A stretch of 64,000 bases of DNA from Hypanus sabinus. Taxonomy: Eukaryota. The stretch's first letter is position 1. The number at the start of each line of letters is the position of its first letter. Shown piece by piece: positions 1 to 64,000 of this stretch. The stretch covers positions 49,600,001 through 49,664,000 of the forward strand of contig NC_082715.1 in NCBI RefSeq assembly GCF_030144855.1. The letters run 5' to 3'. Position numbers and translations under genes: made by a program. The notes beneath the pieces were generated by a model, which worked only from the letters and a program-made list of their open reading frames with translations, had not been told where the DNA came from and did not search any database.

Positions 1-552
1 AGGGGCTCTGATTCATTCTCAGTCTTGACATCTATTAAAATAGATAATTAAAATTGTAAGCCAGACATTCTATTTGAGATTGGACAACATCTGTTGAGGC
101 TGCAGGATCGAGGCCTGTGTATACATTTCATATGAGTTCCTGCCCATGTTGGGGTTGAAGTAAACAAGGTGGCAGATATTCTTGCCAAGCAATCGAAGTG
201 AAGTACACTCCTTAAAATGTTATGGGAATGCCAAAAAAGGTGCCGCATTTAGTGGTTGAATACAGTTCCTGGGAGCTGCAAAAGAAACATCTAATTGCTG
301 AGTAGAAATCTTTGGGACAGACATAACTTAACAATGAAAGTTCATTAGGATATCACTGTCATTGTAACGTATAGAAGTACATATTTGACTTTCTGCAAAG
401 CATTAGACTTTTTGATATTATTTGAGGTTTAATTGGGGTGGTTAATTTAGTGCTTTACCACCTGTCTGTTTGCTCCACACTTCAACTCAATAGGAGGTGG
501 TAATGCATTATGTTGGTTTGCCAACCACCACTGAACATTACAAGAAGCAGAA
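1..552 (+). mobile_element. I/Nimb-clade non-LTR retrotransposon 3' fragment (degenerate RNase H domain plus tail)
   Basis: Nt ~5-190 translate, with stops, to SDSFSVLTSIK...PDILFEI...IHFI*VPAHVGVEVNKVADILAK, the LINE RNase H motif W(V/I)PAHVG.xGNE.AD. The fragment ends in a GAA-type tail (caagaagcagaa) near 550. Confidence 0.65.
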
Positions 553-1035
553 CAGCTGGCAGGCGAGAGATGGTGCTCGGTTGATGCAAGAAACGAGAGC
601 TCTTCTTAAATAGATACAGAAGAAATTATTGATGTCACAGATATAAATAACTAACTAATTCAAATTATTAGTGTTTTTTGTCTTTCAATTAATGCAGTAA
701 TGATTTTAGGAACAAAGTTCAATCACCTGAAATTAAGTCTGTAAGAATCTCCAAAGGATTACTCCAAGATAGCATACCTCATTAGTTCTGGTCATAATTT
801 GAACTAAGTCAGTCATCACAGTTGTTGGTAACCTCTTGTAGGTCTTAAGTATTTTAGAGCAAAATAAAACCCGTAAATGCTGGCAAGCCAAAACAAAAAT
901 ATGAAAAACAAACACTCGTCAGAGCCACTATAGCAGAGATAGAATCGGTGTTCAAGACCAAGTATTTGCTGTCAAATCTGGAAAACTGATAGTGCAAATG
1001 CATGTTAAATTTGCGGGAAGGGCGAGAAGATGTAT

Positions 1036-1168
1036 CCTGATGAAAGGTCTCAGCCTGAAATGTTGACTCTTTACTCTCTTCCATAGATGCTGCCTGGCCA
1101 GCTGAGTTCCTCCAGCAATTTGTGTGTGTTGCTTGGATTTCCAGCATCTGACAATATTCTCATGTTTG
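1036..1168 (+). mobile_element. Penelope-derived short element with minimal hammerhead core
   Basis: cCTGATGA-aaggtctcagcct-GAAA-tgttgac, followed by the gatgctgcctgg...ttccagcatctg body shared with other copies in this window. Confidence 0.7.
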
Positions 1169-1289
1169 TGGATTATCTGTGGTGGGGTCGAGATCAAAGT
1201 TTTTAAATACTGGCAGTTAGAGATAGAGAAACCTGAATGAAAGAAAAAAATTAAAATATGGAGAAAGTACAAAGCTAGTTACCTGCAAT

Positions 1290-1740
1290 TTGGCTGCATT
1301 TTGCTCAGATGGTGCTGTTCCTTGCACTGCCCCAATGATGTGCAGTGTAGGAGGCTGAAGACAAAGGCCAGAGTGGGAGAGGGTCAGAGAATTAAAGTGA
1401 CAGAAGATGGGAAATTTTGTAAAGAACAACAGAATGGATGAATGATTTGCAAAGCACCTGTCTGCAAGGGTACCACTATGTGGAGGAGACCACGTATTGA
1501 ACACCAGGATTAGAGGAAGTGCAAGTGAATTGCTCCTACACTTGGAAGGACAGTTTGGATCCCTGGATAGTGGGGGGGGGGGGGCGGGGGCAGGGGGGGG
1601 AAGTGGTGGGAATATGGCAACTCCTACAGTTACATGGAAAGGTGCCAGAAAAAGGGAGTGGTTGAATATAGAATCGGAAACTTGGGATTCAAGGAGGAAA
1701 AGCTGCAAATTTAATGCATGTTTTTTGGATGATTTAATTG
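1290..1740 (-). mobile_element. Degraded Penelope-like element fragment (GIY-YIG end)
   Basis: Resembles the Penelope copy at 10.7-11.2 kb, e.g. ...ctcctacacttggaaggacagtttggatccctgg..., and the minus translation LADRCFANH. Confidence 0.45.
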
Positions 1741-2749
1741 CAGAGGTAGATCTGTGCACTTATGGGGTGTCTCAGTTCTGGCTGTTAATAACCTGATTTT
1801 AAAATCCCAGAAACATCGTTAATTTGATTATGGGTGTGTTGACTCAGTAATCCTCAAATCACTGCTCTGCCTGAAACAATGTCATGGGATCCTGTATGTC
1901 CACCCAAGTTAATCTTGTATTCAAAAAGGAGTCATTTTATTGAATTATTATCTCCACATCTCCTCTAATCTTTGTAGCCACACTTAAATAAGGCAAGAAC
2001 ATTGCAGGCTCTAAATTCATGTGAGTTTGGATAGATTCGGTTCTAAGCACTATCTATTAGGGTGGTATCTATATTTGATTAGAATTAATGTGGCTTTTTG
2101 GTGTGTGGGGTTGATGTAGGTGAGATTTGAAAAAGAGATAAAATTTGTGACAAAACATCAAAACCTACTTGATCTATTTTCCACTGCCTCTTAGGTTTTG
2201 TAACTCAAAATAATTGTTTGACACATGTGCCACATTTCCTTCCATCGTTGTGAAGTTTCAGTATACGTCAATTCTCTATCATATGTTCAGCTTTTCCAGA
2301 TGTCAAAACATCATTTCCGTGTTTATTTTGCCGTTCGCAGAAGACGTGAGGTGTTAATGACCTGTACATTTTCAGAGTATTTCCATCATTTAATCTTTGG
2401 GTCTGTTGAAGTGGTGAATATGGAGTGGCAACATTCAGTTCCTACATTGTTCTAATCAATTCAAAGCAGTCTATGTGTCATTAGTAGTAATTGATTGTAC
2501 TTCAAGTAGATAGGACACCTTTGTTACAATTTTGTGTCACAAGTGCTCCAACCTCGTATTCGTAATTCTTCACACTTTCACATTCATGTTGCACACGTTG
2601 TAAAGCACATGAAATACAGAGCTGTGAAGAAAACAGCTGAAGCATTAACTTCTTTATATTTCTGCTGTGAAAAATTATGAGTCAGCTGTATAAATAATTC
2701 CTCACTTTGGCCCATTTATAAAAGAGTAAAAGCTGGTGGTAGACCAGAG

Positions 2750-3552
2750 GGCTTGGAAATTTTCAGGAACCAGCAGAGACTAAAAAGCTTATAGGCTGGG
2801 AGAAAACTGCTTATGAAGGATAACTGACGGGTAATATTAAAACAAACTGCAAAAGCTTCTTTGGACATATAAAAATGAAGAGGGTAGAAAGGGAAGTGTG
2901 GGATCCTTGGAGGGTTAGACTGTGGAGTAAGTAATAGGAAACAAGGAAATGGCATGTAATTTGAGCCAATATTTTCCTTCAGTCTTCACAGCAGAGGACA
3001 CTGGAAATGATCCAAGTTGGCAGATGGGCTAGTTTCAAATTGCAAGGGAGAATTGTAACAGTCTCTATCTTGAGGGATAAGGTGTTGAGAAAAGCTAGTG
3101 GGTCTAAAGACAAACTAGTCATCTGGACCCCATAACCTGCATTGAGAGTTTTTAAAATAAATGTTGCAGAGTTGGTGGGACCATTGGCTGATAGTTTTCA
3201 AAATGTGCTTAGTTCCAGAGATTGGAAAGCCACAAATGTGTCACCATTGTTGAGAAAGCAAAGACAACCAAAAGAAGGAAACTAGCTATTGAAAGCGAAT
3301 TACTGGAGACATAATCAAGGAAGAAGTAACTAGTCATTTAGAGAAGATTATGCAGTCAAACCAAGACACTGTTTTATAAAAGGAAAACTTTTCATGGATG
3401 TATTGGGCAGTGTCAGTAGTGAGGAAGCTGTAGATACAGTTTATTTGGATTCATAGATATCATTTTATAAGGTCCCACAAAAAAAACTAGTGCATAAAAT
3501 AAAAGCTCATGAAAGTAGTGTGTTGACGCGGATAGAAGAATACTTACCACAT
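2750..3552 (+). mobile_element. Degraded CR1 LINE ORF2 fragment
   Basis: Remnants of FF.YIK, YFPSVFT.ED, SSGP.NLH and DTVYLD, with many stops and frameshifts. Confidence 0.6.
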
Positions 3553-4340
3553 TGAAGAAAGAGTACTCCATCTGCCACTTCTCAGTCTCAGCTCTGCATT
3601 TTGTCAGTGCCCACTGCAACCTACAAAAATTCTCCATACTATTTACTTTACCAACCTTCATGCCATCTGCAATCTTACTATCACACCCTTCTACTTTCTC
3701 ATCACTCATTTATGAAAATCACGAAGAGCAGGGTATCCCAGAATAGATTTCTGCAGAACACCACTGGTCACTGACCTCCAGGCAGAACACTGCAACTACT
3801 ACCTCGCTCTGCTTTCTATAGGCATATCAATTCTGTATCCACATCACCAAATATCCCTGGCTCCCATGCCTCCTGATTTTCTGAATGAGCCGAACATGGG
3901 GAAGCTTGTCAAATGCCTTACTAAAATCGATGTACCCCACAACCACAGCTCTCTTTGTTAACATACTTCGTCACATTCTCAAAGAATTAATTCAGGTTTG
4001 TGATGCGTGACCTGCCTGTCACAAAGTCATGCTGATTATCCCTAATCAGACAATGTTTCTTCAAATGCTCATAAATTCCTTTCTCTTAAGCATCCTCTCC
4101 AATAATTTGCTCACCACCAGAGTAAAACTGATAGGTCTATAAATCTCAGGGTTATCCTGACTCCCTTTCTTGAACTAAGGAATAGCACTTGCCCCCCTCT
4201 ATTCATCTTGTACTACTCTTGTGGTCAGTAAGGACACAAAGACCATTGCCAAAGGTGCAACAATTTTCTCCCTGCTTCCTGTAGATAGCCTGAGATATAT
4301 CCTGTCCAACCCTGGAGACATCTATCCTAATGTTTTTCAG
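3553..4340 (-). mobile_element. CR1 LINE RT fragment
   Basis: Minus strand shows FSKAFDKLPH, SVTSGVLQ and K.ADGMKVG remnants. Confidence 0.7.
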
Positions 4341-4354
4341 AGAACAACAGTGAC

Positions 4355-5050
4355 GTCTTGCAGACAGTTTATGAAACTACTTGTGCTGCTACTTTTAAAA
4401 AATATGATTCTAATACAAAGCTGCGTGTGATTGGAGCCTGTGCTTTACATTTTGATGCTGTGTTTTTTGGGCTGATTGAGCAATCTGGCACGTTGCATGA
4501 GTTTGGTGAGGTTGGGAGTAAAGTGTGTGGCCTGGAAGCAGGTCATCGGCTCCATTCTGTCTGTCCGATTGAGGGTGTGTCAGTCGTTATTCAGTGCCAT
4601 CTGACTGCATTTGAACAGTCTTCCTCTCCCTCTCACTAACTGCTGTCAGAGGAAAGTGCAGGAGTCTTGGGTTCCAAGTTGTAAGGATTGATCAGCGAGG
4701 TTTGTGGCTAAGGACTCATTTTGGGGGACTTTGAGGTTAATGTGGCATGTGTTTCTGGATTCTGGTTACTCTTTTTGCTGTCTGTGAGCAGTTTGGGGCA
4801 CCTTGATGAAGACTGTCTCTGCAGCTTACTGGTGTGGCACTGAACTGAACTAAACTAAATGCTCCTGGTCTCCTAGTTTGGTGTTTGATAATCTATGTTG
4901 TTCTCTTGCTTTTTGCTCTTTGTGCAATCTTTTCTTTTTTTGCTCATTGATTCTTTGAACAGGTTCCACAGTATTTCTTTGTTTTGTGAGAGGACAAATC
5001 TCTGAGTTGTATTCCGTATACAGTGAAAATAAATATACTTTGTACTTTGA
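4355..5050 (+). mobile_element. Non-autonomous retroelement with Rex1-like 3' tail
   Basis: Ends aatctctgagttgtat...aataaatatactttgtactttga, the same tail as the Rex1-like LINE ending at ~24040. No RT coding is recognisable. Confidence 0.45.
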
Positions 5051-5409
5051 TTCTTTGAAGAACGTGACGTTATGTGGAGCTTGGAATTCAGAAGAAGATA
5101 ATGTAAGGAAATGAAACTAAGATTTCTGCCATGGATTGACCATTTGGAATCAGAGGGAAAAATCAGGAGGGATAGTGAAACACAGTAAACAGAGGAACTG
5201 AAGGGAAAGGCAGATCACAAGAAAATTAGGAGAGGGGAAGATTGAGTCTCTGATAGAATTCAAAGTTTGTTGAAATATAATTTGGGTAGAAAATTTCTTT
5301 TTAAATATCCCTTGATAAAATGCTGGTTAGTTTTAAATAGACCCTTTTGTGTGAAATACTATCATTTATCCAGATGAACTAAATGACTGCAATAGTTTTC
5401 AAAAGAATA

Positions 5410-7465
5410 TAAAAAACACAAGGCACATAGACAGAATTAGACCATTTGTCCCATTGAGTCTGTTCTGCCATTCAATCATGGCTGATCTTTTTTTGCCCCC
5501 TCCTTAGCTCCACTCCCCGGTCTTCTCCCCTTAACCTTTCATGCCGTGGCCAATCAAGAACTTAACAATCTCTGCCTTAAATACACCCAATAACCTGGCC
5601 TCCACAGCTCACTGTAGTAACAAATTTACCTCCCTCTGGCTAAAGAAATTTCTCTGCACCTCTGTTTTAAATGAATGCACCTCTATCCTGAAGCTGTGCC
5701 CTCTTGTCATAGACTCCCCCACCATGGGACATATCCTTTCCATATCTACTCTGTCGCGGCCTTTCAACTTTAGAAAGGTTTCATTGAGATCCTCCCTCAT
5801 CCTTCTAAATTCCAGTGAGTACAGACCCAGAGCCATGAAACGTTCCTCATATAAAAACCCTTTCATTCCCAGAGTCATCCTTGTGAACCTCCTCTGGACC
5901 CTCTCCAATGTAGCTCATTTTTTCTAAGATAATAAGTCCAAGAGTATTCACTATACTCAAGGAGAGGCCTCACCAGTGCCTTAGAAAGCCTCAGCATCAC
6001 ATCCCTGCTCTTATATTCTTGATCGCTTGAACTGAATGCCCACATTGCATTTACCTTCCTTGCCGCTCACTCAACCTGTAAGTTAACCTTTAGGATGTTC
6101 TGCAAAAGGACTCCAAAATCCCTTTGCATCTCAGATTATTGTATTTTCTCCCCATTTAGAAAATACTCTGCACATTTATTCCTACTACCAGAATGCATGA
6201 CCATGCATTTTACAACACTGTATTTCATTTGCCACTCTCTTGCCCATTCTCCTAATCTGTCTTTGGCCTTCTGCAGCCTACCTATTTCCTCAACATTACC
6301 TGCCCTTCCATTAATGTTCATATTATCTGCAGACTTGGCAAAAAAGCCACCCATTCCATCATCCAAATCATTGATATACAGCATAAAAAGAAGTGGTCCA
6401 AACAACAACCACTGTGGAACACCACTGGTCACTGGCAGCCAACCAGAAAAGGATACTTTGATTTCCACTTGCCACCTCCTCCCAGTCAGCCAATCTAGCA
6501 GTTCTGCATCCTCTCTCATAACTCTTTTATTTGTTACATACTTGAAAAAAGCTTTTTCTGTTTACCTGGATATTGTTTGCTAACCTGGTTTCGTATTTGA
6601 TCTTTTCCCTTTTAATAATTACTTCAGTTGCTTTTAAAAGCTTCCCAATACTCTGCCTTCCCACTAATCTTGCTAAATGTATGCCCTGTCTTCTGCTTTT
6701 ACATTAGCTTTAACTTCCCTTGTCAGTCATGGTTGTACTATTTTGCCTTTTGAGTATTTTTTTGTTTTTGGAACACATCTGTCCTGCACCTTCCTCATTT
6801 TTTCCCAGTGACTTGAGCCATTGCTGCTCTGCTGACATCCTGCCCGCATCTCCCTCCAATTTACTTTGGTAAACTACTCCTTCATATCGCTATAATTTCC
6901 TTCACTCCACTGAAATACCCCTACGTCAGTCTATACTTTCTCCCTATCAAATTTCAAGTTGAACTCAATCATATTGTGATCACTGCCTCTTAAGGGTTTC
7001 TTTACCTTAAGCTCTCTAATTGCCTCTGGTTCATTACATAACACCCAATCCAGTATAGCTGATCTAGAATACTCAATGACAGATTGCTCTAAAAATCCAG
7101 CTCTTAGGCATTCAACAAATAAACTCTCTTGAGATCCCTTACCAACTTGATTTTCCCAATCTACCTGCATGTTAAAATCTCCCATGACTATCATAACAAT
7201 GCCCTTTTGATATGCCTTTTCTATTTCCTGTTGTAATCTGTAGTCCACATCCCAGCTACTGTTTAGAGGCCTGTATCAGCTGCCAGCAGGGACTTTTTAC
7301 TCTTGCACTTTCTTAACTCAAGCTACGTGGATTCAATACCTTCCAATCCTATGTTACAGCTTTCTAATGATTTCATACCATTCTTTACCAGCAGAGCCAT
7401 GTAACCCCTTTGCCTACCTTCCTATCCCTCTGACACAATGTGTAACCTTGGACATCCAGCTCCCA
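5410..7465 (-). mobile_element. CR1 LINE (APE remnant, RT C-terminus, 3' UTR), internally deleted
   Basis: ORFs 6931-7248 (MGDFNMQVDW...ILDWVLCN...SDHNMIEF), 6136-6519 (VTSGVPQ...YINDLD...KSAD) and 5609-5908 (ERVQRRFTRM...). Confidence 0.9.
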
Positions 7466-10352
7466 TTCAGCATGAGGATAATATGTTTAGCAGCTGGCCA
7501 CCATAACAACTAAATTCAACAGTGGCATCTTTTGGATTAAAAAAGATGATCAGATTCAGTAACTTTTGAATGTCATCCTTGCCAGTTAAAAAATAGCATG
7601 AAGAGAAATGTTATATAAATACCAAGATGGTATTACCAAGTAGGTGGAAAGAAATTATTTTCTTTGGACCACCTGCATTTCCATTATATTTTTACAGCTC
7701 ACTGGAAAATTCTATTGCTCTGGAAAATTTCTGAAGAAAATGAATTCAGTTTCTGTATTGTATTTCCTTTGGCCCATTCAACAATTCGCTAATGATATGT
7801 TAATTATGCAAAGTAATATTCAATGCAGTGTCACTTTGGTTTTTAAATTTGTAATGCAAGAATTGTTCTTGCATGGCTTTGTAAGAATTAAACAACAAAT
7901 TTTAATGAATTGTCAGAAGTGTTTTGTCTTTTTGCTTCAAGTAGCTGCTGCAAATTTTATTTTAAGAATTTTATTTGAAGAATCTGAGAGTAGTTGAAGA
8001 CAGGGCACTTCAGGTGAGAATTGGATTTGGTTTATTGCTGTCACATACCAAGATACAGTGAAAAGCTGGTCTCGCATACGGATGTACACTGTTGGGCTAC
8101 TTGCAATTATGTACTTTCTGAACTGTTGTATATTTTAATCATCCATCCCTACTCTGCCAGGTGCACCATGTTGCCTACAAAACTTGCAATTTGCAAATTC
8201 AACCAGATAAAGTTGTCTAGTTCTTTAATAACAGTGTTATGTTTTATTGCACAGCGAATAATAAATACCCAACATGTATTTCAACCATATTTTTTCTCGC
8301 TGAGTGCTTTCATACATTTCCTTACTATATGATGAGTTGATCAATCCACATCAGAGGTGCGTAAAAAAGAGCTAACTTTTAATCAGGGCAGTGCAATCGA
8401 GATTTTAAAGGCAGAGTTTCGTGGCACTTTCTCTGAGTTATGGAGCGACCAGTCAGCAAGGGGGATTTACCAGAAGGAGCCAATAAAGATAACTCGAGTG
8501 CCAGTGCAGTGCCCATTCTTTTGTGGTGTGCCAGTGTTTCAAGTGGCTTTGGCTCATCATCAGGTAAGATCAAGCATGGGTGAGGTAAATTGCCTTGTAA
8601 GTTACTCCCTCTCTGTTCTTTTTTGTTTATTTCTCATCTGTTAGGGCATTGTAATTTAGTGAGAGTGGCTCCATGAGCAGTGTTTTGTACTCTGTGGGAA
8701 GTCTGGGTGAACTTCAGTCTCCAAGGTAAACACATCTGCATCAGGTGCACTGAGCTGCAGCTCCTGAGAGAACATATTAAGGAACTAGCTCGATGACCTT
8801 TGACTCATATGGAAGAATGAGGAGGTGATAGATAGGAACTACAGGGAGGTTGCGGGAGACAGGTAACTGGGTGACTGTCTGGAGAAGGAAGGGAAATGCA
8901 CAACCAGTGCAGGGTACACCTGTGGCCGTTCCCTTCAATAATAAGTATATAACTTTAGATACTATTGACGGGGACAACCTGCTGAGGGGAGCCACAATGA
9001 CTAGGTCTCTGGCACTGAGTTTGGTGCTGTGACTCATAAGAGCAGAGAGGTGAAGAGGACTGCAGTGTTGATAAGAGATTCCTTAGTTAGAGGAAGAATA
9101 ATGAGGTTCTGTGGGCGCAGTGGAGACACACGGATGGCATGTTGTCCCTCTGGTGCCAGGACCAGGGATATCTCTGATTAGGTCCATGGCATTCTGAAGG
9201 CTGAGGGTGAGCAGGTACATATTAGCACAGTGACATAGACAAGGTGAGGAGGTCCTGAAGAGAGATTTCAGGGAACTAGGAATGCTGACATTACTTCAGC
9301 ATAGTGATCTCTGGATTACTGTGCCACATGCCAGTGTTTGTGAACGCATGGCTGAGGAACTGGGGTAGGGGTTCAGATTTATGGATCTTTGGGATCTCTT
9401 TTAGGGAAGGTTTTACCTCTACAAAAGGGACAGGTTCTACCCGAACCAGAGGGGGTCTAATATCATTGTGGGTTTAAACTAATTTGGCAAGTGGATGGGA
9501 ACTGGAGTGATAGTGCTAAAGATGAGATAGTTCATTTACAAGTAGAGGCAATATGTAGTGAGATTCTTAGCAAGATTGCAGTCAACAAAATAAATTGAAA
9601 TGTAAAAGGTGGACAAAATCAAAAAGGGTGACTACAGGACTGAAGGTGTATATTTGTATGTGCATAGTATACGGAATAAGGTAAATGAACTTGTAACAGA
9701 TTTACAGATTTGGCATGAATGAAGTAGGCATCACCGATTCATGGCTGAAAGATTATAGCTGGGAGCTTAATGTCTAAGGATACACATTATATTGAAAGAT
9801 CAGGCAGGAAGACAGAAAGTGTGCTCTGATGAAAAACTTAAATCATTAGAAAGAGATGACATGGGGTTGGAAGGTGTTGAATTATTGTGGACAGATCTAA
9901 GGAACTACATGGGTAAAAAGATTCTGCTGAAATTTAATAGACTCCTAAACAGTAGTAAGGATGAGTTCTACAAATTATAATGGGAGATAGAAAATGCATG
10001 CCCGAAGGGTAATGTTACAATAGTCATAGATTTTAATATACAGGTAGATTGGGAAATCATGTTGAGCTGGATTTCAAGAGGGGGAATTTCTAGAGTGCCT
10101 ACAAATTGGCTTTTTAGAGCAGCTCGTGATTGAGCCCACTAGGGGATCAGCTGTTCTGGATTGGGTGTTGTGCAATGAACCACAATTGATTAGAGAGCTT
10201 GATGTAAAAGAATCTTTAGGGGAAAATGATCATAATATGATCAAATTCACCCTGAAATTTGAGAAGTCAAAATCAGATATATCAGTATTACACTGGAACA
10301 AAGGGAATAACAGGCAAGAGGGAGGAGTTGGCCAGAATGAATTAGAAAAGAT

Positions 10353-12282
10353 AAATAAGTACAAACAAGCTGGATGAACTCAGCAGGTCAGGCAGCATCC
10401 GTTGAAATGGGCAGTCAGCGTTTCAGGCCGAGACCCTTCGTCAGGACTAAAGGAGGAGGGGGCAGGGGCCCTATAAAGAAGGTGGGGGGAGGGTGGAAGG
10501 TGCCAGGTGAAAAACCAATCAGAGGAAAGATCAAGGGGTGGGGAGGGGAAGCAGGGAGGGAGGGGATAGGTAGGAGAGCTGAAGAAGGAATGTAAGGGGA
10601 AAGCACTATGGATAGTAGAAGAAGGCAGAATCATGAGAGAGGTGATAGGCAGCTAGAAGAGGAGACAGAGTAAAAGTGGGATGGGGGAAGGGAGAGGGAG
10701 GGAATTACCAGAAGTTGGAGAATTTGATGTTCATACCAAGGGGCTGGAGACTACCCATATGGTATATGAGGTGTTGCTCCTCCATCCCCAGTTTGGCCTC
10801 ATCATGGCAGTAGAGGAGGCCATGTATAGACCTATCCGAATGGGAATGTGAAGCAGAGTTGAAGTGGGTGGCAACCGGGAGATCCTGTCTGTTGTGGCGG
10901 ACGGAGCGGAGGTGCTTTATAAAGCGATTCCCCCAATCTGCACCAGGTCTTGCCAATGTAGAAGAGGGAGCACCGGATGCAATAGATTACCTCAACAGAC
11001 TCACAGGTGAAGTGTTGCCTCACCTGGAAGGTCTGTTTGGGGCCCTGAATGGTGGTAAGAGAGGAGGTGTAGGGACAGGTGTAGCACTTACACTTGCAGG
11101 GATAAGTCCCAGGAGGGTGATCTGTGGGGTGGGGAAACGTGTGGACCAGGCAGTTGCAGAGGGAACGATCCCTGCGAAAAGCAGAGAGGGGTAGAGAGGG
11201 AAAGATGTCCTTCATGGAGGGGTCCTGTTGAAGATGGCGGAAGTTGCGGAGGATAATATGCTGGATCCAGAGGCTGGTGGGGTGATAGGTGAGGACAAGT
11301 GGAACACGATCCCTGTTGTGGTGACGGGAGGACGGGGTGAGGGCCGAAGTGTGGGAAATGGAGGCGATGCGGGTGAGGGCATCATTGATGACGGCAGAAG
11401 GGAAACCATGATTCTTAAAGAAAAAGGATATTTGGAATGTCCTGGAACAGAAAGCCTCATCCTTGGAGCAGATGCAGCAGAGATGGAGGAACTGGGAATA
11501 GGGAATAGCATTTTTACATTTGGCAGGGTGGGAAGAGGTATAATCAAGGTAGTTATGGGAGTCAGTAGGTTTATAGAAGATGTCAGTGGATAGTCTATCC
11601 AGAGATAGAGATCGAGAAAGGGGAGAGAAGTGTCCTAGATGGACCAAGTGAATTTGAGGGCTGGGTGAAAGTTAGAGGCAAAGTCAATGAAATTGATGAA
11701 CTGAGCATGGGCGCAGGAAGCAGCACCACTGTAGTCGTCAATGTATTGAAGGAAAAGTTGGGCAGCAGTACCAGTATAGATTTGGAGCAAAGACTGTTCC
11801 ACATAACCCACAAAGAGGCTGGAGGAGCAACACCTCTTATACCGTCTGGGTAGTCTCCAGCCCCTTGGTATGAACATCGAATTCTCCAACTTCCGGTAAT
11901 TCCCTCCCTCTCCCTTCCCCCATCCCACTTTCAGTCTGCCTCCTCTTCTAGCTGCCTATCACCTCTCTCATGTTTCTGCCTTCTTCTACTACTCATAGTG
12001 CTTTGCCCTTACATTCCTTCTTCACCTCTCCAGCCTATCCCCTCCCTGCTTCCCCTCCCTACCCCTTGATCTTTCCTCTGATTGGTTTTTCACCTGGCAC
12101 ATTCCACCCTCCCCCCAGCTTCTTTATAGGGCCCCTGCCCCCTCCTCCTTTAGTCCTGACGAAGGGTCTTGGCCCGAAATGTTGACTGCTCATTTCAACG
12201 GATGCTGCCTGACCTGCTGAGTTCATCCAGCTTGTTTGTACGTGTTTATTTGACCATAGCATCTGCAGTGTACTTTGTGTTT
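10353..12282 (-). mobile_element. Penelope-like retroelement (5'-truncated RT plus GIY-YIG) with inverted pseudo-LTRs
   Basis: Minus ORFs contain FLQYIDD, STDIFYKPTDSHNYLDYTSSHP..CKNAIPYSQF and VIYCIRCSLFYIGKT. Segment 10353-~10790 is an inverted copy of ~11817-12250. A 13-bp TSD aattagaaaagat lies at 10340-10352 and 12283-12295. Confidence 0.92.
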
Positions 12283-13495
12283 AATTAGAAAAGATCACTG
12301 GCAGGGAATGCGGCAGAGCAGCAATGGCTGGAATTTCTGGAAGCAATTTGAAAGGCACAGGGTATATACATCCTAAAGAGGCAGAAGTATTCTAAAGGCA
12401 AGATGACACAACCATGGTCAACATGAAAACTAATGAGCGGCCATATAATAGAGAAAAATTAGTGGGAAGTTAGGGGATTGGGATGCTTTTAAATACTGTA
12501 CTAACAGAAGTCAACTACAAAAAGACATTAAGAAGGTAAAGATGGAATGCAAAGTTAATCTAGCCAATAATATTAAAGGTGCCAAATGTTTCTATAGCTA
12601 CATAAAGTGTAAAAGAGAGACGTGACTGGGTATCGGATCACAGGAAATTGATGCTGGAGAGGTAGTAATGGGGGACAAGGAAACAGCGGACAAACTGAAT
12701 AAGTATTTTGCATCAGTCTTCACTGTGGAAGACACTAGCACTATGATGGAAGTTCCAAGTGTCAGGGCTCATGAAGTGTGTGATGTTTCCATTACTAAGG
12801 AGAAGGTTCTTGGGAAACTGCAAGGTCTGAAGGTAGATAAGTCACCTTTGTCAGATGGTGTACACCTAAGGGTTCTGAAAGAGGTGGCTGAAGAGGTTGT
12901 GGAGGCATTGGTAAAGATCTTTAAAGAATCACTAGGATGGTTCTGGGAGACTGGAAAATTACAAATATCACTCCACTTTTCAAGAAGGGAGAGAATCAGA
13001 AGAAAGAAAACTATAGGCCAGTTAGTCTGACCTCAGTGGTTGGGAAGATGTTGGAATCAATTGTTAGGCATGTAGTTTCAGAGTACTTGGAGGCACATGA
13101 TTAAAAAAAGGCCTTAGTCAGCATGGTTTCCTCAAGGGAAATTCTTGCCTGAGAAATCTGTTGGAATTCTTTGAAGAAATAACAAGCAGGACACATAAAG
13201 GAGATTCGGTTGATGTTGTGTAGTTGGATTTTCAGACTGTCTTTGACAAAGTGCCACAGATAAGGCTGTTCAACAAGCTACAAGCCCCATGGTATTACAG
13301 GGAAGATTCTCGAATGGATAAAGCAGTGGCTGATGGGTAGGGTTAAAAAGAAGGAATAAAGGAAGCCTTTTCTGGTTGGCTGCAGGTGACTAGTGGTGTT
13401 CCACAGGTGGCCGTATTGGGACTGATTCTTGGTGTATTACATGTCGATGTTTTGGATGATGGAATTAATAGCTTTGTTGCAAAGTTTGCAGATGA

Positions 13496-14965
13496 AATTG
13501 CTGGGGCCTGAGGAGAGATTTAAAACACCGATAGCCACAGCAGATGTACCAGAGCATTGGAGGATAGCCTATGTTGTTCCACTGTTTTTAAAGAAGTCTC
13601 TCAACAGAAACCAGGAAATTATAGGCTGGTGAGTCTGATGTCAGTTGTGGGAAAGTTATTGGAAGGTATTCTAAGGGACCGGATAAACAACTATTTGGAT
13701 AGACATGAACTGATTAAGGCAAGTCAGCATGGTTTCATGAGTGGTAGGTCATATCTAACAATGAAATTACCTTGAAAGTGGATGAAGGCAAGGCAGTGGA
13801 TGTTGTGTACATAGACTTTGGTAAGCCATTTTACAAGGTACTACATGGGAGGCTTGTCAAGAAGATTCAGTCGCTCGGCATTCAGGATGAGGTAGTAAAC
13901 TGGATTAGAAACTGGCTTTGTGAGAGAAGCCAAAGTGTGGGTTGCTTGTCTGACTGGAGGCCTGTGACTAGTGGTGTGCTGCAGGGATTGGTGCTGGGTC
14001 CTTTGTTGTTTGTCATCTATATCAATGATCTGGATAATAATGTGGTTAACTGATCAGCAAATTTATGGATAACACCAAGATTGGGGGTGTAGTGGACAGT
14101 GAGAAAGGCGATCATAGCTTGCAGAGGGATCTGCATCAGCTGGAAAAATGGGCTGAAAAATAGCAGATGGAATTTAATACAGTCAAGTATGAGGTTTTGC
14201 ACTTAAGTGGAATCAACCAGGGTAGGTGTTACACAGTGAACAGTAGGGCTCTGAGGAGTGTGGTAGAACAAAGGGATCTGGGAATACAGGTCCATAATTC
14301 ATTGAAAGTGGTGTCACAGGCAGATAAGTAAGTAAAGAAAGCTGTTGGCACATTGGCCTTCATAAATCAATGTGTTGATTACAGAAGACGGTTAAAATTG
14401 TATGACGCATTGGTGAGGCCAAATCTGGAGTATTGTGACCAAATACGAACACCTGCCTACAGGAAAGATGTAAACAAAATTGAAAGAGTGCAGAGAAAAT
14501 TTACAAGGCTGTTGCTGGGTCTGGAGGACCTGAGTTATAAGGAAAGATTGAATAGGTTAGGACTGTATTGTTTAGAACATTGAAGGCTAAGAGGGGATTT
14601 GATAGAGGTATACAAAATTGAGGGGTCGAGACAGGGTAAATACAGGTAGGCTTTTCCCACTGAGATTGTTTGGGGTTACAATCAGAGGTCATGGGTTAAA
14701 AGTGAAAGGTGAGAAGTTTAAGGGGAACATGAGAAGAAACTTCTTCACTCAGAGGGTTGTGAGAGTATGGAATGAGCTGCCAGCACAGTTGGTGTATGTG
14801 AGCTCGATTTCAATGTTTTAGAGAAGTTTGGATAGGTACATGGATAATAGAGATATGGAAGGCTATGGTCCAGGTTCAGGTCGATGGGAATAGGGCAGTT
14901 TAAATGGTTTTAACATGGACTAGATGGGCCGAAGTGCCTGTTTCTATACTGCTCTATGACTCTAT
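13496..14965 (+). mobile_element. Second CR1 copy (RT plus 3' end) inserted in the 8345-15860 CR1
   Basis: [27 protein letters not shown] and a ctctatgactctatg tail. The host RT breaks at KFAD (13495) and resumes at ~14970. Confidence 0.85.
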
Positions 14966-17900
14966 GTCAATATGAAGGTAAGTGGAGGGGCAGATAATTT
15001 TGAGGAAGTAGAGAGGCTACAGAAGGACTTGAGTTAGGAGAATGGTCAAAGAATTGGCAGATGAATACTGTGTCGGGAAGTATATGGTCATGCACTTTGG
15101 TTGAAGAAATGAAAAGGTTGACTATTTTCTAAATGGAGAGAAAATACAAAAATCTAAGGCACAAAGAGACTTGTGCAGGGTTCCCTAAAGGTTAATTTCC
15201 ATGTTGAGTCTACGGTGAGGAAGGCAAATGCAATGTTACCATTCATTTCAAGAGGATTAGAATATAAAAGCAAGGATGAAATATTGAGATTTTACTAAGC
15301 ACTGGTGAGGCCTCACTTGGAGTATTGTGAGCAGTTTTAGGCTCCTTATCTTAGTGTTATATTAATGTGTTGAAACTAGAGAGGGTTCAAAGGAGCTTCA
15401 CAAAAATTATTCCAGGATGTATAGGCTGTCGTATGAAGAGTATCTGATGGCTCTGGGCCTATATTCACTGGAATTAAGAAGAGCAAGGGGTAACCTCATT
15501 GAAACCTATTGACTGGTGAAAGGCCATGATAGGGTGGATGTGGAGAGAATGGTGGGAGAGTGTAAGACCAGAGGACTTAGAGGGGTATCCTTTTAGAACA
15601 GAGATGAAGAGGAATTTCTTTAGCCAGAGAGTGGTGAGTCTGTAGAATTCTTTGCAACAAGCATTTGTGGAGTCCTAGTCTTTGTGTAAATTTAAGGCAG
15701 TGGTTGATAGATTCTTAATTGGTCAGGGCATGAAGGAATGCAGGGGTGAAGGCCCTCCTGATTGGGGCTGAGAGGAAAAATGGATCAGCCATGATAAAAT
15801 GGCAGAGCGGACTCAATGGGCCAAATGGCCTAATTCTGCAACTATATCTTATGGTCTTATGATTATTCGGTAAGTTATTTTGCCCTATTTAGTAAATACA
15901 CATAATTATTAGGGAACCAAAACAAATAAGCTTTGGTGTCATATATTTTGTATGTTTTTGCTTGGGAATCATTAGCACTTCGGTCAAATTCAGGAGTTGT
16001 CAAACCCAATAGATATTTTAAGAAGTTCAATTATGCAAAGTACTCTCCCAAACTGTGAGCAAAATTAAATTAATTTTGAATTATGTATTTTTTTCAAATA
16101 TAGCCATTTTAAAATGTTCCATTCCTAATATTTACTCTAGAACTTGAGGATTGATTGTTGGCCATTAAAATTCATCATTATTTAAAATTCCACTTTCGTT
16201 GATGTCTTTTTCAATTTTACTTGAATTTACTGTGCATAAATGTAAACTTCCCATCCTTAAAAACTTTAGTGTTCGGCACAATTAGCTAATAGCAAGTCAT
16301 CACGTGGACAGAATTTTTAGTGTCTACCTACTATATATAATCAGATTTTTCTGTAGTATTTGCATGTAAATAATATTAATGCTATTTAAATTGTCATTCT
16401 TTGACAAAATTACTTAACTATATCTTGTGTCACACAATAAATAAATCGTCATTGATTTCTTGCACAATAAGATGTGTAAAGGATATACTGGGTATTTTAA
16501 GAAGTAACATCATGTAATCACACTCTGCTGCTTCTTTGTATGCCATTTCAGATTTTTAGCTGGACAGTAGGAATGTTGATTTGTTGAGAAATATTTATTT
16601 GTTACTTAAACCGGAAGGAGGTAGTAAATCAATAAAGGTTGATACCTGTGACATTTCCCTAACTTCATATTTAAAAAAATATTGTGCTCTCACATCTGGC
16701 TAGCAGACCACCATTAAGTTGGAGAGCAAATTTTTGTTGCTTGATGAGTAATACTGTAGTGGATGAAGATTTTGTACATCATAATCTAGAATTTCTGCAT
16801 CCTGCATGTATTCTCCAGAGGAAGGATCAACTGAGGATCATAATGAAGTGGAGAACAGATAGTAGGCTTCCTCTTTTTCGATAAACCACAATGTTACAAC
16901 CATTGGGAAAACATCAACAAACTGGATCTCTTTTTGTCTTGAACAGAGAAAACTGAGAAATGACTGAAGAGGTCTTTTTTGAAAGAAAAGTGAAGGTTGG
17001 CAATTGAGTATTCACTGAGAATACTTCCATTTCTTGTTCTATGCAAAAGAAGATGCTGTGTTAAGTGAATGAGCAACCAGCTACAGAAGAACAGTTTGCT
17101 GTTACATGAGCAATGTGTAATTTTTTTTCTTTATTTTTTTCTTAAATGGTCTGTTCAAAATTTAGTAGCTAAAAGCTTATTAATTGTTTATAAAGGTAAT
17201 TACAAGGACCAATTATGTGTGTTTCTGAGGTAAATTCTAAAGCCAAATATATGTCAGTTTCAAATTAAAGTTCCCCTTCAGCAACCTTGAAGGAATTACA
17301 TTATGGAAAGAATCAGAATTCATTTTTGTTCTGAATTGATTTCTTTGAGTCAAAATTGAAGGGTGAGTAAGAAGCTAAGGGGATGAAAAGCTATTTTCTG
17401 AAGAGCATCATGAAATTGCTGGAATAGATAACAAGCATAATCAATGGAATAAAATTGCAAAAAATGTTTAAGTAAAAAAAAGTACTGGTGGTTTCCTGCT
17501 GAGAAAGAGATTAAGAATTTAAGAATTATGCAACCCAGAGTTTGAAGCAACAGCCTAAAATGATATCTGCTCAAATAATCACGATTGATATATGCACATA
17601 CTGAAGGATAAAGTCGTAGGATGACATCGCAGAGAAATGATTTGTCTGTGTCAACTCGAATAAAAGCTTATCTATCGGTCTCAGTGCCTTTTCCTTTTCT
17701 TCAGAGTCTTATAACTGTACTTAACCAATTTATTTGAAAGTTATTTTTGGATTTGCTGCTCCATTCTTTAGGGTTGACTGTAACATGTTGTATGAACAAT
17801 ATTTCCTCTTCTGGAACTTTTTTCCTTTTGATATTAGAAGACCCTGTTGCAGTTCTTATTTAGTTAAATTATTTTATTTTGTATCATAGTTAATACTGAA

Positions 17901-18019
17901 TGGAAATGGGCTCTTCAGTGCTTTAAAAGTAGCGACCATTTTGAAACGTATCAAACTCTTCCCCATAATCTCATGAACACCCGCTTTTCCCCAATCTCAA
18001 AATGGTGGGATTTATATAC

Positions 18020-18132
18020 ATACTACAATGGAATGAGGACAACATGCCAACTTGCAGACTGCACTGGCGGTCAGGATTGAGCCTAGTTCACTATCTGTGA
18101 GGAGGCAGCTCTGCGAACTGCAACAATGTACC
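18020..18132 (-). mobile_element. tRNA-derived SINE 5' fragment (HE1/V-SINE-like)
   Basis: Reverse complement resembles a gctgcctc.cacag...gg.tcaatcctgac...gtctgc.agtt.gcatgtt.tcc SINE head. Confidence 0.4.
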
Positions 18133-18446
18133 AATAAATATCTACCATTTCCCTAAATAGTTAAGGTTAATTAAGTCTTGCATATTAATTTTTTTCATAT
18201 AATGATGGTAATGAGTAGTTTATTTTAAATAAAAGTTGATGTGCCATTGACCAAACGCAGTGCAAAACAAAACTTGCATAATATTTATATTAACTAAAAG
18301 ATACCAGGAACTCCTCTCAGGATTGAATCTGTGTTCCTACCAATGTCCAGCTGCACAAAAGTGTTAACATTGATACTCATTTTGTAAGTTCTATTTCTTC
18401 ACCCCTCAATCAGAGAAGGCTAACCATTCCACAGAGCTGCTTTAAA

Positions 18447-18468
18447 TTATTATTATTATTATTATTAT
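18447..18468. repeat. (ATT)n microsatellite
   Basis: attattattattattattattat seen directly. Confidence 0.9.
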
Positions 18469-20069
18469 CCAACTATTTAATTCTGGCTAAGTTCACAGAA
18501 GCAGATTTTCCAGATATCACACAGTGCACATGGAGTTGTATTGCAGATGATATAAATGTAAAGCAATTTAATTAGAGCGGTATTGGTTTTAAGTATATTT
18601 TGACAGACAAAGAAAATAGATCACGTTTTCAATCATCTGAATGCTTAAGATATCGTTCATTAACAGGTTTGAGGTAGAACTGTACAACTCCAAGTGAATA
18701 TTGTTTTCTCATGAGCTTATAAGAACGTGCTTATAAAGAAATGAGCTTATTTTAATAACATTGGCTCTGTGCAGGAAAAGAATATAAAATCAATCAAGTT
18801 AAAGTGTAAAGGTATACTTTATTTCATGTTTACCCATCAGGCACAGAAGAAGAGAAGAGCTAAACTAGGGAAAATCATAAATGCATTGTCTTTCAAGATA
18901 TTAGCTTAGCTTGATGGATGCCGTTTGACTCTCCAGTATGGGATATAATTCCTCTCTCTAGGCACTGAAAGTCCCTCTGTTCTTTTTGTGTTATCTTTGC
19001 TTTTATTAAACTTCACGGATATCCTTGTAGTGAAGACTAAAACTTTTCAAGCAATCATGATTTGAATTTTCAAGATTCAACTTTTTTTTGATTGGTTGTT
19101 TTCTGTTGCCTATTTATTTTCATTTGTTTGTCGGTTAACTGCCCTAATGGGCTGAAAACGTAGAAGCTTCAGAAGTCTTCTAACCAGGTAAGCACCTGAT
19201 TAGGAATTGAAGTTTCTGTGTTTTTTCTCCATTACTAGATGCATTAAAATAAAATAAGTAATTTATTTCTAATTTACATTTTATTGCATCATCACTTGAT
19301 TAAACAGTGAGTGGCATATTTGCAAATTACAAAATTGATAGTATAAATGAGTTCACTGTCCTACAGAAATGAAAATGATTTGGAACAGGACATTGCTAAG
19401 TCTCCTAGGCAAATTCATGGGTGGATGGATAGAAATAAGCAGATCTCCACAGATTGGTCTCCAGTTGCACACAAACCTGGAGAATGAAATGCTTCTGTGT
19501 TTGATTTGGGACACCTTAAATGTGTGTTTATGTAGTAATTTGGGGAGTTTATATAATGGAGTTTTGGTCAGGTTCCTCTGAGGAATTATTTAGTTTGATG
19601 TATCTTTGACTCAGACCCATTGTTATTCTTCATTTTTTAGTTGATACAAAAGCTGGATTATCTGTGTGTACTCACAATATTTTTTTTGCTTCTGGCTATT
19701 GCAAAAGCCAAATTTGAAAGAATGTCAAAACTGTTGGTCCTTGTTACATTTACCGTGTCTTGCAACGCCCTTCTTCAAAAATATAACACACTAGAGAGTG
19801 CATGAAAACTCAATTCTATAGCTTATGTATGACCTCAATAATTTTACTATATTAATATTATATAAAGGAGCTCTGGTATGGGATTTTATGTGAAAGAAAT
19901 TCCATAACATTTTGGTTTATGCATGTACTGCTATCTCTGGCCATTGTTGTTGGATATTGATAATCTTTGGTTAAGGATTTTTGGGGGAATTTTTGTCCTG
20001 TTTATTTATTCTATTGAAAAGACAAGAACCTATGGTTGGTAAATTGTTATTCATAATGTGTTAATTTTT

Positions 20070-20570
20070 GTCTGCTTACTCAGCAAGTTGGGCAGCATCT
20101 ATGAAGGCAAAAGGGTAGCCAGTGTTCGCAGACACGACCTTGCATCAGAAATGAGAGGGTAAAGGAAGTCACCTGGAGTATAAAAAGAGGAAGGGGTAAG
20201 ATAGAATGACAGGTGGAGGGATATGGGGCAGGGGAAAGGGAAGTTGAACCTTGGGAAAGGAAATCAAGATACATGGGTATGTGGGTGATGGACACTGAGA
20301 ACCACATGAGGGGTTATGACAGGGTTAATGAGTCTTGGTGGGGGGCAGGGGTGGCAGTGGGAGTGGGAAACGGGAGAATCTGTGAGGAATAATGGCACTG
20401 GGAAAAGAATACCGGGATAGGATAACTTGAAGTTGGAAAAAATGATCATGCCAATGGGCTGTAAGTTATTGAGTTGGAATATAAGTTGTATTCTTTTAGT
20501 GCTTTGCCTCACCATGGAGTGGAGAAAGCTGAGGACAGATAAAGTGGTCTGGGAAGGGAAGTCATTTCAA
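20070..20570 (-). mobile_element. Degraded Penelope 3' end / pseudo-LTR
   Basis: Minus translation LIFQLNNLQPIGMIIFSNFK matches the GIY-YIG C-terminus of the 10.7-kb copy (LIYHMGSLQPLGMNIKFSNF). Confidence 0.7.
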
Positions 20571-21667
20571 AAGTGAACACAACCTACTTTCTCACTTTTG
20601 GATGTATTTTATGATAAAATATTGTGGAAGACAAATGTAAATCATTGTCACTGTAATACTACTAATATAATGTGAAATTTTTAATGGTGCTGAATGAAGT
20701 CTTCAAATCTTGTACTGGCAGTCATCACGATAGATTATACAGGAATGAACACAATTAGAACAAATACAGGCAAAGCCATCATAATTTTGCTGTACTGAAA
20801 CAGTGATTATGCAGGTTTGTGCAAGAACTGAACGGTTAAAGGGATGCAGTTATTCTTGATTCAGCTTCAGATTTCTGTACTCCTACTGGAAACTAGCTAC
20901 GATAATGTGGTATGGCCCAGATAGTGGTGATCTTCACCTTTGTTGTCTAACTTTTGAATAATTGATGTTTAATTTGTTTTTTTCCCCCTCTGGATGCTGT
21001 GTATTTAATGCTATGTACATGTGCTGTGGCTGCAAGTACGTTTTTCCGTTTCCACTGTGCTTACACGTCCCTGTGCATATGACAACAGACTCAACTTTTG
21101 ACATTGATTTGATTCCGGGCTAACCAAGCATTATTCAGGCTCACAATCAGAATCTTCATTCATATGCTGGAACCCTCAGGCGTGCTGTCTGACACTCGTA
21201 TGTCTTTACTGCTTGCCTGCTGTCTAGGAATAAGGAGCTTATTTGGATAGCGAGCATCAATTTGTTTGGCATTTGTGTTGGAAACAGGTGAATGTGGTTG
21301 GGTGAGGGCCAGTTTGATATGTACCTAGCAAAATTTGTGTATATTTGATTACTTTTATTTTTTTTTAGTGAAGCTTCTTTTCCCCAAAAATAAACAAATC
21401 TTCACCAGGATTTTTCAGAACATTGGCAATATCAGTTTTTATACTGATATTGCTATGATTATGTTGAATAGTAAAGCAGCTGGAAGGGTTGGTTGAATGG
21501 TCTAATCCTACCATTACCTTCTGTGCCTCTATGTCTATCTGGACAGTAGGGTGGAGCATGTACTCTCTGGTTTTTATCAGCACTTCTCAGGTTACATACA
21601 TTGAACTCACCAGTTACCTGCTATTAAAATAATTTGTAAAACTAATTGATTTCGGGCCATATGTATT

Positions 21668-22067
21668 TTGTGTATATATAAGGACCCCATGCACCCCTCA
21701 TACAATCTCTTCTCCCTCCTCCTGTCTGGGAAAAGGCTCCAAAGCATTTGGGCTCTCATGACCAGACTATATAACAGTTTCTTCCCCCCAAGCTATCAGA
21801 CTCCTCAATACCCGAAGCCTGGACTGACACCTTGCCCTACTGTCCTGTTTATTATTTATTGTAATGCCTGCACTGTTTTTGTGCACTTTATGCAGTCCTG
21901 TGTAGGTCTGTAGTCTAGTATAGCTTTCTCTTTTTTTATTACATAGTTCAGTCTAGTTTTTTGTACTGTGTCATTTAAACCATGGTCCTGAAAAACGACG
22001 TCTCATTTTTACTATTCACTGTACCAGCAGTTATGGTCGAAATGACAATAAAAGTTGACTTGACTTG
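21668..22067 (+). mobile_element. Rex1-like LINE 3' end
   Basis: KDPMHPSYNLFSLLLSGKRLQSI...TRLYNSFFP, followed by an aataaaagttgacttgacttg tail. Confidence 0.75.
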
Positions 22068-22239
22068 TATTGTGGAAGATACATGTCATTCTTTTCGATG
22101 TTACCATTTCAGTGATGTGTTAAATAAACTTTTCAACATTATTACCAAATGATTTAGTCTATACAAAGTTATTACTAATGAATTTACTTTCACTGGTAAA
22201 ATTTTGCATCCTCTTCACGAAGTCATCTATAATTATTTT

Positions 22240-24045
22240 AAATCAAGCAACATAGGTGACAACAGGGCTTTTGCTTCCAGATAAGTTCCATGCCTTCGGT
22301 GCTTGCTTTGAACAGCAAAATGTGGAGGAACCATCACTAACTCCTACAACCTCCAACAGTCCTGTGATTTCAGTCTTTGAGACTGATGTACAAGCAGCCT
22401 TCAGGAGGGTAAACCCAAGGAAAGTATCCAGCCCAGATGGGATACGTGCCTAAATACAAAAGATCTGGGCTGATCAACTGGCTTGAGTGTTCACTGAGAC
22501 CTTTAACCCCTAACTTCTGTAGGCTGAGGTACCCACCTGCTTCAAGTAGGTTTCAATTATACCAGTGCTGAAGAAGAATGTGGTAACCTGCCTCAATGAC
22601 TATCTTCCAGTAGGGCTTGCATCCACAGTGATAGTATTTTGAGAGGTTAAAGATGAAACATTGCAGCTCCTGCCTGAGAAGCAACCTGGAACTGCTCCAA
22701 TTTGCCTCCTGGGGCGGCAGTTGCACAGCTGATACCATCTCATTGGCCCTTCACTCAGCCCTAGCACATCTGGACAGTAAAGGTACATACATCAGGATGT
22801 TCTTTAGCAACTACAGCTTGGTATTCAATACTATCATCCCCTCAAAACTAATCAATAAGCTTCAAGACCTTGGCGTCAATATCTCCTTGTGCAATTGGGT
22901 CCTTGATTCCCTCACTTGCAGACTCCAGTCAGCTCAGATTGGTAACAACATCTCCCCCACAATCTCGATCAGCACAGGTTCCCCACAAGGCTTTGTGTTT
23001 GGCCCCTTGCTCTTATGCACTTATGACTTATGATTTATCACTTTGCACTTATGACTGTGAGGCTAAGCACAGCTCCAATGCCATATTTAAGTTTGCTGAC
23101 AACACCACTGTTGTAGGCTGATGAATCAGAATATAGCAGGGACATTGAAAATTTGGCTGAGTGGCGTCATGACAACAAACGTCAGCAAGACCAAGGAGCT
23201 GATTATTAACTGCAGAAGCAGCAAATCAAAGATCCCTGAGCCAGTCATCACTGGCGGAACAGAGCTGGAGAGGGTCAGCACTTTTAAATTCCTCAGTGTT
23301 GTCATTTCAGAGGACCTGTCCTCAGCCCAGTTCGTAAGTGCAATTACAAAGAAAGGGTGGAGGCACCTCTACTTAGGAGTTTGCGTAGTTTCAGCATGAC
23401 ACCTAAAACTTTGACAAACTTCTATAGATGTGTAGTGGAGAGTATACTGACTGGCTGTATGACAGCCTGGTACAGAAATACCGTGCCAATGCTCTTGAAT
23501 GGAAAATCCTACAAAAAGTAGTGGATGTGGCCCCATCTATCATGGTTAAAGCCCTGCCCACCATTGAGCACATCTACACAAAGTGCTGTAGCAGGAAAGC
23601 AACATCCACCATCAGTGACACTCCACCCAGGTCATGCTCTCTTCTCACTACTACCATCAGGAAGAAGATACAAGAACCTCAGGACTCAGTCCATCATGTT
23701 CAGGAACAGTTATTACCCCTCAACCATCAGGCTCTCTAACTTCACTTGCTCCATATTGTGATGTTCACAGAAGCTATAGAGTCACTTTCAGGGACTCTTA
23801 ATCTCAAATTCTTGATATTGTTTGTTTGTTTGTTTATTTATTATTATTATTATTATTATTTCTTTCCTTTTGTATTTGCAGTTTATTGTCTTTTTCACAT
23901 GATTGAACTCCCAAGCTGATCCAATCTTTCATTGATTCAATTATAGTTATTCTATTATGAATTTATTGAGTATGCCCACAAGAAAATGAATCTCAAGGTT
24001 GTATGTGGTGACATACTTCAATAATAAATTTTCTGTGAATTTTGG
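22240..24045 (+). mobile_element. Rex1/Babar-like LINE (RT domain, degraded)
   Basis: CLNDY.PV.L, LQFAS, FNTIIPSKLI.KL.DLG, STGSPQG, KFADNTTVVG and HPGHALFSLLPSGRRY motifs. Confidence 0.85.
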
Positions 24046-24673
24046 AATTAATTTTGAATTAGTGCATACATAGAACTAATAATTGTTTTCCCTTTGGGCA
24101 AAAAGGGGGGGTGAGGGAAGGAATTATTTTTAATTAAATAATTTGAATATTTGATGCAGCTTACTAGCATTGTTCATGAATGAGACTTCAAATATTCTTG
24201 ACTTATGCCATGATGTCAGGATCATTGAGAACAATAGTTTTATTTTTGTCCTGACTTCTGAGACTTTTCTGTAAAGAAAGAAAAATCAATTCAAACATGA
24301 AAACTCCCAGTCTCTGTTCTAGCTAAATTAAAATGTTCAGTCTCTTTAGTTACAAATATTTAACATATTTTGAACATTTTATTTTGTGGATTGGTTTACT
24401 TTTCAGTAAATTTGTCATCTTGTCCCATTTAGCTAACTTAGTGTACCATAGCATGTGGGCCTGCCTTCCCTACACACTTTCACAAGTGAAAGACCAACCT
24501 TGTATACCAATGAATGACATGAGGTTTCAACTCACCCCATACATATGATGTATATCCTTGATTCTGATTAAACTCTCATCCTATTTCATGGAAGAATATA
24601 GGATGATATTAAACTAGATTTATGGGGGGGGAGGGGCAAGGAAGTCTTGAAATCCTGGCAGAACCTAAGTTAT

Positions 24674-27600
24674 AGACAATAGGTGCAGAAGTAGACCATT
24701 CAGCCCCTCGAGTCTGCACCGCCATTCTGAGATCATGGCTGATCATTCACTATCAATACCCAGTCCCTGCCTTGTCCCCATATCCCTTGATTCCCCTATC
24801 CATCAGATATCTATCTAGCTCCTTCTTGAAAGCATCCAGAGAATTGGCCTCCACCGTCTTCCGAGGCAGTGCATTCCACACCTCCACAACTCTCTGGGAG
24901 AAGAAGTTCTTCCTCAACTCTGTTTTAAATAACTGACCTCTTATTCTCAATCCATGCCCTCTGGTACTGGACTCTCCCAACATCTGGAACATATTTCCTG
25001 CCTCAATCCTATCAAATCCTTTAATTATCTTAAACGTTTCAATCAGATCCCCTCTCAATCTCCTCAATTCCAGCGTGTACAAGCCCAATCTCTCCAATCT
25101 CTCTGCGTAAGACAGCCCTGCCATCCCAGGAATCAACCTAGTGAATCTACGCTGCACTTCCTCAAATGCCAGAATGTCCTTCCTTAAACCTGGAGACCAA
25201 AACTGTACACAATATTCCAGTTGTGGTCTCACCAGGGCCCTGTACAAATGCAAAAGGACATCCTTGCTCTTGTACTCAATTCCCCTTGTAACAAAGGCCA
25301 ACATTCCATTTGCCCTCTTCACTGCCTGTTGCACTTGCTCATTCACCTTCATTGACTGGTGAACTAGGACTCCTAGGTCTCTTTGCATTTCTCCCTTACC
25401 TAACTCGACACCATTCAGACAATACTCTGCCCTCTTGTTCCTGCTTCCAAAGTGGATAACTTCACATTCATTCACATTGAATGACATCTGCCAAGTATCT
25501 GCCCACTCACCCTGCCTATCCAAGTCTCCTATCGTCCTCTTCGCATGTCACACTGCCACCCAGTTTAGTATCGTCAGCAAACTTGCTGATATAGTTTTCA
25601 ATGCCCTCATCTAAATCGTTGACATAAATCGTAAAGAGCTGTGGTCCCAATACAGAGCCCTGTGGTACCCCACTATTCACCTCCAGCCAGTCCGAGAAAC
25701 ACCCATTCACTGCTACCCTTTGCTTTCTATCTGCCAACCAGTTTTCTATCCATGTTGAAACCCTGCCCCCAATGCCATGAGCTCTGATTTTACTCACCAA
25801 TCTCCTATGTGGCACCTTATCGAATGCCTTCTGAAAATCTAGGTATACAACATCCACTGGCTTACCCTCGTCCAACATCCTTGTTACACCCTCAAAAAAC
25901 TCCAACAGATTAGTCAAGCATGGTTTGCCCTTGGTAAATCCATGCTGACTCGGCCTAATCCTATTTCTGCCATCAAGATGTGCCACTATTTCGTCCTTAA
26001 TAATGGACTCAAGCATCTTCCCCACGACTGACGTTAGGCTAACAGGGCGATAGTTCTCCGTTTTCTCCTTCCCTCCCTTCTTGAAAAGTGGGATAACATT
26101 AGCCACTCTCCAATCTTCAGGAACTGATCCTGAATCTAAGGAACATTGGAAAATGATTACCAATGCATCCGCAATTTCCTGAGCCACCTCTTTTAGAACC
26201 CTCAGATGCAGACCATCTGGACCCGGGGATTTATTAGCCTTCAGTCCTACCAGTCTACTCATCACAGTTTCTTTCCTGATGTCAATCTGTCTCAGTTCCT
26301 CTGATATCTTATGACCCTGGCCCATCCATACATCTGGGAGATTGCTTGTGTCCTCCCTGGTGAAGACAGATCTAATGTACGCATTAAATTCTGTTGCCAT
26401 TTCCCTGTTTCCCATAACAATTTCTCCCAATTCATTCTTTAAGGGGCCAACATTGTTTTTAACTATCTTCTTTCTCTTCACATAGCTAAAAAAGCTTTTG
26501 CTATCCCCTTTTATATTCCTGGCTAGACTGAGCTCATACCTGATTTTTTCTCTCCGTATTGCTTTTTTAGTTAAGATCTGCTGTTCCTTAAAACTTTCCC
26601 AATCATCTGTATTCCCACTCATCTTAGCCCTGTCATACTTCTTTTTCTTTAATGCTATACAATCTCTGACTTCCTTTGTCAACCACTGTGGCCCCTTCCC
26701 CCTCTTTGAATCCTTCCTTCTCATTGGAATGAACTGCTTTTGCATCTTTTGTATTATGCCCAAGAATATCTGCCACTGCTGATCCACTGTCTTTCCTGCC
26801 AGGGCATCCGCCCATTTAACTTTGGCCAGCTCTTCCCTCATGGCTCCGTAGTCTCCTTTATTTAATTGCAACACTGACACCTCTGATCTGCCCTTATCCC
26901 TCTCAAATTGTAGATAAAAACTTATCATGTTATGATCACTACTTCCTAATGGCTCCTTTACTTCAAGATCACTTATCAATTCCTGTTCATTACACATCAC
27001 CAAGTCCAAAATAGCCTCGTTCCTGGTTGGCTCAAGCACAAGCTGTTCCAAAAATACATCCCTTAGACACTCCACAAACTCCCTATCCTGGGGTCCAGCA
27101 CCTACCTGATTCTCCCAGTTCACCTGCATCTTGAAATCTCCCATAACGACTGCATTACCTTTAACACATGCCAATGTTAACTCCCTAATCAACTTGTACC
27201 CAATATCCTCGCTACTGTTTGGGGGCCTGTACACAACACCCATTAGGGTCTTTTTACCCTTACTGTTCATCAGCTCAATCCACACAGACTCTACTTCCCC
27301 TGTTCCCAAGTCACCTCTTGCTAAGGACTGAATCTCATTCCTCACCAACAGGGCCACCCCACCCCCTCTCCCCATATTTCTGTCTCTACGATAGCACGTA
27401 TACCCTGGTACACTCAATTCCCAGGCCTGATCCCCTTGCAGCCATGTCTCCGTTATCCCAACAATATCGTAGTTCCCCATTTTCATCTGAGCTTCAAGCT
27501 CATCTGTCTTATTTCTGACACTACGCGCATTCAAGTATAGAATTCTTAGCCCGTTCCTCCTCTCTTTGCTTAAAACACTGTCTACTGTACCTAACCCAGC

Positions 27601-28082
27601 TCCTTGAACTTCTATCGGGCTAATTGCACACTGAATTTTGATGACCTTCTCAAGATCACCCAAACCTTCCACACATTTAACCCCATGCTCCTTCTGACCA
27701 ACCCTCTGGATCTGGATCCCTGCCCCCTGCACATCTAGTTTAAACCCCCCCGAGCAGCACTGGCAAACACTCCTGCAAGAATGTTAGTACCCCTCCGGTT
27801 CAGATGTAGACCGTCCCTTCAAAACAGATCCCAATGTCCCTGGAACAAAGACCAATTATCCAAAAACCTGAACCCTTCCTTCCTGCACCATGCTCTCAGC
27901 CTCGTATTAATGTGCATAATCATTCTATTCTTCGCCTCACTCACACGTGGCACAGGTAGCAATCCCGAGATTGTCACCCTGGAGGTCCTGCCTTTCAGCT
28001 TCACTCCTAACTCCCTGAACTCTCTAAGCAGGACCCCCTCACTCACCTTACCTACATCGTTGGTCCCTACATGGACCACTAC
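24674..28082 (-). mobile_element. Young 5'-truncated CR1 LINE: ORF1 esterase end plus near-intact ORF2 (APE-RT) with one frameshift
   Basis: 27819-28079 VHVGTND (SGNH esterase); 25516-27732 a 738-aa APE+RT frame ([46 protein letters not shown]); 24753-25523 the C-terminus. A 7-bp TSD aagttat lies at 24667-24673 and 28083-28089. Confidence 0.97.
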
Positions 28083-28316
28083 AAGTTATGCAAGTGTATG
28101 AAATGAAATAGCCTTAAACAGTACAATAAACCGTGATATATTAGCCTTTCGTGTAAACCATGCTGATAAAGAGATGCCACGTCCAATATTTTGCCAACAG
28201 CAATGGTACAGCGTTTCCTGATCATTTTAATGCATTTAAGGATATTAGGCTTTAATCATTTTTACACGCACTTATGGCTGTCATGATTTCTAAGAAGGGT
28301 TATGTGGTATTTCCAG

Positions 28317-28429
28317 GAATGCTCCAGAATGGCAAGAAGTTTGACTCTTCTCGAGACAGAAACAAGCCTTTCAAGTTCAAAATTGGCAAACAGGAAGTGA
28401 TTAAAGGCTGGGAAGAAGGCATGGCACAG
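28317..28429 (+). CDS. FKBP1B: FKBP prolyl isomerase 1B (FKBP12.6), coding exon 3
   Basis: ttccag|GA ATG CTC CAG AAT...GCA CAG|gtattt. The 113-nt phase-1 exon encodes (G)[39 protein letters not shown] at positions 31-32 is the FKBP12.6 signature (FKBP12 has ED). Confidence 0.95.
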
Positions 28430-28867
28430 GTATTTTTGGATGAACATAATTTCAGAATTATCTTACTATAAAGGCTGTACAGTAAATATTTTATGGATAT
28501 TTGGAGTCTTAAGATCATATTAAATACTTAACGTGTCTCTTACTTATTCATTAAAACATTTAAAGATGCATATTTCATCTTAAAGTTGCATCAACACCAA
28601 ATGTATTTTGGTTTAACTATGTGGGCTGAAAAATCACTAATCAAAGAGCTGAGCTTTGAGGCCAGAACAGTTTAAATGAAATCCAACTTGATTTAGTCTT
28701 CAAAAGAGGATGCTGAAGGCATGATGAAATGGAAGAGAGAGTTTGCCAATGACAAAATAAGAGCATCAGATAAGAACTTTTTTCTACTATGGAAGTTGCA
28801 TATTTTACCACATAGGAATAGGGTGTAAGCTGAGGAATTCCACTAATAATCAAAATTGTTTCAATAA

Positions 28868-28999
<132 letters not shown>

Positions 29000-29035
29000 C
29001 AAAGTCCTTAATTGATATTTAATTACAAGGTATGT
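29000..29035 (+). other. FKBP1B: 3'-UTR portion of exon 4 and probable splice donor
   Basis: AAG|GTATGT at 29029/29030, 30 nt after the stop codon. Confidence 0.65.
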
Positions 29036-29459
29036 AATGGTATTAGATTTTTTCATGTAAAATTCAGTGTTGAGTTTGATCTAAAACTTTTAAAGCGCTT
29101 CCTTATTGCATGTCCAAGTCACTTTAAACATTTGTCCGAACATTTGTCTGAGAAACAGTAGGATCATTGTTTAAAAAGTACAGCTTTACATAAAGTTCTG
29201 GAAATTATTTACAGAGGCTCGATAACTGCTTGGGCAGAGTCTATATTTTGTAATGGTAATATAATGGGCATAACACTTTGGAACGATGAAGGGGCCAGGA
29301 AATGCAATTTCATCTGAACCTTCAATCAAACCAAGATAATTTGGAGAGCAGGATGATGATCAACACCACCATTCGTGTGATTGATTAATTTAGGATGAAG
29401 GTTCGGTGGCTTGATATTCTATTTCATATATGGAATTTAGTGATTATACTTATGCATAC

Positions 29460-29915
29460 TAGAGTCATAGAGCAATAGAGCATGGATACAAGCCCTAAAG
29501 CCCAATTAGTCCATGCCACACGTGGTCCTGACCGACCATGGTCCCAATCCAGGTCGTCCTAATCTCCTGTGTTTAGCCATATCCCTCTAAGTCCTGCCCC
29601 TCCATGTACTGCTTAGATGATACTATTATACCTGGCTCAACCACTTGCTGTGCCAACGTACACCTCAGTTCAGTTTTGATTCTTTTCCTCTTGCCATAAA
29701 TTTATGCTCCCTCGTTTTGTACTCTTGTACCCAGGGGAAAAGGCTGTTACCATCCACACCATATATGCCTCTCATAATTTTAAACTCTTCTGTAAGTTCG
29801 CCCTTCATTCTCCTGTACTCCAAGAATAAAGACCTAATCTCCCTATAACTTGACATACTAGCCCTGACAACACCTTGTAAATCTGTACACTTTCCAGTTT
29901 AACCACATCTCTCCT
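29460..29915 (-). mobile_element. CR1 3' fragment
   Basis: Minus ORF LFLEYRRMKGELTEEFKIMRG and a ctctatgactcta tail. Confidence 0.75.
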
Positions 29916-30037
29916 ACAATGTACTTATGTGAATAATACAGTGATATGAGAAATTTTGTGAACCCTGTAGAATTTCCTCTATTTCTGCATAAATATGACC
30001 TAGAATATGATCAGATCTTCGACAGGGCCAGAGGTCA

Positions 30038-31205
30038 TTCAGAAGGCATTCGATAAGGTGCCACATAGGAGATTGGTGAGTAAAATCAGAGCTCATGGCA
30101 TTGGGGGCAGGGTTTCAACATGGATAGAAAACTGGTTGGCAGATAGAAAGCAAAGGGTAGCAGTGAATGGGTGTTTCTCGGACTGGCTGGAGGTGAATAG
30201 TGGGGTACCACAGGGCTCTGTATTGGGACCACAGCTCTTTACGATTTATGTCAACGATTTAGATGAGGGCATTGAAAACTATATCAGCAAGTTTGCTGAC
30301 GATACTAAACTGGGTGGCAGTGTGACATGCGAAGAGGACGATAGGAGACTTGGATAGGCAGGGTGAGTGGGCAGATACTTGGCAGATGTCATTCAATGTG
30401 AATGAATGTGAAGTTATCCACTTTGGAAGCAGGAACAAGAGGGCAGAGTATTGTCTGAATGGTGTCGAGTTAGGTAAGGGAGAAATGCAAAGAGACCTAG
30501 GAGTCCTAGTTCACCAGTCAATGAAGGTGAATGAGCAAGTGCAACAGGCAGTGAAGAGGGCAAATGGAATGTTGGCCTTTGTTACAAGGGGAATTGAATA
30601 CAAGAGCAAGGATGTTCTTTTGCATTTGTACAGGGCCCTGGTGAGACCACACCTGGAATATTGTGTACAATTTTGGTCTCCAGGTTTAAGGAAGGACATT
30701 CTGGCAATTGAGGAAGTGCAGCGTAGATTCACTAGGTTGATTCCTGGGATGGCAGGGCTGTCTTACGCAGAGAGATTGGAGAGATTGGGCTTGTACACGC
30801 TGGAATTGAGGAGATTGAGAGGGGATCTGATTGAAACGTTTAAGATAATTAAAGGATTTGATAGGATTGAGGCAGGAAATATGTTCCAGATGTTGGGAGA
30901 GTCCAGTACCAGAGGGCATGGATTGAGAATAAGAGGTCAGTTATTTAAAACAGAGTTGAGGAAGAGCTTCTTCTCCCAGAGAGTTGTGGAGGTGTGGAAT
31001 GCACTGCCTCAGAAGACGGTGGAGGCCAATTCTCTGGATGCTTTCAAGAAGGAGCTGGATAGATATCTGATGGATAGGGGAATCAAGGGATATGGGGACA
31101 AGGCAGGGACTGGGTATTGATACTGAATGATCAGCCATGATCTCAGAATGGCGGTGCAGACTCGAGGGGCCGAATGGTCTACTTCTGCACCTATTGTCTA
31201 TTGTC
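30038..31205 (+). mobile_element. Young 5'-truncated CR1, ~99% identical to the 24674-25835 segment, in inverted orientation
   Basis: ORFs 30007-30357 and 30350-31120 repeat the RT/C-terminal peptides of the minus copy. Ends in a ctattgtctattgtc tail. Confidence 0.97.
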
Positions 31206-31304
31206 CTCAAGCTAGATAAAGAGAACCCAGTTGAATAAATAACACAAAAAATTATACTTGTTCATTCTTTAGTAAGAGAAATGATCCACTATTACATGTA
31301 TTTT

Positions 31305-33400
31305 ATTAATCAGTTTATCGTAAAGGGACCCTTAGGAGGCAGTGATCATAATATGATTGAATTCATTCTGTAAATTGAGAAGGAGAAGCATAAGTCACGT
31401 CTATCAGTATTGCAAAGGAATAAAGGGAATTACGGAGGCATGAGAGAGGAGCTTGCACAGGTGGGTTGGTGGGGGATACTGGCGGGAATGATGGCCAGAT
31501 AAGGTCCTATGGTGTTACAGGAAATAGACTGGCATAGACTGAGATAGAACATAGACGACTGAAGTTTTTGGGAATAGTTACCCCCCCCCCCCCCATTCCT
31601 GATGAAGGGATCGGCCCGAAACGTTGGCTACTCTTTTCTCACAGAATCTGCCTGACCTGCTGAGTTCTTCCAGTGTTATGTACGTATTCTTTGATCCACA
31701 GCATCTGCAGTTATATTTTTGTGTTTTGGGAATAGTTCACAAGGCGCAGGATAGATATGTCCCATGGAAGAAATAGTTCTCAAATGGCAGGGCTATGCAA
31801 ACGTGGCTAAGAAGGGAAGTTGAGGACTGCATAAAAGCCAAGTTGGATAAGTCATCGGGACCGGATGAGATGTACCGCAGGCTACTGTGGGAGACGAGGG
31901 AGGAGATTGCTGAGCCTCTGGCAATGATCTTTGTGGGACGGGAGAGGTTCCAGAGGATTGGAAGGTTGCAGATGTTGTTCCTTTATTCAAGAAAGGGAGT
32001 AGATATAGCCTAAGAAATTATAGACCAGTGAGTGTTACCTCAGTGGTTGGTAAGTTGATGGAGAAGATCCTGAGAGGCAGGATTTATGAACATCTGGAGA
32101 GGTATAATATGATTAGGAGTAGTCAGCATGGCTTTGTCAAGGGCAGGTCGTGCCTTACGAGCCTGATTTGAATTTTTTGAGGATGTGACTAAACACATTG
32201 ATGAAGGAAGAGCAGTAGATGTAGTGTATATGGATTTCAGCAAGGCATTTGATAAGGTACCCTATGCAAGGCTTGTTGAGAAAGTAAAGAGGCATGAGCT
32301 CCAAGGGGATATTGCTTTGTGGATCCAGAACTGGCTTGCTCACAGAAGGCAAAGAGTGGTTGTAGGTGGGTCATATTCTGCTTGAAGGTTGGTAACTGGT
32401 GGTGTGCCTCAGGGATCTGTTCTGGGACCCCTTCTCTTCGTGAATTTTATAAATTACCTGGATGAGGAAGTAAAGGGATGGGTTAGTAAATTTGCAGATG
32501 GCACAAAGTTTGGGGATGCTGTGAATAGTGTGGAGGGTTGTCAGAGGTTACAGCAGGACATCGATAGGATGCAAAACTGGGCTGAGATATGGCAGTTCAA
32601 AACCAGATAAGTGTGAGGTGGTTCGTTTTGGTAGGTCAATTATGATGGCAGAATATAGTATTAATGGTAAAACTCTTGGCAGTGTAAAGGATCAGAGAGA
32701 TCTTGGGGTCGGAGTCAATAGGATGCTCAAAACAGCTGCGTGGGTTGACTCTGTGATTAAAAAGGCATATGATGTATTGGCCTTCATTAATCGTGGAATT
32801 CAATTTAGGTGCTGAGAGGTAATGTTGCAGCTATATAGGACCCTGGTCAGACCGCACTTGGAGTACTGTGCTCATTTCTGGTTGCTTCACTACAGGAAGG
32901 ATGTGGAAGCCATAGAAAGGGTGTAGAGGAGATTTACAAGGATGTTGCCTGGATTGAGGAGTGTGCCTTATGAGAATCGGTTGAGTGAACTCGGCCTTTT
33001 CTCCTTGGAGCGATGGAGGAAGAGAGGTGACCTGATAGATGTGTATAAGATGTTGAGAGGAATTGATCGTGTGAATCATCAGAGGCTTTTTCCCAGGGCT
33101 GAAGTGGTTGCCACAAGAGGTCACAGATTTAAGGTGCTGGGGAGTAGGTACAGAGATGTCAGGGGTCGATTTTTTACTCCGAGAGGAGTGAGTGCATGGA
33201 ATGGGCTCCCAGCAACAATGGTGGAGGCGGATGCGATAGGGTCTTTTAAGAGACTCTTGGATAGGTGCATGGAGCTTAGTAAAACAGAGGGCTATAGGTA
33301 AGCCTAGTAATTTCTAAGGTAGGGACATGTTCAGCACAACTTTGTGGGCCAAAGGGCCTGTATTGTGCTGTAGGTTTCCTATGTTTTCTATGTTCTGTTT
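31305..33400 (+). mobile_element. CR1 LINE, internally deleted
   Basis: [41 protein letters not shown] and a 3' UTR ending tttctatgttc. Confidence 0.85.
31580..31723 (+). mobile_element. Penelope-derived mini-element with hammerhead core
   Basis: CTGATGA at 31599, then agggatcggcccGAAAcgtt. A 14-bp TSD ttttgggaatagtt lies at 31566-31579 and 31724-31737. Confidence 0.8.
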
Positions 33401-33409
33401 TCTAAAAAA

Positions 33410-34705
33410 AAATGCTTCCTTGCCTCTGTTCTAAAAGGTCGCCCTACAATTTTGAGGCAGTGGCCTATAGTTCTGAATGCCCCCATCATAGGAAACATTC
33501 TCTCCATCCTATCTAGTCCTTTCAACATTCAGTAAGTTTCAATGAGATCCCCACACATTCTTCTAAATTCCAGTGAGCACAGGCCCAAAACTGTCAAACG
33601 CTCCTCATATGCTAACCCTTTCATTCCCGTGAACCACCTCAGGACTCTAAAACTGTTGTCAATAGAGTCTTGGAAAGACTCAGCATTATCTCCTTGTTCC
33701 TTTTCTGGCAGGCTGCCAGTGACTAGTGGTGTTCCCCATAGGTCAATATTGGGACCACTACTTATCACATTGTTTGTCAATGAGTTAGATAGTGGAATTG
33801 ATGGCTTTGTGGCAAGGTTTGCAGATGACACGAAGATGGGTGGAGGGGTAGGTAGTGCTGAGGAAGCAATTCGATTGCTGTAAAACTTACGACAGATTGT
33901 AAGAATGGGTAAAAAAGTGGCAGATGGAATACAGTGTTGGGAAAGGTATGATAATGCATTTTGGTAAAGGGAATAATAGTCCTGGCTATTATCTAAATGG
34001 GGCAAAAATTCAAAATGTCAGAGGTGAAAAGGGACTTAGGAGTTAATGAAGGTTAATTCGTAGGTTGAGTCAGTGTTAAAGAAGGCAAATGCAATATTGG
34101 AATTTATTTCAAGGAGAATTTAAAAATAAGGAGATAATGCTGAAGCTTTATAGGACACTTGTCAAGCTGCACTTGGAGTATTGTCAACAGTTTTGGGCCC
34201 CTTATCTCAGAAAGGATGTATTGTCATTGGAGAGGGTCCAGAGGAAGTTAATGATGACGATTCCAGGAACGAAGGGGTTAACATATGAGCATTTGGCAGC
34301 TTTAGACCTGTACTCACTGGAATTTAGAAGAATGCTTGGGGATCTCATTGAAACCTATCGAACGTTGAAAGGACCAAATAAGGTGGGTCTGGAGAGGATG
34401 TTTCCTCTGGTGGGGGTATCCAGAACTAGAGGACACAGTCTCAATATTGAGGGGTGACCTTTTAGGACAGTAGTAATCAAGGTTTTTTTTTAGCCAAAGA
34501 GTGGAATGCTCTGCCATAGGCTTCAGTGGATGCCAAGTCCATGGGTATACTCAAAACCGACGTTGATAAATTCTTGGTTATTCGGGGCATCAAGGGGTAT
34601 GGTAAGAGGGCAATTGTATGGGGTTGAATGGGATCTGGGATCAGCCATGATGAAATAGTGGAATGGGCTCAATGGCCTAATTCTGCGCCTATGTCTTATG
34701 GTCTT
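33410..34705. mobile_element. CR1 fragments (short minus piece at 33410-33645, plus-strand RT and 3' end at 33700-34705)
   Basis: VTSGVPH, RFADDTK, HLEYC.QFWAPYLRKD and a tatgtcttatggtctt tail. Confidence 0.8.
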
Positions 34706-35470
34706 TTGTATTTGTTGGAAAAAGTATGTGAATCTCTGGGGTAATGCCTTCTACAAAAGCTATTCGCAGTCTCATGTTCCAATCAATGAGATGAGATTGG
34801 AGGTATGTGTTGTTGTGGAAGTGCCCTTCCTATAAAAAAATCTGCCAGATTACTGACAGAGCCTGTTCTACTCAAGAAAGATCTGATAATGTGCACCATG
34901 CCTCAATCAAAACAACTTTCAGAGCAATTTAGAAGTAGAATTGTAAAGATGCCTGAAGCTAGAAAAGGCTACAAAAGCATTTCTAACGACCTGAGTGTTC
35001 ATCAGTCAGTATTCATCATATTGGTCTACAGGGTTCATCATCAGTCAATTGTAGTCAATTTGTAAGATAAATTGTCTACAAATGGAGGAATTTCCGTACT
35101 GTTGGATACTCCCTAGGAAGGGGCATCCTGCAAAGATCACACCAAGAGTACATGTGCGATGCTGAAGGAGGTGAAAAAGAACCCAAGGGTAACAGCAAAA
35201 GACCTGCAAAAATCTCTAGAACTTGCTGAAATCTGTTTGTGTCCACTACATAAAAAACAAACACCTAACACAAAATGACACCAGGGAGGAAACCGCCGTT
35301 CTCCAAAAAAAATATTGCTGCATGTCTCAAGTTTGCAACAGAATGATTTAAAAAGAAAATTTGTGTTTTGGAATGGTTAAGTCAGAATCCAGACCTTATC
35401 CTATTGAATTACTGTAGAAGGACAAAGCAAACAGTTCACTTAAGGGAGCCCACCAATATCCCATAGTTGA

Positions 35471-35603
35471 CCTGACGAAGGGTCTCGGCCCGAAACGTCG
35501 ACAGTGCTTCTTCTTATAGATGCTGCCTGGCCTGCTGTGTTCCACCAGCATTTTGTGTGTGTTGTTTGAATTTCCAGCATCTGCAGATTTCCTCATGTTT
35601 GCT
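35471..35603 (+). mobile_element. 133-bp Penelope-derived mini-element with canonical minimal hammerhead core
   Basis: cCTGACGA-agggtctcggccc-GAAA-cGTC-gac. An 11-bp TSD cccatagttga lies at 35460-35470 and 35604-35614. Confidence 0.85.
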
Positions 35604-36620
35604 CCCATAGTTGAAGCAGTTTTGTATGGAAAAATGGCCTAAAATTCCTCCAATGTGCACGACTGATCAGTTACCTGAAATATTTGGTTGCAGTAATTGC
35701 TGTACAAGGGGCTCATACCAATTACTGAAAGCAAAGGTTCACATACATTTTCCAATAAATATGTGTAATATTGGATAATTTTAATCACTAAATAAATGAA
35801 CAAGTATAATGTATTTTGTGTTTTATTAGGTTCTCTTTATCTAGTTTTAGGACTTGCATGATGATTTGATCATATTTTAGCTCACATTATGTAGAAATAG
35901 AAAAAATTCTAAAGGGTTCACAAATGTTCTAGCACCACTGTTCACCACTAAATGCACAGCTGCTCTCCATTCTAATTACAAAAATGTTATTTTTGGCACA
36001 TTTGTAATGGTACCTGTCAACTAGTATGGTAATAGTACATTAAAACAAATTGGTACTTGTTGACCAATATGAATAGTATTCTTTCATATTAGTTTCCTCA
36101 TATATTTATTCATTTAACCATAATGAGCATATTTGGTGAACCCAAAAATGTACATCTGGACCTCAAAACTAAAAGGAATGTTAAAATTCATCTGCAGTTC
36201 ATCTGGTATTCTACTTGAGTATATTCTTTCCTTGGTGTGCTTTTCATTGTGCATCATTGCAAAATTAAACTGATTACTATTCCACTTTCCTTATACAATC
36301 AAGTGACTGTGGGCTTTATTAAAGAACAGTCGGCATATTCCAAGAAAGCTTCTTAAGAGTTGCAGGTTTTGAAAAATGGGTATATGGTTACATTTTTACC
36401 AGTACAGGCACAAGACATAAGATATGGCCTCCTCCATCCACCTGCATGATTGATCAATACCTATAAAATTGTTAAAAGTTATAAAATTGTTTTCTGATTG
36501 TAGTAAAAAATATTGCTATTATGATGGTAGATTACTTGTAACTACATTTATATACTTATAACTATATAAGTAAAGATTGACTTGAATTTAAATAGTAACT
36601 TTACTTTTCTCTTTTTGAAG

Positions 36621-37100
36621 GGATGACATGGGGATTCTGGGTTTCAGCACTGTGGAATAGATCTTCGGCGGCGCAAGAAGCCAGTTAGAAGAATTTTATG
36701 ATATTGATTAAAAAGATCCCATCCTATCAACCTACTTACATCCCGTTTGTTTTCCTCTCGATATTTGGAATTGTTAGTTTTGACTGCCAGTGTTGTTCAT
36801 TTGTAGATCCTGTGTTTATGAGATTATTCTTTCAATTTTTATTGATTTCTGTAATGTTTAATTGCATGAAATATAAGATAACTTTGAATAATTCCAAATT
36901 ATTTGACAAACTTGACTGGGGTCTAACCTAATTTTTGAATAGCAAAGACCTTAAAAACGGGCCTGCTAAGATTTTATGGAACTAAAGTAAATGGGCATTC
37001 ATAGGAAACTACAGGACCTGTATTACCAGTCTTACTCTGAAGCAAGAACTTGTGTAAAACTTAATTGCTTGTTTAAATAAAAAAAAGTGATGTTCACCTT
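36621..37100 (+). other. FKBP1B: Probable terminal non-coding (3'-UTR) exon of FKBP1B
   Basis: Strong acceptor ttacttttctctttttgaag|G at 36620/36621, AU-rich unique sequence, and AATAAA at ~37076. Confidence 0.5.
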
Positions 37101-38269
37101 TAAAAAATATAGTCCAGGTAAATGAATTGTGTGGTTTTTTTTGGGGGGGGGGGGAATCATTATCGTTAATGTTTGTGATCATAAATTTTGATAATACTCC
37201 TTGAGCTATAAGCTTAGAAATGAAACATGCCAGCACATCTAGAGCAAAACAAAAATGTCATATTGCAATGAGATCTTACAAAATATTTGTAAGGTTAAGT
37301 AATCGTATGTGTTTATAAGAACTTGGCCATTTTAAATCAGAGGGACGGACATTATTGTTTATAATAACAACAGAAATGCTGGACACAGTCAGCAAGAAAG
37401 GCATTTTCTTTTTCTGCTTATTTCAGATTTCCAACATATAATTTTCCAGCATTTAGTTTTCATAATCGTGCTTCTGTTGAAATCAGTTTTCTCTGTTCTC
37501 AAATAGGCTGTTGAATGGAAAGCCAAGTGATAATGACATTTCATGCAATGCAGAATCTGAGAATGCAGAAAATGACTTGCATCAACACATGCTCTGATGT
37601 AATCTGCTTAAACATACTTCCAGACACCATAGCAAACCTAGCTTCAACCTTCCTGACCTAAGGAACTAGCATGGAAACAAAACGAAGCAGAAAAGATTGC
37701 AAGAACTATAAATTTAAAACGTGTTTTTTTTAAGCTACAAACACTCAGCAGGCCAGGAAGCATCCATGAAGAGAGAATGCGATTTACCATTTCAGATCAA
37801 CATCTTTCCTCAGGACTGCAAAAGCTAGAGATAAAACAACTTGGAACTTGCAGTGAAAGGTGGGAAGGAGAACAAAAAATGATGGGATGCAAAATGCCAT
37901 CACACTTTTAGTTATTTAGTTTCTTTTTCCCTTCACTGTGCCATGGATCTAGTTTGTTCTTTGCTTCTGAGAGTTTCCTGAAATTTAATTTTGAATTTGC
38001 GGCATCTATAATATTCTGCTTGTGTACTAATTTCAACCAGTTTACAACAGACTTTGAAATATATAATAATACAACTTCATTTTTAAATCATTATGCACTA
38101 ATCATTTGGGATGGTACAGTGTAATCAAATGTGTCTTTTAAAAGTTGGGGGGCGGGGGGGAGTTTCAATTACTGCTTTTGGATGTTAAGAAACAAAGCTT
38201 GAAGGGAATCCCCAGTTAAGAATTTCCTTTATTTTTAACCAATTTATCAACTACCTGAGGGCATAAAAA

Positions 38270-38715
38270 TCAGACTTATTGCCACTAACATTAGTCATGA
38301 AATTTGTTTTGTGGCAGCAGTACTGAGCAGGCATAGCAAATTATTATAAAGTACAATAAATTAGTAGTGCAAAAGTAGAATAGCAAGGTCATGCTCATAG
38401 GTTTATGGACCATTCTGAAAACTGATGACGGGGGGGGGGGGGGGGGGGGGAGAAGCTGTTCTTAGTGTTTAGTGATGGTCTTCAGGCTCCCGCACCTCCT
38501 TACTGATGGTAATAATGAGCATGTCCTGGTGAGGGTGCTTATTTATGGATGGCCACTTTCTTGAGGCACTGCCTTTACAAGACGTCCTCAATGGTGAGGA
38601 GGCTTGTGCCTGTGATGGAACTGGATGAGTCTACCACCCTCTGATGCCTCTTACGGTCCATTGGTGTCTCCATACCAGATGGTGATGCTACCAGCCAGAA
38701 TGCTCTCCACTGGCC
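38270..38715 (-). mobile_element. Rex1-like LINE 3' fragment, containing a G21 run at 38430-38450
   Basis: gagaagctgttct...gtcttcaggctc...cctgatggt pattern, as in the other Rex1-like 3' ends in this window. Confidence 0.6.
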
Positions 38716-39641
38716 AAATGCAGAATCACACCTTCAACTATTAAATGCTTTGGACATATGCTTTTGGATGTAAACAAACAGAGTAACGTAGCTCCACATT
38801 CAAGATTCCGTAAGTTGCAGATTAAAATTTGTATCGTCCATCAGGAAACTAATTATTCTTATGGGAATATGTTTTAATACTATATGAAAATTATTATGTC
38901 TGTGTGTGATAGCTACAAAGGAACTGCACGATGTGCTGCTGCCTGAGTTGATGGAGGCTTACAGACAAATGGCAAGTGGCCGTCGTGATCGCTTTTCTTG
39001 TGATTGCAAGTTCCCTTTGGACATTGTTAATCTGGTACACATATGCTGCAAGCTTGATTTGTAGATTTTTTGGATGCGAGCAAGGGCAGATGAAGGGGGC
39101 CTAGTCCTTAGTCGTAGCAAGGACTAGGCCTGAAGCCACAGTGCTTGGAGCCACTCAGAGTGAGGGGACAAAACTGCTGTGCTTCACCGGGCGGGGGGGG
39201 GGGGCGGGTGTCCAGAATGTAGTCGCAACTGTCCTTGCAGATTTTTGCTCAACAGAAAATGAGCTCTGTTGTAGTCGACTGCAGATTTTTTAGCAGCACT
39301 CAATAGACTTTGGCCTCAAGCTGCGGAGTCACTTGCTATTCAGCCACAGGAGGTTGGGTGTCCGAGCCATCATGCTCTACTGAAGGTAGCGAAGCACTGT
39401 TGTGCTGACTGAAGATTTATAATGGACTGAGGGATCTGAACTATACACATATATATTTGTCTGGTTGTGTTTTTACTAATCTATATGTGCTTGTAAAAGT
39501 GGGGACTGGGCCTCAAAGCCATGGATTTGCCTAGTGCTAATCCAGCGTCTGAGTGAAGACTGGACCTCCAAGATACAGTGTCACTTAGCGGGTGTCGGGG
39601 GCCAGTCAACAGATGATATCAGTGGGCTGGGGGTCTAGACT

Positions 39642-39643
<2 letters not shown>

Positions 39644-39675
<32 letters not shown>
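39644..39675. repeat. (TG)n microsatellite
   Basis: About 16 TG units seen directly. Confidence 0.95.
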
Positions 39676-39678
<3 letters not shown>

Positions 39679-40011
39679 CAGTTGACGTCAGAAGTTTACA
39701 TACACATCAGCCAAATACATTTAAACACAGTTTTTCACAATACCTGACCCAAATTAAACAATTTAAAGGCAATTCTACCAAATACTAACAAAGAGTATGT
39801 AAACTTCTGACCCACCGGAAAAGTAATGAAAGAAATAAAAGCTAAAATAATTTGTTCACTCTACTATTATGCTGACATTTCACATTCTTAAAGTAGTGAT
39901 CCTAACTGACCTAAGACAGGGAAGGTTTTCTCGGATTAAATGTCAGGAATTGTGAAAAACTGAGTTCAAATGTATTTGTCTAAGCTGTATGTAAACTTAT
40001 AACTTCAACGG
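39679..40011 (+). mobile_element. Internally deleted Sleeping Beauty-subfamily Tc1 element (333 bp)
   Basis: TA-cagttgacgtcagaagtttacatacac...tgtatgtaaacttataacttcaacgg-TA, with inner DR gtatgtaaacttctgaccca. Encodes LTQIKQFKGNSTKY* (the SB transposase C-terminus, from recall, is LTQVKQFKGNATKY*). Confidence 0.88.
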
Positions 40012-40349
40012 TATACGTGTGTGTGGTGTATTTATACTGATATCCTATATGGGTTTGTTGACTTGTATGCATCAAGCTGCAGCATAGTGGGGTGGGATGG
40101 GTGGTTCAGGTGGGCATTGGGACTCTCATTACATGATTGTGGCCTTGTGTGTGCTTACTGTGTGTGACTAGGTAAAATGTCTTTTCACCTCAAGCCATAG
40201 TAACGGTGTTTCCTTTGGCTGTATTCATATATGGTTAAATGACAATTAAACTTGAATTTGTAGAATATACGGTGTAGAGGAAACTTTAAAGCTAATTACA
40301 AGCTGAGAATGGAGTCTGTGTGATTTTTGTTAAGTTAAAATGAAAACCT

Positions 40350-41243
40350 GTATAATTCCATATGATTATGTAAATTCTCTGTTATCTCTCTTACCCGGAC
40401 TTTTCTGTTTTCCCCAATACATTAACTTCACTGAATCTCAATAGCAGGGCACCAGGTGTAAGCAGTCAGTATTGTTGGTAGAATTATTAGAGTTTAAAAA
40501 CTCATTTGGTACTGGAATGAAGGTGGTAATTGCATTGGATTTTGCACTGTGAATGCTGAAGGTTATGACATAACAGCAGAGGAGCAGAGACAGCAACTTC
40601 TGGATTTTAACTGAATATCTACTGATGCTAAAAGGTGTCACAATGACTTGGAAATAAATTCAGGTCTTTACTGTCTCAAAGTTAGTGTTACTTCATATCC
40701 CAGATATTTTCTCCAGTTCATAGTTGGTTCATACAGAGATTGTGATACTTTGGCTTTAGGTTTAGGTTTGAGCAGCCCTGCAGTTTTCTAAAATATCATC
40801 AACCAAGTATGTTGTAATGGTCTTTCCAGAAATATTAATACCCAGTTGCCCAATCTTCATGTTGTCTGAAGAGTCATGTAACAAGAGCTTTTTAGTCATA
40901 AGTCTGATTAAGTATCTGCATTAGAAGATGGGAGAAAAGGAAGATTATTCGATTTCTGCTTCCCAACTAAAAGCAAAAGCAGTGTTTCAGTCAGAAATCA
41001 GAAACCTTTTGGCCGTTCATTCTTTTGCAAATGGATTTGCTGAATATTAGGCATACTTGAAGGTGTTACTGAGTAGAGCAATATCATGTTACACGTATTG
41101 GATGATACAGCAATTGTGCATCAGTGAGGGTCAAAACATAATAAATCAGGAACCAGAATCCCAGGTATGCTTGCTTTTCTAGTTGTTGTCACTTTTCTCT
41201 CAAAAGTTACAAGAATCAGACGTGAAGAATCACGACCACTTCC
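40350..41243 (-). pseudogene. WDCP: WDCP pseudogene, distal part of the large coding exon
   Basis: [105 protein letters not shown] matches human WDCP TGQDSSHLVLVTF...IPGILVPDL...SNTCN...PNIQQI...ERPKGICFLT...VGKQK...FLPSS. Stops at 41121-41123 and 40998-41000; frameshift at ~40910. The lower boundary is uncertain. Confidence 0.9.
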
Positions 41244-41420
41244 TGTTGTCTTTACATATCAATTAAGTAAAAGCACGCAGGGGAGATGGCTTTAATTGGT
41301 GTATTCACATTGCAGTGAGAGAGAGATCAATGCGCATGCACAGACAATAGTCCGTGGGTAGAGCTAAGGGGCGTCATTGCTCTAAAAGAAATAAATCGAT
41401 ACATTACACTTCCTCCCCCT
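41244..41420 (-). mobile_element. Short Gypsy-type LTR (165 bp) with adjacent polypurine tract
   Basis: Minus strand reads agggggaggaag (PPT), then TGTaatgt...aagacaACA (41408 to 41244). Confidence 0.65.
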
Positions 41421-41526
41421 TGAGATTAATGTAACAAAATTGTATATGTACAAAACTTTCAATTTGCCTTTTACAAATCATATTCAAATAAAAAATGAGA
41501 AAATATGCAGATGCTGGAAATCTGAG

Positions 41527-41922
41527 TGTAATGCCTTGGGAAAGATTTCAGTGAATCTTATGGTCTTTCTGTAGAAGCAGTATTTGGGTTATGGTTAGAG
41601 ATAATGGATGCTTTGGAATGTGTGCCATCTAATCAGGGGAGAGGGCTTTTTTATGTGAGCTGGGGCCTTTGTTTGGTGGGAGATAGAGAGAGAAAACACT
41701 GGAGAGAACCAATCATAGGATTCGACCCAGTAGGAAACCGTGATTTGATGGAGCAATGTGTGGAGGTATATTGAGGATCAGTGAATATGACTTTTGGAAG
41801 AGTTGAGCTCCAACTTGTGCATATTTGACAGTTTAATCATAATGGTCCCTTTTTGTTTTTCTCTTTCTTTTCTTTACTAACCCTTTAGTTAACATTAATA
41901 AACATAATTCCTTTAATCGTAT
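41527..41922 (+). mobile_element. LTR-like fragment
   Basis: Starts tgtaatgcc and has AATAAA near its end. No coding similarity is recognisable. Confidence 0.35.
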
Positions 41923-42975
41923 TCACTGTGCTTCATAGAGCACCTCTGCTCCATCCATAAAAAGCAGAACTTCCTGGTGGGTAACCACTTTAATTCTGAC
42001 TCCCATTCCTGTTGCAACATGCCAGTTCATGGCCTCCTCTTGTGCCAAGACGAGGCCACCTTCTAAATGGAGGAGCAACATTTTATATTCCTTCTGGGTA
42101 GCCTCAAACCTGATAGTATGAATATTTATTTCTCCTTCCAGAAATTCTTTTCCCTCTCCCACCCCTCTGGTCGCCTCACTATAGGAAGGATGTGGAAACC
42201 ATAGAAAGGGTGCAGAGGAGATTTCCAAGGATGTTGCCTGGATTGGGGAAAATGCCTTATGAGAATAGGTTGAGTAAATTTGGTCTTTTCTCCTTGGACT
42301 GACGGAAGATGAGAGGTGACCTTATAGAGGTGTATAATATGATGAGAGGCATTGATCATGTGGATAGTCAGAGGTTTTTCCCCAGGGCTGAAATGGCTGC
42401 CACAAGAGGGCACAGGTTTAAGGTGTTTGGGTGTAGGTACAGAGGAGATGTCAGGTGTAAGTTTTTTACTCAGAGAGTGGTGAGTGCGTGGAATGGGCTG
42501 CCAGTGGTGATGGTGGAGGTGGAAACGATAAGGTCTTTCCAGAGACTCCTGGATGGCTACATGGAGCTTAGAAAAATAGAGGGCTATGGGTAAAGCCCAG
42601 GTAGTTCTAAGGTAGGGACATGTTTGGCACAGCTTTGTGGACCGAAGGGTCTGTATTGTGCTGTAGGTTTTCTATGTTTCCTTTATTCCCCACTCTAGCC
42701 TTTTACCTCTTCTTTCCTGCCTATCACTTCCCCCTAAGTCCCTTCCTTCTTCCCCTTCTCCAGCCCTTTGCCTTTCCCACCCTCATAACTTCGTCTATCA
42801 CCTAACCTCCTTCCCCTCTCCCTATCTTTTTATTTTAGCGTCTTCCCCCTGACTTACCAGTCCTGAATAAGGGTATAGGCCCAAAACGTTAACTGTTTAT
42901 TTATTTCCATCAATGCTGCCTAACCTGCTGTGTTCCACCAGCATTTTGAATGTGCTACTTTGGATTTCTAGCTTC
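41923..42975 (+). mobile_element. Penelope 3' end/pLTR interrupted by a CR1 3' fragment (42168-42680)
   Basis: GIY-YIG end (..EEQHFIF.LGSLKPD.MNI.FS.F), CR1 RGDLIEVY..MRGID, and a pLTR tail with a decayed hammerhead at ~42862. Confidence 0.8.
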
Positions 42976-43240
42976 TAACGTGCTTTTTATACAGTTGTGC
43001 TACAGTTTGTGTATAACAAACAGACCCTAATGAAGCCCATCCAAATGTTCAAAACTTCCAAGAACATTGCTGTCTTCAAATTTTATCTCACCATTGACAA
43101 GGTAAACAGCAGTGAGGGCAACTTGCTCTCCATCTGCCCAGGCAATCCCATGAATTGGATGAACAGCTTGATGCAATACACTAATTCCAGTTCGCAGCAA
43201 TTTTGCTTTTCCGAGCTCCATGCTGACCAGCTTCAGAATC
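42976..43240 (-). pseudogene. WDCP: WDCP pseudogene, start of the large coding exon
   Basis: Acceptor ctccag|G at 43240 and ATG at 43221. [37 protein letters not shown]...[21 protein letters not shown] matches human [37 protein letters not shown] at 43027-43029 replaces a conserved Trp, followed by a frameshifted KKHV and a TE junction. Confidence 0.93.
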
Positions 43241-43451
43241 CTGGAGGTTATAAGACAGCAAATGAAAATCACTACTAACCAGTGTTTTTCTTCAATGAAT
43301 CTTACTCTTCAAGGCCTTAGCACAGCATATATATGATTAAATCAAAGGAAATTAATTTGCTAATGTCTGCATAACAGCAGATAAATGTTCATCTTACTGT
43401 GGTGAAAGTTAGAAAGGTGTAACCTTCACTAAGCAGCAGTCTGTTGCTTAC

Positions 43452-43476
43452 CTAAGACTTGTTCAATACAGCTATC
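43452..43476 (-). other. Candidate 25-nt non-coding micro-exon in WDCP intron 1
   Basis: actttcctttttag|GATAGCTGTATTGAACAAGTCTTAG|gtaagc on the minus strand. Confidence 0.35.
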
Positions 43477-44824
43477 CTAAAAAGGAAAGTTGCTGGATCT
43501 CATTGAATCCAGAATGAGACTTGAACTCAATAGAAATTCAGGCACTATTCTTTTCCCCAAGTTAAAAATAATGGATATTTTAAATTCTCACAAATAATTA
43601 CCAAGTAAATCAATCAAATACAAAATAATGGAAAGGCTTGGTCTTTCCGCTGCAATAAATATAACAGGAAATGTATTTTTCAGCTGCTTTTTGAAGAGCA
43701 AAAGAAAACAAACAGAAAAGCCAACTTTGTTAAATTTTATATAAGCTCTTCTATGATACAACTTCTTACAATGAAAATCCTGGATGAAAATTTACCATAA
43801 TGTATTTTTAATCCCACGTTTATCAATAACTGACAGTGGTGATAGTTTTTCTTGCTCACAGTGGTAGAAGTCATATGTAGATATAAAGCAGGTCTCGAAT
43901 TAGATAAAACCAAACTAGCCCAAGAATGAAATGATACTGAAACTAGCTCATAGATGCTAGCAATAAAACTAAAAGAGGGCAAAATGGTGAAAACATAATT
44001 ACAATTGAGCAGTGTAAAGGATGCTCACTAATGACAAAGTATAAAGTTTTAATGTACTACCAGAAATGATATGGTTTATATTTAAATCATATGTAGGTGC
44101 TATACCACTATATAACTTCTATAAATCTCAAGTATTCTTTTATGCTTTAAGCATCAGTTGCAACACAAATTGTTAAAGTCTAATACATATTGCTCTGTGA
44201 TTAGATCTCACATTTCTTTCTCAATGCCAGAATATTTTAAAAATGTATCTTTCAAAACTCTTCATTTTTTGTAGTCTCCGATCAATGCACAGCTGATGCA
44301 CGTAGGCAATTGTACGAAGGCTAAGCTTTAAAACATCATCCATTGATTCACTGAAGCATGTGAGAAAAAGGATCCTTATGCTAACATTCACAAAAGAATA
44401 TATACATGACTGTATACATCACCCTTCAATAACTAATGTCCAAACAGGAGCCTGAACAAAATGGATTACTTCCCATATCTCTAAAGCCACTTTGTAACAA
44501 AAGCTGATAGAGATGAGGAAGGAGCAGTGTATTCAGTGCATCACCACAGCCTTTGGCTGTCCAAGGAAAAAAGTATTTGAAGGTAAAAGTTTACAGCATA
44601 CCAGGCAGCAGTGATCCTGCTCTCCCACACACGTCTGTAACTATCTATACTGTAGTAGGGATATTAAAGCACATTGATGCTGGCTCTGTGAAATCCTCCA
44701 AATCCACTGCCAAATAAGTGAAACAATCCAGCAGCCTCTCCCAAATCAACAACCCTAGTGCCAAGTCCCTAATTATACTCAGGTGGATAAAAACCACAAA
44801 CTTTTCCAGCTGCCACCAACTGGG

Positions 44825-45912
44825 AAATGGCTGTGGCAATAAATTTTACAGATTCACCACTCATTGGCTAAAGAAATTCGACCTCATCTCCGTTCTGAAA
44901 GGATGCCCCCTATTCTGAGGCTGTGTCCTCTGGTCTTACACTTGCCCACCATAGGAAACATACTCTCCACATCCACTCTATTGAGGCCTTTCAACATTCG
45001 ATAGGTTTCAATGAGGTCACCCCTGTCTTCTGAATTCCATTGAGTACAGGCCCAATGCTATCAAACTCTCTTCATATGACTAGCCTTTCGATCCCAGAAT
45101 CATTTTCATGAACCTCCTTTGAACCCCCTCCAATGTCAGCACATCCTTTATGGGGCCCAAAACTGCTCACAATACTCCAAGTGAGGCCACGCCAGTGCTA
45201 TATAGGGCCTCTCAGCATTATATTCTTGCTTTTATATTCTAGTTTTCTTGAAATGAATGCTGACATCACACAAACGCCTTCCTCACCACTGACCACACAC
45301 TTCCTGACAGTGTATTCCATTAGCCACTTTGCCTATTTCCCTAATCTAAGTTCTTCAGTAGCCTCTCTACTTCCTCAAAACTACCTGCCTCCCATCTAAC
45401 TTTGTATGATCTGCAAATTTTGCAACACAGCCATCAATTTCACTCATCCAAGTCATTGACATATAACGTAAAAAGGAGTGGTCCCAACACAGACCCCTGT
45501 GGAGTACCACTAGTCACCGGCAGCCAACCAGGAAAGGCTCCCTTTATTCACACTTTTGCCTCCTGCGAATCAGCTACTGATTTATCCATGCCTGATTTTC
45601 CCTTGTGGAATCCAATCTGACTCAGGCCTATTTTATCATGTGCTACCAAGTATCCCGAAACCACGACGTTAATAATCAACTCCAACATCTTCCCAGCCAC
45701 TGAGGTCAGATTAGCTGTGCCATAATTTCCTTTCTTCTGCAACATCACACACTTCTGCTCCCATGACACTCTCAAACTTCCAGCTTACTGCTAGTGTCTT
45801 CCACAGTGAAGACATATGCAAAATACTTATTCGGTTTGTCTGCCATTTCCCTGTCTTCCATTACTACCTCCAGCATCATTTTCCAGTGGTCCCATATCCA
45901 TTCTTGCCTTTT
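44825..45912 (-). mobile_element. CR1 LINE fragment with multiple deletions
   Basis: KYFAYVFTVED, GKMLELII and [13 protein letters not shown] remnants. Confidence 0.8.
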
Positions 45913-46424
45913 ATATTTTATATACTGGTTGAAGTGCTTGAAATATTTTACTGCATTGATAATATTATGCAGATACATGTTTGTCAAATAAGCAACAGAT
46001 TAAATAAAAAGCTGTTGCAATCATTGTTTATTCCAATAATTAATACCGTTGGACAAGTTAAAGTGAAGTTAATTCACTAAGACAATCACAGTTCCAATCT
46101 TTGAGATGCCTGGTCTAAAAAAAATCAGTGGCTCTAACCCAGTATATATTACAAACTGAGAGCCTATAGATTTTTAATTGCTTCAATAATTCCAAAATTA
46201 AGGTATTACTTTTCCTTTCAGGAACTACAAGCTAGGAATTTGTACTCACAGTTCTTCACACAGTTGTGAGATTAGTTACCAGATCATTTTAATGTGCTCA
46301 TTCACAAGATTGAATGTCATCAATAATCAGCAGCACTGGTCATTGCTACAGGTCATTTACAGGTCATTGCTAAAAGTCTGCTGAAGTAAACTGTATGCTG
46401 GACAATTTTAACCGGCATTTATAA

Positions 46425-46640
46425 GTCACAAGATTTCCTTGCCTGAATGGTATTAGTGAATTAGATGGGTTTTTACAACAATCCAGTCCAGTCATTTCAA
46501 ACAGTCACCATTATGGACATTAGATATTTAAGTCAGTAATTATTTAGTTACTTAAATTTTAATTCTCCTGTTGTTAATTAATGTGAGGGTTCAAAATCCA
46601 ATGTCTCTAAAGGTCTAGTAATTTAACTGCTCTGCTACAT
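46425..46640 (-). mobile_element. tRNA-derived shark-type SINE, degraded
   Basis: atttccttgcctgaa...attagtgaa..agatgggtttttacaacaatcc...gtcaccatta. A related copy lies on + at ~58800-59080. Confidence 0.5.
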
Positions 46641-46669
46641 TACAGTATTTAAGTGATAATCTTAGATCA

Positions 46670-46762
46670 GGACATGGGATCACTTACATGACCCTGAGGA
46701 ATTACAGAATCATTATTTAATGTTTAGTTCAGACAGTACACCACTCCCTCAATGCTGCACCC
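46670..46762 (-). mobile_element. DeuSINE/AmnSINE-like remnant
   Basis: catgggatc.cttacat...tttaatgt...gacagtaca.cactccctca.tgctgcac resembles the Deu-domain reverse complement (from recall). Confidence 0.4.
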
Positions 46763-47519
46763 ACAGGACCATAAGGTGTAAGTAGATCATTGAAAAAGAC
46801 CTTGGCAAATCTGATTCATTCACCACTTTCTCCCCCTTTCCCCAATATTCTTATAATTACAAATCTTACATTTACATGTACACAACGATTTTACTCCCAC
46901 AATTCTCTGTGGCATGGAGTTCCAAAGAAATCCTTCCTCACATCAGTACTAAATGGGCACCCCCTCATTCTGAGACTATGCCCTGTTTTTGGACTTCCTT
47001 GTGAAAAGAAACATCCTGTCAGTATTTTACCAATCTAACTTCCTAACAATCTTAACTTTGAGTCAATCCCTACCCCCCCCCCCATATCTAGAATCATCCA
47101 AATGAACCTTAAAAACAAGCTGTTTACTGCAGTCTCTCTCGTGCAGTAGGGATGCCTTTCTTTTACACTGCAACCCTTTTAAGTTAATACCAATCTCCCA
47201 ATGCCCCTTTGCTGCACTTGTCCAAGCTTTCAGTATTTTGTATACAAAACGCCCCAAATTCTTTTACGCTGCAGATGTTTGCAATTTTCTCTATCTTCGT
47301 CCGCCTCCCAAAATAATCAACCTAGCATTTTAACTTGAATCCATGAATGAACCAGACTTTCAGTAGTAGATGAAAGAAATGTGGATTGGGGAACTGTTAC
47401 AGTGTTGGATGTGAGTAGTCTTGAGCTTCTTAAGCATTTCTTCCCTTCCACAATCACTGAACGTTTGGGAAAGGGATGGGGGAATAAAGGCTCCTTCGCC
47501 TTTGGCATGGCTTCACTAC

Positions 47520-47810
47520 TCCCGGGCAATGACCCGTCCACCACTAAAGAATCCGGGCAGCCCTGACTCACCCTTCGCCCTCTCACTTTTTTTGTCGGTT
47601 TCCCCTCAACAAAAGCAGCCTAACGCCTCGACGGAAACATCGTCATGGCAACCGCTGCACTTCCGGTCAAGCGGAGCTGGAACTGGCGGGGTGGGGGGGC
47701 GACAGTATTCCTGAGAACCTTCCCCTGGGCTGGAGTCGTCAGGAGGTATGAGTGCGGTTAACTGTGGAAATAGCAACGTAACACATCCTTGCTGCTAAAA
47801 TGGCAGGAGA
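47520..47810. promoter_or_regulatory. CpG-rich, probably bidirectional promoter
   Basis: Local CpG cluster; ETS site ACTTCCGG at 47659-47666; RFX X-box-like ATCGTCATGGCAAC at 47639-47652; G-rich GC box at ~47687-47700; outward-facing donors AGG|GTGAGT (minus, 47572/47571) and GAG|GTATGA (plus, 47745/47746). Confidence 0.75.
47572..47660 (-). other. WDCP: Probable non-coding exon 1 of WDCP (pseudogene)
   Basis: Consensus donor gg|gtgagt upstream of the ATG-containing exon, matching the WDCP layout of a non-coding exon 1 plus a large exon 2. The TSS is not determinable. Confidence 0.6.
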
Positions 47811-48149
47811 GCATACACATTGCCGCCACTTTCCCAATAAATCAACCTGCGTTGTTTTGGTCATATTTTCCATTTCCTTGTTCGATGGAGGGCTGAGCGT
47901 TTTAAAATTTTTTTAAATGACCCAAAAATCAGCCAATCCAAAACTACCCGAATGACCGTCCACCAAAAGCATATCAAACAACATGCCGGAAAATGAAAAG
48001 CCATATATTTATTAAGCAAGAACAAAGACTATGCGCTCGTGGTATACAAATCATTTTGAATTGGATAAAGCAATGGTCTGTACCCAAGTATTTTTTCAGA
48101 AATTAAAAAAACAAAAATTGCCGTAAGTTTCAATTGGCCAGTAGCACCT

Positions 48150-49290
48150 GTATAACTATCTTTTTAAAAGAGCATTTAAATTTAAAGCCCCGTCATCATA
48201 ACTGGAAAGGGGAGAAAACAATTTAGCTGTAAATTGCAGAGGATGAGGGTCAGATGGATAGGACAAAGTGAACACCTTTGATAGGCTGAAGCCATGTTAG
48301 CCATGGTGATAAGCCGTTTACAAAGCGAAATATGCATTGATTAATGAGGCTGTGAGGAGAGAAAAACAAAGGGTCATATAAAAAGTAAAATCTAGGTTAG
48401 AGTTATTCAAAAGAACTGAGTGCAAAGAGAATTTAAAAAATGCCAGAAGATTTTGCTTTGTACATGGAGAGGGTAGAACTGAATCAACATACAAAGTAGA
48501 TAACTTTTCAGGAGAATTTTAAGATGTAGTGCTGTTCCTCAAATTTACATTTGTCTTGTTAGAAGTGTGCAGACTTAAGACAAATTAGAAATGGATTGGA
48601 TAGAGAATTATAGCAACATGTGTAATTCATCACCCAATTTACATTTGTTTTTTTCCAAAGTAGAGGAGGTTGGATCATAAACATCTAATACAATACAATA
48701 TTGAAGAAGTAAAAGCAAACAGCTGGAGGAACTGTTGGGTTCCTGAACCATGGGAAGAGTTGATGTAAAAGAACAGATGTATTATTTACAGCAGTTGCAT
48801 TGGGATTGCAGCAAGAAGGGGCATAGAAAATTGTATGCAAGTGAAGACCACAGAATCACAAAGGGAATGGTCCCTTCAGAATACCAAGAGGAAAGAAAAG
48901 GGGTTGATATAACTAATAGGGGAATTTTGCTGAAGTGGTAGAAAAGGAAAAGGATGAACAGTTGTATGTGGAGTCTGGTGGAAGAAAAAGTGAGGAGTAG
49001 GGATGATCTATCCTTATTCTTGGCCAGCGGGGTTTGGTAAGAGCAATGGCACAGAAGATATTTGTAACAGGATTGAGGGCTTCATGGCATAGAAGTCATG
49101 ATGGAGGAACAGATATTGCAGAGATGGAGAAACAAGGAGAATTAAATGGAGTCCTGACAAAAGGAATCTGTAGACTTATCATATATGTTTGTCACTAACC
49201 TTCCTCCTGAGAGTAAAACAGAAAGATCTGGAAAGAGAAAGAGGAATCATGTGAGGAGAGCAGGTTTGGCAGCAAAAATAATAAAAATTT
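48150..49290 (-). mobile_element. Old degraded Penelope-like element
   Basis: Purine-rich plus strand with patches matching the 10.7-11.7 kb copy (e.g. aatggagtcc, tctgtagacttat, ggatgaacagttg). Confidence 0.4.
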
Positions 49291-49414
49291 TGAGTTTGGG
49301 GACTAGCATAAAACTCTTTTATTTACAAGTTGAGGGGGCATGAACAGGACTGAAACTACAAATGTGCCATGTAACCCACAAAAAGATAGACATTGTTTGG
49401 ATCCATGCAATTTC

Positions 49415-49758
49415 AAAGTAGATCTATTAACAAAGATCCTATATGTCACCATGTACAACCCTGAGATTAATTTTCTTATAGGCATACACATTAAATCCAA
49501 GAAACAATAGAAACAGTGAAAGACTACACCCAACAGATCAGACAAACAACTAATGTGCAAAAGACAACAAACTCTGCAAATACAAAAGAAAAAATATCAA
49601 TAAATATCGAGAACATGAGAAGAAGAGCCCTTGAAAGTGATTTCATAGGTTGTGGGAACATTTCAGTGGTGGAGGCAGTAAAGCTGATGAAGTTATCCCC
49701 TCTGGTTCAAGAGCGTGCTGGTTGAGGGGTAATAACTGTCCCTGAACCTGGTGTTGTG
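49415..49758 (-). mobile_element. Rex1-like 3' tail, target of the LTR element; resumes at 51192-51300
   Basis: atatgtcaccat.tacaaccctgagatt...aataactgt.cctgaacctggtg on the left, continuing ...ctgatggcagcaatgagaagagagc after 51192. Confidence 0.65.
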
Positions 49759-51191
49759 TATTATGTTTTGTAACTTCAAAACATTAAACTAATTCAAAGG
49801 AAGACACAGGAGTCTAAAATGTGAGTCTACCATCATGTTCGCTTGAAGCAAGGTGTCAAGTATCACTTGGTAGAGTCATTACATATGGAATTCTTGTATT
49901 TTTACATATAACCCATAGTGAGTTATTTAAATGAACAAGATTGATTAATCGAACATTATTTACAATATCACTCAAATATTACTTAAATATTAAATAAACA
50001 CCACTCCACCCTGCTTAGCTATAAACTCCATCTCAATATAGAATGCATCTCAACTACATTTGTATATACAGTATACTATATAATAAAACTACTATATTCA
50101 GGCATCCACAGGATAGTATATATTAATTTGATCCAGTCAGGCCCAAGGATTTAATTGCTGTGGAAGATTTCTTACTCTTGTGGATAATATCTTTCCTGAC
50201 AGCTGCTTGGTAGGTGAGACAGCTCTGGACACCCTACTTTCTAGTACTTTCCTTTTTCTTCTTCTAGTTTGTGCATCTTGATCTTGGAAAGGTGCATTTA
50301 GTTCACTGGAGTATTATTAATCCTCCTATTGCTACCTTTACAATCTGAACTCTCCTCTTGGTTTCAGCATCCTGCTGGGCTTTGGTCTTTGCATCTACTT
50401 CTACAAGCAGCTTTCTGTCTCCCACTTGAAGTTCATGTAATAACCTTAATGCACACAGAGTAGATTCTGGTTCTTTAAACTCACAAAAGCTGAATGCTTG
50501 CAACTTAATGATGTTCCTTGAACTCTCTTCTAGCTTAAAATGAAGCCATATTTTGCAAGTAACTACATGATTAACATATCAGAAGCTTTCTCAGATACGT
50601 TGCCTAGAAAAATTGTTGTAGTCAGAACATTGCTTTTGTCATTTCCACACTTCCTCTGAGGGGCATGATCCATCCCTGGTCCAAAATACTTTCCAACTGG
50701 AGGAACAGAGGGTCAGCACCTGTTTGGCCTCTGTTGGCCCATGGTTCATGATGTACAGCATGGAGACAGTTGCAACAGCATCCAGTACCATTCTTAATTC
50801 ACTTTCAGTTGAGGCTATTGCAAGGACGTGACATGCAAATGGTGGATGGATCTCTAATCAAGTTGCAGTTGCCTCAACCACTCACGTCCCCACAAAGCTG
50901 GCCCTCCTGATTTTACCCTTGATATGTTTGAATTTTCAAATGCCAATCTTCAATACTGCTGTGCTGTAACTTCAAAATGTTAAACTAATTCAAAGAAAGA
51001 CATGGGAGTCCGGAATGTGAGTCTAACTTCTTGTTTACTTTAAGCAAGGCACTGTGTATCACATGATAGTGTCATGATGTATATAATTCATGTATTTTAC
51101 ATATAACCCGTAGTGAATTATTGAAATAAACAAGAATGCTTAATCAAACAATGTTTACAATTTTACTCAAGTATTACTCAAATACACAACA
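49759..51191 (-). mobile_element. Non-autonomous Gypsy-derived LTR element carrying an RBM25 retro-fragment
   Basis: Direct repeats of ~240 bp at 49759-50003 and 50957-51191. PPT-like aagcagggtggag abuts the 3' LTR. Protease-end remnant VKSGGPALWGREWLRQLQLD*RSIHHL at ~50830-50920. Integrase C-terminal remnant ERYYP.RVRNLPQQLN at ~50140-50200. Confidence 0.85.
50240..50720 (-). pseudogene. RBM25: Processed RBM25 fragment (RRM and flanks)
   Basis: VGKYFGPGMDH...TTTIFLGNVSEKASDMLIM*LLAKYGFILS*KRVQGTS/KLQAFSFCEFKEPESTLCALRLLHELQVGDRKLLVEVDAKTKAQ...ETKRR...YSSELNAP matches the RBM25 RRM (TTVFVGNISEKASDMLIRQLLAKCG...LQAFGFCEYKEPESTLRALRLLHDLQIGEKKLLVKVDAKTKAQ). No introns; contains stops and frameshifts. 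Confidence 0.9.
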
Positions 51192-51399
51192 GTTTGGGTC
51201 TAATGTATCTTCTTTCTGATGGCAGCAATGAGAAGAGAGCTGTAATGTTCTATGTACTGCTTGAATACCTTCGTATTCAAGGCAGGATGGTCTGAAAACC
51301 CTCTGCTTTTTCCTTGAAAAGAAGCTCAAACATTTGCCCTCTCCTAACATACATATTTGTCTGGACAAACCCATTCTCACATTGAACAACTTAAGCTCA

Positions 51400-51515
51400 A
51401 TTAAATTGACTACATGGCTTTCCTTCAGTTGCCCTCCATTTTCCTCCTGCATCCCATGTGTGGGCTGGTAGGTTATGAGGCCATTGCACATTGCCCCTTA
51501 ACTCTACTATGGGCA
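51400..51515 (+). mobile_element. V-SINE (HE1-like) core fragment
   Basis: tggctttccttc...tccattttcctcc..catccca...ggtaggtta...ggccattg...attgcccct. Confidence 0.5.
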
Positions 51516-51528
51516 GTCCTGATTATGA

Positions 51529-51710
51529 ACAAGAGAAAATCTGCAGATGCTGGAAATCCAAGCAACACGCACAAAATGCTAAGGGAACTCAGCAGGCCAG
51601 GAAGCATCTATGGAAAAGAGTACAGTCAACATTTTGGGCTGAAACCCTTCGGCAGGAATGCTACCAAAGGTTTTGGCTCTGAAACGTTGACTATACTCTT
51701 TTCCATGGAC
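51529..51710. mobile_element. Penelope-derived mini-element (minus) fused to a short inverted copy
   Basis: Minus cctgccgaagggtttcagcccaaaatgttgactg abuts plus ctaccaaaggttttggctctgaaacgttgacta. Confidence 0.7.
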
Positions 51711-52449
51711 AGTCCCAAGCCTGGCTGCAAAAGGAGAAGGGTTGCACATTGGGCAAGCAACCCTATCCTGTAAAAACCCAGAGTGACAGAACGCTAATAG
51801 AAGCTCCAAAGACCTCATCCCTTGGAGAGGAAAGATCTTCAACTAGATGGGCCACACTTGGGCCCAGGATGGTCTCCCAGCCTTTCAACCTATCCTAAGA
51901 TCAATCTAACCCTTCCTTCCCATATAGTCCTGCATTTTTCTTTCATCTATCTGCTTCTTTAAGTGTCTCTTAAGTGTTATTAATGTATCTGCCTGTCCCA
52001 CTACGCATTGCAGAGTTTTCCACTCACCTACCTGTGTTAAAAAAAACCTACCTCTGATATCCCCCCCCATAGCTTCCTCCAGTCACCTTAAATTTATGCC
52101 CCCTTGCAGTAACCATTCCCATTCTCTGCAAAAGTCTCAGGCTGTTCTCTCTACCTGTGCCTCTTAACATTCTGTACCTCTCCATCAAGTCACCCCCATC
52201 TTCTGTAATTGCTTGTGAATAAAAAAAATTGCCAATGTACGAAATATACAATGCTAAAAATACTCAGCAAGTGAATGATCATCTGTTGAGATACAAATGG
52301 AATTAATGTATCAGGTTCATGACTTTTCATCAAAACCTGGAGAAGTTAGAAGCTGAACATAGTTGCAATGGAGGGGTGAGCACCCTACAGAGATAGCAGA
52401 TGCTCCACAATTCTATTTATTTTGGACTGCTGTCTGCAAATTAAAGGCA

Positions 52450-53780
52450 AATACAACCCCACTGTTTTAGTAAGGGAGGGAATAGTTAACCAGCAGGCCT
52501 GATATTGGTAGTAGAGAAAATGCTAAAATCCATAGTAAAAGATGTGATATTAAGAATCTTTGCAGATAATTATACAGTTGAGCATAAGTTAATAGTTAAC
52601 AAGCAGGAGAGACAAAGGAGAATGGGTTGATGGTGTGTACTTGGATTTTCAGAAGGCCTTTGACAAGGTGCCACACATGAGGCAGCTTAACAAGCTACAA
52701 GCCCAGGAAAGATTCTAGCATGGATAAAGCAGTGGCTGATTCGCAGGAGCAAAGAGTGAGACTAAAGGAAGCCTTTTCTGGCTGGCTGCCAGTGACTAGT
52801 GGTGTTCCACAGGGGTCTATATTGGAACTGATTTTTTTTACATTATATGTCAATGATTTGGATGATGGAATTGATGGCTGTGTTGCAAAGTTTGCAGATG
52901 ATATGAAGCTTGCTGGAGGGACAGGTAGTTTTGAGGAAGTAGAGAGGCTACAGGAGGACTTAGATAGATTAGGAGAATAGCAACAAAATGGCAGATGGAA
53001 TACAATATCAGTAAGTACTTTCGTAGAAGAAATAAAAGGGTTGTCTATTTTCTAGTTGGAGAGAAAATATAAAAAACTGATGTGCAAAGGGACTTGGGAG
53101 TCCTTGTGCAGGATTCCCTAAAAGTTAATTTCCAGGTTGAGCCTGTGGTGAGGAAGGCAAATGCAATGTTATCATTCACTTCAAGAGGACTAGAATATAA
53201 AGCAAGGATGTAATTTTGAAACTTTATAAAGCACTGGTGAGGTCTCACTTGGAGTATTGTGAGTAGGTCTGGGTTCCTTATCTTAGAAAGTATGTGTTGG
53301 AACTGGAGAAGGTTCAAAGGAGGTTCACCAAAATGATTCCAGGATTGAGTGGCTTCTCATATGAAGAGTGTTTGATGACTCTGGGCCTGGATTCACTAGA
53401 ATTCAGAAGAATGAAGGGTAACCTCATTGAAACCTATTGAATGATGAAAGGCCTTGATAGAGTGAATGCGGAGAGGATGTTTCCAATGGTGGGAGAGTCT
53501 CAGACCAGAGGACACAGTCTCATAATAGAGGGGTGTCCTTTTAGAACAGAGATGAGGAGGAATTTCTTTAGCTAGAGAGTCTGTGGAAATCTTTGCTTCA
53601 GGCAGCTGCAGAGGGCAAGTCTTTAGGTATATTTAAGGCAGAGGTTGACAGATTCTTGATTGGTCAAGGCATGAATTGAAACGGAAGAAGTTAGAAAATT
53701 GGAGCTGAGAGGAAAATTGGATCAGCCATGATGAAATGGTGGGCATGACCTAATTCTGCTTCTGTAGTTTACGGTCTTAT
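52450..53780 (+). mobile_element. CR1 LINE RT and 3' end
   Basis: YLDFQKAFDKVPH, VTSGVPQGS and KFADDMK, plus a CR1 3' UTR. Confidence 0.88.
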
Positions 53781-53799
53781 CTTACACTCTTAATGAACG

Positions 53800-55400
53800 G
53801 AAAACAAACCTTTGATGCTTTGGGTCCAATTCTTGCATCAGGACTGAGAGTGGAGAGAGTCAGTATAAAGAAAAATGAAGTGATGATACAGAGGCTAGCA
53901 GTGCTTGGTAGAGGGAGAGAGGGAGGTAAGAGATGTTGAAGTGAAGTTGGAGTTTACAGACATGATGGAAGGAGGCAGACAAAAAAAGGAGGTAGGTGGA
54001 AGTGGGGAGGATGAAAGCTGAGACCACTGCTGAAGGTCATATGAGGAAACTAGTTAGTGCTGGAATCTGATTAGTCATTAAGATGAAAATGGAAACCATT
54101 AGAGAAGAGGTGAAAGGTAGATGGATGCAGTCCAAGCCTCGACTGGGCTGAGGGGATGTGGAGAAGGGAGTGATGAACTAGTGGGTGAAATATGTAGTTA
54201 GTAGATGGATGGAACTGGGAAGGAGTGGAAATAATTGCAGGGAGCTTTGGTGGGATGGATATGGGAAAGAAGACAAGTATGGGGGAATTGCAGGAGTAAT
54301 GGAAGGAGCAAAATAAAGTGGATGGGTAGATGAAACTAGATATGCAAACTACCTAAAACTGCGAAGATCTGTATTCATACCATTGGGTTGTAGACTACCC
54401 TGGCAGAATATGAGGTATTTTTTTAGTTTTAGACCTATAACATTGGACATAACCCTAGAAGCGTTAAAGGCCAAGGATGGACAGGACACTGTAAGAACTG
54501 AAAAGGAAATTAAAATGGCATGCGACTTGGAACTTGGGATGGCCACTCCCTGACAGAACAGAGTTTCAGAGAATCAGTCTGCACTTGGTCTGGTTGATGT
54601 AGAGGAGGACAACATTAGGAAGTCCAGATGACAATATTGGAGGACATGCATGTGAACCTTATCTCACCTGGAAAGGCAGTTCAGGTTCCTGGATGGAAGT
54701 GAGAAGGAAGGTATAGGGGCAAGTGCTGCACAACCTGCAGTTGCAGGGGAAAGTATCAAGCATCAGGGAGGTGTTGGAGGGGGTGGGAGGAACAGACCAA
54801 TGAGGCATGCAGGAGTGGTGCTGCTGGACTGCAGAAAGGGGTGGGGAAGAGAAAGTGCAGTTGATCTCAAAAATTACAAAGGATAATGTGTTGCATTTAG
54901 AGGTTGACAGGATGAACAATGAGGACTGGGGGAAACTATATTTCTGTTCTGTCTGGAAGAAGATGAAGTATCAGCAGAATTATAAGAGACAGAGAAAATT
55001 TAAGAGTAGTTTCCTTCAGTCACAGCAGAAGTGAGACCACGCTGACTGAAACACGTGGGCAATTCAGATGTCCTGAAATGGAAGCCCTTACCTTGAGGCC
55101 ATTGCACCAAAAATGGAGAAATTAGGAGAAAGGGAATTCATTCATAGAAGAGTTGAGATCTAAGTGATGTAGTCTAGATAGCTGTGGAAGTCAATGGGTT
55201 TATAGTAGAAGTCAGTGGATAGTTTGTCTCCGAACATGGATACAGGGAGACCTAGAAAAGGATAAGAAGTGTTAAAAAGGGATCACTTGAATTTAAAAGT
55301 AGGGTGAAAGTTAGTGGTGAAGGATATGAAATTGATGAATTCAGCTGATTCAGGAAGCAGTACCAAAGCAGTTGTTAATGTACTGATGTGTTGAAATGTT
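53800..55400 (-). mobile_element. Degraded Penelope-like element
   Basis: Minus ORFs YLIFCQGSLQPNGMNTDL and TFPCNCRLCSTCPYT...FQVR, plus an RT remnant FTTNFHPTFKF. Confidence 0.75.
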
Positions 55401-56459
55401 AAAAGAGAAGGTCTGTCCAGAGACCTTATTCCAATTACATATGGAGATATTGACAATTAATTGTAACTATTAGAAATGGTTCGGTGCTGGATATAATTAC
55501 AGGCATTAAAATTACACTTCCGCCTCTCACGAGTCTGTGAAAATATCTGGGGCAGATAAATATTGTAGCGGCTAAATCTTGATGCAACCAAATGCAAAAT
55601 ATTGTGGGTGCTGAAAATTTGTAGTTAAAACAGAAAATGGACAAATTTCAAATTCAAACTAGAATTGCTAGTTATGATTAATTGTCCAGGCAGCATCATT
55701 ATACAGAGGTTTCAGCAGAATTGAATATGGATCATGTCTGACCTGGTGCGTGTTTGTAGCGTAGTTTGTTTTTATTTTGATTAAACTGAATTTCAGATCC
55801 TGTGCATGATGTGCAATGTTAGAATTATTTTCTCTAATTATTGTTGCAGTTGTGGTTTTGAAGTTGTTCTTGGCATCGTTACTGGAACTGAAACAGTCTT
55901 TGAGTATCTAGTGTCAGCTACTGCAACAGGAACATTTGAAAAGTTATCCAGACTTTAAAGTGTAATGTATGCAGACGAATTTCATAAATTTAATCTATAA
56001 TTATAAGTAAAAGATATGAATGATGATAAGTTATTAGCTTTCACGTTAGAAAACGGTTAGTACCTTCCAGAATCTAACCTATAGAGTTGTATAATATAAA
56101 AACAGATTAGGGAATTGAGTATTTCCAAGATGGAGGTACACCCAGAAGACATATTTTTGCAATACATTCTATAATTGTGCATAACTGTTAGAAGCAGCAA
56201 ACTGTAGAATTGCCCCACAAGTTATATATTAAATCAACAGCAGCTTGTTAAGAAATTTTATAACAAGGTAATTTTGTATGATGCCTTGATATATTAAGAG
56301 ATGTTAAGGTAATTTACAGGAGAGTTATTAAACAAAATTCAATACTAAATGAGACGAGGGAAATTGAGGTAGTCAACCAAAAAATATGGTTGAAGTAGTA
56401 GGTTTGAAGGACATTACTGAAAAAGAGTAAGATAAAGATACAGAAGGTTCATGGGAAAA

Positions 56460-57405
56460 ATGTTGGATCTTTGTGATTTTTATAAATTACTTGGATGAGG
56501 AACTAGAAAGGTGGGCTATTAAGTTTGCAGATGACATCAGGTTGGCGGTGCTGTCAATAATGCAGAAGGTTGTTGGGGGTTACAATGGGGTATTGGTTGG
56601 ATGGCAAGTTGGGCTAAGAAGTGGAAAATGGAGTTTGATCCAGAAAGGTGTGAAGTGATACATTTTATAAGGTTGAACTTGATGGCAGAGAACAAAGTTA
56701 ATGTCAAGATTCTTAACAATGTGGAGGAACAGAAGTATATCGAGGTCCAAGTCATAGATCCCTCAAAGTTGACGCTCAAGTTGCTAGAGTGGTTAAGAAG
56801 TTATATGGTGTGCTGGCCTTCATTAATCGGGACGTGGAGTTCAAGAGCTGAGAGGTAATGTTGCAGCTCTATAAAATGCTGGTTAGACCACACTTGGTAT
56901 ATGTGTTCAATTCTATTTGTCTCATTATAGGAAGGATATGGAAGTTTTAGTGAGTGCAGAGGAGATTTACGAGGATGCTGCCTGGATTAGAGAACATTTT
57001 TCATAAGAAAAGATTGAGTGAGCTGTGTTTTTTTTTCTCTTTGGAATGAGGACAGATGAGAGGAAACTTGGTAGAGCTGTATTAAGATGATAAGAGACAT
57101 AAATAGAGTGGATAGACAGTGCTTTTTTCCCAGGGTGGCAGTGGCTCAACTGAGAACACATACTTTTTGGAGGATTGGAGGACAGTATAGGGGTAATGTC
57201 AGAGGTAGCTTTTTCTTACAGAGAGAATGCCAAGTGCATGGAACTTACTGCTGGGGGAATGGTCGAGGCAAATACATTCGGGACATTTAAGAGATAGGGA
57301 GATGAATGAAAGAAAAATGCAGAATTAGGTTAGATTGGTCTTGGAATAAGATAAAAGGTTGTCACAGCATTATGGGCCAAAGGACCTGTACTGTTCTATG
57401 CTCTA
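56460..57405 (+). mobile_element. CR1 LINE 3' fragment
   Basis: FINYLDE..KFADD and W.MEFDPERCEVIHF. Confidence 0.8.
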
Positions 57406-57479
57406 TATATTTTTTGTGTGGTTGAAGGCACAATAATCACAAATAGAGCATTTAGATTTGGAAATTTGACACGTATAAC

Positions 57480-58200
57480 TAAAATTGGAGGAATGCACAT
57501 ATCATGGAGAGAAGTTTAATGCAGAGAAGTTTACAGATACTGGAAGGGATAAGGCCAGAGAGGGATCTGAAAACAAACAAGAGAATTTTAAAATGGATAT
57601 ATTGTTTAAACAGAATATGATAAATCAAAGAACATGGGTTGGCATTGCGTGAATGAGAAATAGTCAATATTAGGACCCAAGCAACAGAATTTCAGATAAA
57701 TTCAAGTTTGGGTAGGATGAATAAATGAAGCTGAAAGTAGAAGTCTGTACTTTATGCCCTAACAGGGAAAAAAGGCCTTGATGAGGATTTCAGGAGGAGA
57801 AGAACTAAGACAGATGGATTTGGGTAATGTTGCAATATTAGAAGTAGATTTGAATTATGAGGTCTACAGTTCTACTCAGTTTTCTTTATTTACCAGGAGA
57901 GGAATAGCATTGATGGCTACGAGAGTGTGGTGCTGATGAAAATAACTATGTAACATGTTGTTTTAGAAATCTCTGCTCATCTAATACTTGATTAAGTGAA
58001 AGTGTCTGATAATTAACAGTTCATGGAGCTGTCAAGTAACATTGAGTTGGGTAGCATCAGAAGATGTAAAGCTGATGCTTTGCTTTCAGGTGAAATTGCA
58101 AAGAGGCAGCATATAGATGAGAAGCAGGGGTGGGATAAGTTTAGACCTGGGAGGACATCAGAAGTGATTTCATGCCTCTGGCTGAGGACGTGCATTGAAA
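57480..58200 (-). mobile_element. Old L2-like LINE fragment
   Basis: Minus ORF YIHFKILLFVFRSLSGLIPSSIC.LL is typical of L2 ORF2 C-termini. Confidence 0.55.
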
Positions 58201-59079
58201 ATTATGTCCTTGCTTTTAATGGGGTTTTGAATATTTAAATCAAAGGTCATTATCCTTGTTCTTTCAGTTCAATAGTTGTGTAATTATGCATTGGTGGCCG
58301 TGTTCTGGTATATTCATGTATGGGATGAAGTTATAATTCTGTGATTGTTATCTCTTCAGCTGAATCATGAATTCATGGTTTATGTAGGAGTTTCTTAGTG
58401 AGTGTGTACTGCCTGACATCTTATGTTGCAGATAAAGGTTGCAAATGACTCATTCTAAGTGTATTATGCCAAGCTGAGCTCATCTCTTTTTGACAAGGAT
58501 ACATTAAATTCCAATGAATACCAATTTTTAGAAAATCATTGTATTTTATCAGTTGCATTGAACAGGATCTTATGATATAAATCTGTCAAACTTGCTGAGG
58601 TATTGACTTTGGTGGGTCATCTGGGTGAAAGGGTATTTCAAGCTATAGTATGTTAGTGGCTTTTAGCTGAGAAATAGTTTGCACATTTTACTTAATTGTT
58701 TAATATTTTCCATTCAGAACTCAGATTTTACCTGCCCTTAGAAAATTATCTTACACAAATAGAACTTAGCCATGATAAACAAAATTTATAGTGATATTTT
58801 ATGGGACAAGTAATCCAACAATATGTAATAATAATCTGAAGATACAAATAAAAATCCTATCAAGACTCTGGGGAAATATAAATGCTGTTAATTAAAAATT
58901 GGAATAAAAGCGACTTTCCAGGATAGTGACTGTGAAACTACTATTTGTGATAAGACACAAGTCTTTTATGAGAATGGAGTCCACCATCCTTATCTGGCCT
59001 TCCTTTTCTACTCTGGAACCAAAGTACCGAGGTTCAGATCTGGTTGGGTTTTGAAATGGACCAACAATCCACCCAGGAA

Positions 59080-60480
59080 AGGTAGAGAAGATGCAGAGAA
59101 AATTGTTGTCAGAAATGGAAAATTATTAGCTGTGAGAAAAGATCAGTTAAAATATGATTATTTTCTTTGAAACTAAGCAAACCAAAGAGAACCTTATTTG
59201 AGGTGTACATAATTATGAGTATTCTATACAGACAAACGAGGAAGGACCTGTTTTTAATAGTGGAGATGTCAAAAATCAGAGGGTTTTGTTATAGAGTAAT
59301 TAATAGAGGGGTAATGGGAACTTCTTTCTTTTAACCAAGTGGGTGTTAAGATCTGGAACACATTGTCTATGGGTGATAGAGGAAGCTTTAAAGAAAGCCC
59401 TGTATGTGTATTCATAAAGGTATGACCTACAGGGCTGCTGATCAAGTACAGGAAGTTGGGATTAGATTGGTAGCTATTTTTTAATTTTACATGCCTCTCA
59501 TGTGTTGTATATTATTTTTTCAAAATGACTCTCTTGATTCAAAAAATAAGAATAAAAATATATGAAAATCTTCACGAGTAGGACCATTGAGCTTTCTCTG
59601 TCATGGAACAAAGTTGTGACTGATTTTTTTTAAATCGTAATCTAATTTCCTGCCCTGTCACTATTTCCCTTGATTCCATATTGTAAGGAAATTTACCATT
59701 CTGTTTTGAATGAAATCACTGACTGAGCCTCCACAGCTGTCCAGGATAGAAAATTCAAAGATTCTTCACCCCCTTATTGAAGAAATTTCAATCGCAAGCA
59801 GCCACCCCTTATTTTAAGACTGTGATCTCCAGCTATATTTTTTATCCAAGGAAAACAACCTTTCTATCCACCCTGTCAAGCCCTCTTAAGAACTCTATAT
59901 GTTTTAATGAGGTCACTTCGCATCTTTTCAATTCTAAAATATAGAGGTCCCGTCTACTCAATCTCTCATATCACAAACTGACTCCCAGGAAATAGACTGG
60001 TAAAATTTTGCTGCGCTCTCTAAGATAACAAGGATATTTATTTTTGTAGTTAGAAACTGAGAATTGCACACAGTGTTCCAGGTATGGTATTACCAAGGTA
60101 GTGTATCATTATAGTAATATATGTTTACACGTGTACTCAAATCACTTGCAGTAATGGCTAACATATCATTTGCCTAATTTCCTGATTAGATTTCAACAAG
60201 ATGCATACAAGGCTAACTATGTCCCTTTGAACATAATTTCTCAATCTCCCACTTTTAAAAAAATACAATAGTTCTGTTTTTTCCTCCTAAAATTGATATT
60301 TTAATATTTTTCACATTGTTCTATATCGAACAAATTGTTGCCTATTTGTTTATCTAAATCCCTTTGAAACCTCTTTCCTTCCTTATCACCTTTTTAAATC
60401 CCTTAACAGTTTTACCAAACAATAATCAACTAATCTCAGCTTTGAAAATCTCAGTCGACCCAGCATTCACAATCTGTTTG
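59080..60480. mobile_element. Old CR1 fragments (plus 59080-59500, minus 59570-60480)
   Basis: Degenerate CR1 C-terminal and 3'-UTR motifs in both orientations. Confidence 0.55.
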
Positions 60481-60859
60481 TGAAAAGGTCCAGAATTTTA
60501 ACAGTCTCAATTTATCTCATCGTTCCTCTAAGATCAGTATGTAAAATATGAGATATGAAGAGGTTCTAGAAATATTCAGCTAATGCAGTATCTCTGGAGG
60601 GTGAGAAAACAATTAAAGGTTTCATGCCAATGGTCCTTGTTAGAAATGGAAATTGTTCGCAATGTAAAAAGCTTGAGCAAGAATAAAGGCAAAAAAAGTT
60701 GGACCAGGCATAGCAGAGAGGTCGAGTGGGTAGGGGAGAGGGCAGTGGCTGACAAAAGGAGAAGTGAAAAGCAAGACTGGTTCATTCATGTATCAAATCA
60801 CAGTCATGACAAAGTGGTCAAAGTAAAAAGCAAATAATTCAGAGAGTATACTAACAAGC

Positions 60860-61300
60860 TGGATGTGGGTCTTCAGTAGATTGACTTGCAGACAGATGTG
60901 CATCATCCAATTTTCTTTAGCCTTCACAGAAAACAGAGCTTCTTGATTGTTAGAATGAGTTTTGACACCATCAGCAGTTTTGGGTGAAGTGCACTCCCTG
61001 AGCTTGAAACCACTAGTAGTTTCTTCTGCTGTGTTGCTGATGGAAAGATGGGAATGAGTGGTGCGAGTTCTCCTGAAGTCGGTAACCATCTCCTTTGTCT
61101 TGGTGACATTGATGAAAAGGTTGAGGACAATGTGATTTTTTGGGTTATTGGTCTTGCAGTCACGTGTGAACAGGGTGTACAGCAATGGGCTTAGCACAGC
61201 CCCAGAGGCACCCACGCTGAAGATGATGGGGAGGGGGGAGCAGGTGTGCATTCTGCATATCTGAGCTCTGTTGTTTAGGAAGTCCAACACCCAGGTGCAC
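60860..61300 (-). mobile_element. Rex1-like LINE RT fragment
   Basis: WVLDFL, GAVLSPLLYTLFTRDC and LFINVTKTKEMVTDFRR. Confidence 0.8.
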
Positions 61301-63499
61301 AGAGGAGAAAAGAGTTAACATTTCAGGAAAATTAGGAAAAGTTAGAAATCAAACATGTTTTAAGGTGCAAGGAAAGGGGAATGGAGGAGAGAACAGTAGG
61401 AATGTTTATAATTCAGTGGAGTCAAGGAGAGATTGGGTTACAACAAAAGATGGAGTTTTAGATTCAGAGAGGGTGTTTGAGGTTTCCTAAGGGCCAGTGA
61501 TCTGTCTGAAAATGTAAGTATAAGGAGATAAGTAAAGACAGAGGGGGGCATGAATAAACCAGTGCTGAAACTGTGAGATACACAACACTGCAGTTGTTGG
61601 GAAACCTGGCATTAATGAGGTGAAGAATTGGTGCACAGGGGGTATTTATTAATGCCCTTCCAAAAGCCATCGAATTTCAAATTCTGTGTAAGCCTCAGCT
61701 TTCCAAAAACTCCAGACCTTCTCCTTTGATTTATCCTGGCCTGTCTCAGCAGAAATCTCACTTCACAAGTGTTAAATCTGAAATGGGAGTGGAAAAATCT
61801 TTCCATACTGGAGGCCAAATTTCTGAAGGCAAATATTTTGGAAAGAAATACTGCAATTTATTAAAAAACATGAATTGACAATGCAGAATAATAAGGTTAA
61901 TAAAATGATGTTAAATGAGAGTACTTTTTTTAGTTTTCCTATTCTGTACCAAGATATCCATATAAAACAAGATTCCCTAATTAAATATGAATTTTGCAAT
62001 AAAGAAATTCTATTTGGATAACCATACTTTCAATTTTAGCAATGTAAAGGGAAAGCACTTTAGTTTAGTACTTTATGCAGCAAATCCCTTTTCTTTCAGC
62101 TTTTTCCACCAGAGTTATCTTGATTGCTCGTAAGGGCTAAAAATAATTTCATTCTCATGGTGTATTTAAAAGGTTGTTTTCCTGTTGTTTGAAACCCCAG
62201 ATTTCAACAAAATCAAGACTCATTTTTGAAAGAAACTTGGAAACACGTCACGAAACTATTCCACATGTGTTAGATCTTTTAAGAACTTTAGATGAAATTA
62301 TGAATAATGAATTTGAGATAACACATTTGTAACAAAGAAGGGGCAGTGTGTCGCAATTGCAGACTCTGGTGCAGTGTCTAGGTTAATTAGTGCTCCATTG
62401 TGGTGGTATTTAATTCCCCTGTTTTTGTTCTAGTCTTGTCGAGACTTGATCAAAAGCATAGCAATGTTTACACTCCCTGTTTATCCTCATCCTTGTCTGG
62501 GAAAGAAGATTACTGTTTTGCGTGATGCTGTCAAGGAGCGGTATTCATTTAGTATTAGTCATTGCTTCCAGCCGCAGTGTTGGTGTTGACTTTCAGCTTT
62601 GGAGTTTTAGTTAACGGCACTGTTGGCCTAGTGTTTATTGTTTTTCTTTTCCTTTAAATTCTGCAACTGTTCTTATTAAAGTCAGTGAACTATTGAACTG
62701 CTTCCGTGTGTCTCTCTCTCTCTGCACTTGGGTCATATCCAAATGTTTTGACACAGTGAGAATTTTTTCCAATGAAGTTAGCCAGTCTAACTTTACTAGG
62801 TTGTTCATTATCCAGATCCTTAAGCATTTGTGCTTTTTTTTCAAAAACCCTACTTAACTATTTTTCTTGGAGAAATGTCAGAATTTGAGAGAATAGCCCA
62901 TTATGAATAATTGGCTAACAGATTATTCTCTTCTTTCAAAAGATTGAGAAGAGTCAAGACAGAATTATAAAAGCTTTAAACAGTTAGCTCCTAGCAACAT
63001 GTTTTGCTGTGTCAAATTTAAATGTAGGAACTTCAGTCGGTTTGAGTTAGATTCTAGACAAATTCATTTTTATTATCTAAAAGAATACATTGGTTAACAT
63101 CTTATTATCACTCATTATCTTTCTGTTCAACCTTGCTTAATACAAATTTGACAGAAACACCAACATCCTTGACATTGAGAAAATGCAACATGGATTGGGT
63201 GAATACTTTCCTAACAACTAGCTTCATTTAGCAGGTATGATAGTTGTCATTTTAATTCTTTACCCCACTTCTACGTGAACTGCCCAGCATTGAAAATGAA
63301 GTTCAAAACAAGTTCAAGAATATCAAGAAGCAAAATACTGCAAATGTTGGAAATATATCATTTTTAGGCACTTCACAACATTTCTGATCCAACATAGAGC
63401 TTAATAGTTTTAGTTCCTACCAGTCTTTCCATTCTTCATCAGCCAAATGCCAGTGATGTTTCCTCTCATGTCACTTGCAGCTGCTGTAGACCTTCTAGG

Positions 63500-64000
63500 G
63501 TCATACAAAACTACAGCACAGAAACAGGCATTTCAACCAATCAAGTCAGTGCCAAACCATTCATCTATCTAGTTCCGTTGACCTGCACCTGGACCATAAC
63601 ACTCCATACCCCACCCCTCCCATACGGTAGCTATTCAAATTCCTCTTAAAAGTTGAAATTGACCTCACATCTACCACTTGCACTGGCAGTTAGTTCCATA
63701 CTCTTAAAACGCTCTAAGTTAAAATGTCCCCCTGTTATATTCCTTAAACATTTCACCTTTCATCCTCAATCCATGACCTCCCACCCAACCTCGGTGGGAA
63801 AAACCTGCTTGCATTTACCCCTCATAATTTTGTATAGCTCTATCAAATCTCCCCTCAATCTTCTACATTCCAGGGAATGAAATCCTAACTTATTCAATCT
63901 TTCCCTGTAACTTAGGTCCTCAAGTCCAAGTAACATCCTAGTAAATTTTCTCTTCACTCTTTCAATCTTGTTTACATCTTTCCTGTAGGCAGTAGACTAA
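63500..64000 (-). mobile_element. CR1 3' end, running off the window
   Basis: RKFTRMLLGLEDLSYRERLNKLG..SLECRRLRGDLIE. Confidence 0.85.

What the first reader, a model, noticed from the sequence alone, without database searches (positions are those of the whole stretch)
40350..47660. WDCP appears dead at its syntenic locus: candidate unitary pseudogene (lineage-specific gene loss)
Seen: an intron-containing WDCP (exon 1 donor, exon 2 acceptor 19 nt before the ATG) with a Trp->TAG at codon 65, at least two more stops and two frameshifts. Roughly 220 codons of the WD-repeat region are missing and replaced by 1.7 kb of LTR/Penelope/CR1 sequence. No downstream coding exons are recognisable. Established: WDCP neighbours FKBP1B in human (2p23) and has been linked to lymphatic/vascular development and kinase scaffolding. 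Inference: because it sits next to FKBP1B this is probably the orthologue, so WDCP may be lost in this lineage. Annotation pipelines would miss it.
Basis: partly seen in the sequence, partly recalled or inferred. Interest (0 to 1): 0.8.

Follow-up and report, generated by a model that had tools for sequence, protein, structure and literature searches.

The report
Broken WDCP gene copy in stingray
The window holds a truly dead, transposon-riddled fragment of the WDCP gene, but it lies on the wrong side of its neighbour FKBP1B and related rays carry a second, less damaged version, so loss of the gene from this lineage is not shown.

Summary
On the minus strand, four pieces match the WDCP family (Pfam PF15390, E 7e-29 to 5e-7). 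They cover profile positions 1-62 and 310-421. They are broken by TAG at codon 65 (43029-43027), TGA at 41123-41121, TGA at 41000-40998 and a 4-nt deletion at 40913/40914. About 220-250 codons are replaced by 1.7 kb of high-copy transposons. The two small last exons are nowhere in the window. A CpG island and a good donor and acceptor fit a retained promoter, exon 1 and intron.

The reading as a unitary pseudogene is only partly supported, for two reasons.
- **Position.** In bowfin and fugu, WDCP lies head-to-head with FKBP1B and tail-to-tail with MFSD2B. Here the fragment is tail-to-tail with FKBP1B exons 3-4. No FKBP1B exon 1 sits at its CpG island and no MFSD2B is present.
- **A second version.** Contigs of four related rays (about 2-7% diverged) each show two versions. 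One carries the window's 4-nt deletion. The other keeps the 4 nt and ancestral residues.

The TGA at 41123 is specific to the window; all four relatives read CGA.

Most likely this is an old, partial duplicate pseudogene shared among rays. Whether an intact WDCP exists elsewhere was not testable.

The parts
47400..47850 (.). CpG island, the strongest in the window; presumed WDCP promoter, possibly bidirectional
   Evidence: CpG observed/expected is 0.66-0.93 with 15-17 CpG per 300 bp, against a window mean of 0.23.
47572..47660 (-). Putative non-coding exon 1 ending in the donor AAGG|GTGAGT (start not defined)
   Evidence: Read from the sequence. No RNA evidence was available, so this is inferred.
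43241..47571 (-). Putative intron 1, holding CR1-type LINE fragments (44825-45903)
   Evidence: Repeat copies elsewhere in the window. AG acceptor at 43242-43241 after a pyrimidine tract.
43030..43221 (-). WDCP codons 1-64, open
   Evidence: PF15390 profile 1-62, E 6.9e-29. 71% identical to bowfin.
43027..43029 (-). Stop 1: TAG where orthologues have Trp (codon 65)
   Evidence: Alignment to nine orthologues. No difference was listed here in four related runs, but the list is incomplete.
42977..43026 (-). Weakly WDCP-like tail with a second TAG at 43002-43000
   Evidence: Read by eye against orthologues. Not statistically supported.
41259..42976 (.). 1.7 kb transposon block replacing about 220-250 codons. 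It includes a Penelope-like 3' end (about 41930-42160) and a CR1 3' end (42166-42690), both on the plus strand.
   Evidence: Copies elsewhere in the window. Contig depth of 10^3 to 10^6 in four runs, and unique-depth contigs stop at 41243 and at 42925-42939. TE class names are from reading the ORFs, not from a TE library.
41124..41258 (-). WDCP coding remnant (profile 310-350)
   Evidence: E 8.7e-18.
41121..41123 (-). Stop 2: TGA, specific to the window's genome (CGA, Arg, in relatives)
   Evidence: 41123 A>G at full depth in all four runs. Codon effect computed.
41001..41120 (-). WDCP coding remnant (profile 354-391)
   Evidence: E 1.6e-18.
40998..41000 (-). Stop 3: TGA where orthologues have Cys
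   Evidence: Alignment. Contigs of all four runs cross it and no difference is listed, which is weak evidence that it is shared.
40914..40997 (-). WDCP coding remnant (profile 394-421)
   Evidence: E 4.7e-7.
40913..40914 (-). Frameshift: 4 nt missing (relatives have AACG on the plus strand in about 30-50% of depth)
   Evidence: Table 4. Adding the 4 nt joins ...SSNAD to RYLIRLMTKK..., as in bowfin SSNTDKYIIRLMTKE.
40858..40917 (-). WDCP remnant in the shifted frame (bowfin aa 427-446)
   Evidence: tblastn E 0.075; own HMM positions 426-444, weak.
40350..40857 (-). Presumed rest of the big coding exon; homology not demonstrable
   Evidence: No profile hit. Orthologues have a poorly conserved stretch here, and the exon would end near 40270-40350 by length.
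28316..28999 (+). Context: FKBP1B exons 3 (28316-28432) and 4 (28868-28999), convergent with the WDCP fragment
   Evidence: PF00254 hits. 86-87% identity to fugu FKBP1B exons.

Best explanation
The stretch is a non-processed, partial and long-dead copy of WDCP. It keeps a promoter CpG island, a putative non-coding exon 1, intron 1 and parts of the big coding exon.

It cannot make WDCP protein, for these reasons:
- a nonsense codon at position 65
- two further in-frame TGA codons
- a 4-nt frameshift
- replacement of most of the WD-repeat region by 1.7 kb of transposons
- absence of the last two exons, which encode the end of the coiled coil and the C-terminus

It lies tail-to-tail with the last exons of FKBP1B, not head-to-head with FKBP1B exon 1. 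That fits a local partial duplication or transposition of the WDCP 5' part that was truncated from the start. It does not fit simple decay of the orthologue in place.

The same decayed copy (4-nt deletion, same transposon borders) is present in related rays, so it is old. Those rays also hold a second, less decayed version. The window's own copy has since drifted neutrally: it has one private CpG-to-TpG stop and private non-synonymous changes at conserved residues.

Shown here: the lesions, the arrangement, and the two versions in relatives. Inferred: the duplication mechanism, the exon 1 assignment, and that the second version lies elsewhere in this genome.
For: - **WDCP pieces and lesions:**
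- **Ancestral order:** FKBP1B and WDCP head-to-head, WDCP and MFSD2B tail-to-tail in bowfin and fugu.
- **Order in the window:** FKBP1B exons 3-4 on the plus strand at 28.3-29.0 kb. Exons 1-2 and MFSD2B are absent.
- **Two versions in relatives:**
  - Every one of four runs from four differently labelled organisms has AACG behind 40913 in only part of the depth (5.47/11.8, 20.1/49.1, 5.67/11.2, 7.4/24).
  - Two runs have two overlapping contigs at 40355-40754, one about 2% and one about 7% plus indels from the window.
  - Their depths add up to that of the single contig over 40963-41243.
  - The version with AACG also has Asp and Ala at 40946/40940, as in orthologues.
  - A 1056-nt contig of run X4 matches 40963-41243 and then continues 775 nt unlike the window's transposon block.
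- **Shared transposon borders:** unique-depth contigs stop at 41243 and at 42925-42939.
- **Neutral drift in the window's lineage:** 41123 is CGA in all four relatives. At codons 14, 32, 46, 49 and 54 and at 41173 the relatives keep the residue seen in bowfin and teleosts, and the window has a derived one.
- **CpG island:**
Against: - No sequence of the second version could be fetched, so its place, extent and intactness are unknown.
- No difference was listed at stop 1 or stop 3 in any run. In three runs a single contig crosses stop 3. If the tables were complete, both versions would share these stops and both would be dead. The tables are demonstrably incomplete: a difference between the two versions must exist near 40962 and is not listed.
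- Two versions could in principle be very divergent haplotypes.
- No chondrichthyan reference arrangement was available, so a different ancestral gene order in cartilaginous fishes is not excluded.
- No copy of the flanks was found inside the window that would mark a duplication unit.
Confidence: 0.55

Rival explanations
1. WDCP function is truly lost in this ray clade. The gene died first, and the dead gene was then duplicated or rearranged. Both versions seen in relatives would be pseudogenes and no intact copy would exist.
For: - At 80% likeness only two versions were laid on the conserved coding blocks in four runs, and no third, intact-looking type appeared.
- Single contigs with summed depth cross the TGA at 41000-40998 in runs X1, X4 and X26. 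No difference from the window is listed there, nor at the TAG of codon 65.
- The last two exons are missing.
- No note of another WDCP copy exists in the 1365 annotated windows of this genome.
Against: - WDCP is kept from lamprey and invertebrates to mammals, so the prior for loss is low.
- The second version keeps the reading frame at 40913 and ancestral residues.
- On the lineage of the most distant run, the conserved coding blocks show about 2 private changes in roughly 300 nt. The adjacent non-conserved 355 nt show 9 or more. That hints at purifying selection, though the numbers are small and the tables incomplete.
- The difference tables hide rows.
- Annotated windows cover only a few per cent of the genome.
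Confidence: 0.25
2. This is a single-copy unitary pseudogene at the orthologous locus. The locus was merely rearranged, and the two versions in relatives are divergent haplotypes or mixed samples.
For: - FKBP1B is within 12 kb.
- Intron and promoter are retained, so it is not a retrocopy.
- The depths of the two versions are near 1:1 and add up to the depth of the shared contig, as alleles would.
Against: - The versions differ by about 5-7% plus many indels, far above allelic variation in vertebrates.
- The same 4-nt indel would have to be heterozygous in four individuals of four differently labelled organisms.
- The orientation to FKBP1B is opposite to that in bowfin and fugu. FKBP1B exon 1 is missing next to the CpG island.
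Confidence: 0.12
3. The lesions are assembly errors in an otherwise intact gene.
For: No run of the window's own species was among those offered. The best holder shares 0.41 of sampled words and is about 2-2.5% diverged, so the private TGA at 41123 has no independent confirmation.
Against: - The frameshift and the transposon borders recur in independent data from related organisms.
- The missing 220-250 codons and missing last exons are structural, not base errors.
- Differences from relatives are mostly transitions, as in real divergence.
Confidence: 0.03

Closest known systems
WDCP (C2orf44), WD repeat and coiled-coil-containing protein, Pfam PF15390; e.g. bowfin P0139, teleost P0003
   Same: The N-terminal 64 residues and residues about 304-446 are 71-75% identical to bowfin. 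The ATG lies a few bases into the big coding exon, as in bowfin. FKBP1B is nearby.
   Different: - At least three in-frame stops and at least one frameshift.
- Profile positions 63-309 and 422-694 are absent.
- Opposite orientation relative to FKBP1B.
- No MFSD2B downstream.
Duplicated (non-processed) pseudogenes made by partial segmental duplication
   Same: Keeps promoter, intron and exon structure. It is truncated at one end and lies close to the parental neighbourhood. A second version exists in related genomes.
   Different: The parent copy and the duplication borders were not seen. No duplicated flank is visible within the window.
Unitary pseudogenes (e.g. GULO in primates; from general knowledge)
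   Same: Disabling mutations in a gene that is functional in other vertebrates. The lesions are shared among related species.
   Different: A unitary pseudogene sits in conserved synteny and has no other copy. Here synteny is broken and a second copy is indicated.

Membership tests
WDCP family (PF15390), by descent | Significant match to the family profile above Pfam's gathering score (25.3 bits) | tested here: met
   Four pieces score 101, 64, 67 and 29 bits. The result was confirmed with an HMM of my own.
WDCP family, as a functional gene | Uninterrupted reading frame over the big exon plus the two last exons | tested here: not met
   Stops at 43029-27, 41123-21 and 41000-40998, a frameshift at 40913/14, profile positions 63-309 and 422-694 missing.
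Unitary pseudogene | Disabling lesions | tested here: met
   As listed in the row above.
Unitary pseudogene | Lies at the orthologous position in conserved gene order | tested here: not met
   Bowfin and fugu have FKBP1B head-to-head and MFSD2B tail-to-tail. The window has FKBP1B exons 3-4 tail-to-tail, no FKBP1B exon 1 and no MFSD2B. Caveat: no cartilaginous-fish reference order was available.
Unitary pseudogene | No other copy of the gene in the genome | tested here: inconclusive
   The assembly could not be searched. Four related runs each show two versions of the stretch.
Unitary pseudogene | Functional orthologues in other lineages | tested here: met
   Annotated full-length WDCP exists in teleosts, bowfin, frog, mammals, lampreys and invertebrates. 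None from cartilaginous fishes could be retrieved, which says nothing either way.
Processed (retro) pseudogene | Intronless, with a poly(A) tail and no promoter | tested here: not met
   An acceptor lies 19 nt before the ATG, a donor and CpG island lie 4.3 kb upstream, and there is no 3' end or poly(A). The intron is inferred and not shown by RNA.
Duplicated non-processed pseudogene | A second, related copy in the same genome | tested here: inconclusive
   Shown for four related organisms, not for the window's own genome.

The most novel reading that the evidence does not exclude
WDCP, a gene kept from invertebrates to mammals, has been functionally lost in a clade of stingrays for tens of millions of years. 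Both surviving copies would be dead, while the promoter CpG island is still maintained, perhaps for another transcript.
Probability: 0.3. Interest if true: 0.45.

Novelty: new member of a known kind. Interest (0 to 1): 0.3.

Why it matters
WDCP is a poorly understood, widely conserved scaffold protein. In the literature held here it appears mainly as an ALK fusion partner. A natural knockout in a vertebrate clade would be a useful clue to how dispensable it is.

My evidence shows a real and old pseudogene. It also shows that the step from 'dead copy next to FKBP1B' to 'gene lost' is unsafe here, because gene order is rearranged and a second copy exists in relatives. As it stands this is an ordinary duplicated or rearranged pseudogene. 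It is of interest mainly for annotation, and it warns against calling unitary loss from one window.

Tried and rejected
- **Cartilaginous-fish WDCP protein:** several attempts to fetch one failed.
  - The representative search with the 64-aa N-terminus gave teleost, tetrapod, lamprey and invertebrate representatives only.
  - The search with teleost P0003 listed only teleosts in its top 120.
  - A profile of Lingula WDCP plus the window's pieces, meant to lift rays to the top, returned only 38 hits and no fishes. The word prefilter failed.
  - The 93-aa open N-terminal frame found nothing.
  - An exact look-up of the 81-aa ORF found nothing.
- **Earlier notes of this scan:** none mentions another WDCP copy, MFSD2B or other 2p23 neighbours.
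- **Papers:** nothing on WDCP in sharks or as a pseudogene.
- **Protein atlas:** no usable hit.
- **Lamprey and frog WDCP loci:** no called neighbour within 10 kb, so they give no outgroup for gene order.
- **Rebuilding one relative's sequence for 40385-40739:** applying the listed differences put the window's two frames into one frame, but three stops remained and there was no WDCP homology. This was not interpretable.
- **SF3B6 motifs (typed from memory):** not found in the window.
- **Bacterial promoter/terminator scan:** irrelevant here.
- **Single-inversion models,** including one through the inverted CR1 pair around FKBP1B exons 3-4: considered and rejected, because none reproduces the observed order and strands.
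Full report
**What is there.** The window is vertebrate DNA rich in CR1 and Penelope-type repeats. An earlier follow-up note of this scan calls the genome a stingray (not tested by me).

On the minus strand, stop-free pieces match the WDCP family profile PF15390 well above its cut-off:

| Window coordinates | Profile positions | Score or E-value |
|---|---|---|
| 43221-43030 | 1-62 | 101 bits |
| 41258-41124 | 310-350 | 64 bits |
| 41120-41001 | 354-391 | 67 bits |
| 40997-40911 | 394-421 | 29 bits |

- tblastn with nine orthologues gives 71% identity to bowfin over residues 1-66 and 75% over residues 316-426. A further 20 residues follow in another frame.
- An HMM that I built from 24 WDCPs, run with all filters off on every stop-to-stop piece of the window, finds these pieces and nothing else.

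**Lesions.**
- Codon 65 is TAG where all orthologues have Trp.
- A TGA lies at 41123-41121.
- A TGA replaces a conserved Cys at 41000-40998.
- Four bases are missing at 40913/40914.
- A second TAG lies at 43002-43000, in a weakly homologous tail.
- Between 42976 and 41259, 1.7 kb of repeats stand in place of about 220-250 codons. The repeats have copies elsewhere in the window and depth of 10^3 to 10^6 in four runs.
- In bowfin, fugu and frog the gene has one big coding exon (residues 1 to about 620-640) and two small last exons. Neither small exon is detectable between FKBP1B and the fragment, or anywhere else in the window.

**Promoter and intron.**
- The ATG is preceded by an AG acceptor 19 nt upstream.
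- A donor AAGG|GTGAGT lies at 47572/47571.
- Around it is the strongest CpG island of the window, with observed/expected 0.7-0.9 against 0.23.
- This is not a retrocopy.
- Exon 1 and the intron remain inferences, because no RNA run was on record.

**Synteny.**
- In bowfin (L001) and fugu (L002) the called genes are FKBP (108 aa) head-to-head with WDCP, and an MFS transporter (MFSD2B by position) tail-to-tail with it. From memory, human is the same.
- In the window, FKBP1B exons 3 and 4 lie at 28316-28432 and 28868-28999 on the plus strand. They therefore converge on the 3' side of the WDCP fragment.
- FKBP1B exons 1 and 2 are not in the window, even with lenient matching.
- MFSD2B is not there either.
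- Both flanks of the fragment therefore differ from the ancestral bony-fish order.
- No single inversion, including one through the inverted CR1 pair that brackets FKBP1B exons 3-4, gives this order.
- A tandem or local partial duplication of the WDCP 5' part does give it, with or without FKBP1B. It would also explain the missing last exons as truncation at the duplication border.
- I found no duplicated flank inside the window.
- I had no cartilaginous-fish reference order.

**Related rays.** No run of the same species was offered. The best holders share 0.35-0.41 of sampled words. I laid Logan contigs of four runs from four differently labelled organisms on 40300-43400 at 80% likeness.

1. 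**Stop 2 is private to the window.** All four runs read G at 41123, making the codon CGA (Arg). The window's stop is a CpG-to-TpG change.
2. **Two versions exist in every run.**
   - Only part of the depth has AACG behind 40913, which restores the WDCP frame (SSNAD-RYLIRLMTKK, as in bowfin).
   - The contigs with AACG also carry Asp and Ala at 40946/40940, the residues of other vertebrates.
   - In runs X1 and X4 two overlapping contigs cover 40355-40754. One is about 2% from the window; the other is about 7% away with many indels.
   - Their depths (22.7 + 16.8 in X1) add up to the depth of the single contig over 40963-41243 (39.1).
   - The same indel in four organisms, and 5-7% divergence, argue for paralogues rather than alleles.
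3. **The transposon borders look shared.** Unique-depth contigs stop at 41243 and start at 42925-42939. One 1056-nt contig of X4 runs on for 775 nt beyond 41243 with sequence unlike the window. The second version may therefore lack this transposon block.
4. **The window has drifted on its own branch.** At six coding sites where the window differs from the relatives, the relatives hold the residue seen in bowfin and teleosts. The window holds a derived, non-synonymous one. That is neutral drift.
5. **Stops 1 and 3 are unresolved.** No difference is listed at either codon, and single contigs cross stop 3 in three runs. Taken at face value, both versions share these stops. However, the tables omit rows: contig difference counts exceed the listed rows. 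A difference near 40962, which the contig ends require, is also not listed. I treat this as weak evidence.

**Reading.**
- The fragment is certainly a pseudogene.
- It is old: related rays up to about 6-7% diverged share it. Given slow elasmobranch rates, that means roughly tens of millions of years (inference).
- Its position and the second version make a partial duplicate the most likely origin (0.55).
- Functional loss with both copies dead remains possible (0.25).
- A single-copy unitary pseudogene is less likely (0.12).
- Assembly error is very unlikely (0.03).
- Across these readings, I put loss of WDCP function in this lineage at roughly one in three.

**What failed.** I could not fetch any cartilaginous-fish WDCP protein or the relatives' contig sequences. 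I could not search the rest of the assembly. Earlier notes of the scan hold no other WDCP copy, but they cover only about 1365 windows.

**Verdict.** This is a new member of a known kind (pseudogene) of modest interest, unless a whole-assembly search shows that no intact WDCP exists.

Noticed in passing
window 24756-25547 (-) and 30326-31117 (+): Two CR1 copies in inverted orientation encode the same 264-aa ORF apart from a few residues, and they bracket FKBP1B exons 3-4. The left one continues into a 755-aa open ORF (27783-25519).
   Followed up: partly
window 50306-50578 (-): An open frame that looks, from memory, like the RRM region of the splicing factor RBM25 (...FCEFKEPESTL.ALRLLHELQVGDRKLLV.VDAKTKAQ...). 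Pfam gave no hit.
   Followed up: no
window 47645-47748 (+): On the other strand of the CpG island there is a 34-codon ATG-started open frame ending in a good donor (AGGAG|GTATGAGT). It is not FKBP1B exon 1. It is possibly the first exon of an unknown plus-strand transcript, which would explain why the island is kept.
   Followed up: no
window 1-28315: FKBP1B exons 1 and 2 are not in the window. Either intron 2 exceeds 28 kb or the gene is itself rearranged here.
   Followed up: partly
protein P0001: A 557-aa WDCP filed under Lampetra planeri on a 38-kb contig is teleost-like at its N-terminus and unlike the true lamprey WDCPs (P0027 cluster). It is probably fish contamination in that assembly.
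   Followed up: no
window 40963-41243, in runs X1, X4 and X26: The two versions seen in related rays appear identical to each other over this 281-nt conserved coding block within each organism. Yet the block differs between organisms (for example 41001 and 41095). That pattern suggests gene conversion between the copies.
   Followed up: partly

What the first reader, a model, noticed from the sequence alone, without database searches (positions are those of the whole stretch)
49759..51191. LTR retrotransposon that swapped its RT/RNase H/integrase core for a spliced host splicing-factor mRNA (RBM25)
Seen (minus strand): 5' LTR, Gypsy protease-end remnant, then ~480 bp of intronless RBM25 (pre-RRM, RRM and following helix) in the same orientation, then an integrase C-terminal remnant, PPT and 3' LTR. 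The whole unit is inserted in a Rex1-like tail. There is no poly(A) tail or TSD around the RBM25 piece. Established: LTR elements and retroviruses capture cellular mRNA by template switching during reverse transcription; this is well known for oncoretroviruses and plant or insect elements but rarely described for vertebrate Gypsy elements. Inference: a non-autonomous gene-capturing family that may have amplified RBM25 RRM fragments genome-wide. Younger copies might encode a Gag/PR-RRM fusion or yield RNAs regulating RBM25.
Basis: partly seen in the sequence, partly recalled or inferred. Interest (0 to 1): 0.8.

Follow-up and report, generated by a model that had tools for sequence, protein, structure and literature searches.

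The report
Dead retrotransposon carrying spliced RBM25 fragment
An old, broken jumping element in a shark- or ray-like genome carries a piece of the host's spliced messenger RNA for the splicing factor RBM25, most likely picked up while the element copied itself; this is a real and neat fossil of an already described process, probably a one-off rather than a spreading family.

Summary
The structure is real. On the minus strand: 5' LTR, two Gypsy pol scraps, 533 bp of spliced RBM25, pol C-terminal tail, polypurine tract and 3' LTR, nested in an older LINE tail. The RBM25 piece is 72% identical (125/173 codons) to a shark isoform, includes an alternative exon seen only in the shark cluster, and crosses splice junctions. 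It has 2 stops, 3 frameshifts and a 72-nt deletion; its decay (15/82 residues) matches neutral drift at the LTR age (K2P 0.197).

Corrections: gag, most of the protease and the primer-binding site are also gone, the 5' LTR stops 5-10 nt short, and the two pol scraps are in swapped order. This fits several template switches plus a premature second-strand transfer in one reverse-transcription cycle, giving a dead-on-arrival copy. That argues against the proposed amplifying family or Gag/PR-RRM fusion. Against my reading: a 7/8 repeat flanks the RBM25 piece (p about 0.02-0.04, post hoc), so DNA-level insertion is not excluded.

LTR-mediated retroposition is published, including Gypsy cases in zebrafish. 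Genome-wide copy number could not be tested. New member of a known kind; interest 0.3.

The parts
51192..51240 (-). Older host LINE 3' tail, upstream part (Rex1/Babar-like label is recalled)
   Evidence: 89% over 37 nt to 23636-23672. The relative lies beside weak RVT_1 (E 0.008) and ALKBH8_N (E 0.004) Pfam matches.
51192..51196 (-). Upstream copy of a probable 5-bp target-site duplication of the whole element
   Evidence: Both flanks overlap by 5 nt on the empty-site relative at 23687-23691. The copies are 3/5 identical and the upstream register rests on 6/9 matches, so this is weak.
50965..51191 (-). 5' LTR, starts with TG, lacks the last 5-10 nt that the 3' LTR has; no PBS follows
   Evidence: LTR alignments; junction sequence.
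50909..50962 (-). Gypsy pol scrap A (18 codons, one stop; start of the RT region). It follows scrap B in intact relatives but precedes it here.
   Evidence: Best of 127,894 windows in a profile scan, 40.6 vs next 24.8; tiles behind B in alignment A1. Weak by tblastn alone, E 0.3-2.
50780..50916 (-). Gypsy pol scrap B (end of protease plus linker; one stop, one frameshift). Its first 6-8 nt are shared with the end of A.
   Evidence: residues about 369-414 of a 1319-aa relative.
50247..50779 (-). Spliced RBM25 fragment: end of exon 3, 48-nt alternative exon (50767-50720), exons 4-6, 72-nt deletion near 50370, most of exon 7; 2 stops, 3 frameshifts (exon numbers recalled from the human gene)
50221..50246 (-). 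26 unassigned nt at the 3' junction. The first 7-8 resemble both the end of scrap B and a stretch of RBM25 26 nt upstream.
50017..50220 (-). Gypsy pol C-terminal tail (RYPxR-type end, frameshifted) and 3' untranslated leader
   Evidence: 14 of 32 long relatives end with this motif.
50004..50016 (-). Polypurine tract
   Evidence: 11 of 13 purines directly before the 3' LTR; 0.2% of 13-mers in the element are as purine- and G-rich.
49759..50003 (-). 3' LTR, complete
49754..49758 (-). Downstream copy of the probable 5-bp target-site duplication
   Evidence: The downstream flank aligns without gaps to the empty-site relative from 23687, 36 of 44.
49410..49758 (-). Older host LINE 3' tail, downstream part
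   Evidence: 63% over 387 columns to 23692-24042, more diverged than the LTR pair.

Best explanation
An LTR-mediated retrocopy made in one faulty reverse-transcription cycle of a Gypsy (Ty3) element. A spliced RBM25 mRNA was packaged with the element's RNA. Minus-strand synthesis copied the 3' LTR region, PPT and pol tail, jumped about 2.6 kb upstream, and switched to RBM25 mRNA near the end of exon 7. It copied back to exon 3, skipping 72 nt at a short repeat (this deletion may also be later). It returned to the element RNA at point x (the end of scrap B), copied B, then jumped at a 6-8-nt shared word to the not-yet-copied scrap A and ran off A at x, where the RNA was broken or already cut by RNase H. 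Plus-strand strong-stop DNA then transferred early, before the PBS, which explains the short 5' LTR and the loss of PBS and gag. Both outer LTR ends were intact, so integrase inserted the product into an old LINE tail. It has decayed neutrally since and does nothing as a protein. Shown: the parts, their order, splicing, loss of PBS and gag, neutral decay. Inferred: co-packaging, the order of switches, single-cycle origin, single copy.
For: The Gypsy flanks are discontinuous: about 865 codons of pol are missing after A, and about 368 codons (gag, most of the protease) before B. RBM25 is sense-oriented, 5'- and 3'-truncated, with no poly(A), the pattern in Tan et al. 2016 (PMC5131818). Scraps B and A tile the relatives with at most 2 codons between them, yet lie swapped; the same 6 nt read as the end of A and the start of B. 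The RBM25 deletion joins two Asp-Glu-coding spots. The 5' LTR ends just before where a PBS belongs; in HIV-1, 20 of 23 large deletions found with 5'-LTR primers started upstream of the PBS (PMC12657518). Forced copy choice and deletions with insertions are described for retroviral RT (PMC3187697). The RRM core differs at 15 of 82 residues; neutral simulation at half the LTR distance gives 15.4 (95% 9-22), so capture and integration fit one age.
Against: A 7/8 direct repeat flanks the RBM25 piece (p 0.015-0.041 for 8-mers, not significant for 12- or 15-mers; post hoc). It could be a re-copied stretch under this model, but also a true TSD. Microhomologies are read through proteins of relatives; no parental or intact-element DNA was available. 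The age match is loose: 0.075-0.125 substitutions per site all fit. The element's own TSD is weak (3/5). 26 nt at the 3' junction are unexplained. The premature-transfer analogy comes from HIV-1, not Gypsy.
Confidence: 0.7

Rival explanations
1. DNA-level patchwork. A full-length Gypsy element inserted first. A later double-strand break at point x was repaired with several microhomology-guided template switches, which used RBM25 mRNA or cDNA as a patch, deleted most of the interior and put local fragments A and B back in swapped order.
For: All rearrangements centre on one point; a 7/8 repeat at the RBM25 borders; microhomology joints are also typical of break repair (own knowledge); the age test allows an RBM25 piece somewhat younger than the LTRs.
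Against: It needs a deletion ending within 5-10 nt of the 5' LTR end and another just before the pol tail, both natural reverse-transcription landmarks; half the LTR age (0.05) is rejected at P 0.017.
Confidence: 0.14
2. A LINE-made retrocopy, primed at the A/G-rich end of exon 7, landed in an existing Gypsy element with a short TSD; later independent deletions removed gag, PBS and most of pol.
For: The 3' border is A/G-rich; the 7/8 flanking repeat; CR1-type LINEs fill the window, and non-LTR elements track vertebrate retrocopy counts (10.64898/2026.06.26.734816).
Against: No poly(A) or LINE tail; pol does not resume after the repeat but jumps to its C-terminal tail; the swapped scrap A is not explained; at least three further events are needed.
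Confidence: 0.07
3. First reader's family model. An RBM25-carrying non-autonomous Gypsy derivative with PBS and gag arose earlier and spread; this copy is a further deleted descendant.
For: Secondary retroposition of such chimeras is published (PMC5131818), as are multi-copy gene-carrying ERVs in crocodilians (PMC4299795); the pol/RBM25 junction is in frame.
Against: A chimera broken at x would lack scrap A, so A starting within 2 codons of x would be a coincidence. There is no sign of an earlier constrained or separate history. One copy in 64 kb. 0 of 263 proteins held at that point combine RBM25 and Gypsy motifs; this is weak, since dead copies are not annotated as proteins.
Confidence: 0.09

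Closest known systems
LTR-mediated retrocopies of animals (Tan et al. 2016, PMC5131818; abstract, sections 5, 6, 9 and rows of Supplemental Table 8 read)
   Same: Partial spliced mRNA replacing part of the internal ORF, flanked by discontinuous LTR-element sequence, both LTRs present, no poly(A), short similarities at switches, multiple switches possible. Gypsy164, Gypsy-115/97 and Gypsy35 flank zebrafish cases.
   Different: Older (about 10% per lineage, against under 9% divergence in their zebrafish rows); from a cartilaginous fish, which they did not sample; PBS lost and pol scraps swapped, which I did not see described in the sections read; no expression data.
Defective proviruses from premature second-strand transfer and nonhomologous template switching (HIV-1: PMC12657518, abstract, part of Results and part 1 of Discussion read; review PMC3187697, passages)
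   Same: 5' LTR cut short upstream of the PBS and joined to internal sequence; deletions with insertions in one cycle.
   Different: Those are exogenous retroviruses in somatic cells with no host mRNA; this is a germline Gypsy insertion with captured mRNA.
Gene-capturing ERVs of crocodilians, CrocERV29 (KIT-ligand) and CrocERV31 (nectin3) (PMC4299795, passages)
   Same: Host mRNA inside an LTR element of a non-mammalian vertebrate.
   Different: Those are retroviral, multi-copy, with intact ORFs under purifying selection; this is Gypsy, fragmentary and neutrally decayed.
Fish 'K02A2.6-like' Gypsy gag-pol proteins (Labeo KAI2644841.1, Acipenser MGH0157174.1, Misgurnus; 'Mag clade' label is recalled)
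   Same: Protease-end/RT-start linker (63-72% identity over about 30 residues) and RYPxR-type C-terminus; RT-RNase H-integrase domain order.
   Different: These are relatives, not the donor family; no chondrichthyan-named member was retrieved.

Membership tests
LTR-mediated retrocopy (Tan et al. 2016) | Insert derives from spliced mRNA (crosses exon junctions) | tested here: met
   The window joins the alternative exon straight to exon 4 as in RefSeq isoform X2; X1 has 4 extra residues there, marking an intron. The exon 4|5 border is marked by an exon-skipping model (P0101) and a partial model (P0027), and the window is continuous across it. A read-through model marks the exon 6 end inside the deleted part. 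The 5|6 border is recalled only.
LTR-mediated retrocopy (Tan et al. 2016) | Flanked on both sides by LTR-element sequence that is discontinuous | tested here: met
   Pol residue about 414 on one side, the last 17-25 of 1319 on the other.
LTR-mediated retrocopy (Tan et al. 2016) | Both LTRs present with intact outer ends | tested here: met
   The 5' end is TG; the 3' end reads TA rather than CA, one transition away.
LTR-mediated retrocopy (Tan et al. 2016) | No poly(A) tail on the insert | tested here: met
   No A-run of 6 or more in 1433 nt.
LTR-mediated retrocopy (Tan et al. 2016) | No TSD around the insert | tested here: inconclusive
   7/8 repeat at the borders, p 0.015-0.041 for k=8, not significant for k=12 or 15.
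LTR-mediated retrocopy (Tan et al. 2016) | Microsimilarity between mRNA and element at the switch points | tested here: inconclusive
   Visible for the A/B joint and the internal deletion through protein relatives; the two Gypsy/RBM25 joints need parental DNA.
LTR-mediated retrocopy (Tan et al. 2016) | Co-transcribed from the LTR | not testable with these tools
   No expression data.
Gypsy/Ty3 superfamily (donor element) | Pol similarity to elements with protease-RT-RNase H-integrase order | tested here: met
   The scraps match proteins with RVP, RVT_1, RT_RNaseH and Integrase_H2C2 in that order.
Gypsy/Ty3 superfamily (donor element) | LTRs, PPT and a 4-6-bp TSD | tested here: inconclusive
   LTRs and PPT met; a 5-bp overlap on the empty-site relative with copies 3/5 identical.
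Non-autonomous, trans-mobilised LTR family | Retains a primer-binding site behind a complete 5' LTR | tested here: not met
   The 5' LTR is short and runs directly into pol scrap A; Rfam finds no tRNA-like match in 47000-53000.
Non-autonomous, trans-mobilised LTR family | Multiple dispersed copies with shared junctions and different TSDs | not testable with these tools
   No eukaryotic genome collection on hand; one copy in the window.
Functional retrogene or fusion gene | Open frame under purifying selection | tested here: not met
   2 stops, 3 frameshifts; 15 of 82 core changes vs 15.4 expected under neutrality, while 119 of 123 fetched RBM25 cores are at least 90% identical to the shark core; no Pfam RRM match in any of 3 frames.
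LINE-mediated processed pseudogene | Intact mRNA 3' end with poly(A) or LINE tail, inside a continuous target | tested here: not met
   Ends inside the coding region; the target is discontinuous.

The most novel reading that the evidence does not exclude
This copy is a worn member of a multi-copy Gypsy derivative in cartilaginous fishes that carries a lineage-specific RBM25 splice isoform. Better preserved copies keep PBS and gag, encode an in-frame protease-RRM fusion or feed small RNAs against a core splicing factor, and one such copy lies just upstream of a CpG-island promoter.
Probability: 0.1. Interest if true: 0.65.

Novelty: new member of a known kind. Interest (0 to 1): 0.3.

Why it matters
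As it stands, it extends LTR-mediated retroposition to a cartilaginous fish, a group whose 14,081 catalogued retrocopies are discussed with non-LTR elements in the passages I saw (10.64898/2026.06.26.734816). It is also an unusually legible fossil of one reverse-transcription cycle: swapped neighbouring fragments and a PBS-less 5' LTR suggest that error types measured in retroviruses also shape germline Gypsy insertions. It preserves an old RBM25 splice isoform. None of this changes a general view. It would matter more only if a multi-copy, expressed family turned up.

Tried and rejected
Pfam on 4 element pieces and on 3 frames of the RBM25 piece: no family. PDB search with the RRM half: 25 weak RRM matches, best E 0.056. 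A word-based homologue search with a 46-residue protease-end piece found no candidate; HMMER on the 34-residue piece then gave 13 hits, 2 of them repetitive junk that I dropped. The profile search (94 hits among 8000 candidates scored) returned no chondrichthyan-named donor family. An ungapped scan for the pol tail did not find it, because the tail is frameshifted; the frameshift-aware scan did. An ungapped scan did not place the upstream flank's last 12 nt at the empty-site junction (best 8/12 elsewhere), which is why the TSD is called weak. Summed tblastn scores did not rank the shark proteins in the top 8 of 128; I take the sum to be inflated by repeated low-complexity hits in long proteins and did not use it. 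The reading of the 3' end as the exon 10 start (KLEEEKGK-like frame) was rejected: a 1-nt deletion in the exon 7 lysine run explains the same bases without a further jump. An 11/14 inverted match of the unassigned 26 nt to the LTR is within chance by my estimate. Rfam: 1 sub-threshold match, E 0.82. No date in years: the shark pedigree rate (7e-10 per generation, PMC10587355, passages) would give over 1e8 generations, so it does not apply here. No paper on RBM25 exon structure was found (listing only). File 1 of the Tan et al. supplements could not be searched and may describe PBS status.

Full report
OBSERVATION. The finding is in the sequence as described, on the minus strand. Two direct repeats at 51191-50965 and 50003-49759 align at 184 of 222 columns (23 transitions, 15 transversions; K2P 0.197, bootstrap 0.134-0.270). 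The window holds no other copy. A purine-rich 13-mer abuts the second repeat. Both outer flanks match one older repeat copy at 23636-24042, which lies beside weak RVT_1 and ALKBH8_N Pfam matches; calling it Rex1/Babar-like is recalled. The two flanks overlap by 5 nt on that empty-site relative, which suggests a 5-bp TSD. Its copies agree at only 3 of 5 bases, and an ungapped scan did not place the upstream flank there, so the TSD is compatible but weak.

THE RBM25 PIECE. A 65-residue frame gave 123 hits among 172 candidates; the 120 listed are RBM25/RRM proteins by name or domain. The second hit belongs to a three-member cluster: Heptranchias perlo isoforms X1 and X2 and one unnamed transcript-derived protein. 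Frameshift-aware alignment to X2 gives 125 of 173 codons identical, with 3 frameshifts, 2 stops and a 24-codon in-frame deletion that joins two Asp-Glu spots. It begins with the end of exon 3 and a 48-nt alternative segment (13 of 17 residues identical to the unnamed protein). That segment occurs in 3 of the 121 proteins with the RRM motif, all in the shark cluster (one of the 121 is the window's own piece). This points to a cartilaginous fish; that the repeats look batoid is recalled only.

Splicing is shown without genomic DNA. X1 and X2 differ by four residues exactly at the joint between the alternative segment and exon 4, so an intron lies there, and the window has the X2 joint. A fish model that skips exon 4 and a partial model that starts at exon 5 mark the next border, across which the window is continuous. 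A read-through model marks the end of exon 6 inside the deleted stretch. Exon numbers and the 5|6 border are recalled from the human gene.

The piece is dead. In the 83-residue RRM core, 119 of 123 fetched RBM25 proteins are at least 90% identical to the shark, whereas the window differs at 15 of 82 scored residues. Neutral simulation at half the LTR distance predicts 15.4 (95% 9-22); 0.05 and 0.15 substitutions per site are rejected at P 0.017 and 0.046. Capture and integration thus fit one age, loosely.

THE GYPSY PARTS. A 34-residue scrap found 13 proteins by HMMER; 11 align as the end of a Gypsy protease and the linker to RT, and 2 were repetitive junk. A profile search gave 94 hits, including full-length gag-pol of 1250-1350 residues with RT, RNase H and integrase domains; none was named from a chondrichthyan. 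Scrap B (50916-50780) matches at E 7e-13 and corresponds to residues about 369-414 of a 1319-residue relative. The stretch before it, scrap A (50962-50909), is the best of 127,894 windows for the motif at residues 417-434 (40.6 vs 24.8), although weak by tblastn alone. So A follows B in intact elements, with at most two codons between them, but precedes it here. The same six bases serve as the end of A and the start of B. After RBM25 and 26 unassigned bases comes the pol C-terminal tail: top hit of the window, reached by 0 of 500 local shuffles and exceeded by 1 of 20 whole-window shuffles; 14 of 32 long relatives end in this motif. The 5' LTR stops 5-10 nt before the end seen in the 3' LTR and runs straight into A. 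There is no room for a primer-binding site, and gag and most of the protease are gone as well as RT, RNase H and integrase.

MECHANISM. The best reading (0.7) is repeated template switching in one reverse-transcription cycle. Minus-strand synthesis went from the pol tail to co-packaged RBM25 mRNA, back to the element RNA at point x, through B, forward at the shared word to the end of A, and off the end of A at x, where the RNA was broken or already degraded. A single RNA read once explains why A starts where B ends; this step is inference. An early plus-strand transfer explains the short 5' LTR and lost PBS. In HIV-1, 20 of 23 large deletions recovered with 5'-LTR primers began upstream of the PBS (PMC12657518; abstract, second part of Results, first part of Discussion read). 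Forced copy choice and deletions with insertions are reviewed in PMC3187697 (passages). The product kept both outer ends, so it could integrate, but it cannot be primed again. The B/RBM25 joint is in frame, a one-in-three chance and without consequence, since no gag or open frame precedes it.

AGAINST THIS. An 8-mer at the end of B recurs with one mismatch just after the RBM25 piece. Against random position pairs in the element, p is 0.015-0.041 for 8-mers and not significant for 12- or 15-mers; the test is post hoc, and the same bases also resemble RBM25 sequence 26 nt upstream. The repeat fits an RT that left and re-entered near x, but also a true TSD. I therefore keep DNA-level break repair in an already integrated element at 0.14 and a LINE-made retrocopy followed by deletions at 0.07. 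An ancestral chimera broken at x would lack A, and 0 of 263 proteins combined both motif sets, but this is weak evidence and genome-wide copy number could not be searched.

KNOWN SYSTEMS. Tan et al. [quoted passage not shown] Of the 11 zebrafish rows I saw, 5 are LTR-mediated and 3 of these are beside Gypsy elements. So vertebrate Gypsy capture is in print. Crocodilian ERVs carry KIT-ligand and nectin3 in several copies under purifying selection (PMC4299795, passages), which is what a successful family looks like and this locus does not. The locus meets four tested features of an LTR-mediated retrocopy (splicing, discontinuous flanks, both LTRs, no poly(A)); two are inconclusive (TSD, microsimilarity) and expression is untestable. 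It fails the tests for a mobilisable non-autonomous element (PBS) and for a functional retrogene.

NOVELTY. I found no report of an RBM25 retrocopy or of an LTR-made retrocopy in a cartilaginous fish in the listings (titles and abstract starts only; 20 of 33, 20 of 186, 20 of 86 and 12 of 29 papers listed; subscription papers are not covered). A 2026 preprint counts 14,081 retrocopies in cartilaginous fishes and, in the 12 of 15 passages shown, ties them to non-LTR elements. PMC10587355 was read in passages for a mutation rate that I did not apply. Searches were seen as listings.

VERDICT. Observation confirmed and extended; interpretation partly supported. A new member of a known kind, old and dead, with an unusually readable record of how it was made. 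Interest 0.3; 0.65 if a multi-copy expressed family exists, which I put at 0.1.

Noticed in passing
window 50767-50720 (-): A 48-nt in-frame alternative RBM25 segment between exons 3 and 4, seen only in the shark protein cluster among the RBM25 proteins fetched, is preserved in the retrocopy. It is probably a cassette exon, because the Heptranchias models start inside it without exon 3 (inference).
   Followed up: partly
window 47401-47850: CpG-rich island with ETS-like and RFX-like motifs (recalled) and donor-like sites on both strands. The element lies 1.9 kb away, with its 3' LTR pointing towards it.
   Followed up: no
window 43220-40900 (-): A WDCP copy that looks broken: Pfam WDCP positions 1-66 and 302-422 in different frames, a stop after about 63 codons, and a LINE-like insertion between. 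The block may be a decayed duplicate.
   Followed up: partly
window 28317-28996 (+): The last two coding exons of FKBP1B (Pfam FKBP_C; best PDB match FKBP12.6, E 3e-21) sit between inverted 99.1%-identical CR1-type arms at 24672-25835 and 30038-31201. Four short patterns for the first exons found nothing in the window. Possible young inversion, duplication or misassembly.
   Followed up: partly
window 25516-27783 (-): 755-codon open stretch of a young CR1-type LINE ORF2, endonuclease and RT by eye.
   Followed up: no
window 51593-51723: A 63-bp-arm inverted repeat with a 5-nt loop, 71% complementary, 400 bp upstream of the 5' LTR; looks like a short interspersed repeat.
   Followed up: no
window 50246-50221 (-): 26 nt at the RBM25/pol-tail joint remain unassigned; the RBM25 piece also starts and ends within about 15 nt of exon borders.
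   Followed up: partly
window 10351-10787 and 11817-12249: Inverted pair, 93% identical, around a reverse-transcriptase-like ORF at 10832-11671.
   Followed up: no
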